Shown in pieces: positions 1-64,000 of a DNA stretch of 64,000 nt (position 1 is its first letter; every line of letters begins with the position of its first letter). The stretch spans positions 620,001 through 684,000 of the forward strand of contig RSEE01000016.1 in assembly GCA_003971905.1 (NCBI GenBank), in the 5' to 3' direction. The translations under genes were made by a program, and so were the position numbers. The DNA comes from Moniliella sp. 'wahieum' (taxonomy: Eukaryota). The notes below the pieces were generated by a model. The model saw only the letters and a list, made by a program, of their open reading frames with translations, had not been told where the DNA came from and did not search any database.

Positions 1-418
1 GAAGACCTCCAAGTCGCCCGTCGAGGGAGGCAAGAAGAAGGCGCGCACCGTGCGCAAGGAGACCTACTCCACCTACATCTACCGTGTCCTGAAGCAGGTT
101 CACCCCGACACGGGTATCTCCAACAAGGCAATGGCCATCCTCAACTCGTTCGTCTCGGACATCTTTGGTGCGTTGTCTCGTCCCGCTCTCCCTCTCCTCT
201 CTCCTCCCGTACCTCGCTGCGGCCGCTAACCCACCTCGTTCTCTTTGCTGCAGAGCGCATTGCCACCGAAGCGTCGAAGCTGGCGTCGTACAACAAAAAG
301 TCCACCATCTCCTCGCGCGAGATCCAGACCGCCGTGCGGCTCATCCTGCCTGGTGAGCTGAGCAAGCACGCCATCTCGGAGGGCCAAGTCGGTGACCAAG
401 TTCTCTAGCACCAAGTAA
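1..418 (+). CDS. H2B: Histone H2B (5' end outside window; intron 168-253)
   Basis: Spliced translation ...[92 protein letters not shown]. Intron GTGCGT...GCTAAC...CAG. A probable indel lies near 384. Confidence 0.98.
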
Positions 419-1251
419 CCTGCTCCCGGTTCTGACGGGCTGGCTGCGGTGATTGTAGTGATACGTGTACCATTATTGATGCTTGGCATTGTGTCCATTT
501 GTCTCGTTTCTCCCTTGAGCGTGGTAGGCAGCGGGATCAGTAGAGCGACAACAACTTGCATGTTGAGGGTCGCGCCCACCTGGGGTCGGATAGACAGGCG
601 ATGTCCCACCAGTCGGACCCGAGAGACTTACCTAGTCGGCCCAATAAAGGGAATGGCCGGGTGGACAAGTGGTACTCTGCCTCTGGCCTGTCAACACGAG
701 CGACAGATGCAAAGACGCGAACACAAAGGGCTCTGATAGGGTTTTGGGCCCTGGCTGGAGAGGATAAGTGTGTGGTGTGATGCGCCTGAGGCTGCGCAGA
801 GGTAGGAGGGTAGGGAGGGATGGGCAGGCTGCTCCAAGGATTCTTGACCAAAGACCAACTCAGGGGCGTTCGGCAGAGGGGCTCCCCTTCAAGCAGCACG
901 CGGCGCGAGGCGAGTGTGCGTTGCTCTGGTTGGGCTGCGCCACACTGGCACGGCGCCTGTTGCGGGCGGTGGTCACGTGGTTGGACGGGTGATAGGTGGG
1001 TGAGCGCGCGGCTGAGCAGCGCTGTTGGGCGAGGCGCCACGATGGGCGACGGGCGGCGATCCCAAGCGCTCCCCCACCGCCATTCCTTTCACCTCCCACC
1101 GGCGCTTTCTGCCACTGCGCCCCGCCAGTGCCAGCGCCAGCGCCATCGCTCCCGCCGCCCCCTCCTTCTCGCCTGGTCGGGAGCCCTCGCACGCTTCTCC
1201 TCGCCTGCGCCTCCCTCTGTCCTCTTTGCGCCCCACCACCCCCTCTTCGCC

Positions 1252-4200
1252 ATGTCGGGCAACGTCAAAGTCGTTGCGCGCTTCCGCCCTCCCAACACGC
1301 TCGAGTTGCGCGAGGGCGGCGACATTGTCGTCGACTTTAGCGCAGTCAATCCCACTGATCCTGGCGAACACACGATCAAGCTCCTTGGCTCCACCAACTC
1401 GGACGCGCTCAATGGCTTCACCTTTGACCGCATCTTCCCCATGGGCACCCCCAGCGCGACGTTTTCGAGTTTGGGATTCGCGACACGGTAGACGGTATGC
1501 CACCCCTCTTCCTTTTCTCGTGGCGCTTGCATGTACCACCCTGCTGACTCTATTCGTCAGATGTGGTCAACGGCTACAATGGCACCATCTTTGCCTATGG
1601 CCAAACGGGCTCGGGTAAGACGTTTACCATGATGGGCTCGGACATTGACGATGAAAACACCAAGGGTATTATCCCGCGCATTACCGAGCAAATCTTTGAG
1701 TCGATCATGGTCTCGCCACCAAATCTGGAATACTTTGTCAAGGTGAGCTACATGGAAATCTACATGGAAAAGATCCGCGACCTGCTGCAACCACAGAACG
1801 ACAATCTTCAAATCCACGAGGACAAGGCCCGCGGTGTCTATGTCAAGGGATTGACCGACGTTTATGTTGGCTCAACGGGTGAAGTATACGAGATTATGCG
1901 GCAGGGAAGCTCGGCCCGGGTCGTGTCCTACACCAACATGAACGCCGAGTCCTCCCGCTCCCATTCGATTTTCGTCATCAGCATTCAGCAGCGCACACCG
2001 AGACGGGCAGCTCCAAGACCGGCAATTTGTATCTCGTCGACCTGGCTGGTAGCGAAAAGGTGGGCAAGACGGGCGCCAGTGGCCAGACGCTGGAAGAAGC
2101 CAAGAAGATCAACAAGAGTTTAAGTGCGCTCGGCATGGTGATCAATGCCTTGACCGACGGCAAATCGGGGCACATCCCTTACCGTGATTCCAAGCTGACC
2201 CGCATCCTGCAAGAGTCCCTGGGTGGTAACTCACGCACGACTCTGATTGTCAACGCTTCCCCCTGCTCCTTCAACCAAGAGGAGACCTTGTCGACGCTTC
2301 GGTTTGGTGTGCGTGCCAAGAACATCAAGAACAAGGCGCGCGTCAATGCAGAAATGTCGCCTGCCGAGTTGCGGCAGGCCCTCAAGAAGACCAAGGCCGA
2401 GGCGGACCGGTACAAGGCCTATATTGCGGCTCTCGAGGCCGAGATCAAGATCTGGCGTGCCGGGGGCAAGGTCGCCGAGGCCGACCGGGCCGATGCGACC
2501 AAGGTGGGTACCGCCGCGCCTGGTCACCAGGCCACGGGAAGCACCGTCTCCACGGGCACCAGCAAATTGTCTGCACCGAGCAGCAAAGACTCGCCGCGTC
2601 CCACCAGCCCGGCAGTGGAAGGGCTCAAAGAGCTTACTTCCCGCCCGATACGCCGACGGTCGTTGGTCTCGACAAGGACGAGCGCGACGAATTCTTGCGT
2701 CGGGAGAACGAGCTGGCGGACCAGGTGACGGAAAAGGAGGCGGCGCTCAAGCTTGCTCAAAACCATCTCGCCGAGGTCCAATCCGAGCTTGCCTTCCTCC
2801 GTGAACAGGAAGAGACGTTCAACAAGGAAAACAAGGCGTTGACGACAGAGATGAACGAGGTCAAGCTCGAACTGGAGCGGATCCGGTACGACAGCAAGGA
2901 CTCGACGATCATGATGGACATGCTCAAGGAGCAAAATGCCGAGTTGACCGTCGAAGTGGAGGAGCTAAAGAAGAACTTGGCTGCCGAAACGGCGCAAAAG
3001 ACGGCCAAGGATGCAGCCCAAGAAGAGCGCAAGGAACGCAAAAAGCAAGAAAAGATGGCCAAGATGTTGGCTGACTTTAGCTCGGGCATCCTTACCGAGC
3101 GCGAGGAGCAGATTCGCGCCACCCTGCTCAAGCTTGAAACGACCGCTGGCGCGCTGAGCAAGGAGGACATGGGCATGGTCCGGGAGCAGCTGCTCGAGTC
3201 GCAGACGCTGGTGCGGGAGCAGCAGGAACTGTTGACGCAAGCGCAAGAAGAGAACGATTTGCTGCTCCAACGGCGTGAGGAGACCGAGGTGCGCCTGATG
3301 GAGCTCGAGACGGAATACGAAGAGTTGATTCAGCGCCAAGTGCGTGAGGCGCAAGCTACACACCAAGGCGGCGATGTGGAGGCTTTGGTGGAAGATCTCA
3401 AATCCAAGCTCGAGGTGCAGTATGCCAACAAGCGCCAAGCGCAAGCCGATGCGCTTACCGACTTGCAACACCAAGTCGACGTTAAAGCCAAGGAGGTTGC
3501 CTCTTTGCGTGCGGCCAACGAAGAGCTGAAGAATAACAACGAGGAGCTGAAGCGTGCGTTTGCCATCACAGCGGCCGGTGTCGAGGGCGGCAAGAACCTC
3601 GCCGAGTCGGCCCGCGAAATGGAGCGGGTGCGCAAGACGATGGCCAACCAACTGGCCGAGTTTGACCTGATGAAGAAGAACTTGATGCGCGATCTGCAAA
3701 ACCGATGCGAAAAGGTCGTGGAACTGGAACTGTCACTGGATGAGTCCAAGGAACAATACAACAATGTTTTGCGTTCCAGCAATGCCCGCACCCAGCAAAA
3801 GAAGATGGCGTTCCTCGAGCGCCAACTGGAGCAGCTGGTCGATGCCCAACAACAGTTGGTTGCCCAAAATGCGGCGCTCAAGACCGAGGTGTCGGTGGCC
3901 GAACGCAAGTTGGTCGCACGGCAAGAACACATTCGTGCGCTTGAAGCGTCGCTCACCGAGTCGCAACATAAGCTGGCCGCGCAGAATCGGAGGTACGAGC
4001 AACAGATGGAGGCGGTGCGGACCAAGCTGGCGCATGCGCGCGAAGCACGCGCTTTGGCCCCGGCTAATGCCTACGGACGGATCGCCAAGCCCCTGCGCGG
4101 CGGTGGCGGCGCTCCTCTGCCGGTTCAACAACCTGGCGCGCCCGTCGCCGTACCGCGCGGCGCGGCAATCACCCCGGCCCAAGCGCAAAGCCACCAACGT

Positions 4201-4323
4201 ACCGCCTCCACCCTCGCCTCGCCTCCCTATGGCGAGCCAGGCTCCTTGCGCACTCGTCCCGACGCGGGCAACTCGATCAAGAGCCGCTCCAACTGGTTCT
4301 TCTCCACGTCCAAGCAGGTGTAA
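1252..4323 (+). CDS. kin1: Conventional kinesin heavy chain (kinesin-1); intron 1495-1560
   Basis: [13 protein letters not shown] start, P-loop GQTGSGKT, switch motifs NAESSRSH and [27 protein letters not shown], long coiled coil, tail [10 protein letters not shown] and C-terminal SNWFF. Frameshifts near 1450, 1995 and 2650. Confidence 0.96.
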
Positions 4324-5073
4324 TCACCGCAACCGCTTGCTCGAACAGCCTGCCCCGTGTTGCTGAAGCTCTCAACTCGCACCAGCACTGTCTATCTTGT
4401 CGACCGTGTGGTGGGTTGGCATTGGACGTTGAACGGCTCGGCTCGCTCGCTCGCGTACGCGTCTGCGCCAGCCCAAGCTTGACGGCCAACGTTGGCTGCC
4501 GGGTTGATCCATGATCCATGATCGATGGATCGAGGTCAAGCAGACGGGAATGCAATGCTGTTTCGGCTCATACCCTGGGGTCCCGCTGCCCTGCCTTTTG
4601 TCCTTGCCCTGTCCTTGCCCCTGTCCTTGCCCTTGCCCTGCTACCTCTCTCGCCCACTGCTCTCCTGTGTTGGTTTTGGCCCCACACCATTCTCTTGTAC
4701 GAAGACTTGGATCGTATGCATCGTAGATATGCGGTGTGTATTGGGATGGTTGGCGGGGGCGGACCGTACACAGGTACACCGCAGCACAACCGCAGGTAGC
4801 ACAGACAGCAGCAGCAGACCAGGGAAAAGGTGCGCAAATGGTACCAGATATGCATGAGAAGAGGAAGAGAATGGAGGCAGGCTTCGTGGCTGGGCACGAA
4901 AAGAAAGAGGAAGAGAGGAAGAAAGAGAACGCATGCGGGCAAAAGCGGGGCATGGCATGGCATAAGTAGAACATGAGGGGAAAGAGCAAGGGAAGAGAAG
5001 AGACAGATGGGTGGCAACTGGCAACTAAACTACGCAAGACATCCCAGGTGCGACCGAGCTAAGACCGGTAGGG

Positions 5074-8000
5074 TCAGGATCGCTTTTTTCCCCTACGCAT
5101 CCGCGTGAGCAAGACGAGCGAGCTGCAACGCGTGCTTGGCCCTGGGGCAAGAGAGGAAGCGGGCAGAGGAAGAGGGGAGGGGCTACCCACTTTCGCGGGA
5201 CAGCTGCGTCGCCGCCGATTGGCGCCAGGCCAACAACATCGACGTCCCATCGACTCGTCGTCCACCTCGTGCAACGACGACAAGGGTTGGCCCAACACGT
5301 ACCGCTCGCACGTCAAGTCGTACGCGTCGGGGTTGAGCCATTCGCGACTCGCAGGCTCGGGCGGCGGGGCAGCCGTGGCCATTGCCATTGCCATCGCCAT
5401 CGAACGCAATGACACGCCCGTCTCACCAGCAGCGTCGGGACTCGCCGTCGTGCCGGTTCGGGGATCCCCCGACCAGGACCCAGCCTCAGCCGCAGGTGCC
5501 TCTTTGCGCAGCAGCACAGGCGCGGCAGCGCGTGGTGCAGCGGATGACTAGCAGCCAAGCTGGCGTCGGTCGACAAACGTATCGTGTCCAGTGCCGAGGG
5601 ACGCGACGAAGCGGCAGGCGGCGTGGGCAAAGGCCGCGCCGACCGCACGGGCACAGCCTTCTCGACGCCAGGCAGCGGGACCGGGACCGGCCCCACGGCG
5701 CCAAGGGGGGACGCAAGGGCGGTATCGGACACGGTACGCCCTCGGCGTGGTACAGGCCCAGGAATCGGTACAGGCACAGGCACAGGCACAGGCACAGGCC
5801 CCGAACTTGCCGAGGTCGGAAACGATGGCGCGATGGAGTCGCACGCGGGAGGAGTGGATGCGGCGCTGTGCGTCGTGGCGGCTGTAGCGTCGCTCCGTGA
5901 GAAGGGGCGACAGAGTGGGTGTGCGAATGCGAGTGCGAATGTGAGTGCGAGTGCGAGTGCGAGTGCGAATGCGAGGGGGGAGGGGAGGTGGTCGAAGCAT
6001 ACGAAGGCGCAACAACGCCCGTGTGCCGAGCAGCGCTTGCGTCCACACCCTGTGCCACCGCAGGCACCGTGTCGGGTACGGTCTCCTGGCGCAGAGGGAC
6101 GTGGGAGGCAGGTGCCGGAGCCGGTGGAGAGAAGCCGAGGCGGGATGATCGGATGGAGGCGGGCCCTTCTTAAAGCGCCAAAGGGAGGCCAGCTTGCCTT
6201 TCCGGCCGCCTTTCTTCTCTGTCGCAAGTACTGGTTCTGATGTCGATACCGATCGAGGCGGTGCGGATGTCGGGGGCGATCGAGGCGGTGCTGGTGTCGC
6301 CGGCGGTGCCTGGGCCGGCATCCGTCGAGGCTGAGCAACCGGGGCTGAAGAAGGAGGCAGACCTGCAAAGATGCTGTGAGCCGACGGCGATGCGGGTACA
6401 GCAGCCACCTTGGGCTCGCTGGACCACGTCCAGCGAGCCCATGGCCGTTGTTTGCGCAGCTTGCGCTCGTCGACGGACTGTTCCAGCGCCGCGCGGCAGG
6501 GCGGCGGGATCTTCTCAGCCACAACAAACCAATGGTCCGACCGGCTGTCATCGGTAACGGTCGCCGCCGGACCAGGCAGGTGGAGCAGGACCCAGTTGGC
6601 CGGCCGGTGCAGAATGTCTGTCCGCTCGCTCCACCCTCCGCCCAGCAGAGAATCGGCCCAGACCTGGGCAAACAGCGGATCAAACCCCTTTGGGTCGCTC
6701 GCATGCACGCTTTCCTCCTCGTCCAACGCGGGCAAACGGTGTTGCGCTGCCTCGTACGCTTGCGCCCACGCCGATTTCTCCGTCGGCCGCGGTTCCCACC
6801 CCCCCGTCGCGTCGGGAAGGGCCAAATGCAAGCTCGCCCGACCCGAGCGATAAAAGCCTTCTTGGGTAAAGTCGGTCCACAACATGGTCTCGGGCCGCGC
6901 CGACGCAGCGGCCGGATTGGGTCGAAGCGTGAACGCTGTTGGGTCGTCCGGACCAAATCCCTGCGAAGCAAATTGACCCCAGGCCACTTGGCCAAAGGTG
7001 GTGCCCTTGGGCACGGCCGCGGACCCAGAGGCAGATCCTGGACCTGGAGCGTGGCCTGGAACCAGCTTGTGCAACACGTCGGACCAGTGCGGCGCGCCGG
7101 CTGTCTGGGCCAGATGGCTCTCCCACACACTCCACGGCGGGTCACAGGCAGTGGAGAGGAGTTCGGGGCTGAACAAGCGCACGGCACGTTCCAGGACAAC
7201 GATGCGTTCTAGCGTAATGTGCCGTGGCAGCTGGTTGAGGTCAGAGCGGAGGCCATGCGGGTACTTGAGCACGTGCTCCTTGAGCCGCGGTGGCAGGCCC
7301 GTTACGCTGTGCGACAGGTGGCGCACGTAGGCTAGCAAGAGGTGCTCAGCAGCGTTGCTGGTACGGACATAGGCGAGGTAGGTCTGGTCAAACGAAGCAT
7401 CGGTCGGCAGACCAAAGAGCAGCGGACCAAACATGCGTCCGATCCGCGAGGGAGTCATACCGTTCGTGCTGGAATGCGCCGCCACCGAGGAGAGCAGCGA
7501 AAAGAGCGTCCGTAGCAGCTCGGCCTCGTTTGGGCCCAGACTCTGGACGAAGAGGGCAAAGGCAGAGGTGGGGTAGCCAGCACCTACGAAGGCACGCAAA
7601 TGAGTGTCAGAGAGATATGAGAGCAAAGGGGGCTGAGGGGGTTAGGGGGGGGGGGTACGACTCACGCCGCTCGTCCGCACGCCATTGGAGATACATGGTC
7701 ATCAACAGAAAGCCTCGCTCGCGCACGTACGGCGCAGGGGGCGAACGCGCTTTGGAGCGCTTGGCAGGCTCGGCTGAGGCGGAAGGCAGGGCGATGCGCT
7801 TGGACACCCGGCACAGTGCCCACTTGACCAGCGCACTGAGGTCATGTGGGGTAGCGATGCGTGCTTCGCGGACAAAGCGGGGCGGCAGCGGCTGCTGCGG
7901 GGGCGGGATGATGGGCACGACCTGGGCCGCCGGCCCCGACAGGCGGGCGGGCGGCAGCTGGAGGTATGCGGCCAGCAGCGCATCGCAGCCCTCGACGGTC

Positions 8001-8214
8001 TGGTCCATGGCCAGGGCAGAGAAGAGCAGGGGGAGTCGAGGCCGCGCTCGCGGAGCTGGGTGGCACACGCCTCGACCAGCGCCGCGGCCCGGACAGTGTC
8101 GAGCTCGACATGGAGGCCGCGACGAAAGTACCCGTCTGCAGGCGCGGCGAGCTGGGCGGTGCGAGCGAGGGTGTCGAGGGTGCCGGCCAGGCCGCGGCGG
8201 TCGCTGGGCGGCAT
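5074..8214 (-). CDS. Msb1/Mug8-type (RhoGAP-fold) protein with long Pro/Ser-rich C-terminal region; intron 7584-7665
   Basis: Segments [53 protein letters not shown] and [33 protein letters not shown] resemble the fungal Msb1/Mug8 domain. Intron GTGAGT...CTGAC...TAG. The stop position is uncertain because of indels. Confidence 0.7.
5925..5972. repeat. (GAGTGC/GAATGC)n hexamer microsatellite inside the Msb1-like CDS
   Basis: About 8 tandem imperfect 6-mers are visible. A (CAGGCA)n tract lies near 5770-5800. Confidence 0.85.
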
Positions 8215-11200
8215 GGCGTCGCGTGGGAGGAGACGGGGAGGGGAAGGAGGGAGATGGAGATGGGGATGGGCAAGCCAAGCCTAGGCAAGCCAGGGGGCGC
8301 AAAGCACGGGCAGGAAAGAGTAGGTTATAGGAGGCTCCCTTGAGCGATGATGATGCCATCCATGTCCTCGCTCCGCTTCAAGGAGAATGGAGCGCCGTGG
8401 GCTCCATCGGCTAAGGCAGGCAGCAGGCGAGCTAGAGACTCAGCCGCTCAGTACCAGTGCCCGTCGCAGTCGTAGTCTGACGCAGCAGTCACCCGTCCCT
8501 GGTCCCAGTCAGGCTCCGCCTCAGCCGCAGGGCACACCCCACACTGCTCATGTGCCCCACCCGCCGAGCACCCTAGATTCCCACAGCAGCACACTGCCCC
8601 CGTCCGCCCCCGCCTGCCCCTCGTCTCCGACACGCGACTGTGCTGCGGCGCCCAGCGGCACACACGCCCGCACGGGGGCAGCGGGCGCCACCGAGCCATC
8701 TGCATCACACATCATGCGTCGCAGCACTGTCCCCTCCGCACCCCACCAGTGTCCGCGTCGCTCAGCGGCACGCCAGCCGCCGCTGCGTTCGTTCGCCCTC
8801 TTATTAGACCGTGCACGCTCAAAACCTCGGCAGGCGATTCCCTTCAGGCTTCAAGCTTCAAGCAGCCCAAGTCCACTCATGTTCTACAGCACCCGTGTGC
8901 TGCAGCGACTTCATTCCAATCCACCCTCTTTGTCTTCTGGCCTGCCGCGCGGGCTGGCTTCCAGTAGCCTCAGGCCTCATCTCAGATCTCAGATCTCAGA
9001 TCCCATCGCAGCGGGCTGCCCATCCGACTCCATAACTGCCCGCGTCCGTGCGTCACGCGTCACGCGCCAGCGCTATACTGGTGGCACTGGCCAGTCACAG
9101 AGTTAGTAGTCCTATATCGTCAGTCACTAGTCACTAGTCACCTTGAAAGTCCGGGCCAATCGGAACCCAAAGCCCCCGCACCAGTTCGTCTCTGCCCTTC
9201 TCTACCCCCCCCAAAGGCCATACGCAGCGAAGATCATTTTGAGCCTGTTTCTCCAACCGGGGCCAGAAGAACAGCATTTGTGTCCCTGTAGTGTGTTCCG
9301 CACGTTTTATTGTTTTACCTCGAACAGTTGATAGGCCCTTTAGAATGTATAGAGTCTCGACCCACTGGCAGGACGACGGGGGGGTGCAGAGGGGAAGGTG
9401 CAGTGTGAGCGGTAGAAGAAACGCCACGCACAGTCGATATATACCACACGGCAAACCAACACAAACACAACACACCGCAGGCCAAAAAAACCGCCACAGG
9501 CCTGTGCATATACCTCAAAAGGGTGCCTCCCTTTCAGTACAAACGAACAACACACGTCTCCCGAACACACAAACATATATGGCAACAGTATTAGTAACAT
9601 TGTTTTGATGCGTCTTCTCTTCATCTTCTCTTGTGATGCATAAAACGCGTTCAACGTTTAACGCGGATGTACCAAAACACGGATGTACTAATGTGAAGAG
9701 GCAGTTTTCCTTCGTCCGTGGCCGAGATGATAAGCACACACGACCTTATGTGTATTAGAAACAGTCATATGCTATAGACCATCTACCCCTCTGTTGCGCA
9801 CCCTTCTCTAAGAAAGAGATCCCCCTTTTTAGAAGAGCGAAGATGGGTCCTGTGGAGTTCTGAAGATATGGGGCTCTCCCTCGGAGCTCTCCCTCGAGCG
9901 TGTTCCAATTGCATTGGTGGCGCCAGTTGTGGCGGTGTGGTCTAAAAGGGAACCACAATACTATTTCCCACAGAGAGGCACATCAATAATAAGCGGCCAG
10001 TCGCCATCTCGGGCCTGGCTGATGCTCAACGAAAACAGAAGCGAGAGAAAAGAGCGGAGCTCCTTAGCTTGTGAGGGGGGTTTAAAGAGATGGCCTTGAC
10101 CCCAAACGGACGGAGAGTCGCTCTGTAGTGGAATATTGCCCCCCGTGACCACAACTGCCATGGGTCATCAACTGACTCTTGCAAATCCCAAGGTCCCTAT
10201 GGTTCGTCTCCCCTTCTGGCTCAACAGGACATTTTTCAATCCGCGAGAAGAAATACGGGGAACCCCGAAACCCAATTAAGGGCCCTCAAACCGGGAGGCG
10301 AAAGGCTGTACACTCTCTGCTCCTTTGACCACATCTGAAGGGTATTCCGCGCTTAAGAAAGTGACCATGATATACAATACTGGATGCCATACAGCAAGGC
10401 TGTCTGTGAGCGTCAAGCAAAAGCATTTGAAGCCCCTACTCTTCAGCCTTCCAACTTATAGACGCAAAACCTGAATGGGAAACAGGTTATTCAAGCGGCT
10501 TGCGCAGTTGGTGCTGGAAGCCATATCCAGTTTCTCATTTCACTCAAGGGTAAGTCTTCATCGCAACCTTCGAAAAAGGCCAACGACCCTCCTATATGAC
10601 TTAATGGCCTCCTCGCCCGCTCGCCTCTCTCCCCTTTTTTTCCCCTTCGTGGAGTTGTCACGTCAACTATAAGCGGATACCGCTGTATCTGTGAGCCTGC
10701 GTCTACTCCTTCCATTGGGTTCATGTGTTCGCTTTCCCTTCTCCCCGTCTTTTGTCCACGACCGACACTGTTTCCCGTTGGTTCATCGTTCGCCCTCTTT
10801 CTAGTGCCCGCATAATCAGCTCCGTATAATAGCTCATCAAGTAGACCACTAGAGGAAATGTAATTGCGGGGCCAATTGGTCACGGTGCACAACAAGATTG
10901 TCATAGAGCACATAATCCCTAACCCTTCCCCTTTCGTTATCTTGTCTCGTTGTATCTTTCCCCACCATACCAACCATCGCCAGTACCGAGAAAAAAAGGG
11001 GGCGTGGAGGTAGCCGGTGACAGCCATGCAGCTGGAAGTCCTAACAGGAACGGGGAGTCCATATGATCTCTCATGCATACAGCATTGCCCCCCGCCCTAC
11101 TGCTATAAAGATGCACCCTTCTAATATCCGCGCCTCAATACGTCTCATTTGCAAGCGCTTTTCTCTTGCTTTTGGTGGGGGGAGCAGATATGTCAAAGAC

Positions 11201-12138
11201 AATACACTTTCCCCAGCAAGGAAAACAGGAAAATGAGGTATGGATGTCAGCCACAGCTTGGTTTGGATCTATTGGGCCCTCCTCTCCGATCTGTACCAGG
11301 AGAGCATCAGGAGACGCTCAGAGAGATTAGGGGAATGGGCACTTAATTTTCAGGCGCTTTTCTTCTGCTGTTGCAATGGCCAAACCAATGTGTGGGGGGT
11401 GTTACATGCTATGACAAAAGTCGCCTTTGCGTTGCAGGTGGCCGGACTTGCCGAAGAGAGGATGCCAGAAAAGGGGAAGACAAAAGTGGGCTGAGCGCTG
11501 ATCGAAACGACGGACGGACGTTGGGGTTCAAGTTGAACAGTGAACGTTGAACGTTGACGACGTTGACGGGGCAAGTGTGGTGGTCACAGGAAGGGGATGG
11601 GCAGTGCGGGATGCGTTCAACGTTCAACGTTAAACAGCTGAGGCGGCGGTGCCGTTGGTTGCGATCGGTCATGCCGAATGGAAGAGAGGGCGTGCGATGC
11701 ACAGCACAATGTGAAAGGGCGAGGCAGGAGGGGGCAGGGACAGCAGACACGCGGCACGCGGCACGGGGCCCCAGTGCGCTGGTCGCGGGTTGGTCAGGAG
11801 GCACGGAGCCACTGGGCTTCTCCCCCTCGGGAGGGCCGCACAGGCACAGTGTCGAGCCCGTGATGCCGCCCCTGCGGGCGGAGGATGGGGCAGGGCGCCT
11901 GTGTGTGGTCTGGGGCCGGTGCGGCGCGCGCTGCGGCTGTCTGGCCGGAGGCGGGGGGGATAATCCGCGCAAACGCAAGCCAGGCCGCCGCAGACGCCGA
12001 CTTCCATCGCCTGCTCGGCGTCCAGCCAGCCTCCTGTCGCCTGCTGTCTGTGCTGTTACTACCGCTTCTGCTGCTGCTGCTGCTGCCTTTGCCTCCGGCT
12101 GCCCAACTCTGCTGTTCTGTACGCCCACCACCACGCTC

Positions 12139-12886
12139 ATGTCCGAGGTCCACCCGTCGCAGCAAACCATCAAGTGTGCGTCTCTGCCTCCCTCCCAGCG
12201 GCCGCCGTCTGCTACTCGGCACGCCGCCCTGTGCCCCCTCCCCCCCCCCCCCCGCCTGTGTCCTTCCCGTCCGCTGAACGCTCCGGCTAACCCCTGCTGC
12301 CTTCCTTCTCCGCTGCTGCGCAGGCGTCGTTGTGGGAGATGGTGCTGTGGGAAAGACGTGCTTGCTCATCTCTTATACCACCAACTCCTTCCCCAGCGAC
12401 TACATCCCCACCATCTTTGAGAACTACTCAGCTCAAGTCTTGGTCGATGGCAGACCCGTCCTCCTTGGCCTGTGGGACACGGCGGGCCAGGAAGACTACG
12501 ACCGGCTGCGCCCGCCTCAGTTACCCGCAGACCGACGTGTTCTTGATCTGCTTCAGTCTTGTGTCGCCGCCGTCGTTTGAGAATGTGAAGAGCAAGTGGT
12601 GGCCCGAGATCACGCACCACGCACCCCAAGTTCCCGCCCTGCTGGTTGGGACCAAACTGGACTTGCGCGACGACCGAGACACGCTGGCCAAACTGCGCGA
12701 GCGCCGGATGGGACCCATCTTGTATGCCCAGGGCTCTCAGTTGGCCCGAGAGATCGGGGCGGTCAAGTACATGGAGTGCTCGGCGCTGACCCAAAAGGCC
12801 TAAAGGGCGTGTTTGATGAGGCGTTGCGCGCGGTCATCACCCCGCCCGCGCAAGCAACGAAAGAAGACAATTGCCAGATCTTGTAA
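12139..12886 (+). CDS. rac1: Rac-family small GTPase; intron 12176-12323
   Basis: [75 protein letters not shown] and CAAX box CQIL. W56 indicates Rac rather than Cdc42. Indels near 12515 and 12798. Confidence 0.9.
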
Positions 12887-13800
12887 CCGCTGTCCAGCAC
12901 CCCTTTGCCCCCTCCTTGTCCCCCTTCTCCGGCTGCGCGGCTGGTCGCTTTAAGCGCCCGAATGCTCGCCACGGCGGTCACAGCTATTTAACTCCTGCCG
13001 CCCACCGGGGAGGAGCAAGAGCAGGGAATGGTACCATCCCCGGGCTGGAAAGGGACTGGGAAGCCGGATGGCCATCGTCTGCCATCGACTGGAGAAGAAT
13101 GTGCCTCCACCCTCTTCTCTTAACCCCCCCCCCAACCTCTTCCTCTTCTGTCCCATCCCATTACCCGCGCATTTTCGCTCAGATCTGGTCCAGGAGCTTC
13201 TTACCTTATCCTTTCTCCCCTCCCTTCCCACCTTGGCTCCATCTCTGTCAACGTGATTGTCACGCTGCTTTTTTGTCCCTCGCCTCCCTCCTTGCCCCCG
13301 CTCCCGCTCCCGCTCCCCTCTGTCCCCTTCTGCTCCTGCCTCATAACTGGTGTATCTGTGTGGACGCACGAATTGCCATGACACGCCTCGGTATAATAGG
13401 TGTGGAGCCGCGCTCCTGCTTGCTGCACTCTCGCTCGGTGGAGGGGGCAGGGCTGATCAGCCGACGAACCACGTAGGCTGCCGCCCTCTTACCTCAGTGC
13501 GGGCCAGACAGATAGGCAGGGACGGGTGCTCGGGAGAAGAAGCCGCAGTGGCCACTCGGTTGCTGTGGGCCGACGCGCCAACGGCTGCGCCACGCATCGC
13601 CCAATCACCCAGCTGGCCGTCCTCCCCCCGCGCAGGGCACGGGGGCAGTGATCTTGGCGGCGGGCGGGCGTGCTGGCTCCCACTGCTGAGCCACCCGAAT
13701 CACCAATCACCAATCACCGCCCACACCTGCCCATCCATCCTCCTGCGCTCAGGCCATCGTCCCTCCCGCCTCCATCGCCCGTCCGCTGTCGCCGGCCACC

Positions 13801-16800
13801 ATGCAGGCGCTGCGCGACCTCGTCATCTTCGTCACCGGCGGCCTCACCTTCCTTCCCATCTGCCTCGCCGTCGCCTGGCTCGTCCATGTCCTCCTCTCCC
13901 CTCTCCCGCCCGACCCGGGGCCGAGTGGGCCGACGACCAAGACGCCCCGCCCGCGCCCGCCCCGCCCTGCCCGTGCGCGACGCCCAGCCAACGCGTGACC
14001 CCGACTGGTACCTCACCGCCCGCACCGTCCTTGCGGACCTGGCGCAGCACCGTCCGCCTCAGCGCGGCCAGCCCCACGTCGCTCGTGCGGGCTGGGTGCT
14101 GATCCGCCGCCAGTACATGGCGCCCGCCGTCAGCGAGTTGCGTCTCCAGCCCCATTCGTCTTCCCTCGCACCTTCCCCTCCGCCTACGCCTGACCATAGT
14201 CGTGTGAGCGTAGTGGGTGCCCCCTGGCACCGCGATGCGACGCTGGCTGTGCTGCGCGGGTCGATGCTCTATCTGTTTGCGCCTGCGCAGCAGGACGACT
14301 TGCCCGTCTCGGCGTACGTGACGCCCAAGCAAGCCCAAGCGCCGCTGGTGGACTCGCTGATACCCGTCGCCGCGTTGGACCTCCGGTTTGTGCTGATCGG
14401 CTTGCACACCGTGTACGGCGAGGCGCAAGATCCCAGCGAACATATTCGGGAGGGCGTTCTGTACAAACGCAAGAATGCTGTCCAGCTGCGCACGCACACG
14501 CAGGCGTTGGGAGTGTACACGGCCCCGCGCAAAGTGTCGGGTGCGGCTGCCGGCTCCTCGGCCTACTCGTTTGCTTCTCTCTTGGCGTCGTCGGGCGCCT
14601 CGTTGGATGGTATGGGTGCCGCACCAGGCGCGCCGTCCAAGGCGGTCAAAGCGTTTCTGTTTTGTCCCTCGGCGCCGGCGCTGGAAGATTGGTATACGGG
14701 GATTTACCTTGCGTCGCAGTTGCCCCTAGATGCACTCAGTGGCTTGCGTCTTCCCATCTCGCCGTCGGAGCTGGATGCGCAGATGGATGCTGAGGATCCA
14801 GCCTGCGCTGCGCTCAACGTCTTGGTCGCCCGACTGTACCGCTCCATTGCACCTACTGCCGCCGCCGAGGCAGGCTTGATTGACAAGATGATGCGCAAGA
14901 TCGCCCTGGCGCGCTTGCCTGCGATGCTGACGGACGTGCAGGTACAGTCGGTCAACTTGGGCTCCTCGCCCCCCCGGCTGAGCAACTTGCGGATTGTTCC
15001 GCCCGAGGAGCGCCGGGTAGCGGAAGCGCCGCTGTTCAAGGGGCTCAGCGCGTCGTCCGAAGCCGAAGATGCGGATGCCGCGTGCATTGAGATGGCGTTG
15101 GTGTTTGATGGCAATGTGCACATGAGCGCGTCGGCAAAGTTGGTCTTGTCCAATGGGTTTCGTTTAGCTCCTTTTCGCTCGGCAAACAGAAATCCGCGGC
15201 GAACGGCGCTTCGTTGAGTACTGAGGAGGAACGGAAGGCCAATGAAAAGAAGGAGCAGGCCAAGAAGGGCAAAGACAAAAAGGGAGGCTACAAAGTCAAC
15301 CTGATGATGGACATTGAGTTTACCCGGATTGCAGGGACGATGCGGTTGCTGGTCAAGCCGCCGTCGTCGGACCGGGTGTGGTTTGCGTTTGTCGAGCCGC
15401 CCGAATTGGGACTCAAAGTCACGCCGATTGTCAGCTCGCGCCAGGTCGGGTGGCAGCCAGCGCTGGACCTCATCGACTCGAAAATCCGTGAGGCCGTACG
15501 TTGTCCCCCCCCCCGCCCTCTGCCTTGTTGTTGTTGCTTGCGCTACGATGACTGACTGACCTTGCTTGCTGGCTCCTCGTGCGGACTCACTCGGACAGTT
15601 TGTCGATTCCATCGTCCTGCCCCAAATGTCGGACATTGCGTTTGCCAACACCCAGGGGCTGCTGCAGCGCGGCGGCTTGTTTGCCGATGCGGCGCGACCG
15701 GGCGCAGCCAAATCGATGTGGTCCGCAAGATGGCCAAGACGGCTGCTGCGCATGCGGCGCTCCGATCGGGCGCGGACCAGCACCACCACAGCAAAGCATG
15801 GTTGGCGCGAAACCGCTTTTCTTCTTCATCGGGGGGTACCGACGATGCCAAGACACCCGAAGGCAGTAGTGTCCCTGCCTCCATCGCTTCTTCGGCCGAG
15901 ACAGGTTCAGCCTCTACCTCGGTCACCGCGCGTGGAATTGGAGACGCAGTGCAGGAGGTTCGGTCGCGGCGCAAGACCAAGTTGGCCCAGGCCAAACAGG
16001 CGTGGACCGATGCAGCCAAAAACCACCCTTTCTCCGCCGTACGCCCAAGCCTGCCGCCAAGACCAACATGACGGCCGCTGTCGCGGCTGCCTCTGCGGCG
16101 GGCGTTGGCAGGGCGGGGGGACTGGGTCGAGCCTCAGAAGCGAGTGAGTCGGCACAGGTGCCAGCCAGGACCGATGGGGATGCCAAGGTGGCCAGTGCGC
16201 CTCAGGTTGCGACCAAGGATGAATCGTCTGCCTCCCTCGCCTCGGGTGTGCAAGGGAAAGGAGGAAGTGGAGGAGGAAGAGGGTGGGACGATGTGGAGCA
16301 TGACATCCCCGTTCGCGGAGCCGAATCGTCGTCAACTCACTTCGGTAGCCGGCCTAGTTCGGACGATTTAGATGCGGCTCTGGGCTCTGCCTCACGGGCG
16401 TCGACTCACTCGGATGCTCGTCCTAGCGTCGAGATCACCGAGGCGGCATCGCTGCCTGTGCGCTCGAGCATTCCCGAAAGCGCCAGCGCAGGGAGTGGGT
16501 TCGATGTGCCTTCTACTCCTGCTGCCTCTGCCAGCGAAGACACGCCCCCGCGGAGGCAGCTCCCACGTTTAAAGAACGGTGGGAACGGGCCAAGGTGGCC
16601 GCCGCCACCGATCGGCGCCACGCCGAGGTGGCCGCCTCCCATGCTCGCAACGCGGTCAAACAGCGCTGGTCGTTTCCAGGAAAAACGTGCCCAGCAAAAG
16701 GCGGAGCAGCAGTGGGAGCAGCAGCTCCTCGCCCAGGCCGAAGAAGAACGCTTGGCGCGCTTCCTCAATGCGGGCCAGGACGCTACCCCTCGCGCCCACG

Positions 16801-17809
16801 ATGCGCCTCCGTCGCTTCCGACTCGGCCTCGGCTGCCTCCACGCCGCCGCCTCCGCTTCCGCCACCGCCGCCGCTTCCTTCGCGCAGTGCGCCTTCGGGG
16901 CCCGTCGAGCACGCCCTGCCGCCACCACCCCTTCCCTCTCGTCCTGCTCCGCCGCCCTGCCAAGCCGGGGCGAAAACCAGTTGGCCCTCCACCTCCCGTA
17001 CCAACTCGGCCGCACCCAGTAGAGAGCACAGGCACCGAGGTATCGCCTACGGCGGAGGAAAGGGAGAGAAGAGACGGTGCCGCTGGGGGGCTCACCCTTC
17101 ACCCCAACCTTCCCCTCGCCCTCATCTCCATATTCCTCCGGCTCCTGCATTCCATGCCCCGCCGCATCGCCAGCCCCCTCTCCCCTCGGCACCTACGCCT
17201 CCCACCCACCCAGACCTGGCTCCAGCGACTGCCGAGCTGGCTTCGCCCCCCCTTGTTGGGGAACCCAGTGCAACCCTCTGCCCCCGCTGTGGCCGCCGGG
17301 CAGTGACCGCACCCACGGTTGCCCCGGAGCCCATTGCTGCGCCCGAGCCGTTCCAGCTCCCGAGCCGTTCCTGCTCCTGAGCCCGTTCCTGCTCCTGAGC
17401 CCGTTCCAGCTCCCGAGCCGTTCCAGCTCTGAGCCCATTACTGCTCCTGAACCCATTGCTGCTCCGAGCCCATTACTGCTCCGGACCCTATTGTGCTCCC
17501 GAACCCATTGCGGCGCCCATGCCCACCGCAGCTCCTAGGGTCATGCAGTTCGGAGCATGTGCCAGGGCTGGCGTCAGTCGCTGCAGCCCAGCCGGGCCCC
17601 AGTCCTGAACCTGTGGCGACCAACCCGCACACACTGTCCTCTGCCCCGGCCCCGGTTGAGGCCCCCGAACTGGCGGCAAGGCCGGACCTAGGAGAGACCA
17701 CCCAACACATCACCAAGCCTATTGAGATTGATGCCAATTCACCCGAGAGTGACACCAAGCCCTTTGAGAGTGATGCCTTTGGAGCCACGAAAGCTTCCGA
17801 TATCGCCTG
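13801..17809 (+). CDS. NVJ2: Nvj2-like protein (N-terminal TM, PH-like domain, SMP lipid-transfer domain, Pro-rich tail); intron 15496-15598
   Basis: N-terminal TM VIFVTGGLTFLPICLAVAW; PH-like AVLRGSMLYLF...LEDWYTGI; SMP-like ALNVLVARLY...LPAMLTDVQVQSVNLGSSPP and GTMRLLVKPPSSDRVWFAFVEPP...PIVSSRQ...IREA|FVDSIVLPQM. The low-complexity tail has many frameshifts, so the end is approximate. Confidence 0.8.
17327..17518 (+). repeat. About 11 tandem 18-nt units encoding EP(V/I)xAP in the Nvj2-like tail
   Basis: GAGCCC(G/A)TT(C/G/A)C(T/A)GCTCC(T/C) units. Several are 1 nt short, consistent with sequencing deletions. Confidence 0.85.
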
Positions 17810-18059
17810 ACCGACGCGGCTTTTGGGAAGCATTCATCACCAAACCCAAGAGGAATGCCTCAATGCTTCACAAACATCTACCTTACCTGGTGATATATGA
17901 TATCCCTACTGCCTCCAAGTTATGTTAGTGCCCCCCCACGCCCCTGCACCGATTCCGAGGGCGGGCAGAGACGTTTGATTCGTACTGTGAGCTAGCTGTT
18001 ACCAGAATGAGGATACTCAGCTTGTTCATACGTGGTAGTCACATAGAGCAAGGCACGAC

Positions 18060-19204
18060 TTATGCCTCGGCCTGAGCTGGGCCGCCTGCTTGGCCAGAGC
18101 CCTAGCAGCGATTTCCTTTTTGATCGCTTCCGTCGCCTGCTGCTGAGCTTCCTTTTCGGCCTGGACAGCCGCCCTGTACTCCTCTACTTGACGAGCGCGC
18201 GGGCTGGGTCAAAGCTGCCAGGAATGTCCAGCTGGAAGCCCGGGGCACCAGCGAAAGTAAGTGTGACGTTCTTGAACTTGTCAGCAAACTTGCGCAGCGC
18301 CGTAGCGCGCACGGCAGGGTTGTTATCAAACGCCGTCACCAACGCCTGGCCATTGACCACGGTGGTCGCGATTTTCGAAGCGCCCACCTGCTGCTCGATG
18401 GCGAGGAGAACGGCCAAAATGTTGGTCCGCATCTCGTCAAACGTGTAGTGAGCCGGCCCGGGGTGACCGGCACATTGCCCACTCGGTCCGTGCGCCAGTC
18501 CATCGCGCCCTGGGCCGCCTCGATGGCCGGTTTGAGCTGCTCCGGGTCTTCGAGCGCGGTGCCACGACGCAAGTTGGGCATGAGACCCTTGGGACCGAGG
18601 AAGCGAGCGAGCTGCTTTTGATGGCAGGCAAGGCGTGCGTGTCGGACAACACTTTGGTGTAGCCCGACACTTCGCCCGACAGCACCCGACGGAACAGGTC
18701 GGGGGTGACAATCGTGATGAGCCCCGGCGGCATGGCATCGCGCAGCTTGATCGCCTCCTTTCCGACGGGGAAATCGGTGTGGGCAAGAATCAGGAACTTC
18801 TCCGTGGTCTGGCGTGGGTCCTTGGGCAAGGTCATCTGGCCACGCAGCACATTGAGCTCGTGCGGGGAAGAAGACTTGGTACCGACATCCAACTTGTACG
18901 ACAGGGCGACGACACGCCATACGCCCACAATGCACGCCACGCCACCTCCAGCGGCACACGGTTGTCCGCCTTGGGCATGTTGGGCGTGCCCTGCTTGGCG
19001 AGCTTGCGCTGCTTGCGACTGATCCGGCTCTGGGCCCGCGATTTGGCCACCACGGCCGACGTGCTCAGCGCACGGACGGCGAGCGCGCCGGCAAGCGCAG
19101 GCATTGGACGGACAGCGGCAGCTACAGGTACGGGGCAGCGAACACGCATCGCCACACGGGCACGACGAGCGGGCCATGCTGGCCAGCGAGGGGAGCGCCG
19201 GCAT
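18060..19204 (-). CDS. MRPL1: Mitochondrial ribosomal protein uL1m
   Basis: Arg/Ala-rich presequence (MPALPSLASMAR...VRALSTSAV), LRGQMTLPKDPR, and RFLGPKGLMPNLRRGT (Ribosomal_L1 signature), followed by WRTDRVGNV. Multiple frameshifts. Confidence 0.8.
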
Positions 19205-19785
19205 GGTCAGCGGGGATGGGCCGGGCGACAGGGACAGGTGGTGTGGCAGCCAACGGCGGGGGGCGCCGTCGAGCGCATGCGAAGAAATGGCCAAGGCGCT
19301 CACGTAAGCGAAGCTCTCCGGCGGCGCGCTGCTCACGCGTCCCACCACGCACGACGCGTGATGCCGGAAGGACGCTGGATGTGCAATGTTCAAACGCAAA
19401 CACCACGGGGGGACATTTCAAAAGTGCGAGCCTTGCTGTGCGCCTCGGAACGCATGCCTTAGGATCCACAGGAGGGAGGGAGGTAAGGTTCCCTGGAGTG
19501 TACTGTAGCCATCCCGCTTGAAGATGGTACGATTGCACTCTTCACTCCCAAAGGATTACTCGTCCTGCCCCCGATCGGCGGGGACTGCCACCCACTGTGC
19601 TGTTTCTTATAAAGAAGGGGGAAAATTGAGGGGTCAATTCCTGGCATGTTTTCAGGAAAGAGGGGTTGGGAAAGGATGATGCGATCCGAGAAACATTCAT
19701 ATACTGGCATCTGACATCCGAGCAAGCAGGGGAGATACACTGAAGTTACACAGTGTCAAAGATGATGGGAGGGCAAGAACACTGC

Positions 19786-22700
19786 CTAGGTGTAAATCTT
19801 AAAAGTGAGCTTGTTGACCTCGGGACCCTCGGTCTCCTGGAACAAGTCCAGCTTCTCGAGGAAGTGGGTGGGGAAGCTGATGAGCGAGCCGCGGATGCCG
19901 GACAAGCGCTGCTTGATGTAGCTAGACGGCATTGTCGCATCCGCCACATGGCCCCGCTTCTGCGGCGGCTGGGGATAGAAGGTGTAGTACTAGTAGTAGA
20001 AACGCACAGGAAATTAAAGAGAAGAAAAAAGTTAGCACGTATGGGTTCACAAAAAGACAGATTCCAACTCACATCCTTCCAATCCAGCACTGAATCGTCC
20101 GGAACGGGGTGGAAAAGTTCGGCATAGATGGCGGTATTTTCCTGCACCTGGGCATTCCAAGTGGCGAACAACTCGTCCGATAGCGGATCAGCCACCCGTC
20201 GCTCCCATTCGTCCTCTTGTTCGTTCCCGTCTCACGCGAGGGGTCGGGGTTGGGGTGCGGAGCGGGCCGCATGGCATCCGTCGGATAGCTGGCGGCAGTG
20301 TCGGCATTGCATTCTTGCGGAGCAATCCAGCCGAGGTGCTGACGCCAGAGGAAGCGACGGAACGAGGCGGCAAACTTGGATGCCTCGTACGGCTCCCCAT
20401 CCATCGTCGATGCAAACATGTCAGAATCCTCAATCACCACCGCCACTTCCGAATCCCGATCGCCACACATGGACCGGTCGTTGATGTTTGCGGAACCGAT
20501 AATGACCCGACGGTCGTCAACGATCATCAGCTTGGAGTGGATGTAGGTCTCCTCGGTGACGTAGTTGTCCTTCTCGTCTTCCTCCCCGGCCCAGTACTCG
20601 TCGACGGTGCTGGGCTGGCCTTCGAGAATGTTGCTGGCGATCGAAGCGCGTGTTTCTGTCGGGAACGAGCGCGCTGAACTGGGACAGGACGCGGTCTGCG
20701 TCCGCAGCCGTGGGAGGGAGTGGGATCGGCTTGAGCTCCGGCGGCTTGTCTTCCTCATGGCTCTTTGCCTCGGCCTTGGCAGCAATGGCGCCCAACAACG
20801 ACCGCGGTTCTTCCGATCCCTCTTCAGCGGTGCGCTCGGGCTGCTGTGGGGACTGGTGTTCATCCTCTAGGCTCTTCTCGCGGGCCTTGGCAGCAATGGC
20901 TGCCAAGATCGACCGACGCTCTTCTGAACGTTTCGCCTTGACGTCCTCGCCGCCCCATCGGACAGCAGCTTGAACCTTTCCAACAAGGACGATTCGGGTG
21001 CAATGCGCTGCCCACGCCGACCGTTCATCTCATCCACCTCCTGCACCGAACGGATGGTGACCTCAGGATGGTCCTTGTACCACGACGCCGAGTCTTGCGG
21101 TAAATCGCCCAGACACTGTCTCGCATACGATGCCTCCATTTCCCACGTACGACACGCCACTTTCCTGCTCGGCACGTGCAATGCTGGGGCCATCGTAGAG
21201 AATTCGGTCCATAGCACGCAGGTTGTAGAAGGAGATATAGTCCTCGGGGTTGACACCGGCCTGCTGCAGCAGCCCAAAGATGGACGTGGGCCACGGCAGA
21301 TGCTACGGTACTGGTACGCCATGATCGCCAGCAGTCCGTCCGCCTTGTCCAAGTCGCCGGCAAAGCAAGGAATGCAAGGAATGCAGATCATCACGGACTT
21401 GGTTCCCTCCCTGGCAGCACGGAGGATGCGGTGAACCAATGCTTGGCCCAGCTGGTTTTCAATTTCTTTCCTCGGGCGAGGTGGCAGTGATGAAGAATTG
21501 GTTTTCAATGTAAATGCAATGCTCGGCTTCCTCGATCAATTTGCAGTAGGCCGTCTGGATGGAGCATTCCTTTAGAATGCCCGAGCTCCAATCCGCCGAC
21601 GAACGCACCATTTGGATCTTGCACGTTCCATTCGAAGGCCAAGGCGCATGGGGCGTCTGATACGGCACCCGGCTCGGCGAAAAGGGGTGCAAAAACTTTT
21701 CGCCCACCTCCTCCCACTGGGGTGAGCGGATGGGCTCGCACCTCGGGGTACGCCGCCTCTACATCCTCCACCCGCAACGCGCCGTGGGGCAAGGCGAGCT
21801 GGGTATACTTGCTGTCGTCCTTGTACTCCGGGGTGGTGGTGAGGACAAAGTTCCACCGCTCCACCACGTGCCGCGCCATATCCAGCGCGACCGGGCCAAC
21901 GATGGTGACGTGCACATCGTGCCACGGCATGCGCGGCACGGTCAAGCGGCTCTGGTTGTTGCTCAAATAGTCGGTCACGTTTTGGAAATCTTCAATGCGC
22001 GAATTGTTGTAGTCTTGGCCGGGGAAGAGCGTGCGTTGCATGTCGGACGGATGCACGTCGGCCAACGGGTGCGAGTGCGTGTCCCACCGTCCAAAACACA
22101 GATCCAACCCGCCACACAGACCGCATGGTTGTCCACCAACACTACTTTCTGTCCATGATACGCACAGCACGATGGGAAATGGTAAGTCTCATCCGTCGCA
22201 CACCACTTTTCCTCTTCCTCTTCCTCTTCTCTTTTTCTCCTTTCTCCGTTCTTCCCCACAGCAACCACGGAAGCCAAGGTACATACCTCGTGGTGCGACC
22301 AAAAGAGCGTAGTGGAAGCAATGTGGTCCGGGTGGCGCAGGGCCTGCATGTTGGGGTGGAGGCTGTTAAGATAGTCGACAGTGTGGCGGGAACTGTTGGA
22401 GGCCGTCTGGGTAACTTCCTCGTAGACAATGATGCGGATCTTGACGCCGGCCTCGGCCTTGCGCTGCAAAAGCCGGTCCAGACGGTACTCGGGATAGAGT
22501 GCCGGCGGGCGGCGCAGATATACTATACCAAAGAAATAAGGAGAAGAAGGGTCAGTTGCGTTCCATATCCTCGCAAAAGAAAAGGCGCATTAGGGGAGAG
22601 AGAGAGATGAACGAAAACTGCATACGCTCGGGGGAAAGCCACCAGTCAAAGATGACAATCACGTCCTGGGCATTCTCTAGGATTTCGGACACGGCCCAAA

Positions 22701-22940
22701 AGTAGTCGTGGCCGTCGGAGTACCATTTGGCCTGGTTGTGGTGGCGCTCGGGCGCAAAGGACTGGAAGCGATGGGAAAGTTTGATGGCCTGGAGGCGTGC
22801 GTCGGCAGCCTGCTCCTTGCTGCTGTCGTGGCGGCTGTCGGGATTGAGCAGTGCGGTCGCTCCGCTGGTCAGGCGCTCGACGTTGGCGGCGATGGGCTGG
22901 GGTCGAGCTGGTGGGCGATGGTGTTGAACAGCTGGGACAT
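19786..22940 (-). CDS. Phospholipase D (two HKD motifs, no evident PX/PH N-terminus); at least 3 introns
   Basis: AKWYSDGHDYFWAVSEILENA, IFDWWLSPE, FWSHHE|KVVLVD (HxKxxxxD), GGLDLCFGRWDT, PRMPWHDVH, IYIENQFFIT and YIHSKLMIVDDRRVIIGSANINDRSM. Confidence 0.93.
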
Positions 22941-24297
22941 GGTGGCGGAGGGGGAGAGAGTAGGGTGGTGTGTAGAGAGGGGGGGGGGGGCAGAGAGGGT
23001 GTGGGGCAGCACAAAGGGGGGTTATGAGCAGGCGAGGCGGAATGAGCGTGCGCTTGCCAGGGGCTCTCTGTGCGAGTACACTTTGGGGTTGTATATAGTG
23101 GTCGTATATGCGGCGGCTGCTTCCCTGGCCTGTGCCGGCGAGGCGCTGCAGGGTGCACCGTGCATGTCGCCTGCAAGGGGCGGCCGCGGGCAGAGACACA
23201 CTGGCGTGCTGCCTCCGCAGGCGGCGCTGGCCGCCTGCTGCCCCGGCACTGCGCCCCTCTTGGCTGGTTGGCTGCCACGGAGCGAAAGCTACTGAGGGAG
23301 TGGGCTGTATATACGCAGCCGATACGCGACAGGGCTACATGCGGCTGCAGGGGAAGCCCCCTTGGTGGCCAGAGCCTGTCCCGCTCGTCTGTCCCTCTGG
23401 TTACGTCCCCTTGGTCTGCACTGCGTTGTTTTGAGCCTCAGGCCTCAGGAGATTCATCTCACCCCATGTCGTCTGTCCATGTTCCCCACACCCTGCTGGT
23501 GGATCCGATCATTCTTAACTGTTGCCAAACGTGTCCAATACCGAGTGGGCATCTCCGCACTCCGCACTACAGCTGACGTGCTCTTGCCGCCAAAAAACCC
23601 AAAGACCGACGCTTGCCATGCGATTAGGTCGAGATGACACTGATGAAACAAATATATCCGAGGGTCCCCAGTAACTCTCTGGCGCAAACGCAAAACAATT
23701 AATTGGTCCAATAAGACCGAAGGAGTTTTCGATTGGTACACCTTTCAATGGACTTTGAGTACGTGTTTTTGTTTTGACGTAGTGTTGGCTGTGGGATTAC
23801 GACGAGGAGAGGGGACGATGGCCCCTGTCGTAGTACATTTTGGCCACTGTGATTCAAAAGTTGAAGCAACAGAAGGCCATGACCACCTTTTCTCCTTATG
23901 TCGGCCGTGTCATTCCGTCATATTAGCTAGTAGCACGATCGAGTTCGGCCCATCAATACCTGTAGCAGTGGCGTCCCACTTGTCCTATCCTTGTGCCTCT
24001 GCGTTCCCGGTGACCAGTGAGGCGGTGAGGTCACGTGTAGCTCAGCGTGTGCGCGTGTGGATGAGGATTGAAATGAAATGACCGCCCCGGGCAGAACCCT
24101 AGCGTTGCGCTCCAATTGTCACATGTGGGATGCGGGGGGCGCCGCCCCCAACTGACGCCGTGCGGGCGCTGCGCCCATTAATAATGGAGCCGCGCAGGGT
24201 AGGATGGCCAGGCCGCCACCACGCTACGCTGCCGCCTGCCTTCTCCCTCTGCCGGCCTGCTCCCGCTTCTGCCACCACCGCATCTGCCGCTTGGGCC

Positions 24298-25309
24298 ATG
24301 GTCTTGCGCTTGTCCCTTCTGTTGCCCTCCGGCACGGCGCGCTCGCCCAGTCGTGTTGCTTCCGCGCATGGCCTACGCCCCGGCGCGTCTCCCGCTTCCC
24401 TTGGCCTCCCTCCACACCTCCTCCTCCACTCCCGCCCAGGTGCACGAGCCGCCAGCGACCGAGGGCCGCGACATCCACGACAACCACGTATGGGATGCGA
24501 TCCAGCGGCAGGAAGCCGAGAACCCGCATGATCCAGCCGACAACCCGATTTGGAAGCAGGACAAGGAACTCGTCGATGCGACGGTGGTGCTGCAAGAGAG
24601 TGGGACGAGCATGTGACCAGTGTTCACCGCCAAACTCGTTTCTTTGCCGGCGAGGATCTTAGCGGCCAACCCAAAGCTGTCCGTGGGGGCATCCCAGGCT
24701 TTGTCTACCCTTCGCAAGACCCGGAGAACCCCGAGCCTCTCGGCCCGACTGGGCCAACAAGCCCTCGATGTCAGAGCGCTTGTTAAGCACGCGTTCCTCA
24801 CGGAAATTGCGCGGGGTATGCTGGTTGTCTTGGCCAACTTTTTCCGTCCGCCGTACACCATCATGTACCCGTACGAAAAGGGTCCGTTGAGCCCTCGCTT
24901 CCGCGGTGAACACGCCCTGCGGCGCTACCCTACCGGCGAAGAGCGATGCATTGCCTGCAAGCTCTGCGAGGCCATCTGCCCAGCCCAGGCCATTACATTG
25001 AATCGGAGGCGTGCCGATGGGGCAAGGCGTACTACCAAGTACGACATTGACATGACCAAGTGCATCTACTGTGGCTTTTGCCAGGAGGCGTGCCCGGTGG
25101 ACGCGATTGTCGAGAGCAAAAACGCCGAGTTCTCGACCGAAACGCGCGAGGAGCTCATGTACAACAAGGAGAAAACTCTTGGCTAATGGCGACCGTGGGA
25201 GTCCGAATATGCTACCAACCTCAAGCAGGTACGCCCTTCCCTCACATGCGGATTGAGACTGGAACTAATCACTTCTCTACTGCTCTTACAGGACCACCTG
25301 TATCGTTGA
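24298..25309 (+). CDS. NDUFS8: NADH:ubiquinone oxidoreductase 23 kDa (TYKY) Fe-S subunit; intron 25229-25291
   Basis: [39 protein letters not shown] and [23 protein letters not shown] (two 4Fe-4S motifs), a mitochondrial presequence, and last exon DHLYR*. Confidence 0.96.
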
Positions 25310-25892
25310 TAGGCATCGCTTCCTTTGTGCAATGATTACATTCTGCGCTCTCCGGTACTGGCGTTGATATATGGCAGGATGGGGCATAACATGTTCCGGC
25401 ACTTGGGGGGCAGCCGGCGCAAGGAGAGAGGAGCGAGCTTGAGAAAAATGAAGGGTGGAGACCTTGACGGGTGAATGAGGTTGAAGGTTGAATGGACGTG
25501 AAGTGGTGGCGATGGTGCTTGGGACCATACCCCCCGAGCTTCGTCTGCTTTACTCATCGTCACTGGCGCTAACGTCAACGCCGCTTGCGCGTGACTATTG
25601 ACTGCGTACAAAGTGGCTAGCGGCCAAGCTGTCTTCAAGCTTCACGCGTCACGCTTCAAACTTGGAGCTTCCAGCTTCAAGTTGAAGCTGCTTGGCTGTT
25701 AAATGATACGCTAGGGTTACGAATATACTGCCCTCGTGCTGGATGGGGTTCATCCATTTCAAAAATCAGGGTTGCGCATCTACCTTCTGCGCGCGCCCAA
25801 ACAGCTCCTGCCGAACAATCACAACGGGAAACCACAACACGGCCACAGCCACACCACCATCTCCTCCGTGCTCGTCTTCGTCTCTGGCGGCC

Positions 25893-28330
25893 ATGTCATC
25901 CACTGTGTTTTCTCTTGCGGGCCAAAACCTTAAGCTCGACTCGGCGGAGGACATTCGTCCATACGCCGATCAACTGGCTGCGCTCCCTTCTGTCACCGAA
26001 ATCCACCTCGGCGGCAACACCCTCGGCGTGGCTGCTGCTGAGGCCCTGGCGACCGTGATTGGCACAAAAAGACGCTCAAGGTATGCTATCCCTCTTTTTT
26101 TCCTTGGCGGGAAAGATGGAGCGAGCTGCTGACTTCTTTCCCTTCGCTCTTTGGCTAGGTTGCCGACTTTGCCGACATTTTTACTGGGCGCCTCATTTCA
26201 GAAATCCCAGATGCGCTTCGGGCGCTGTGTAGTGCTTTCGCCCACCTCATCCCTCCGGTGGTGCGTTGGAAGAGGTCGACCTGTCGGACAATGCGTTTGG
26301 TGGGCGCAGCGTTGAGCCTCTCGTTCCACTCCTCGAGCTTTCGCCTTACATCAAGGTGCTAAAACTGGGCAACAATGGGCTTGGCCCTGAGGGCGGTGCG
26401 GTCGTGGCTGATGCGTTGACGCGAGGTGCGGAGGAGGCGAGGTTGAAGGGGTCTCCATCTCAGTTGCGAGTGATCGTCTGCGGGCGGAACCGACTCGAGG
26501 ATGGCAGTTCGTCCCAACTGGGCCAAAGCACTGGCGAGCCATGGCGCACTGGAGGAGGTGCGGCTGTACCAGAATGGGATTCGGATGAAGGGCATCGAAA
26601 CGATTGTCTTGGATGGCTTGGCGAAGAACCTCAACCTGCGTATCATTGATCTCCAGGACAACACCGCCACTCTTCGGGGCGCCCGGGCTGTGGCCAAGGC
26701 GCTTCCCAACTGGCCGCACCTCACTGAACTTCAACTGAGTGAGACGCTACTTCGCCCGCGCGGGGGACGAATGGTGATCGAATCTCTGTCCAAGGGGTAC
26801 AAGGCGATGACCAAGATTGGCCTGGCATTTTGTGACTTGGGTCCGGACAGCATTGCCGGTCTGTCAGACGTGGTGCGGGTCATGCCGGCGCTGGAACATG
26901 TGGACGTGAACGGCAACTTTGCTGAGGAGGATGGGGCTGAGCTGGAAGCACTCCGTGATGCGCTGGAGGCCATTGGGCGAGCGGATGCGTTGGCCGAGAC
27001 GGACGAGATGGACCCAGAAGGTCTGGAGGAACTCTCCGAAGATGAGGACATTAGCGATCGCGAAAGTGAAGACGAAGCCGAGGCCCAAGAGCCTCCTCCT
27101 GCCCCCGTTGATGAGGACGACGAGCTGGCAAAGCAGCTTGGTGCTGTTGGTTTGAACGATGTCAAGCCGTCTGCTGTCTTCAGCTTGGCTGGGCAGGGGC
27201 TCAGGCTCGATTCTGCTGCTGACATGGAGCCGCATCTCAAGTTGTTACGTTCCCAGCAAGGCGTGGAGGAGATCATCCTGTCGGGAAACACGATTGGGGT
27301 AGGTGCCGCTGAGGCACTGGCAGAAGTTATCAAAACCTTGCCGACGCTCAAGAAAGTCAACTTGGCCGACATTTTCACTGGCCGTCTGATTTCTGAGATT
27401 CCTGATGCTCTCCGGGCTCTGTGCTTGGCCCTCACGAGCATTGTCCCACCCCATGGGAGCTTGGAGGAAGTGGACTTGTCGGACAACGCGTTTGGCGGTA
27501 GATCGGTGGAGCCATTGGTGCCTCTTTTGGAAGTGGCGCATTCGCTGCGTGTGCTCAAGCTGGGCAACAATGGCCTCGGTCCCGAGGGAGGCGCTGTCGT
27601 GGCCAATGCACTGGCCCGTGGGGCCCAGCAGGCTCGCAAAGATGGACAAACGTCCAAGTTGAAGGTCCTCATTTGCGGCAGGAACCGTTTGGAGAATGGT
27701 AGTGCTGCAGCCTGGGCTACTGCTCTGTCAGCTCATGGTGAGCTGGAAGAGGTACGGCTGTACCAGAACGGAATCCGTATGGAGGGGATCGAGACCATTG
27801 TCTCCGCCGGTCTGGCTGTCAACAAGACCCTCAAGGTGGTGGATCTGCAGGACAACACGGCGACGCTGCGGGGAGCCAAGGCGGTGGCCAAGGCCTTGCA
27901 ACAGTGGCCTGAGCTGGAGGAGGAACTGCAATTGAGTGAGACGCTCTTGCGTCCCAAGGGTGCGGCTTTGGTTGTTGAGGCCCTCCGCACTGGCGGACAC
28001 AAGAACTTGCGTCGGCTTGGCCTTGCGTTCTGTGACGTGCCTGCTTCGACATTGGCCACTCTTTCGCCTTTGATCAAGGAGCACAAATGGGCCCTCGAGC
28101 ACATTGATGTGAATGGGAACTTTGCCGAGGAAGAGGGCCCGGAGATCGAGTCTTTGCGAGAAGCTCTTGCATCTATTGGGGGGGAACATGCTTTGGCAGA
28201 CACGGACGAAATGGACCCTGAGGGAGAAGACGACCTGTCGAGCGACGAAGATGTCTCCGACCACGAGGATGACACAGAACCGGCACCTGCTCCTGAGGTG
28301 AGCAAGGCGGTAACTTCGGCGTCCAAGTAA
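25893..28330 (+). CDS. RNA1: Ran GTPase-activating protein with two tandem LRR RanGAP domains; intron 26081-26158 (possible extra terminal exon to about 28529)
   Basis: Each of two copies has VFSLAGQ.L.LDSA, GNT.GV.AAEALA, ADIFTGRLISEIP, VDLSDNAFG, LGNNGLGPEGG, CGRNRLE.G, QNGIR, DLQDNT and an acidic tail. The junction is read through in a single 609-aa ORF (26501-28330). Confidence 0.93.
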
Positions 28331-28578
28331 TCGTGACGGTCTTTTGCCTGTTACCTATTAATCACCTACCTATCCTCCGTTACCCACATCATCACCCTGA
28401 CGCCACTGGACTGTCGTGTTTTTCCTGTTGCTCATGCCTACCTGGACCCTTTAGGGTCTGCCAGCATGATGCAGATTGCTCGTTGAAGAATTGGCACTGA
28501 AGAATAGCCGGACGGTTGTAGTAGATTGAATGATGGCAGCCGAAAGAGAAGACAAATGCAATGTCCACGTAGTGTCAC

Positions 28579-29538
28579 TCAGGCAAACACGACCGTCTTT
28601 GCGCCGTTGGGCAGGACGCGGTGCTCAGCCATCCAGCGTACGGCGCGGCTGAGCACGCGGGCTTCAATGTCCGCACCAATCTGTACCAGATCGGAGGGAG
28701 AATCCGAGTGAGCCACACGTTCCACGTCCTGCTCGATAATTGGCCCCTCATCCAGATCGGCAGTGACGAGATGGGCAGTAGCACCAATGATCTTGACCCC
28801 ACGGTCGTATGCCTGATGGTAAGGCTTGGCGCCCTTGAAGGAGGGAAGGAAGGAGTGATGAATGTTGATAATCTGACCCGAGAGGGCCGTACAAAGCTTA
28901 TCGCTCAAAATTTGCATGTAGCGTGCCAGCACGACGAGCTCAACGTCATATTTCTTGACCAGCGCCATAAGTTCTCTTCTTGCCACTCCTTCGTTTTCCC
29001 CGAAGCGACATCAATCGGGAGGTGGTAAAAGGGAATTCCATGCCGCTCCGCCAGCGACTGGTACGTCGCATGGTTCGAGACAATCAGTGGGATATCAATA
29101 GGCAGCGTGCCCGAACTGTGGCGGAAAAGAAGGTCATTAAGGCAGTGACCAATCTTGCTGACCATGATGAGTGTACGGGGGCGAGCATCAGCGCGGTGAA
29201 GGTGGAAGTTGACGTCGTAGGGACTGGCCAAGAAACGGGCAAAGTCGCCTCGGAGCTCGGCCATGCGGGCTTCGCGCATCGTCTCAGCCTCTGCCGGGTC
29301 AGAGGGAGTAGCACCGCGAGGAAGCAGCCCCGTGGCATGAACGCGCATGAAGAACCGATTTGTCGTGGGATCGCCAAACTGATCCGAGTTGATAATTAAA
29401 GCCACGCTGGGCCAAAAAGCCTGTGACAGCATAAACTATGCCGCTCTGGTCTGGGCAAGCGAGCGTCAAGATAATGTTGTTCACCTCAGGGTTCTGCTTG
29501 CGCTTTGGGTTGGCGGTCGTCTTGGACGGCTTGGGCAG
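28579..29538 (-). CDS. purU: Formyltetrahydrofolate deformylase (ACT + formyltransferase domains); start codon unresolved
   Basis: [105 protein letters not shown] and KTVVF. No introns seen. Confidence 0.93.
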
Positions 29539-30636
29539 GGGCGAGGGAAGGAAGGAAGGGGGAAGAAAGAGAAGACTTCAGGTCCTCCGCGTCCTTCTTT
29601 TGTCGCTGCGCTTGCTCCAGATGGCTTTCTGGGTGTTCGAGATCGGCCAAAGAGCGGATGGAGCGGGCCAGAATGGAAATTGAGCAAGCTGAGGTGCAGC
29701 GATTGCCCTGGAGGGTAGAGCGCGCACCGCAGAAGAAGGAATGCGGCAGGAAGCCGCCAGCACACGGGAAGAAAGCAGGTCATCATCATTGCTCCAGAGA
29801 GGAGTGAACGAAGAATGGCCAGGAAGTTGGTGGTGGTGAAGGTTATGATGGCGATAGTACCCAGAGTCACTTGCACGGAGATAGGCCACCATTTCTCCGC
29901 CGAAGAAAAAAACTCACCGACCTGCCGTCCCGTGTTGCGCACATATCGTCGGCAGATACTGCCGACGTTTTAAAAAAGGAAAAGCTGGCGCTCCAGCACA
30001 TCCACCAACATGCTGCATGAATCGCCTCCACGACTCCCATCTACCCATTCATCGGTTCTGGTACCTGCGAACGCCTTTCTCACCAAAGTGTAGATCGGTT
30101 ACATTGGTGCAAATCTGCTACTCGTAGATCATAAAGCGCCGCGAGAATAGTAGGTGAGAGATGGGCTGCTGCAAGACAGCCAACAGGGGAAATCTTGTGA
30201 AGCTTGAAGGGCCTGAAGAAGACATTGGGGGGGTGCAGTCTGGGATCAAGGTAGCGAGCACTTGCGTCTTGCGCTTCCCACTGGTACTGATCGATGATCG
30301 ATGATCGAGATGAGATACCCAGCCAGGCCAGCCCGTCGGCCCTGATCCAGACCGAGTACGAAAGTGTGCAACTGAGTAGTACACTGACATCTGACACTGA
30401 CGCGTGACGGACGTTGGCGGCGCGGCAATTAATTGGTCCGCTGTTCCAGCACTAATAATCCACGTCGGCGGCCAGGGCGGTTGTGCTGGGTTCGGGCGCA
30501 ATAATAAGCCACTACACTTGGCCTGTGCCAGGGGGGCACACGCAACCCTACGTTGCTTGTTCCAGCAACGCACATCTTCTGGGCCCTCCCGTCCAACGCA
30601 CACCATACCCTCCCCATCCACGTATCCATCAACGCC

Positions 30637-31472
30637 ATGTCCGCCGACAAGCTGCCCCAGGTGCTCAACATCACTGAGGAGGAGGTCAAGCTCTTCCTGG
30701 CTGCCCAGACCCACATTGGCACCACCAATGTGACCAAGGACATGGAGTCCTACATCTACAAGCGCCGTGCTGACGGCGTGCAGCTGATCAACCTCAACAA
30801 GACGTGGAGCAAGATCGTCCTCGCTGCCCGCATCCTTGCTGCTGTCGAGAACCCTGCCGACATTTGCGTCATCTCCGGTCGCCAGTACGGCCAGCGTGCT
30901 GTGCTCAAGTTCGCCTCGAACACGGGCGCTACTGCGATTGCCGGCCGCTTCACCCCCGGTACCTTCACCAACTACATTGTCCGCTCCTACAAGGAGCCCC
31001 GCGTCATTGTTGTCACCGACCCCCGCGTTGACCACCAAGCCATCCGCGAGGCGTCCTACGTCAACATCCCCGTCATTGCCTTTGCCGACGCTGACGCTCC
31101 CCTCAAGTTTGTCGACGTGGCTATTCCCGGCAACAACAAGGGCAAGCACTCGGTCGGCCTTCTCTGGTGGCTCCTCTGCCGTGAGGTCCTCCGCCTCAAG
31201 GGCACTGTCTCGCGCACTGAGCCGTGGAGTGTCATGACCGACATGTTCTTCTACCGTGACCCCCAGGAGATCGAGGCTGAGCAGCAGGCTGCTGCCGACG
31301 CCAAGGCCGCTGCCGAGCGTGAGGCCGAGGCTGGCGAGCTTGGCGAAGTCTCCCTGCCACGAGCGCCCCCGAGGCTGCCGCGCTCGACTGGAGCGAGCAG
31401 GCCACCGGCGCTCAGGACTGGGCCGCTGACGCTGCCCCCGCTGTCCAGCAGCCCATCACCTCTTGGGAGTAA
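30637..31472 (+). CDS. RPS0: 40S ribosomal protein S0 (uS2), intronless
   Basis: [86 protein letters not shown] and DMFFYRDP. An acidic DW-containing tail ending TSWE* follows a frameshift near 31355. Confidence 0.98.
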
Positions 31473-33424
31473 GTGTCTCCCCGGGAGACTGGGAAGAACC
31501 AACTCGATAGGCCTGTCCGTCCTTTTCCGGTGTGACGGTCTGTTGAGTGTCTTAAGCCATGGCGACGGTGACGTCTCAACGGCCAATCATCTTCCCTGCA
31601 CGCCCTTGCTTCAACTCTCTGCCGTGAGATGGTGCAGGATCATGTCCGTTTGGAACCCCCAAAATATGCATGCCTCATGCCCATGTTCGCTAGTAGCCCA
31701 GTCTGTAGGAAACGTCCCCGGGCTCTCAATTGTCCTGAAACGTGGTCTTGCACACTCATTGCTAGTACCGTTCGCGCCAGTACACTGACCTGCGGAACCC
31801 AACGCTTGCCTCGTACTTGCCTCTGTCACCAGCTATCAGCCAGTTCTTACAAGATGTGCCATGTGCCTTGCGTGCCCATGCCCGTGCCTTCCGTGTGACC
31901 CGAAGCTCAATGCCAGCTTGACGCGTGCTACAGCTCTGCCCAAGAGGCCTATCCCATATGGATTTTTTTCTGCCCGCCAGACCATATTCTTTAACCTCTG
32001 TCAATGATATATGGATGCAGAGTAGAGATCCAATCGCTTACGTGTATCCCGTGCAACGTCTAGTATACCAATCCATACCTCTTCTGGCCCATACTACGGA
32101 AAAGAAGCAACATAGTAGACGCAAAAGTACTAAAGGTGCCCGTTGGATTCGGGGACGCACAGTGTATGTCTGTAGCATCTTCCAGCCGACGGAGGAGGCG
32201 CTTTTCCTTGCAAATTGCAAAGCAGTACAGAGCGACCGTGTATAGCGGGTGGAGCGCGCGCGGGGCCACAGGGTATGTGCCACGTTTCCGATGGCGGGGT
32301 TGGGCATGGGGGCGGTGCTTATTTACAGGGGCCGAGCTGCTCCAGGCTGCTCCACACTCTGACAAGTTGGAGCTCCTGGGTGGGCAAAAGGCACCAAAGC
32401 GCTTGTCGCTCTCGCTCCTGAAACATCATTATGCACCTCTGTTGCCTCCCTCTCGCCTTGGCATCATGCATCACACCTCACGACGATCTCAGTGCCGAGT
32501 ACCCGCAGGTCTCTCGCCCCCACGTATCATGCATGGCTGTGGTGCCTAATTCATACTATTGTATAACGCGCTAAACGAGTCGAAGAGCCCTTCATCGTGG
32601 CCTTATTTGTACTCACTGCAATGAGTACTGAAACTGACCTGAACACACCCCGGCAGATCATTAGGATTCTCGCGAGCAGCGTCAACAAAATAGCCCAACA
32701 GCACCACCAATAGGGGGAGGGGGGAAGTGTTCCTTGTTTCAACGAAGCAGAAGGGGGGCGAGCATACGAGTCTTACTTCGAAAGAGATACCCTGTTCTTT
32801 ACTAACGCCGCCTGAGATTGAGAAAAGATAAGAGGCGCGATCAATGTGAAGAGCGATCGATGACAGGCCGTTCCGGTACCGATTGTACAGGACCTGCGGG
32901 CGTCAGACTTGAAGCTTGAAGCTTGAGCGCCTTGAGCCTCAAGAGTTCCTACGTTGTTCCTACAATCCTGGTAATCTCGTGGCGTTGCAACATGTGGTGT
33001 TCGCGTACCCTACGTTCCTATGTTGTGAGGAGGGCTAGGGGAAGAGACATGCTATTCACAGGCGTCTCATCACTTGTACCTCTTGCGCCTATAGAGACCC
33101 ACGTTCTATTGCCACCCCCCCACCTCCACCTCCCCTCCCACACTCTTTACCTTACACGTTCTTTTCTTTTCTTTTCTTCCCTTCCCTTCCCTTCCCCCGC
33201 CCCTTCCCTCCCGCTCCCACCACCAACGTGCAACACAGATCCATCGAGTCTCATCCCACTAAGAGCTGGCCTCAAGAGTGAGTGACACTACCCCTCTCGC
33301 CCCCTTTTACCCTCTCCAACCCATATCTCAGATCAACCTTTTCACCTCCTGTCGCCCGTTCGCCTACATTGTGTGGCCCACATCACCCTCCTTTTGCCGA
33401 CGTTTGGCGTTACGACTCTCGAAC

Positions 33425-35031
33425 ATGCTAGCCAATCACTTGTCTTGGATTTCCACCCTCATTCTCGCCCTCGCCCTTGTGTATGCCCCCTGCGCTGCAG
33501 CGCACCAAGACTCCCTCCACCATCGTCCCAGCCACTTGCGTAGGGCCAAAGCGGTGTACCCCAACGTGACTGTACCCCACCATAATCGTTTGTCGGGCTA
33601 CGTTCGCCCAGGCGCGGTTGTTCCCCAAGGTCATGGATCTCTCACCAGAGCAAAGGCGCTCGGCCGACCGAGCCGCCATGAGACAGAGCAGGATCCCTCT
33701 TCACTTCTCTCGCACCAACAGAAGCGGGGGGGAAAGAAATACCGAGGCGTGAATTTGGGAGGGTGGTTTGTGCTTGAGGCATGGATGACCCCGTCCATCT
33801 TTAGCCAGTTTAGTGATTCGCGCGTGGTGGATGAGTGGACGTTGGGGCAGTACGTCCCGCACAATAAGGCGGTTCCTATTCTCCAATCACACTGGGATAG
33901 CTGGCTGCAAGAGACGGATTTCGAGCAGATGAGTCAAGCGGGGCTTAACCTGGTTCGCATCCCTTGGGTACTGGATGTGGGACAAGGACAGTGCCAATGA
34001 GCCGTATGTCATCGCGAATCAGACGGCTTATCTCAAGCGCGGAATCCATTGGGCGAAGAAGTACGGCTTGGAGGTCATGATTGATCTGCATGGCGTGCCT
34101 GGATCGCAGAATGGCTTTGACACCTCGGGCACACCAAAGAGACGTTCAACTTCCACGATTCGCCTGTCAATGCGCAACGTGCTGTGCGTGTCCTCAAACA
34201 TATTGCCCGCGAGTTCTCCCAACCAGAGTTCAAAGATACGGTAACGATGATTGAGGTTATTAACGAACCGTTGTGCGACCGTTCGGATGAATTGCTAGAC
34301 TATGTGGTTCAATACTACCACGACGCGTACACGGCTATTCGGCAAGTTGCTGGGAACGACATGAAGTCGTTTTGGCAGACGGATTTCTCCCGCTGTCACA
34401 GTGGAATCAGATTTTGGCCAACACGAGTTGGTCCAACGTCTTGATCGACACTCATGCCTATCTTCAGTACTACAATGCCAACTTGGGCCGCGAATCTAGC
34501 ATTCCTTACACCCAAGGTGCTGCGACGAGCGAGTTGTGCTCGTATCAAACCCTCCTCAACAAGAGCAAGTACCCTGTCCTGGTCGGCGAGTTCTCGATGA
34601 GTATGCCGTCTTGCCCCACCTGCTGGTCTACCCCTCTGGCAACATACCCCTTCCTCCAGTCCACCTTCCAGACACAGGCTTCTGTGTTTGAGTCGGCGGC
34701 CGCGGGATGGTCGATGTGGGCATACCGTATTGAGGGTGATGCTCCTGGGTCGTACGAAAGCGGGTTGACCACAGGGTGGATCACCAAGAATTGGGCCAAT
34801 ACAACTTGGCCAAGTGCTGATGACCGAGGTTGTGTGCATACCGAAGATATGTGCTTTCTCTCTTTTTGTTCTTTTCTCGGTTCCCGTAAGCAGTACCTGG
34901 TGTACTACTTCAGTCTATTCCTTTGGACGTGCTGGTCGCGTGTTCTTTTTCATCGCCTCACCCTACCCTCTACTAGTGCCTGGTGCACTGTGTTCTTACC
35001 TTGGGGCGTGCTGGTTGCGTCTTCCTTTTAA
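33425..35031 (+). CDS. Secreted glycoside hydrolase family 5 (exo-beta-1,3-glucanase-like)
   Basis: Signal peptide, propeptide ending in KR, RGVNLGGWFVLEAWMTPS, DEWTL, NLVRIP.GYW, IDLHGVPGSQNGFD, acid/base INEP, DTHAY and nucleophile VGEFS. The C-terminus is uncertain. Confidence 0.9.
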
Positions 35032-35363
35032 TCGTCTGTCTCTGCTGGCCATGGATCGTCGCTACTAATTTTACCTCTGTTTGAACGTGGAGTTCTTGCT
35101 CCTTATCACATTATGGATCGCTATAGCTTGTCCCCCCGTGAACGTGGTTTATTAAACGTTGAGATTCTATGAGTGGACGCACGACATGCACTAATGTCTC
35201 TACTCTCTTGTACTTGCCTTTATCCGAAGAGAAATCTCTCGACGGAAGTAAAGTGAGCCTCGAAATAGGGCGAGAAGAATGACAACGAGTGTTTTGTTTT
35301 GCATAAGGACGCTTAGACTTCGGCCACGTACTGAACAGATCCGAGCTGAGATCCCCAAGCTAG

Positions 35364-36119
35364 CTAAGCCTCCACCTCCACCTCCTCCATTTTCCCACCA
35401 TAATGGGCTTCCGAGACCAAGGAAGAGATACCGCCCTATTTAGAAAAAAGTCAGTGAATGTTGGGCAAATGGGTAGGAGAGGCCTGGGAGAGGGGAAAGC
35501 GCAACGTACAGTAATGATATAGGGTGCTTGTCGTGTTGGCACATCTCCCTCTTCAGCTCTTGGTGCGCCTGGTTCATCCTCTGGGAACTCTTCCGCCTCC
35601 ACGCGGAAGCGTAAGATTTCTCCGCGGCCAAGATAGGCGCGCTCTTCCTTGGGTACGTCCAGTGCGGCCATTTCGTTGTTGCCTTCGAGGCAGCGTCCAG
35701 GTCTTGGTCGGCCGCCTCGTCGACGGCGGCTGTGGAGCCCAGAACCAAGCGTTTTCGGAATGGTCGTATGCTCGTGGTGTGGGTATGAAAGCAGCCGGGA
35801 TGAGAATGTCGTCAAAGAAACCGAGGCTGACTTGATGCCGTGCGGGTCGACGTGGGAGATGCGGCCGACCAGAACTTCTCCGATGGCGGGGCGAACACAA
35901 CGAGGCGGAATTGGGTATGATAGTAGAATTTGCCCGCCCCGCGCACCTTCCTACGCCAGATGAGAGCACGTCGTGCACGCACACGCACAGCCCCACGCCA
36001 GCAATCACCCGGTTGGCATACTGTTCATTGATCGAGGCGACAATCGCTTCGTAGGGGGTGAGACGCTGGGCGGATGCGGGCGCTGCGATCACGTCCTCAA
36101 CCGTTGAGAGAACGAACAT
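35364..36119 (-). CDS. RPC25: RNA polymerase III subunit Rpc25 (RPC8); intron 35436-35509
   Basis: MFVLSTVEDVI, INEQYANRVI.GVGLCVCVHD, GEVLVGRI, VSLGFFDDILIP, W.W, GEILRFRVE.EEF and APYIIT|...GLG...WW. Confidence 0.9.
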
Positions 36120-36362
36120 GTCCGGTGCACTGCCCGGTCCGCACCGCGTCGTGGCGGTCGACGCGATTCGAGAGGAGGGGGTGAGGAAAGGAGGAAAGGG
36201 AGGCGGGGGTGGGCGTGGCCGGGAGGCTCTTCGCTCGGCCGCCGTCGAACTTGTTGACTTCAACGTAGAGACCTCAGTCTGAGGTCTGAGGCCAAAACGT
36301 TGTCGCAACGGGAGTAAAAAAAGCAGCGGACAGCGGACAGTGGGGGATTACCTAATACACAG

Positions 36363-36399
36363 TGGCAACGTTGTATTAATGGCAACGTTGTATTAATGG
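36363..36399. repeat. Perfect 17-bp tandem duplication TGGCAACGTTGTATTAA x2 upstream of RPC25
   Basis: Read directly from the sequence. Confidence 0.9.
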
Positions 36400-36814
36400 T
36401 TGAGAGATGAGAGCATGTCGTGCTTTGGGACGGCTAGCTTTTCCACGTTGTGGGTGTCAGAAACATCACTGGCTTTGCTCCTTCAGACCCCGGGTCCGGG
36501 ACGAAGGAGTAAGAACATCACAGGCTCGGTCTACCTTTCCATATGCGCCTACATCAACAATCGTTCCGTGGAAATAGCCCGCCATTCGCCACCAAGTCCC
36601 AGAAGCGCCGCAAAAGGAAGGTGAGGCTCTGAACACGTATGCAGTTTCCAGAGACCACGTGAGGTACAGCGACCCCATGACACTACATCCATCACCACGC
36701 CACTTGCCCTGATGGACCACCATTCGCATCGGCGATGGCGGTCAAACCAAGCCGGCAAAACTGATCAGAGTTGCACAGCGTGGTGCCGCAACATGCGGCA
36801 GCATCCCGATACCC

Positions 36815-37315
36815 TTAGGCCTTGGTGAAGTAAGACGCGGCACGGCCCATCAGGTGCAGCAGCACAACCGAGAAAACGAAGGCGACCGACAGACCAAGGA
36901 CAACGACAGGGTCGCTGATAGAATCCAGTTAGCCCGCCCATTCTGCACATAAGAGGGAAAGGATGATGAGAACGCACATAACAAGACCAATGTTGTCGTC
37001 AGTGTAGAGCCTGAGCATGGTGTTGGAGCTGCCGCCGGCGCCGGCAGCACGCGTGCTGTTCGGGCGGTTGGCTGCCTGCTGAGCTGCCCTCCGGCTAAAT
37101 CAGACCAGAGCAGGACAAACCGCTATAATGTCAGTATATGGAGTCGTAATGACCAAAGGCAGAGACGTACCGCACGGCAGAGGACTTGCTGGCCGCGAGG
37201 GCAGCGAGGTTGGGTTGCGCACCGGTAGCCTTGGCGTCAGCCTTAGGGCGGGGAAGGAGGAGACACATGTCAGTTCAACGCGACACCGTGCAGCAGCGGG
37301 AAGAAGACGCACCAT
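36815..37315 (-). CDS. SBH1: Sec61 translocon beta subunit; introns 37242-37312, 37095-37170, 36915-36977
   Basis: The spliced ORF is in frame without indels: M|ADAKATGAQPNLAALAASKSSAVR|RRAAQQAANRPNSTRAAGAGGSSNTMLRLYTDDNIGLVI|DPVVVLGLSVAFVFSVVLLHLMGRAASYFTKA*. It is not present in the ORF track. Confidence 0.95.
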
Positions 37316-37613
37316 CGTGTTGGAGTGGAGGGGGCAAGGGGGAGGGAGAAAGACAGGGAGCGGGCGGTGGGACGGACGACGGCGCCCAGCACGCCCACCA
37401 CGCGGAGACGATGAGGTGGAGCCTGGCGTCACGTGTGCGGCGGAAGGGCATTGGAGACGCCCGGGCGGTGATGCCCCCGCGCCGCCCACGCGGTCTTTCC
37501 TACCAGGCATGGGCGGAACCAAGTTTCGGAAGTATGTTTCGGCTGTGCCTTGCCACATACGGGAATCTACTTCCCCCTCGCGTTCCCCCGCCCCACCACC
37601 CCTTGTTTCCGCC

Positions 37614-37897
37614 ATGGCTTTCCTGTCTGAGGACCAGAAGGTATGAGTACTGCGTAGCCGGTGCGCACGACCCCACTCCCCCGCTGACTATCCCGCCAGG
37701 ACTACTCTCGCGTTTCATCGAGACCGGCAAGAGCATCCTCCACTATGGCTGGATCCCCTTTGTCCTCTACGTGGGCTACACCCGCTCCGTCCCCAGCCTA
37801 GCCTGATGAAGTAGTGCTCTCCGCTGCTTCCCCCCTCCGTGCGAGCTTGCTAACTGCTTTCATCCTCTGCTACAGACTCATCAGCCCACTGGCCTGA
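37614..37897 (+). CDS. TOM7: Mitochondrial import receptor subunit Tom7; introns 37641-37699, 37811-37875
   Basis: MAFLSEDQK|DY.SRFIETGKSILHYGWIPFVLYVGYTRSVP.PSLMK|LISPLA*, with the HYGWIP signature. Two small indels. Confidence 0.93.
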
Positions 37898-38068
37898 CAC
37901 CATCCGTCTCACACGACGGCCATCTAGAGTCCATCTCCCTTGTATTCTAGTCCCGACTTCCCACTGCTCTACTCATTCTCTTGTTCTCACTCTGTGCAAG
38001 GGGTTTTCCAATCGACAAGGTCCTTGTCGCGTTGATGGATTAGCGACGGGGACAACACAGGTGATCGA

Positions 38069-39189
38069 TCAGAAGTAGTCGGAGGGCAACGCAGTACATG
38101 CCAGACTGCTCTTGTCCTTGGCGTACAAGCGGGCCTCTCGTGCCTCTTGTGATGCCAGCGACTGGAGGCAACGCGGGAATACACCTGTCAGTCTGAGAGA
38201 GCCATAGGAAAACAAAAAAACAAAGGAAGAAGCTTGACGCACCTGTTCTGTGTTCCATTTCAGGTCCATCCACGGTTCTTGCTCGGCCTCCAGGAGAGGG
38301 GCAAGAATTTGTTCGCGCGAGGGGCACCAGGGCGGTGAAACTGGCCCCTCGACTATCGGCTGCTTGCTCACGAAGAGAGACTGTGATACTTCGCCCCTTG
38401 GCAGCGTTGGAAGTGGAAGAAGGCTCATCCGTCCCTCGCTGGGCCGCATCGTTCAAGTCGAGGTAATGCAAGGACGGACGAAGCTGGTGGACACTGTCCA
38501 AACTTGACAAGTGCAGAGCGCCTAAAGAGTTAAGTTAGTCATTGAATTGAATCCGTCTCGGAAACAGGAGGGAGTTGATAACGAACCTTCGTGCATGACG
38601 CCCACAAAGTAGCGTGTTGCATTAGGCACCAAGGTCGACTGCAGTCGGATCTTGTCGAGTTTTTTACCGCGAGGGCGGGTGGAGGCCGCGACGCCTCCGA
38701 GGAAAACAGATTCGTCGTCGGAATCTAGCTCTTTCTTGACCCGCGCCTTCTTTGGTGCTGCGGCAGCAACAACGTTCGCCCCCATCTCCTGGCCCGCTTC
38801 GGAATTGTACACTTTGGGTCTCGTGTCGAGGGGCACATCGACTTCCACCCAGTTGGCGCGCGGGCGCCAACGCGCCGCCAAGGATAAGTTTCGTTCGGCG
38901 GCCGAAGGGGGCATGGGAACGCTATCCCCGGCTGGATAGTTAGGATACTGGAACAGCGAGAGCGACTGCTTCGACCCATACGCCGAGGCACGAGAGAGGT
39001 AGACTGGAATCGAAGTCACCCCTTCCTCGTCCTCCTCTTCCTCCTCCGACTCGCTCACCACCTCCACCCCAACCAGTGGGTCCATGGCGGATGGGGCAGG
39101 GAGGGCGTCCATTTCGACATCGGACGAGTCGGCTCGGCGGTCTCGGCGGCGGGCGCGTTGCGGAAGAGAGGTGGGGCGTCGCTGGACAT
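38069..39189 (-). CDS. RPC37: RNA polymerase III subunit Rpc37 (RPC5/Sin-like); introns 38522-38586, 38162-38242
   Basis: Acidic stretch followed by SIPVYLS, LSLFQYP, ARWRP..NWVEVDVPLD, LQSTLVP, YFVGVMHEG|ALHLSSLDSVHQLRPSLHYLD and EPWMDL.W. Confidence 0.85.
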
Positions 39190-39548
39190 GTCCAAGAGTG
39201 AGGGCGGGGGATGGTCGCGTCGAAAAAAAAAGCAGCGGCAAACCCAGCTGGACGCTGGACAGCACTGCTACATTTCAAATGGCTGCTACCCAGCAAAAAG
39301 GCATCAGTAACGCAAGAGCCCTGAGATTGGCCGTACTATTTACATATAACGCACGCCCAACCACCGCAACCACACCCGCTGGCCCCCAGCGCTCCATGTA
39401 TGGCCTGAAACACAAAGCACCACCACCTACCCATCCTCCGTTCCAGCAACAACTACCATTAGATAGACACATGAACAAAGAGCAAGACAACGCCAACGGC
39501 ATCTTTTTGATTGGGGCAAGAGAGCGGAAGGGGGGGGGTTGGAGCGCA

Positions 39549-42500
39549 TCATGCCGGCGGCGCAACCAGCGAGTTGGATCGTAACAGCACGGGTGGGTCG
39601 CGCGGAACGAGCGAGGCGGGCGCACAGGCCAAATGCCATGCCTGTCCATTGCGCGCGAGCAGCACCGGAGCCGAAACGGGCAAGCGCACCATCTCAGTCC
39701 CGCGGCAGGCGCCGTCGGCCGTTGCGGACGCTGGTCGGCCCGGCCAGGCGCTCCCCAGCCCGTCCAGGTCGGCCGCGGACGGTGAGGTGGTGGTGCGGCG
39801 AATCGGTCCGGGGGGGCAAGGTGAAGTAATCGGTGATGGCCGCCGAGGCGTGAGGGTGAGGGTGGGACAAGAGAGGACCACCATTGCCGGCGCGACGACG
39901 ATCGTCCGATCCGTCGTCGGGTTTGAGCCCGTGCCGATGGTTGTCTCGCAAGGGGCCTTGCCCTTGTCGATCGCTGGGCTCGGCAGTCCGTCGAGGTAAG
40001 GTGCCGAGTTGCGCTTGGGCAGGCTCAACACGCTCCCCCGTGCCGTCACCACCGACGGCCGCCGTGGTTCCTGTGGGCTGGCGAGCGGGGGGAAACTGGT
40101 GGAGACAGGCGGGACGCCCGTGTGGGCACGCCCAGTAGGGAAAGAGACCTCTGGGGAGTTGACGACCCGTTCCTGGAAGGCCAGGCGTCAAGGACGGGGT
40201 CCAAGTCCCATTCCATTCCATTCCCATTCCCGCTCCCGCTCCCGTTCCCATCCCCATCCCCATTCGCATTCACATTGCCACTTCCATTTCCGGTCCCGTT
40301 GAGACTGGGCGAGAGAGGCGGGATGCCTAAGACGGGTGCGTCCAAGCTGGAAGGCGAGGAATAAAAGACGGGGAGACCACAACGGGCACACGAAGCTTTG
40401 TTCGGTTCCTGCTGGGGACGCCATCCGCTCCGACGCGCCCGGACCAGGCGTCAAACGCATCCGCCTCGTCCCTTTGCACCGCCCTCCGCGCCATATCCAA
40501 CTCGTCTGCCCGCGCACGGTACGCAGAGGCGATGGCTTGAACGATAGGCCGAATGTCGGCCGCGTACCGTACGCGGGAGGCTGGATAAGCCACCGCAAAG
40601 GCGCTACCTCTTTGCTTTCGGTCTCTTGGGGCGACGTATCCATACCGTCGCCCCAAAGAGCATGGATCAGAGCAGGGAAAGAGACCTGTTGCCCTACGGG
40701 AGCAGCCAAGATGGACGCCACCGTCTGCTCGGTCAGCTCGGCGGCGGCGGCAGCGGCCGGGTGTTCTTGCGTCCCATGCTGCGCTGGGCCAGGGCGACCA
40801 TATGGTTCAAACTGACCAGCGCGGCAACCAGCCGCGTCCATCGGTCTGATGAAGGAGGTTGCCCAGACACCGTTGACGCTTCGGCCGTCGTGATGATCCC
40901 CACGGCTCCAGCAAACGAAGAGCGTAACGCTTCGATCGAATCGCGTAGCGTCACTTCTCGTTCGCTCATTTGCAGCGCCACGGCCGCCGCCACACTCTGT
41001 CCCACCTCTGCGACAATCTTGTCGAGCATATCAATGCCCCATCGGGCCCATGCACCGCATTCGACGCCCATACCAACGCGTTGTAGACGTGGTCCTCCTC
41101 CGCCACAGTCACCACATGGTCCAAGTCAAACGTGCCCGGCGCAGAGGCCTGAAGAACATTCAACAAAGCCCCCGGCACCAGTCCGCTAACCAAGCTGATG
41201 TACAAATTGCCCGCGTCGGGGGAAGACGGTGGGGGGTCAAGGTGGCGCCTAAAGCTACCACGCCTGCCGAAGCGTGGGAAGCCGCTTTGGCTGCCTCGGC
41301 CGCTTCGGCCGCAGCAAGTCCTGATCATCTTGGACTCGCCCCGTAGGTGGCTCGGGTGCAGCCCACGGAAAGTAGCATGCCAGATAGGCCAGTTGGGTAG
41401 TCTCGGGGGCACTGCTAAGAAGCGAATCGAGAACGGCACTTTGCTGCGCAGACGCCACGTCGTCCATCAAGATGGCCGTTGTGCCACATCCAGCACCACC
41501 AACGTTCCAGCTGCGAGGCCAGCTGCTGCTCCAGCAAGGTACGCCGTGGGTCGTCACGAGGACACTGTGCAAAGATGGTTCGAATGTCGGTAAAGAACGA
41601 GGTGGGATCAACCTCCTCGGTGCCCGTCGTGCCCACCGTTGCGGTCGTGCCGACGCGCGAAGTAAATCCTTGCTCGGCCTGGGCGTTTTGCAGCACAAGG
41701 CCCAAGAGTTTGTCCCACACTTTGGCACGGCGGTAACAGCGAGCGAGCAGGCGGGTAAATCCGGCCGCTTCAAACAGAGGGATGAGGGACTCGATGCCGC
41801 CTGCAACCGAATTGGCCAGTAAACTCTCGGCGGCCAGTTCGCGGTCGGCTAGGGTGTCTTCCTCGCCATGCGAAGAAAGACGCTGGAGAATGGCCTTGAC
41901 CGCTTCGGGGGAAAGGGTGATGAACTGGGGGTATTTGGGCGTGTTACGGGCGATAAAAATGTCGATCAGCAACCCGGTTGTAGTGCTGGCGGCGTCCGGG
42001 CCGTTGGACCCAGCCGGGCGGGACACCCGCCTCGCAGAAATGGTGAGCAAGACATCGGTGATCTGTTGTCGCGTAATGACCGCCGTATCGGTCTCGTCCA
42101 AGTACGAGTCCTCCATGGCCAGATCAATCACGTCCAGCAACGCTTCCGCATCGAGGGAAAGAAGGATGTGGAGCAGAGGATAGCCAACGGGTGTAGTTGG
42201 GTGCTCGGATGGGCGGTCCGAAGACGAGGAGGAGTGGGGGGGCAGAGTGGGTGCAGACTGAGCCCAGTGAGCATCAGTCGGAGCAAACAAGGTGTGGTAG
42301 ATCTGAGCGCGTGCCTCACTCGCCAACGGTTCGCCGAGCGGCCGTTGACTGGGGTACTGGCGCCCGACCAGGCTGACCGAGAGGTAGGAAAAGATCTTGT
42401 ACGCATTGGCCCGGCGCTCCTCTTCCGCCGCCTCATTCGCCTCGAGATGGAGGAGACGCCGGACAAGGTCGCCCAGCTCGACCAGCGGGGCAGCAAAGTC

Positions 42501-45500
42501 GTGCAGGCCCTGATTGAGGACGTAGACCAACGCATACAGTCCATGGGTTTGGCATACGCCCAAGACCTGATCCAGGTCCAAACAGGTGACCTGCACGTGC
42601 CACACCAGCCGCGCCGCCTCGTCGTACTCCCCCCGGGCGGTATGGAAGGTAAGCAACCGTTGAACCACTTCGGGCGGCAAGGTGGCCATGCGACTCGCCA
42701 GGATAAACCGCTCCATTTGCGCCACAAACAAGTCTTCGATCCCGGCGTTGGTGTAGCGTTCGTACAGGTCCGACCAGAGGAACTGCGTGTCGCCCAGGTC
42801 GAGGCAAGCCTCAGCGCACGTACGTGCCAACAACTCGAAAAATTCCGTCCGGTCCACCCCGCGGCCATCGAGACTGACATGGGTCGAGTCACGGAAACGT
42901 TCTTCGCTGAACGCGTAGGCTGCAGATGCCTGCATCAGCTCGAGCAGGCGCCCACCGACGCGCTCATGCCGTTCCTCCGTGGTGCGGGGGAGCCCGTAAC
43001 TAAAGAACGGATGGGCGCCTAGGTAGTACGCCGTGGCCAAGCGGATCGCAGAGATAAAGTTGCCCTGGGACACCAGCGCCAGCAAGTGGTCCGCCCATGA
43101 CAGCAGCGTGCCTACAGCGACTTGGCTAGCCGTCTTTGGTTTGGGGGGGGGGAAGGTCAGCGATAAGGACTGGGCACAAACAAGGGGGGGGGGGGGGGGG
43201 GGGGGGGGTGAAACGTACCAAAACAAACACCCTGTGTCCCGCAATTGCCAAGCTCATCCCGATCGACGAAGCGGGTCGATGGAGGGTAAGGGTGGGTCCC
43301 GCAGTACCGGGACGGGGGCAGCCAAGGATGGGCGAGTACTTCAGAGAGCGGGTGCGGGCGAGGGGCAGTGTGGCGCAACGCATGCACTTGCGTATCAAAC
43401 AAGGAAAATGTAGAAGCGCCCACGATGAGCAAGAGCTCGGGGTCGAGCCAACGGAGTGCCAGCGGGGCTTCGGGAAGAGACACGAGGTCGTGCTCAATCA
43501 GTTCCACATGTTCACCTTGAGCGCTGCCGGAGGAATCCCCCACGGGCCGTCGTGCGGCAGCAACCGACAGTTCGAGTAGAGTTAGCTCAGTGCCCAGCGT
43601 ACACGCAAGTGTCGGCCGCTTGCCTTCGGCCGCCGGGCGCCATGCCACGGCCGCAGCCAAGACAGCTGGACTGGTGGGAGACGACCCGGAAGGCGGTACG
43701 TGGGGGGCTTTGTGTCGCCACCACGTTCGGGCGACTGGCTTGATCGCACAGAGCACCACTTTGTCCGGGGCAGCGATGGCAATGAAGAGGTGGCCATCGC
43801 TCAGTGAGAAGCAGTGCCGAGCGGGAGAGCGGCCATGTCGAGGATGGTGGAATGAGATTCGGAAGAAGACGAGGCAGGGTAGCGACCAAAGATGCGGAGT
43901 GTGTCGTTAGAACTGACCCCCAGAATCTTTCCCAGCGAATGGTAGAATGCCAGTCCAGTGTGGTCCGCCGAGACGATGGCAGTGTGCCGCGCTCCCAGGA
44001 AGGACAGACGCACAATCCGCGAGCCCGCCAGATGGCCTTCCCTTCGACCGCTGCGAACTGCACTGAGCAGAACGGGGGCAACGTGCCGCGCAGGATCGAG
44101 GTTTGGCCAGGTCCCAGAGAACAATGTGTCCATTGGAATGGCCCACTCCTACAAAGGTGCCATCGTGAGAAAGGAGAGCGCTGTCACTTCTCCTGGGGCG
44201 TCGGCCGCTTGTTTGCCCGCCAAGAGAAGGTGGGCATGAAGATGCTGCGCATACGTAAAGACAAATGTCTCGCCCGACGTGAGACCCACCGCGATGAGCC
44301 CATGCGAGGTCAATGGCCGTCGGCGTTGCCCGAGCTCGTGCGGTGGGTCGAGACCTTGGTGGGCAGTGTCGAGACGAGCTTCGTATTCTTGCTCTGCCAT
44401 CACCTCCGTCTCACGTGCGCTGCGCCGCGGGGAGGGGGAGGGAAGACGGCCCGGTTGACTTGACGCATGGTGGACCAGTGAAATAGGTCTTGTTGTCGAG
44501 CGCGAGCAGATGTGCACCGGCACCTTGGGTCAGGGGCACGCCCTTGCCATCAAATGCACGACTGTCAAACTCTTGGGAAACTGTCCTTGGCTCTTGTCGG
44601 CATCCAAGGGCAAGGAGGTGTGCACAGCGTTAGCCGTAGCAAACGAAAGGATACTGGTTACGCTCCCCCTTCGGCTCAAGGGCGCCTCTGGAGCACCCCA
44701 CGGGTAAAACCGGTTGGAAGGAAGAGCAGAGGTGCCAAGGGTAGAAACGCTCCCGCTGCGAGGGCGGGAGGAAGAAACGTTCTCCTCGGTCCGAACACTG
44801 GTGCTACTGGGTGCACGAGAACGGGTGCGGGAGCCAGAACGAGAACGGGAACGGGAACGGGAGCGGGAGCGGGAACGAGTACGATCTGCTGAGACCGATG
44901 GGGCCGAGAGAGAAGCGGCACTGCTATTGGCACGGGTGCTCGTATCCGACACGAGCGGAGCCGCTCGCAAACGCATTAAGGCCGGAAATTCTTTGGGTCG
45001 TTGCCGATCGGCGCGAATCTTGTCGGAGCGGACGTGGGAATGGGCAAACTTTGGTCCAGCCCGGTCACCCACCCTGGGGCTGGGGCCGGAGCTGGGGCTG
45101 GGGCCGGATCTGGGTCCGGGACCGATGTGGATGAGGGCGATGGAGATGGTGTGCGGATACTGCGTCCCGAATTGGCTTGTGGAGACAGAGGCATAGCCTG
45201 CTCCCCAGAGGGTTTGGGGGGAGGGTTGGATTTGGGACATGTGGTGGTGAAGGAGGGCGGGGGGACGTCTGCTCCAATGTCGCGGAGAAGCGACCTTACC
45301 CCTGAGGAGGCCGAGAGATGGGGAGGCAGAAGAGGGGCCGCGGCAGCCTCTGCTACAGGCGGGGACCGCGGAGGCGCCGGAAGGTCGGGCGTAAGTTGGA
45401 CAGGAGACAGGCTCTTGGGCGGCAACTGCGGCGACGGCGATGTAGCATGCGAAGTGACGGATACTGGGGCAGCACTGGGGCCGGGCTGGACGGCAGATCT

Positions 45501-46035
45501 TGATCTTGCGAAGGATGAGAACCATCCGACTCTTGCGGCTCCTGCGATAGATCGACAGATGCGACAGATGCGAGTCCTCCGATACGGCCTCCGTGTCGGC
45601 ATCGGATCCAAGGACGTCCTTGAGCTCAGCGAGATAGGCATCGTCCCCATCGTCTTCGTCGGACAGGGGAGCGGCGTGTCCATTGGGCAGGCGAGGAGGA
45701 GGACAGATCGGACATCGGCCGATTGCAGGTCGATCGACCCTTGGTCCAGGTCATCCGACCCGTCCGACTCGCCTGACACATCTGACCCAGCGCGTGCACA
45801 GCGCTGGTGCTGGTGCTGGAGTTGGTTCGGGTGCTGGTGCTGGTGCTGGAAGGGCGGCCCAGGCGGAGGTGCATCGGTGGGCTGGAGGAGCGGGCAAGAG
45901 CGGGAGAAGAAGCAGCGATGGGAGGGCTGCCAACGCCATTGGCAGGCCGGGAGGCGCGCGGGGTCCTCTGCGTCGGCCGAAGCGTCGAAAGGATGTCGGC
46001 CAGGTCGCGCTCGTAGCGCCGTCTTCGTCGGCCAT
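39549..46035 (-). CDS. VPS8: Vacuolar protein sorting-associated protein 8 (CORVET subunit); intron 43134-43218
   Basis: WD40 region LIAVGLTSGETFVF, VTALSFSHDGTFVGVGHSNGHI.LWDL, EGHL.GS.I..LSFLG.RHTAIVSAD..GLAFYH; SWADHLL...AIRLA..YY; core GRGVDRT..FE.L...C..AC, LPPEVVQ.L, CLDLDQV...C..HGLY; C-terminal GWRP...CARC. Start and end are approximate because of many frameshifts. Confidence 0.88.
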
Positions 46036-46368
46036 GGCCAGTGCGGAAGAGGCAGCGGGACGCGGGGAACGAGGGGGCGGGGGCGTGAGGCGAGCAGCGA
46101 GCGTGTTGGCGTGGCGTCGGCGGAGGCGGAGGCGTAGCGCGCGCTCCCCGCTCCACCGCCAGCACCCGATAATCGCAGCTGCCGCCTCTCGCCTCCCTGC
46201 CGCCCCGCTCGCACCGGGCGGAATGCCCCGGCGGAATCACCCCTGCTGTGGGTAGTTGCGCTGGCCAGCTATACCAGGTAGGTGATGCCCTCTCCCGCCT
46301 CCTTGCCAGCACCGCCGCCACCCACACCACCACCAACCACCACCACCACCACCACCACCGCCACCACC

Positions 46369-48457
46369 ATGGACGACGGGCGGCACCAGTGCGCACCTCT
46401 CTGTGCCCGCCGCAGCTGCTTCCGCTGCCCCTGCATCGACCGCACCAGCGAGTCCGCGTCGCCCAGTATGGGCGGAGCGGCGCTGCCGCGTTCGACCTCT
46501 CGGGCCGGGTCGGCGGCGCCGTCGTCGGTTGCCGCGGGCGCACCTATTGGGCTCTCTCTGCCCACCCGAACCACCAGTGCTGGTGGAGGAGGTGCCAAGA
46601 AGAAGAAAGGGAAGGCGGCTCAAGGTGCCTTCCGCAAAAACCAAGCTGGCCTAGCGACCTTGGCCGGTCCCAAAACGCGGCGTACATGCAAGGCTACTCT
46701 CGCGAATTGGACAGCAGTGATGATGAGACTGGTCCCGGGGTAGCGTTTGAGGAGCAAATTATTCTTCGCTTGCCGCCCGGCCCCGAGACGCGCGCTTGCG
46801 CGAGTTGGTCCGGACCCGGCGCGCTGGGCGATCCAGGTGCGCCACCGGTTGGTTCAAGTTTAAAGATTCGCGTCGGGCCGTGGTACGCGTACAGACAACT
46901 GTTTGCGGCCAAGCTTGGTCGATTTGCCCACGATTAGCGAGACGCACAAACGATGGACAATAAAACTTTGTCAAGTCGGCCGCATTTCTCAGATGCTGCT
47001 TGCCACCCATCGCATCCATGACGAGGCGAAGCCATGGCCTATACCAACTCTAATGGGTCCCACTGTGGACGAGACGAGGCACGCATTGTGGAAGCACTGC
47101 AGGCTGAAGTAGATGCCAAAGCGCGTGAGGCTGGCTTTGCCCGCCCGTGCCAGGCGCCGGGGCGAGTGGTGGCTCGAGCGGTACGCAGGCGCATGGCCAG
47201 GGAGCAGCGGCCCATGCCGGCTTTGATAGCGCGACTTTCTCTATCCACATGGGCTGACACCGCCCATGGCATGGGCACGACAGCGACGTTTCCGCCCACG
47301 TCTGTCGCGCAACAAAAACGGCGTTCTGAACGAGGTGGATCGTCTGTTGGCCGACGACGACGAGCGGATGAGGTGAAACCGAGTTGATGGACGCAGCCGA
47401 GGCCGAGGCAGAAATTGCGGCGGCGGCAGCGCAGCAGCGGCACCGCAGGGGCGGATGGGGACGCGGAAGATGCTTCGGCTTTGGGGCAGAAGGGGAGGAA
47501 GTGGATCGGATTTGGCCGCGGCGCTGGATGCTGTGCTGGATGGGGACGACGATGACAACTCGGACGCCATGAGCGCTACAGCGTCGGTTCACTGCTTCCC
47601 TCTTGTCTGGACGCTTGGGCGGGCGCGGGCGGCAGCGTTGGTGAAGTGAGCGATGAAGAGGAGGAGGAGGATGACGATGATGAGTGGACTATGATCTGTT
47701 GATGGTGCCTCGGGCGCCGACGACGAAGATGGGGATGATGGCGACGATGATGGCAAGAGGAGCTGCACGAGTTCCGCGCTCGTCAGCGTCAATTGGCCAA
47801 GAGATTCGTGAAATTGAAGCGTTGGTCAAACGGAGGGGGGACGAGTTGGAGCGGCACAAGAACCCGTTGCTCAAGCAACGAGCTCAGACCACATTGGACA
47901 AGACGCGTGCCGAGTTGGAGGCCAAACGGGCGCAACTGGCGGCCGTATCGGAGAACGAGGACGCGTGCGCGCGGATGCGGCCGAGCAGGAGGAAGAGGCA
48001 GCGCTTGCGGCCATGCCGCACAAGCCGACCGGACCGACTCGGAGCAGCCCGAAGCGCCGCGGGCCAGGAAGGAGGTCCACTGCGTCGGAAACCCGGGCGG
48101 TTGCTCATCCTACGGCGCCTACCGGCGGCAAGCCCTCGCCTCCCGCCCATTCCCATTCCCATTCCCATTCCCCCCACGTCAGCCTGCACCCTCGCCCCCA
48201 TGCTCCCCCCACATGCCTGCCCCCGAGACGGCGTATCTGCCCGAGCCACTGGCTGCACCGCCACCATTATCGGTGGCGCCCAGCGCTGCTGCTGCTGCTG
48301 CTGCTGGGGCACCGGCCGCAGCGCCTGCAGCTGGCGGCTTGACTGGGGCTGGAGGATGGATGGGCTGGATGCAGATGCGGATGCGGATGCGGAGGGCGAG
48401 GCGGATGTGGATGCCGAGGGAAGCGAGGATGATCTGTTTGGCGGGGGCGATGAGTGA
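46369..48457 (+). CDS. TAF7: TFIID subunit 7 (TAFII55 N-terminal domain)
   Basis: YSRELDSSDDE..FEEQIILRLP, WFKFKDSRRAV, FAAKLVDLPTISETHKT, ISQMLL, YPHGLTPPM.WARQRRFR and C-terminal NPLLKQR coiled coil. Divergent from VPS8 with about 330 bp between starts. Confidence 0.88.
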
Positions 48458-49250
48458 TGGGGATCGATGAGGTGGCCGAAGCAAATGGATATTGGATGGA
48501 TGAGATGACACCAACCTACGTAGTTTCAGGGCCAGCCGATCTCGAGATCGGCGATGGATGATGGAGATGGATGATCGGCGGCCCCCGGACACCGGACGCT
48601 GAGAGCTGATCCCCAATCGATCATCTCCGACAGGGCATGGCGGCGGAGGCAGAGAGGAGATGCAGATGCTGGATGATGCATGATGGATGATGCATGATGT
48701 GCGCGCCGCCTCGGAGATGGGTTCGATGTGGCACCCGGGGGCGCTGCCCAGCACAGCCTACCAGAGCATGGCAGCGCATGAGCGGCGCAGGCACAGCGGC
48801 AGGGTGCGGTGCTCGGCATGTTACCCGCTCGGGAGGGCGTGGAGGATGCAGTGATGCTGCAGGCGTCTGGTGCCTGGCCGCTGCTCACCGGTGAGCGATG
48901 CCGGGTGGCGGCAGGCGGGGCAGGCGCTGCGGCACAGTGTGCCACCGCTGGCGCCAGGCGCGGGGCCAGTGGGGCGCGAGGGTGGGGCTGCCCCGGGGCT
49001 GCGCAGTGCGAGTCACTGGCACTAGTCACGCCGATCGAACTGGGGCCCGGGCCGAGGAGCAGCAAGGGGCAGCAAGGCAGCAAGGGCAGCGGGCAGCAAC
49101 GCAGCACGCGGCAGCGCACAGCAGCACGGGGGCGCCCGGCGCGGCTGCTCGTGCGCTTGCCATCCAAGGCGCTGCGCTCACTGGGCGGGGCGGCGGGCTG
49201 GCTTGGCCTGCTGCGTCCACTCCGCCAGGCCTCGGCTGTCGGCCAAGTAC

Positions 49251-52200
49251 ATGCCATGCCCCCGCCGCGCCCCCCGTCCCCACCGCCTACCACCGCCCCC
49301 TCGGCACCCGCCCGCCGCCGCCCCCGTCGCTGCCCGCCGCCCTGCCCGCCTCGCTGCCCGCCTCGCTGTCCGCCTCGCTGCCCACCTCGCTCCCCATGTC
49401 CCTCGCCTCGCAGCCGCAGCGCCAGCCGCAGCGGCAGCCGTACCCACAGTATCCCTCTGCCCATCCCTTCTCCTCCTCGGCGGCCGCCTACGCCGCCCTC
49501 CCGCCTGCTACGCGGCCCTCCCCTGTCCCACCCGCCGCCGCCGTCGCCGCCTCTGCCCCACCTCCCTTTGCCCCGCCCCCACGCTCCTCCTCCCTCGGCA
49601 CTCGCCAACCGGCGCCCTCCGCCTGGCCCCAGCCCTGCCCGACGCTCCTCCAGCTCCGCACAGGGCCCTCCCCCTCGGCATCCGCTGCTGCCGTAGCTGC
49701 CATCGGGTCCAACCAATTCTCCTCCCACCCCCACGCCCACCAGTCCTCCACCTCCGTCTCCTCCACCACCACCTCCACCACCAAGGATTCCCGCCGCTCT
49801 TCCATCCGTCGCTTCAGTAACCTCTTCAGTCTCAGAAGGAAGTCCCGCCACGACTCATCCGACACCCAGAGTGTCCCCCCCACCACTCCACTTCTGCTTC
49901 TGTCTCTGCCTTTGCAGCCGCCCCCTCTTCAGCTCCTCCGCTCTCGGGGCGTATCCAGCCAGCGCCCAACGGCGCCACCCCGGGGCCACACGCTCCGTCA
50001 GCCAAGACTGCCACTGCCCCACCCAGTTCTTTTATTCACCCCTTGAACAAGGCCGCCTATGCCAACGGGTCGGATCAAATGGGTTCCATCATCTACAGTC
50101 CGGGAGCAGGAGCTGCGACAGCGGGACCGGGATCAGCTTTGGCCCGGGGTGCCTCCGTGCAGCGTCAATCGAGCATCAAATTTGCGCAGCTACGGGCGGA
50201 CGCAACGCTGCGTCTGCGCCTGCCCAGGGCCCTGCCGTAGCTGCTGCTGTTGCCTCGCCCGCCGTAGGCGCGCCCAGCACCGAATCCCTGTCTACCAACC
50301 AGACCAACCAGAGCACCTCCTCCGCTCTGGCCAGTAGCACTACCTCGGGCGAAGTCGGGGAGCACGTGCCCGCCCTCACAGGGCCCAACTGCTTCAATTT
50401 GCCCAAAAGCATGGGTTTGATCCTGGCGATCCCAACCTGCCTGTCTACGCGCGTCTGCAGGCGGCAGCCGATGCTGCCATTATCGACGAAAAGGCAGGGG
50501 GTGGCGGTGTAGGGGAGCTTGGCCCCGTCCCGCAGATCCAGCGCGCCCCACGCCGCCCCCTCCCCACGCCCGCCATCGCCGGACCACAGTCGTTGCTCCG
50601 GCTTTGCCCGTCTGGTTGCCACGGTGCCCATCATGACCCATACTGTTTCGTTATGCACGGAGCAACACGGGTATCGTTGCAGGGGAGGAAGGGGAGGACT
50701 CAATGTTCTTCTCGGCCTCCCAGGACATGACACCCACTCCTGCGTACGCTCGAGGAAGCATGCAAATTCTTGGGCGTGCATTCCGTGGGAAGCGCCCGCG
50801 GGAAACACGGACCTATGCCCGTGGCCTGGCGGCCGTTCTGTCTACTTCCAAGCCAGATGTGTTGGCAACTCTGGTGCACTATTTGGATGTAGACGACCTG
50901 GTGGCCCTGGGCGCGACATGTCGTTCCATCCGTGGCACCCTGCAATCTACGCTTGGTCAAGAGCTCATCCTTCATCGGTTCCTGGGGCTGTAGGGTACGA
51001 GACATGGCCCTCGCAGCTGCGGGCGCTCAACGAGGCGATGCACTCGGGTGATGGTTACACTGCTCTGCTCTCCCCTGTGCCGGTAGCTGGGGCCGAAGGC
51101 GCGGATCCTGTCCCGCTCACCACGACGGATGTTTGGCATTACGCCCTGTCGCACGACTTGAAAGGCGAGTATGCTGCGCTAGGCCAGTTGGTTACGCGTA
51201 TGGGCGAGAGGTGGATCCGCGGTGGATCCGCTTGGCCCAGCAGACTACCCAGGCGTACAACCGTGTTCTCGCACGCCTGCGCGCTCAACCGCATTGGGAC
51301 CCGACAGGTGCTGCCGAGGCGGATCCGCGTCGGACGGGTGAGCTGACGCCTTGATCCATTTGATTCACTCGGGTCCAGCGGGCAAACGCCGACCTCTGTT
51401 GCCTCGGTCGGGTACAAGGACTCCAACGTGGCCCAGGGAAGAAGTGGGACGGTTTCCCCTTGAGGATGGGCTCGAATGCGGGGCCAAATGAGCGCTCCGT
51501 TCGTGCGTGGGAACAAATGGGACTCAAGCGGCGGTATGCCGAGGCGCGTGCGCTCGCGACAGCTAGCAAGACGGTAGCCAGTTCAGTGCGAAGCCCATGC
51601 GGGGTTGGATCGCGCGCCTACCTGGCGCGTCTGGGTGCCTTCTACCAACCCAGCTGGCTGGCTTGAAGATGCCGAGCTAGCGCATGTGGAAGACGAGTTA
51701 TCGCAAGCGGCGCTTCGCGGGCACGCCAGTGCTGACCACTTGTTGGGGGAGGGCGACGTGGTGTGGGACGTGGCGCTAGGGGCAGAGCGCAACGAGGGCA
51801 AGTTTATCTATGACGGCACGTTTGTTCGGTACGCATTGCCTCCTGTTGTCTCTTTTGGTTCTGTTTTGTATTGCCTAGGTGGGAAAGCTGATTCAAGTTT
51901 GACTGCGTTTTGGTGATAGGGACTTGTCGTTTACCTTTGACCCGTGGGGCCATTTGCCTTCGTGGGTAGATGCCATGTCGTTTCCGCTGAGTTGGTACCA
52001 AGGTGTGCTTCGTGCTTCGACGCCGCAACGTCCCATCATCTTCCTCGATGTACTTCCCTTTCGGGATGAACTGATGGAATCGCTCGTGTTGGCCCAGCAA
52101 GTGGTGCAGGGGGACAAGTACGCGATGCACAAATGGATGGCGACCGCGACGGCGACCTTGGGACCGAAAACCTCCTACCGCTCTCCGGCCGGGATGGACG

Positions 52201-52560
52201 GGCCAACGGTGGTGCGTCTCGTGCAGCAAGTGGCGCAGATCCATCCGTCCTGGTACGGCCGGGTTGGAATTGCAGTTGGACGGGACGGCCGAAGCGTTGC
52301 ACGATTTGATTGTTCGGTGTGCTGGCCCATGGGTGGGCGGGGAGGAAACCAAACGGTTGTTGCAAGCTGTTCTCAATCCCCACTCGACCGTTGCCGATCG
52401 TGCGTTGCCCCCGCTTCGCATGCCGCCCGTGCCCAAGGGCAAGCAAGCAAGCGCCTACGCTTACGCGTTCCCCTTCCACATCCTCCGCTCCCGTTCCAAA
52501 CCGGGCCATGTCGTGCTCCAGCCCGTCACCGTCGCCGACCCGCCGCGCACTGCCCGCTAG
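49251..52560 (+). CDS. Conserved basidiomycete-type hypothetical protein with low-complexity N-terminus and F-box-like segment; intron 51829-51919
   Basis: PDVLATLVHYLDVDDLVALGATCRSIR (F-box-like), AYNRVLARLRAQ, RAPTWRVWVPS...WL, GDVVWDVALG..NEGKFIYDG..R|DLSFTF...GHLP, P.IFLD..PF, HPSWYG.L.L..DGT.E and FHILR.RSKPG. Clean spliceosomal intron. The start is approximate. Confidence 0.65.
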
Positions 52561-52842
52561 CCCTCGGCGGATTGATTGGTCCGGTCATCCAGCCCCAACC
52601 TCCTCCTCCATCTTCCTCCATTCCCGATCCTCTGTCCTCCATCCTCCATCCTCTATCCTCTACCCTCCATCCTCTACCCTCCATTCCCGACCCTTCACCG
52701 TGCCCCCAATGCCGCTGGAAATTAAACTTGGCCCCTCCTCACACCGCCCTTCTGTACTCGCTCCACTTGGCGACCCGTACCACTTGCCTTCCCTTACTTT
52801 ACGTTACCTTCTCTTACCGTACGTTACCGTAGCGTGGTTGTG

Positions 52843-52929
52843 GGACCCACCCCAGGACCCACCCCAGGACCCACCCCAGGACCCACCCCAGGACCCACCC
52901 CAGGACCCACCCCAGGACCCAGCCAGGAC
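52843..52929. repeat. 12-bp minisatellite (GGACCCACCCCA) x6 plus a degenerate copy, intergenic
   Basis: Read directly from the sequence. Confidence 0.95.
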
Positions 52930-53832
52930 ATGCCCACGGCCCACGACCCGCCTCGCACTTGCACGTGTGCACGCTCAGGCTTGGACTGCGTCGATGCACT
53001 TGTCCTGGTCCTGTGTGCCTACCGTACCCTGCCCCTGCCCCGTGCCCCGGCGTTGGGCATCCGGGGTTGTTGGTAATGTTATTCGTTGATGGTAGATGGT
53101 AGATGGTTGGTGTTTAGTTTGGTCGGTTGGTTGGTGGGTGGGGGGGGGCGCTAGCTTGGGGTACGGCGCCGTGTCGTCACGTGTCGCGTGTCATTAATTT
53201 TTTCGCGTCATTAATCATTCGTCATTTGCGACGTCACGTTTCCGCCTGGACTTGGGGACACTGCAGCCAGTATACCCGTACGCCTCTTCCCGCTTTCCTC
53301 TTTGGGTTTGGCCGTGCGGCTCGGCCTCGTACGCCTCGTCTTGAAGCGGCGGTGGGTGCCTACGGTGCATCGATGGAAATGGCTTACCTACAGCAAATGG
53401 CACCGTTACCTAATCCTCAGGGCGCCTACTGCGGTGCTGTGTTGGCTTGAACGCTGGAACGTTGAACGCTATGGACTGGGGGGATGTGGCGGACGAGCGC
53501 CGACGGATGCGAGGGGCGGGCGAGGGTGTGCGAGTAGGGTTGGGCGTCGATCATCGATCGCAGGGGCTGTGCTGCGCAGGCAGCATGCGTGCGTGGCTGC
53601 AGGGGAGAGGCGGTGGGTGATGCTGCGGCGGTGGGTGACGAGCGTTGGATGCGTCAGCGGCGCAGTGGGCGCTGCGGCTGAGCTCAGCCTAAGCAGCTCA
53701 GCGCAGCTCAGCTGGTCCCACCCGCGCCTCACCACCCGCGCCGCTGGGCCATCCGTCCCGCCCGTCCCGAACCCACCCGCCCACACCACACCCACGCCGC
53801 AGCGCCTCCCCTCCCCCCGACCACCACCCGCC

Positions 53833-56800
53833 ATGGCTGCGGTCCACCCCGACAGCGACGCCATCCTGGCCACCAACCGCCGCCTGCGCTCCCACTCCTC
53901 CGCCTCCCGCCCCGCCCCGCCCTCGCCTCCGCCCCCGCCCCCCCCCACCCACCGTCCCGCGCAGCCCTGTATGCATCCAACCCACGCGCCAGCACCAGCC
54001 TCCCGCGCTTCCCCCCCGTCCCCTGTCGCCGCCCCCGCCCCCGCCCCGCTCCCAGCCTCAGCCACTCGAGCGACAGCCTCGGCGCCAAGTTCAATCCATC
54101 CTCCGCCGCCGGCCCACCCGCACCACCTCCCATCCCACCCGCACCACCTCCATCCCTCCCGCCCACTCTCGCGCACGCCCCCGCCGGCTCCCCTTCCCGT
54201 TCCAGCGCCTCCTGCCGCTCCCACTGCGTCCCGTGCCGCATTAACCCCCGCCGGAGCACCCGGACCCAGTCCAGCCGCTCCAGCCGACCGTGGAAGCGGT
54301 ACTGCGGCGCTCACCTCGCTTCCCCTCCCGTCCTTCCTCCGCCTGCTTCGCCAGCACCCTTGCTACCCAACAGCGCCTCGCCCGTCATGACCTTTCCTGA
54401 GTTTGAGCCATTGAATTTGGGCATGCCGGCTCACCTGCTGCACACACCGGACGCACCTGCCTCGGAGCGAGAGCAAGATGTCTTCGCTTCTCCTCTTGCT
54501 GCGAGTCCCTTGACCGAGGTGCCACCATCGGAACACGCCGCTCTTGCGCCGCCGGATCACCTCGCCGAGCCACGCGCTACGTCCCCTTCGCCCCCTGCTC
54601 TGTCACACGCCCAGCAGCTGGCGCACGAGCAAGCGCACGAGCTGGCGCAAGAGCAAAGCAAGAGCCAAACAAGAGCAGACGCATGAGCAAAAAGCAAGAG
54701 CAAGAGCAAAAGCAAGAACAAGAACAAGAGCAAGAGCAAGAGCAAGAGCAAGAGCAAGAGCAAGAAAAGGAGCAAAAGCAGGATCAAAAGCAAGAGCAAA
54801 GGCAAGAGCAAAAGCAGGAGCATGCACAGGAGCACGCGCAGGAGCACGCTAATGGCCCCGAGGCAGCGAACGTTGCCCCGACCGAGACCGTGCCCGAACC
54901 GCATGCATCCGAGGCAGGCAGGTCATGGCTACCTACCTCTGAAGTTGGAGCTCTGGGCGACACCGCGCCGGAATCCGACCGGAGCCCTTTGCCGCCCCAG
55001 CCAGAATTTGCGCTTAATGGAACTTCTACCCCAGACTTGGTTTCCTCCGAGCCAGAGCCGACGCCCATTCCGGACGCGCATTCGTCTGGACCAGGGGGGT
55101 CGCAATTGAACTACGGCCCTTAACCGACACCTTGGTCATGTTTGGGCCAACTGCAACAACAGTGCGTTACTCGCTCGGTGGTCACATTGTCCTTCGGCTT
55201 CCACATGCCCCCCCCGAGACCGAGGAGGTGACACCACAGCTTCCTACTCCAACCCATCATCCCCCCGACTACAGCTCCCCTCCTCACTCCCCTCCTCTTG
55301 CTCCGTCCCAAACAGCCGAGCCGGCCAAACCTCCAGGCAAGTATCTCCACATCCAGTCGATTCGTGTCTCCTTCTCGGGGTACTCGTGCTACTATGACTT
55401 GGTCGGCCGCTTTGGTGGTCTGAAACTGGCAGACAATAACGAGGAGTTGCTTCCGTCGCCTCTGGCGGTAGCGTTGCCCAACGCCGAGGCCAACGAAGCT
55501 GCTGAGGGCAATCCGGCCTCGGCATACGAAATTGAGTTCGATCTGTCGGTACCCGGGGCTTGCCCCAGAGCTACCGCACGGCGTTTGGAGCAACGTTCTA
55601 CACCCTCGACGCTGTCGTCCAGTACGCATTTTCCAATCGCTCCGACTCGGTCCCTCCGCCTCCCAAGTTTGTCCAGACGACCTCGGCTCGTCTATCCAAC
55701 TTGCCGATCAGCTCCCTGCTTCCCGTTCATCTTTGGTCTCAGGAACCGGCTCTGCGACAGGCGATTCGCTCCTGCTCCCCAGTCATCGCTCAGGATCTCC
55801 CCACGTGAGCCAGACCCAGGCCACGCATACGCAGGCATCTTCTATTGCGACGCCCATCATCCCCCGTCTCCCGCACGAATCCTCTTCTCACGACCTACGT
55901 GCCTCCTTGCCACCTACGGCGATGTCGAGCGGGCCAAATGGCACTTCCTCTTGGGCTGCTAGTGGCTCCCGGTCCCATCTCGGATTGGGGGTGGAGGAAC
56001 CAAAAGAAGGCGCATCGCCTAGCAAGGGAAAAAAGCCCGCCAGCTGGCTCTCGCGTCTCGGACGACGCAAATCAGTTTTCCCGTCCCCTGGCCTCGGCTC
56101 GCCCGACCCATCGTCCTCAGGAGCGATGGCTGCTGCATCGCAATCGCACCACCGCTTGCCCTTTACCCACCAACGGGAAGGGAGCGACCCGCTTCCCGAC
56201 GTTTCCATTCCCTCCGCGCCTGGCCGTATGGGCAACGTGGGGCCGGCCCATGGCTCCGTTTCCGATCTTCTTTCGGGCAGGGAGAGTGTTTGGGCGGTAC
56301 AGCCGGGTCGGCTACTTCGCATTCGGTCCGGACCCGCCCGTCAGCTCACGCATCTTCCTCCCGTCTCCGCCCCGTTGATGATGATGTACCTCTCAGCCAC
56401 GTGGTCGCATCCGGTAGTCGCCGGGGTCGATCGCTTCTGGCTCCCCTGGACATCCCTGTGGCCACCGAGACTTCCCGTCCCCCCCGCTCCCTCATTCGCC
56501 TCCCGCAGGCAGTGGCGTTTTGACGAATGGAACGGTGGACTTCCCATCTGCAGGCCTGGTCCCGCTTGCGCTGGGTACAGTGGTGCGATCCCATGCTTGC
56601 ACCCAGTTATCCTTGTTCGTCGCTCGCGGGAAATTTTGCCTGTCCCTGTGGCCCGCTTGGCTCATGCAGACATTGGCGCGATCCCAATGGACCCGCGCGC
56701 AGGCGCCCGGACAGGAGGTGGCCGAGGGGGAGACAGAAGAGCCCGTGGTCCGGACCGAATCGCCCCTCCCTCCTTTGCCTCCTGAGGAAGAGGAAGCGAG

Positions 56801-59749
56801 AGAAGAACGGCAGGAAGCTAGCCGGGACGCGCCCCATACCCCGCTTAGGGAAGAAGGGGCGGATCCTACGACCGCGCCCGTAGTGTCGCCCGCCACGCCC
56901 ATCACGCCGGGCACAGGGTTCCTCACGCCTTCTCACCTCCTTCCCCTGCCGAGCTCGCCGCAGGAGGCTGGGTTTGTGACGCCCACCACGTCTCCCCTGA
57001 CGGCTACCAACGAGATCCCTACTCCTGCTGTTCCCGAACCCGTTCCTGACGACTCGGACGATGATGTCCCTCTCGCGCAACTGCCCACCCAAGCCCGTCC
57101 CACGCTCCGACGCAGAACATCGTCCCCCGAAACACAACCACCTGCCTCGTCCGTGTCTGCTGGGAGCTTAGGTGCGCTGCTGAACCAACCTGTGCCGAGC
57201 ACGGATAAGCAACGTGAGTCTTTCTCGGCCGGGGGCGAGGCGGCGGGCACGTCGTCCCGGCCCGCTGGACCAGTTACGGAGGCGAACCGCAATGGTGGCT
57301 CGCACTCAGCTCGTTCGGCCGGGGCAGCAGGACTGGGCCCCTCTTCTTCTTCTCCCGATGGAGTGCCCATGCGGCACTTTTTGCACCGTCCCGTGCTCAA
57401 GCCACCGCAGGAAGTGTTGGACCCGACGGCCATCGACCCGACCACGGGGCTTGCGCCATCCCACGGGCCTCCAGCATCGTTGCCATTCATGCTTACCGTA
57501 TCCGTTCCAACCCACGTCAATACCTACAAGCCAGCCCGGCCGGGCGAGGCCCAGGACGCTGCCCGTGCCAACCTGTTGCAGTTCATTGTTCAGGTGGACG
57601 TCAATCGGCAGCAACGCGCTTCGGATGTGTGGCGCATGGCCCGCGCCCGAGGAGGGCTGCGGCTACGAAGGATGGACATTACCTGTGCTCAATCCGAGCG
57701 GCATACGTGTGTATCTTTACCCCCCCCCCCCCCCCCCCTCCTACTGTCTTTGTTTGTTTGCTTTGTGTTTTTTTTGGCTAGTGGTTCCAAGTACTGACCA
57801 AGCTGGGTTTGTGCAGCAACCTGCCCTCGCGCACGTTTTGCTTCAACTTCCCACTCCCGCCGCAATCGGACATGACCGTGGCGGACATGCCGATGGACGA
57901 GTTGGCTCGCGCCCAGGCCGAAGCTGAGCTTCACCATTCTCGAGCAAGTGGACCAACGCTGTACGACCAGCTGCTCCACAAGGGCTTTTCGAGCGAAGTG
58001 GTGACGCGTGGGGCCGAACAGAGTTCCGGGACCAACCAACGCCGGCTGCAAGAAAACGCCAACATTACCCGTTCCTTTGTCGTCGGTCCTCCTACCACGA
58101 CGCGCTCGGACGATCGTCGTCGTCGGACCGAACCTGCGCCTACCGCGACCGGATCGAAACACCCGCCACCTGTGCCCGCCAAAGACCGCTCCGCCAGCAT
58201 GCCCTTACCAGCCGCGATGTCAACGGGCCTGGTGCGTCGTCCAGTTCGGCCACAGCAGGTGCCGCCGCGGCCTTGGGCGCGCCACGGTCCGCATTGCTTA
58301 CTTCGCCACCACCGGTACTGCCTTTGCTGGAGTACCGGTTGCGCCTGCTGGCACCGGTGCCGAGCCTGCCGAACGACCGCACCGTCGCAGCACACTGTTT
58401 GGGACCAACTTTGGTCGTCGTCGCTCCCCCGCGCACTCCGCGCGGGGCGAGTCGACGCCCTTGGCCGTACCGCTCCGCTCCGGTGGCGATGCTTCTTCCA
58501 CCGCCGCGGGCGGATGGAGCGGGGGCGCGTCACCCAGTCGTTCGCGACCCAAGAGCATGTGGAACCGGTTGAACCCACTGCATGCTTCTTCTTTGCTTCT
58601 ACCGAGGAGGAAGCTGGTGGATCGGGGAGTGGGACGGGGTCCGGCGCGCCGAGCTGGTCGGACGCGCGTACGGGATCTGGGTCGGGATCTGGGTCGGGAT
58701 CCGGGTCGGGGCTTGGGTCTGGCGCCGCCTCCGGCTCGGGCGGGGTGGGATCCAAGTCGCCTGCCAAGCCGAGTGGGCGCTCTCGTGCGCGCGAGCCGCC
58801 TCGGGCGATTTACCTGTTTGGTGGGGAAGATGGACATGGGGTGGACGTTGCGCGGGGCCGAATGCGGATGGGGATCAGTTTGCCATGATTGCGTCGCGCG
58901 AGTCGGTGCACGAGGCAGACAACTTGGCCATGGCCCGACGAATCAACCCGCAAGCCACCGAGCCGGACATTGTCGCGCCCTTGCTGATGGCCGACTTTGA
59001 AGGCCCGTTGCCGCGTGCGACACAAGTTGTCGGTCAAACTCGTATTTGGCTTCCGCCACCACCAAGGCCGGCCTGGCCTCGGCCGAATGGAGCAATCCCT
59101 CGTCGCTTCCGTGCCCATCAGGTTTACCGACCCCTTACCCACCGCACTGCGCAAACACTTTGAGCCGCCGTTGCTTCCCCACCACCTCTCTTCCCCCGCA
59201 CCCAGCGGGGGCGGGCACGACGCGCCCGAGTCCGACACTAATGCTAATGCCTCCGCGGGCCGATGGCGACGCAGGCGCTGGTGCCGCCGCTGATGCTGAT
59301 GCTGACGCCGACGCTGGCATGCCCTGGGTACCCATCTTGCCCGCGTACACCCAGCTGTTCCGAGAAGACGGTTCGCGCCTTGCTGACGAAGGGGAAGATT
59401 TACCGCGCTACCCCGGCCCGCCTGGTGCCGCGCCGACGGTCTCGGTGCCGCCTCGTGCGGTTGCATGCGGGCCAGGCGGGGCGGGTGGCGCGGTAGCGGT
59501 GGCGCGTGCGTTGCCTCTGCGTGCGCAGGAGGACGATGCGGAGGACCAAGGCGGCCTGGCAGTCGCGTTTCACGATGCGCTGGACGAGGACGAAGGTCAC
59601 TTGCTCGACGAGCGGGTGGACGTGGAACAAGATTTGATGGACGAAGCCGACAATGTCGAACGCGCACGCGATCGCGAAGATCATGAACTTGGTTTGCCCG
59701 ATTTGGCGAAGAGGTGGCTCAGGTCCCACCGTCTTCCGCCGGCTGGTAA
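53833..59749 (+). CDS. Large low-complexity protein with interrupted arrestin-like beta-sandwich segments and PY motifs; intron 57707-57816
   Basis: YSLGGHIVLRL, LHIQSIRVSFSGYS, YEIEFDLSVPG.PQSY.T.FG.T.Y.L.A.V, RLRRMDITCAQ.E, ARVRHKLSVKLVFG and VPIRF, with PPDY, LPAY and LPRY motifs. Many frameshifts, so the ends are approximate. Confidence 0.6.
54625..54847 (+). repeat. (CAAGAG)n-type hexamer microsatellite encoding an EQ/KQ-rich tract
   Basis: Visible tandem GAGCAA units within the arrestin-like CDS. Confidence 0.9.
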
Positions 59750-60094
59750 CGCCCTCGCTCTTGGCACGGTCCGCTGCCTCGGCCTGGTCTGTGCCTTGCC
59801 TGGCCTGGCCTGGCGAGTGGCCGGTGACGTAGGATTCGAGGTGGCTCTGGTCCGCCTGCATCCCCTCCCTCCCTCCCCTCCACTCTCTACATGTTCTTTC
59901 GTTTCTGTTTCAAAAACACCGTCCCTTTGATTTTATCCCTGTACATGTTCTGCTCCGGTCTTGCTTGGGTGGCTGTGGGCTGCCCATTTCCCTTCCCCTT
60001 CCCCTTTCCATGGTCGGAGAGAGCCGGGAGCGAGGGGGGCAGTGGGGACGCAGCTTGTCCAGCACGTGCCGCCGTCTTCCGCGTATAGTTCGTG

Positions 60095-60152
60095 TTCGTT
60101 GCCGTTGCCATTGCCGTTTGCCGTTGCCGTACCGTTGCCGTTGCCGTTACCG
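60095..60152. repeat. (CCGTTG)n imperfect hexamer microsatellite, intergenic
   Basis: Read directly from the sequence. Confidence 0.8.
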
Positions 60153-61100
60153 ATGGGCTTGAAGCTCATGCGTCTGTCGAGGCGGGACCCGTTGTGTCTG
60201 TGTGGAGCGGGGGGAGGGGGCTATGTACCTAAAGGAAGAGCAGGAGGCTTCACGCTTCAAGCAGCCCAGACTGCCATATCATGATGGGGTTTGCTCCTAT
60301 GACGTATGAAGAACGCCGACAGACAGAAACAAACGCGGTCCCTGATGGGCAAAGATATTCAAGCTGTAGCGAGCGCTAGCTCAAAATGGCAGGACGGGCA
60401 CTCAGTACTCAAGGTAGTTATGAGTGTGCTTATAGTCTCTCTCGGGTACAATGAGTGTTGGGACCCGCGGTCCCGTACTTAGGCCAAAGCGCCTTATCGA
60501 TTATCATCCTTGGTCCCTTATTTGACCCGAAGCCTCCCCATGTATACTCAGGCTTGTGTAAACGTTGAACCCCGGTCTCCTCTAGGTTAGGCATAACGCT
60601 TAGACCTTAACCACCACCATCGCGATTGCATGGCTCTTGATCACCAGAGGCTCATCACCCAACTCCTTGGGTTCCTCCGGTCTTACAATGAGGCCTAGGA
60701 GGCCCCAAGGCGTGGCAACGCAAGGCACATTTGCAACCAACTGTCAGTAACCGGGTACCTGTGCCTGCTCGGACTGCCATCGTGATCACTGATTATCGAT
60801 TACCCATTCTGCCAACCGCGAAACGGGGAAGAGAAAGACTGAGCCGAGCCGAAGTACTACGACAGTGGCTATGCGTGCGCGTTGGCTCCGCTGAGGACGG
60901 TCCCTTGCGCCCTATTGGGCGCTTTGGGCCTAGGAACTCCAATGCTTCATTGTCTCTGTTTTCCTGGGTCCAAAGACAGGCCAGGGGGTAGAACCTGGCT
61001 GCTTCCTATTGTGCTTTGATGGTGGAGTAGACAGCCCGAGGGTAGCGCTTTTCCGACGAGGTCCCCACACTATTACCTTGCTGTTCCTAAGGTATGGAAG

Positions 61101-61196
61101 GCTTCAATGGGTTAGTGGTATACTACATCGTTGCCAGGCACGGCGCTAGTCCGTCTAAGACATCGATGTGACAGGGGTTCGATTCCCTTTGAAGCA
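61101..61196 (+). tRNA. tRNA-Gly(GCC) with about 26-nt intron (61137-61162)
   Basis: Acceptor stem GCTTCAA/TTGAAGC plus discriminator A; D-loop AGTGGTA; anticodon stem CATCG/CGATG with TTGCCA loop and an intron after position 37; T-arm AGGGG-TTCGATT-CCCT (one C short, likely a homopolymer error); TTTTT terminator at 61197-61201. Confidence 0.93.
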
Positions 61197-61685
61197 TTTT
61201 TATTTCGTCCTTTCCTTGGTCGAGCTAGCCATCTACACTGCAACCATATCATTGACAGTGCTTATGGCTGAAACAAAGAAAAAACGCTGCGCCTAGCCTG
61301 ACTCTTTTCATCCGGCGTGTGTTGCTTGGTAGCGCCAGCCCGTTTAATGAACAGGGGAATCGCCAGGAGATCGGGACCGTATGGTGCCCGCCATCCCTTC
61401 CGATCCTTCCGATGCCATTCCGAAAGTACCCCGCAAAATGCATAATTCTCCCGTAAGAAGCCACGGGTGGCTGTAGCGACTAGGAACGTGTGCGGATGGC
61501 CCGATGGCGAAAGCAAGGGGTGCCTTACAACTTACGGATATGAAGCACTGAGGGTGGTTAGGGTTACCGGTCCCGCCCCCGACTATGCCGACGACGGAGA
61601 AGCCTTCGGTTTCCAGCCCAGCCCAGGCCCTCGCCCTCACCCCCACTCCCCCGCTTTGTGCGTCGCACCTTGGCCGATTGAGACG

Positions 61686-62777
<1,092 letters not shown>

Positions 62778-63336
62778 ACCTTTTTCGAGCTTGGCCTTCT
62801 TTGGATCCTGGGCAAAACGGACTTGACTTGCGTAGTAGAAATTCAAATGAGGGAGGGTGGAAGCAAGGATCCGCTGGAAAGAAAAAGAACTCATGCCGAG
62901 ACCACAGAAACCTAAGCCCTAATTAGGCCTTAAGCCCAGTGGAATGGCGACCTGGGCCCTCGGTATTGCGTTGCATATGAGGTCAATCCTGCTGGTTTCC
63001 AAAGCCATAACGGCCACATTTATTCCCCAATCTCCTATTGAGCTCTCCCTATGGTACGTCGTCTCCGGCGATGGCAGCAGTAGTACCAAGGGTGGGGCAA
63101 AAGATATTAGTATCGAATGCCCTCCCGAGAAAGGGAGGCAGGGAGGCGAGAGCAGACTAAATGGGCAGGTACGATCAGAGGAGAGGAGATATGGAATATG
63201 CAGAGAGAATGCATGGCGGGCCTGAGAGTAGGTTGGAAGGAAGGGAGGGAAAAGATCCCAAGAGCAATGATTGCATCCTTCCCTCCAAACGGAGAACATG
63301 GGGCAATCAAAGTGGGGTTTATTCCGATCCCAGTGT

Positions 63337-64000
63337 TTACTGCTTGAGAGTCACGCCGTTGGCCTTGGCAGCCACAGGCTTGGGAGCGGTCTTCTTGTAT
63401 GTCTTGCGGTAAAAGGCGATGAAGAGAACGAGGTAAGAAGACAGGATCCCGCACCGGCCCACGCCGCCTGGGGGGCACCGCTGCAGAAACCAAGGTTGGG
63501 CAGGATGGAGTCAAAGTACTTGTTGGCGTAAAAGGTGTAGGTGCAACCGTAGACAAAGAATAGGTCTATAAAGAATTGGGCGATTTGCGACACGGTTACC
63601 GCCTTCTTCCAGGGGCAAGGGATGCGGAGGGTAGAGAGGGCATAGTAGGTGTACATCAGAACGTGCACAGTCAGGTTCAGAGCAATCACAATCCACGACA
63701 CACTCGTCTTGCCCATCAGCTGGCTCCAGCACAGCGCGGCGGTTGCGGCGTGGTGGTAGACATGGAGGAACTGGAGCGGTTTCTTCTTGAGCACGAGGAA
63801 CACCGTGTCGGCCAGCTCCCAGTACTTGAAGTAGTAGTTGACGATGTAGTACGTCTCCAAGTGGGCGGTCCAGGCCTTGGGGGAGCAGACGGCGTAAAAC
63901 AGGCCACCGCGGCGGTAGATGGGCAGAACCTCCTCGAGGATAAGAGCCAGCAAAAGGCCGCTACCGAAGGTGAGGAGGATGTTGTGAATGAGGAAGATGG
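63337..64000 (-). CDS. Very-long-chain fatty acid elongase (ELO/GNS1/SUR4 family), 5' part outside window
   Basis: HNILLT.GSG.LL.L..EE, NYYFKYWELADTVFLVLKKKPLQFLHVYHH (histidine box), LNLTVHVLMYTYY, WKKAVT..QI.QF and YLVLFIAFY.KTY. Confidence 0.95.

Follow-up and report, generated by a model that had tools for sequence, protein, structure and literature searches.

Can RanGAP, which acts in the cytoplasm as the essential switch of the Ran gradient and is taught as a one-module protein, occur as two complete modules in a single chain? We address this question at a locus of Moniliella sp. 'wahieum' in a 64,000-nt stretch of contig RSEE01000016.1 (the window, in whose coordinates all positions are given). 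Two Rna1/RanGAP units stand there head to tail (25893-27154 and 27155-28327), each an LRR crescent with an acidic tail of its own. A MAFFT alignment of 25893-27155 against 27156-28330 (707 of 1157 aligned nucleotides identical, 61%) places both units where an earlier reading of the letters alone, here called the sequence-only reading, had put them, and the copies share 65% identity as proteins. Their junction, DDELAKQLGAVGL-NDVKPS-AVFSLAGQG, lies, as had also been reported, inside a single stop-free frame (26474-28330; 1857 nt, 618 aa). We think it likely that the locus is a Ustilaginomycotina (smut-related) nuclear gene of two exons with a 5' intron and that, with three indels corrected, it encodes a tandem RanGAP of ~786 aa in which both modules are working GAPs. 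The parts of the gene are as follows.

25893..26080, plus strand: exon 1, carrying the start ATG and coding for the N-terminal copy 1 LRRs (MSSTVFSLAGQN...); includes frame break 1
26065..26071, plus strand: frame break 1 (frame 0 to 2), with an A5 run at 26065-26069; one added base gives GTKKTLK/VADF, colinear with the relatives
26081..26158, plus strand: intron of 78 nt, GTATGC...CTGAC...TAG, GT..AG
26159..28330, plus strand: exon 2, with the remainder of copy 1, the linker and copy 2; stop TAA at 28328-28330
25893..26995, plus strand: RanGAP LRR module of copy 1, with ADIFTGRL 26171-26194, NNGLGPEGG 26371-26397, GRNRLED 26482-26502 and QDNTAT 26654-26671
26255..26257, plus strand: frame break 2 (frame 2 to 1), one base short compared with the relative P0003; HLIPP-GGALEEV here, HLISSGGALEEV in P0003
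26512..26515, plus strand: frame break 3 (frame 1 to 2), a surplus base in TCCC; relatives are in frame with EDGSSAQWARAL and EDGSSVSWAKAL
26996..27154, plus strand: acidic tail of copy 1, which is the inter-module linker; 53 aa, 23 of them D or E, ending in the NES-like DDELAKQLGAVGL (27116-27154)
27155..28198, plus strand: RanGAP LRR module of copy 2, without intron, with VFSLAGQG 27176-27199, ADIFTGRL 27365-27388, GRNRLEN 27677-27697 and QDNTAT 27848-27865
28199..28327, plus strand: acidic tail of copy 2, with 16 D or E in the 42 aa counted from 28202; ends EVSKAVTSASK

Membership in the RanGAP family is evident from full-length homology to the LRR crescent of Rna1p (about 11 RI-type LRRs). 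Copy 2 aligns with chain positions 2-369 of 386 of S. pombe Rna1p (1k5d_C; E 4.6e-69). The pieces of copy 1 are colinear on the same protein at positions 4-57 and 96-175, with exon 1 residues 6-57 aligning to positions 4-57; the C-terminal half of copy 1 maps to copy-2 positions 186-379, and the piece at 26159-26254 is placed solely via its alignment to copy 2. Pfam LRR_6 and LRR_1 are matched in the gene. R74 of Rna1p, the IFTGR arginine, which we take to be functionally important, aligns with R77 of copy 2, and the identical ADIFTGRLISEIP is found in copy 1. The GRNR, NNGLG and QDNT motifs are likewise present in both copies, and GRNRLED in copy 1 and GRNRLEN in copy 2 are confirmed at their positions. 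Of the 82 positions with at least 95% invariance among 102 single-domain basidiomycete RanGAPs, copy 1 keeps 73 and copy 2 keeps 75 (about 90%), which bears out the claim that both halves retain the hallmarks of the family, as the counts of D and E in the two tails bear out the claim that each copy has its own. The Rna1p of S. pombe and S. cerevisiae (PDB 1YRG, 1K5D) thus resembles each half in its RI-type LRR crescent, IFTGR arginine, GRNRLEN/NNGLG/QDNT motifs and acidic tail; it differs in having one module per chain, whereas two complete modules and two tails are found per ORF here. At the end of copy 2, EVSKAVTSASK is a degenerate counterpart of the motif in the linker.

The single polypeptide holds only if three one-base breaks in copy 1 are assembly errors. 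As assembled, copy 1 passes from frame 0 at ATG 25893 to frame 2, then 1, then 2; the coding sequence (2438 - 78 = 2360 nt) is no multiple of 3, and ATG 25893 and the stop stand in different frames. The sequence-only reading had taken copy 1 as one clean frame and overlooked both the intron and the breaks. It is quite improbable, in our estimation, that copy 1 is truly frameshifted by a recent inactivation, leaving only a truncated product or copy 2 by itself functional, for example from a start at ATG 26501 (in frame via break 3). The somewhat clustered spread of the breaks, three in a 620-nt part of copy 1 and then none over 1800 nt, would fit such an inactivation, as would the ORF of the relative P0034, which with its three cluster members starts at MSDNAFGG, slightly downstream of the equivalent of break 2; since it starts there, P0034 may carry a genuine break at that point. 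However, the breaks lie in or next to short homopolymer runs, the broken region is conserved like the rest (pieces of copy 1 between the breaks are 84-85% identical to P0003, and copy 2 is 77-79%), copy 1 retains its near-invariant positions, and its branch on the tree described below is no longer than that of copy 2. Breaks 2 and 3 are read straight through in relatives (two of the three sites); the site of break 1 reads ...KKTLKVADFADIFTGRL (KKTLKVADF) in single-copy relatives, and no close relative's ORF spans it.

Intron-less one-base breaks are also widespread among the conserved genes of the window. The kinesin motor gene has one, with Pfam profile positions 69-220 and 216-327 matched on overlapping DNA, and a Rho-type (Ras-family) GTPase is likewise split (profile 3-68 and 65-147). 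A Vps8-like gene is apparently split similarly, both of its Pfam matches being below the curated cut-off, and a purU-like gene is broken as judged by reading two frames, Pfam placing its downstream half only (profile 64-181). A codon-score scan of the window gave 17 more abutting frame switches. Because conserved genes of the window carry breaks of this kind, the three in copy 1 are likely assembly errors, and break 1 is read as a 1-nt deletion error. The assembly carries many one-base indels, for which annotators need to correct. The Ras-family gene, at 12278-12886, was considered as a candidate for Ran and rejected as Rho/Rac-type; no Ran gene was found within the window.

The intron of copy 1 has no counterpart in copy 2 and occupies the ancestral RanGAP intron position of Ustilaginomycotina, judging from ORF read-throughs that end Q/VADFADIF or LK/V in P0003, P0005, P0016, P0017, P0071 and P0304. 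An exon-1 query did not recover the N-termini of the close relatives; its sole match, P0304, is the exon-1 ORF of a more distant RanGAP (54% identity) and supports the intron position.

All four close relatives found, P0003 (731 aa), P0034 (679 aa), P0035 (591 aa) and P0004 (952 aa), have both modules in one ORF. They are 67-83% identical to the window protein, and only P0004 has a complete copy 1 N-terminus. The earlier claim of two domains fused in one polypeptide stands as far as the junction is concerned, which is open here and in 4/4 relatives, and is qualified by the three breaks of copy 1. Two separate proteins could still arise if copy 2 came from an internal promoter or initiation site, or if the chain were cleaved in the linker, which is acidic and probably disordered and so could be open to proteases. 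We consider this very unlikely. In five of five taxa there is neither a stop nor a conserved Met between the modules, and copy 2 does not open with a conserved Met in any of the four relatives; in the window, its first Met comes 24 residues in, past the first beta-strand. The linker is, moreover, conserved as protein (44 of 53 residues, 83%, identical to P0003), and a tandem RanGAP of the ichthyosporean Amoebidium is derived from transcript data. Among metagenome loci, 205 pattern matches for the double protein gave none that was confirmed.

Comparison of the two copies bears on the age of the duplication and on selection. Over the 20-codon stretch ADIFTGRLISEIPDALRALC (26171-26230 vs 27365-27424), 12 codons differ by 12 nucleotide changes and no amino-acid change, a count that agreed with the earlier one when repeated; with synonymous sites making up 0.25 of all sites (S = 289 of 1146, about 25%), the chance that 12 of 12 changes would be silent under neutrality is roughly 0.25^12, or ~ 6e-8. 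Over 382 codons, pS is 0.767 and pN 0.259. Of the dN/dS comparison between halves that had been proposed, what can be said is that pN is far below pS; dS is saturated, hence no ratio is given. In a tree of 50 rows, the window protein and its four relatives form a clade with support 100/100, within which a copy-1 clade (99/93) and a copy-2 clade (99/91) each contain all five taxa. Since each copy clade holds the five taxa, the tree points to one duplication that predates their split. Both the low pN and the two five-taxon clades agree with the earlier view of an old duplication with both halves under purifying selection. The assembly does have many indel errors, yet a falsely duplicated or echoed segment has next to no chance of being the explanation, and we reject it, as the sequence-only reading had: DNA identity between the copies is only 61%, the intron is in copy 1 only, and the same two diverged copies are found in four other taxa.

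We also weighed whether the halves are sub-specialised, such that one chain has one working GAP and the other module serves in Ran-GTP binding, scaffolding or localisation. Some substitutions set the copies apart in every taxon (every copy 1 has D for N in GRNRLE(N/D), and every copy 2 has S for G in LSGNT), and an L-x3-L-x2-V-x-L motif is kept in the copy 1 tail only. Copy 2 of P0004, furthermore, lacks 10 of the 82 near-invariant residues, with G to Q beside the arginine and R to W in NGIRM at otherwise invariant sites, which hints that one half may be able to drift. Against this, both halves retain all hallmark motifs together with most near-invariant positions, the RanGAPs of Meira and Acaromyces, which are single-copy, have GRNRLED too, and the end branches of the two copies are equal in length (copy 1 0.066, copy 2 0.072). 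Sub-specialisation therefore seems unlikely to us, and a chain with two working GAPs is the reading that we prefer.

The nearest named relatives of the window protein, at 50-57% identity, are the single-module RanGAPs of Ustilaginomycotina (Tilletiaria 787, Jaminaea 756, Meira 722, Acaromyces 811 and Ustilago tritici 514 aa). Their intron position is the same, and a D-E-L-A-x-x-L-type motif likewise follows their acidic tail; they differ in having one LRR module followed by a long disordered low-complexity tail. Most of the long-tailed proteins end F(R/K)AAxGA(I/V)(R/K)ELL, whereas the window clade lacks this tail and has a second module instead.

Multi-module RanGAPs are not confined to this clade. 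The uniqueness that the sequence-only reading had implied does not hold, given that public databases contain proteins with at least two full RanGAP modules for many nematodes, ichthyosporeans, a chytrid, an ostracod and Tilletia; a search for other two-domain RanGAPs, as it had suggested, returned the four close fungal relatives and also these independent cases. Nematode RanGAPs resemble the window protein in having at least two full-length LRR modules in tandem per predicted protein. Those of Ascaris suum (F1KT89, 'Ran GTPase-activating protein 2', 949 aa), Caenorhabditis angaria (953 aa), Haemonchus and Pristionchus are multi-module, Steinernema has three modules and Mesorhabditis four partial ones. 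The Ascaris record is presumably derived from cDNA. These proteins differ in their independent origin, the modules of Ascaris, and likewise those of Steinernema, being sisters within the species on the tree, and, going by database names, the animal proteins have an added RanGAP1 C-terminal domain. In-frame repeated modules are also found in Tilletia walkeri and T. caries (938-1914 aa), the fungus P0005 (929 aa), Chytriomyces hyalinus (743 aa) and the ichthyosporeans Amoebidium (793 aa) and Ichthyophonus (728 aa). On the tree these are separate duplication or homogenisation events, in contrast to the old duplication common to five taxa; in Tilletia and the chytrid, the copies hardly differ and are thus young or homogenised. 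Some proteins of this second group may be merged gene models. A literature search found no paper describing tandem RanGAP modules, nematode doubling included. RAN-2 is named as RanGAP in an excerpt of PMC6762213.

A parallel had been drawn to Segregation Distorter of Drosophila, which we find weak. The likeness is a tandem duplication at the RanGAP locus; according to an excerpt of PMC2668186, however, Sd-RanGAP arises from a partial duplication as a separate, C-terminally truncated, active protein that is mislocalised to the nucleus. In the present gene, two complete units are joined in frame, and there is no sign of meiotic drive. An Sd-like partial duplicate is rejected on these grounds.

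Under the preferred reading, a single in-frame tandem duplication, from about codon 4 to the C-terminus, would have occurred in an ancestor of at least five taxa, and the internal copy of the intron would have been lost afterwards. The chain would run from LRR crescent 1 through acidic tail 1, with its NES-like motif, to LRR crescent 2 and acidic tail 2. Each module would bind one Ran-GTP together with RanBP1 and promote hydrolysis in the manner of S. pombe Rna1p, and the acidic linker of roughly 50 residues would act as a flexible tether, giving two catalytic sites per chain. One-chain translation in Moniliella, GAP activity in the separate halves and any gain from bivalency are all inferred; a bivalent protein would be expected to bind two Ran-GTP. 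Our analysis covers the window, and an additional ordinary RanGAP gene may lie elsewhere in the genome.

Altogether, the locus belongs to a known family with ordinary chemistry and an architecture already in databases, and its functional consequence is conjectural. As a tentative proposal, which we hold with considerable doubt, multi-module RanGAPs might be an unrecognised convergent solution, fixed independently in the window clade, Tilletia, a Tilletiaria-like fungus, a chytrid, ichthyosporeans, nematodes and an ostracod; in the window clade, both modules might then have long been active as a bivalent GAP on two Ran-GTP, for example at export complexes or pores, and have been selected rather than neutral. 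An old doubled RanGAP in which purifying selection acts on both halves offers a natural experiment on whether the valency or local concentration of GAP sites matters in nuclear transport. At least five other lineages show such a doubling, among them Caenorhabditis-type nematodes with a genetically tractable RanGAP, and this recurrence opens the question of valency to single-module and arginine-mutant alleles.

The gene at 25893-28330 on the forward strand holds two Rna1-type RanGAP units arranged head-to-tail, copy 1 upstream and copy 2 downstream, joined by a linker that is the acidic tail of copy 1. A single frame without stops extends from 26474 to 28330 (618 amino acids) and spans the junction (...DDELAKQLGAVGL-NDVKPS-AVFSLAGQG...). 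In a global alignment of 25893-27155 with 27156-28330, 707 of 1157 aligned DNA positions are identical (61%); the two proteins are 64.7% identical across 382 aligned codons, with pS saturated at 0.767 and pN at 0.259. These values bear out the sequence-only reading, which proposed an old duplication with both copies under purifying selection, and its tally over 20 codons was exact (12 codons differing through 12 nucleotide changes, with 0 amino-acid changes). The DNA divergence and the saturated pS also rule out an assembly echo.

Using copy 2 as the query, we retrieved four close relatives: P0003 (731 aa, 79% identity), P0034 (679 aa, 83%; three cluster members), P0035 (591 aa, 74%) and P0004 (952 aa, 67%). 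In each of them a single ORF encodes copy 1, the linker and copy 2; three are N-terminally incomplete ORF calls, so that the whole of copy 1 is seen in P0004 only, and in none of the four does copy 2 open with a conserved Met. In a maximum-likelihood tree of 50 sequences of the module, the LRR crescent of RanGAP, the window clade (support 100/100) contains one clade per copy (copy 1, 99/93; copy 2, 99/91), each of five taxa, and, therefore, a single duplication predates the split of these taxa. The window clade falls inside Ustilaginomycotina, weakly beside Tilletiaria (81/86), on a long stem of 0.66, and the closest named single-module proteins are 50-57% identical. Both copies share NLSDC to QLSET, Q to A and E to D changes at otherwise invariant sites. 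The long stem and shared changes reflect either fast evolution before the split or a spell of gene conversion between the copies. Between its modules (residues ~400-470), P0004 has an additional partial C-terminal cap repeat and acidic stretch (...ELSFNGNLAREDGSEPEALRVALDTL...), which suggests a RanGAP locus liable to recurrent duplication in frame.

The idea that the gene is one continuous ORF holds at the junction, but not in copy 1, which as assembled starts at ATG 25893 in frame 0 and is spread over frames 0, 2, 1 and 2. Its features are:

26065-26069, forward strand: break 1, an A5 run, where the homologous reading shifts to frame 2
26081-26158, forward strand: intron of 78 nt, GT..AG, with a branch-like CTGAC
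26255-26257, forward strand: break 2, where the homologous reading shifts to frame 1
26512-26515, forward strand: break 3 (TCCC), back to frame 2, kept through to the stop

The resulting coding sequence (2438 - 78 = 2360 nt) is no multiple of three; adding back one deleted base at each of two breaks and removing one inserted base at the other would give 2361 nt, or 786 aa. The intron, which copy 2 lacks, lies where ORF read-throughs break off in other Ustilaginomycotina RanGAP genes (...LK/V..., ...Q/VADFADIF; P0003, P0005, P0016, P0017, P0071 and P0304).

Indirect evidence makes it likely that the three breaks are assembly errors, given that copy 1 looks undecayed between them and that similar intron-less breaks occur in other conserved genes of the window. 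The absence of decay is evident from the match of the pieces between breaks to P0003 (26/31 and 72/85 identical, 84-85%, against 83% for unbroken copy 1 sequence and 77-79% for copy 2), from the tip branches of the maximum-likelihood tree, where copy 1 (0.066) does not exceed copy 2 (0.072) in length, and from in-frame read-through in P0003 at break sites 2 and 3 and in P0034 at site 3. Counting against assembly error, the breaks are clustered, with three within 620 nt and none over the next 1800 nt, and the P0034 ORF starts directly past the site of break 2. The other genes with frame changes are:

1548-2725, forward strand: kinesin motor domain, break at ~1994-2015
12278-12886, forward strand: Rho/Rac-type small GTPase (Ras family) ending in CQIL, in three successive frames
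28582-29435, reverse strand: purU-like formyltransferase, frame change without intron
43160-44148, reverse strand: Vps8-like gene, frame change without intron
18068-19348, reverse strand: serial abutting frame switches, one per 150-450 nt (codon-score scan)
20052-22905, reverse strand: serial abutting frame switches, one per 150-450 nt (codon-score scan)

In the kinesin, Pfam profile positions 69-220 and 216-327 match in different frames over overlapping DNA, leaving no space for an intron, and the break is probably a one-base assembly error. In the GTPase, Ras profile matches 3-68 and 65-147 overlap at the break at ~12510-12520; a second break at ~12790-12800, ahead of the terminal CQIL, was placed by eye only. 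The purU-like break comes from reading two frames, Pfam covering the downstream half only (profile 64-181), and the two Pfam matches of the Vps8-like gene, which has a beta-propeller profile, both fall under the curated cut-off. A crude codon-score scan with fuzzy boundaries gave approximately 17 further abutting same-strand frame switches. Nowhere else in the window are signs of indel error so dense as in the last two listed genes, the second of which has a PLD active-site motif.

Both halves keep key RanGAP positions, as the initial reading held. Copy 2 aligns with positions 2-369 of Rna1p, the single-module S. pombe RanGAP (chain 1k5d_C; E 4.6e-69), its IFTGR arginine aligned to R74, and the copy 1 pieces are colinear with Rna1p. 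Of 82 alignment columns at least 95% invariant across 102 single-module basidiomycete RanGAPs, copy 1 retains 73 and copy 2 retains 75; five changed positions are common to both and are therefore older than the split of the copies. The GRNRLED of copy 1 is seen too in single-copy RanGAPs of Meira and Acaromyces. Each half has an acidic tail; that of copy 1 terminates in DDELAKQLGAVGL, a motif spaced L-x3-L-x2-V-x-L that is kept in P0003 and P0034 and may be an NES. Other Ustilaginomycotina RanGAPs have related D-E-L-A-x-x-L motifs after their acidic tail. Most long-tailed single-module Ustilaginomycotina RanGAPs have disordered tails with a conserved ending, ...F(R/K)AAxGA(I/V)(R/K)ELL (P0009, P0011-P0016, P0041, P0048 and P0071); the window clade has neither the long tail nor this motif.

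The search for other two-domain RanGAPs that had been proposed yielded, besides the four close relatives, proteins from nematodes, fungi and others, and public databases hold proteins with at least two full modules beyond the window clade. Multi-module RanGAPs occur in Ascaris suum (F1KT89, 949 aa), Haemonchus, Pristionchus, Steinernema (three modules), Mesorhabditis (four partial modules), Darwinula (an ostracod), Amoebidium (from a transcriptome), Ichthyophonus, Chytriomyces hyalinus, Tilletia species and the fungus P0005 (NCBI). A 972-aa Parascaris univalens protein is assigned by cluster membership rather than by its modules, the 953-aa Caenorhabditis angaria member by modules checked on an 837-aa cluster representative; the second module is fragmented in Ancylostoma and in Caenorhabditis sp. 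36, where the first is full. The tree shows these multi-module proteins as distinct events or as copies that have been homogenised; a false appearance of independent origins could arise through gene conversion, and some of the proteins may be merged gene models. No published description of a tandem-module RanGAP was found in the open-access literature searched. The suggested parallel with Drosophila Segregation Distorter is weak: unlike the double RanGAP of the window, Sd-RanGAP is the truncated, mislocalised product of a partial duplicate (PMC2668186).

We propose that a tandem duplication with both breakpoints within the coding sequence would have produced the doubled protein in frame, and that the internal intron would have been lost afterwards. 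Losing an internal intron while keeping the 5'-most one is in line with intron-poor fungi. Each module is most likely an ordinary RanGAP, and the acidic linker would tether the two sites flexibly; bivalent binding, and any advantage from it, would be hypothetical. Partial sub-specialisation of the halves is a live rival to this, since copy 2 of P0004 has drifted at several invariant sites. Altogether, the double RanGAP is genuine, ancient and conserved in a smut-related clade, a doubled variant of a well-known family that is not unique to this clade among eukaryotes.
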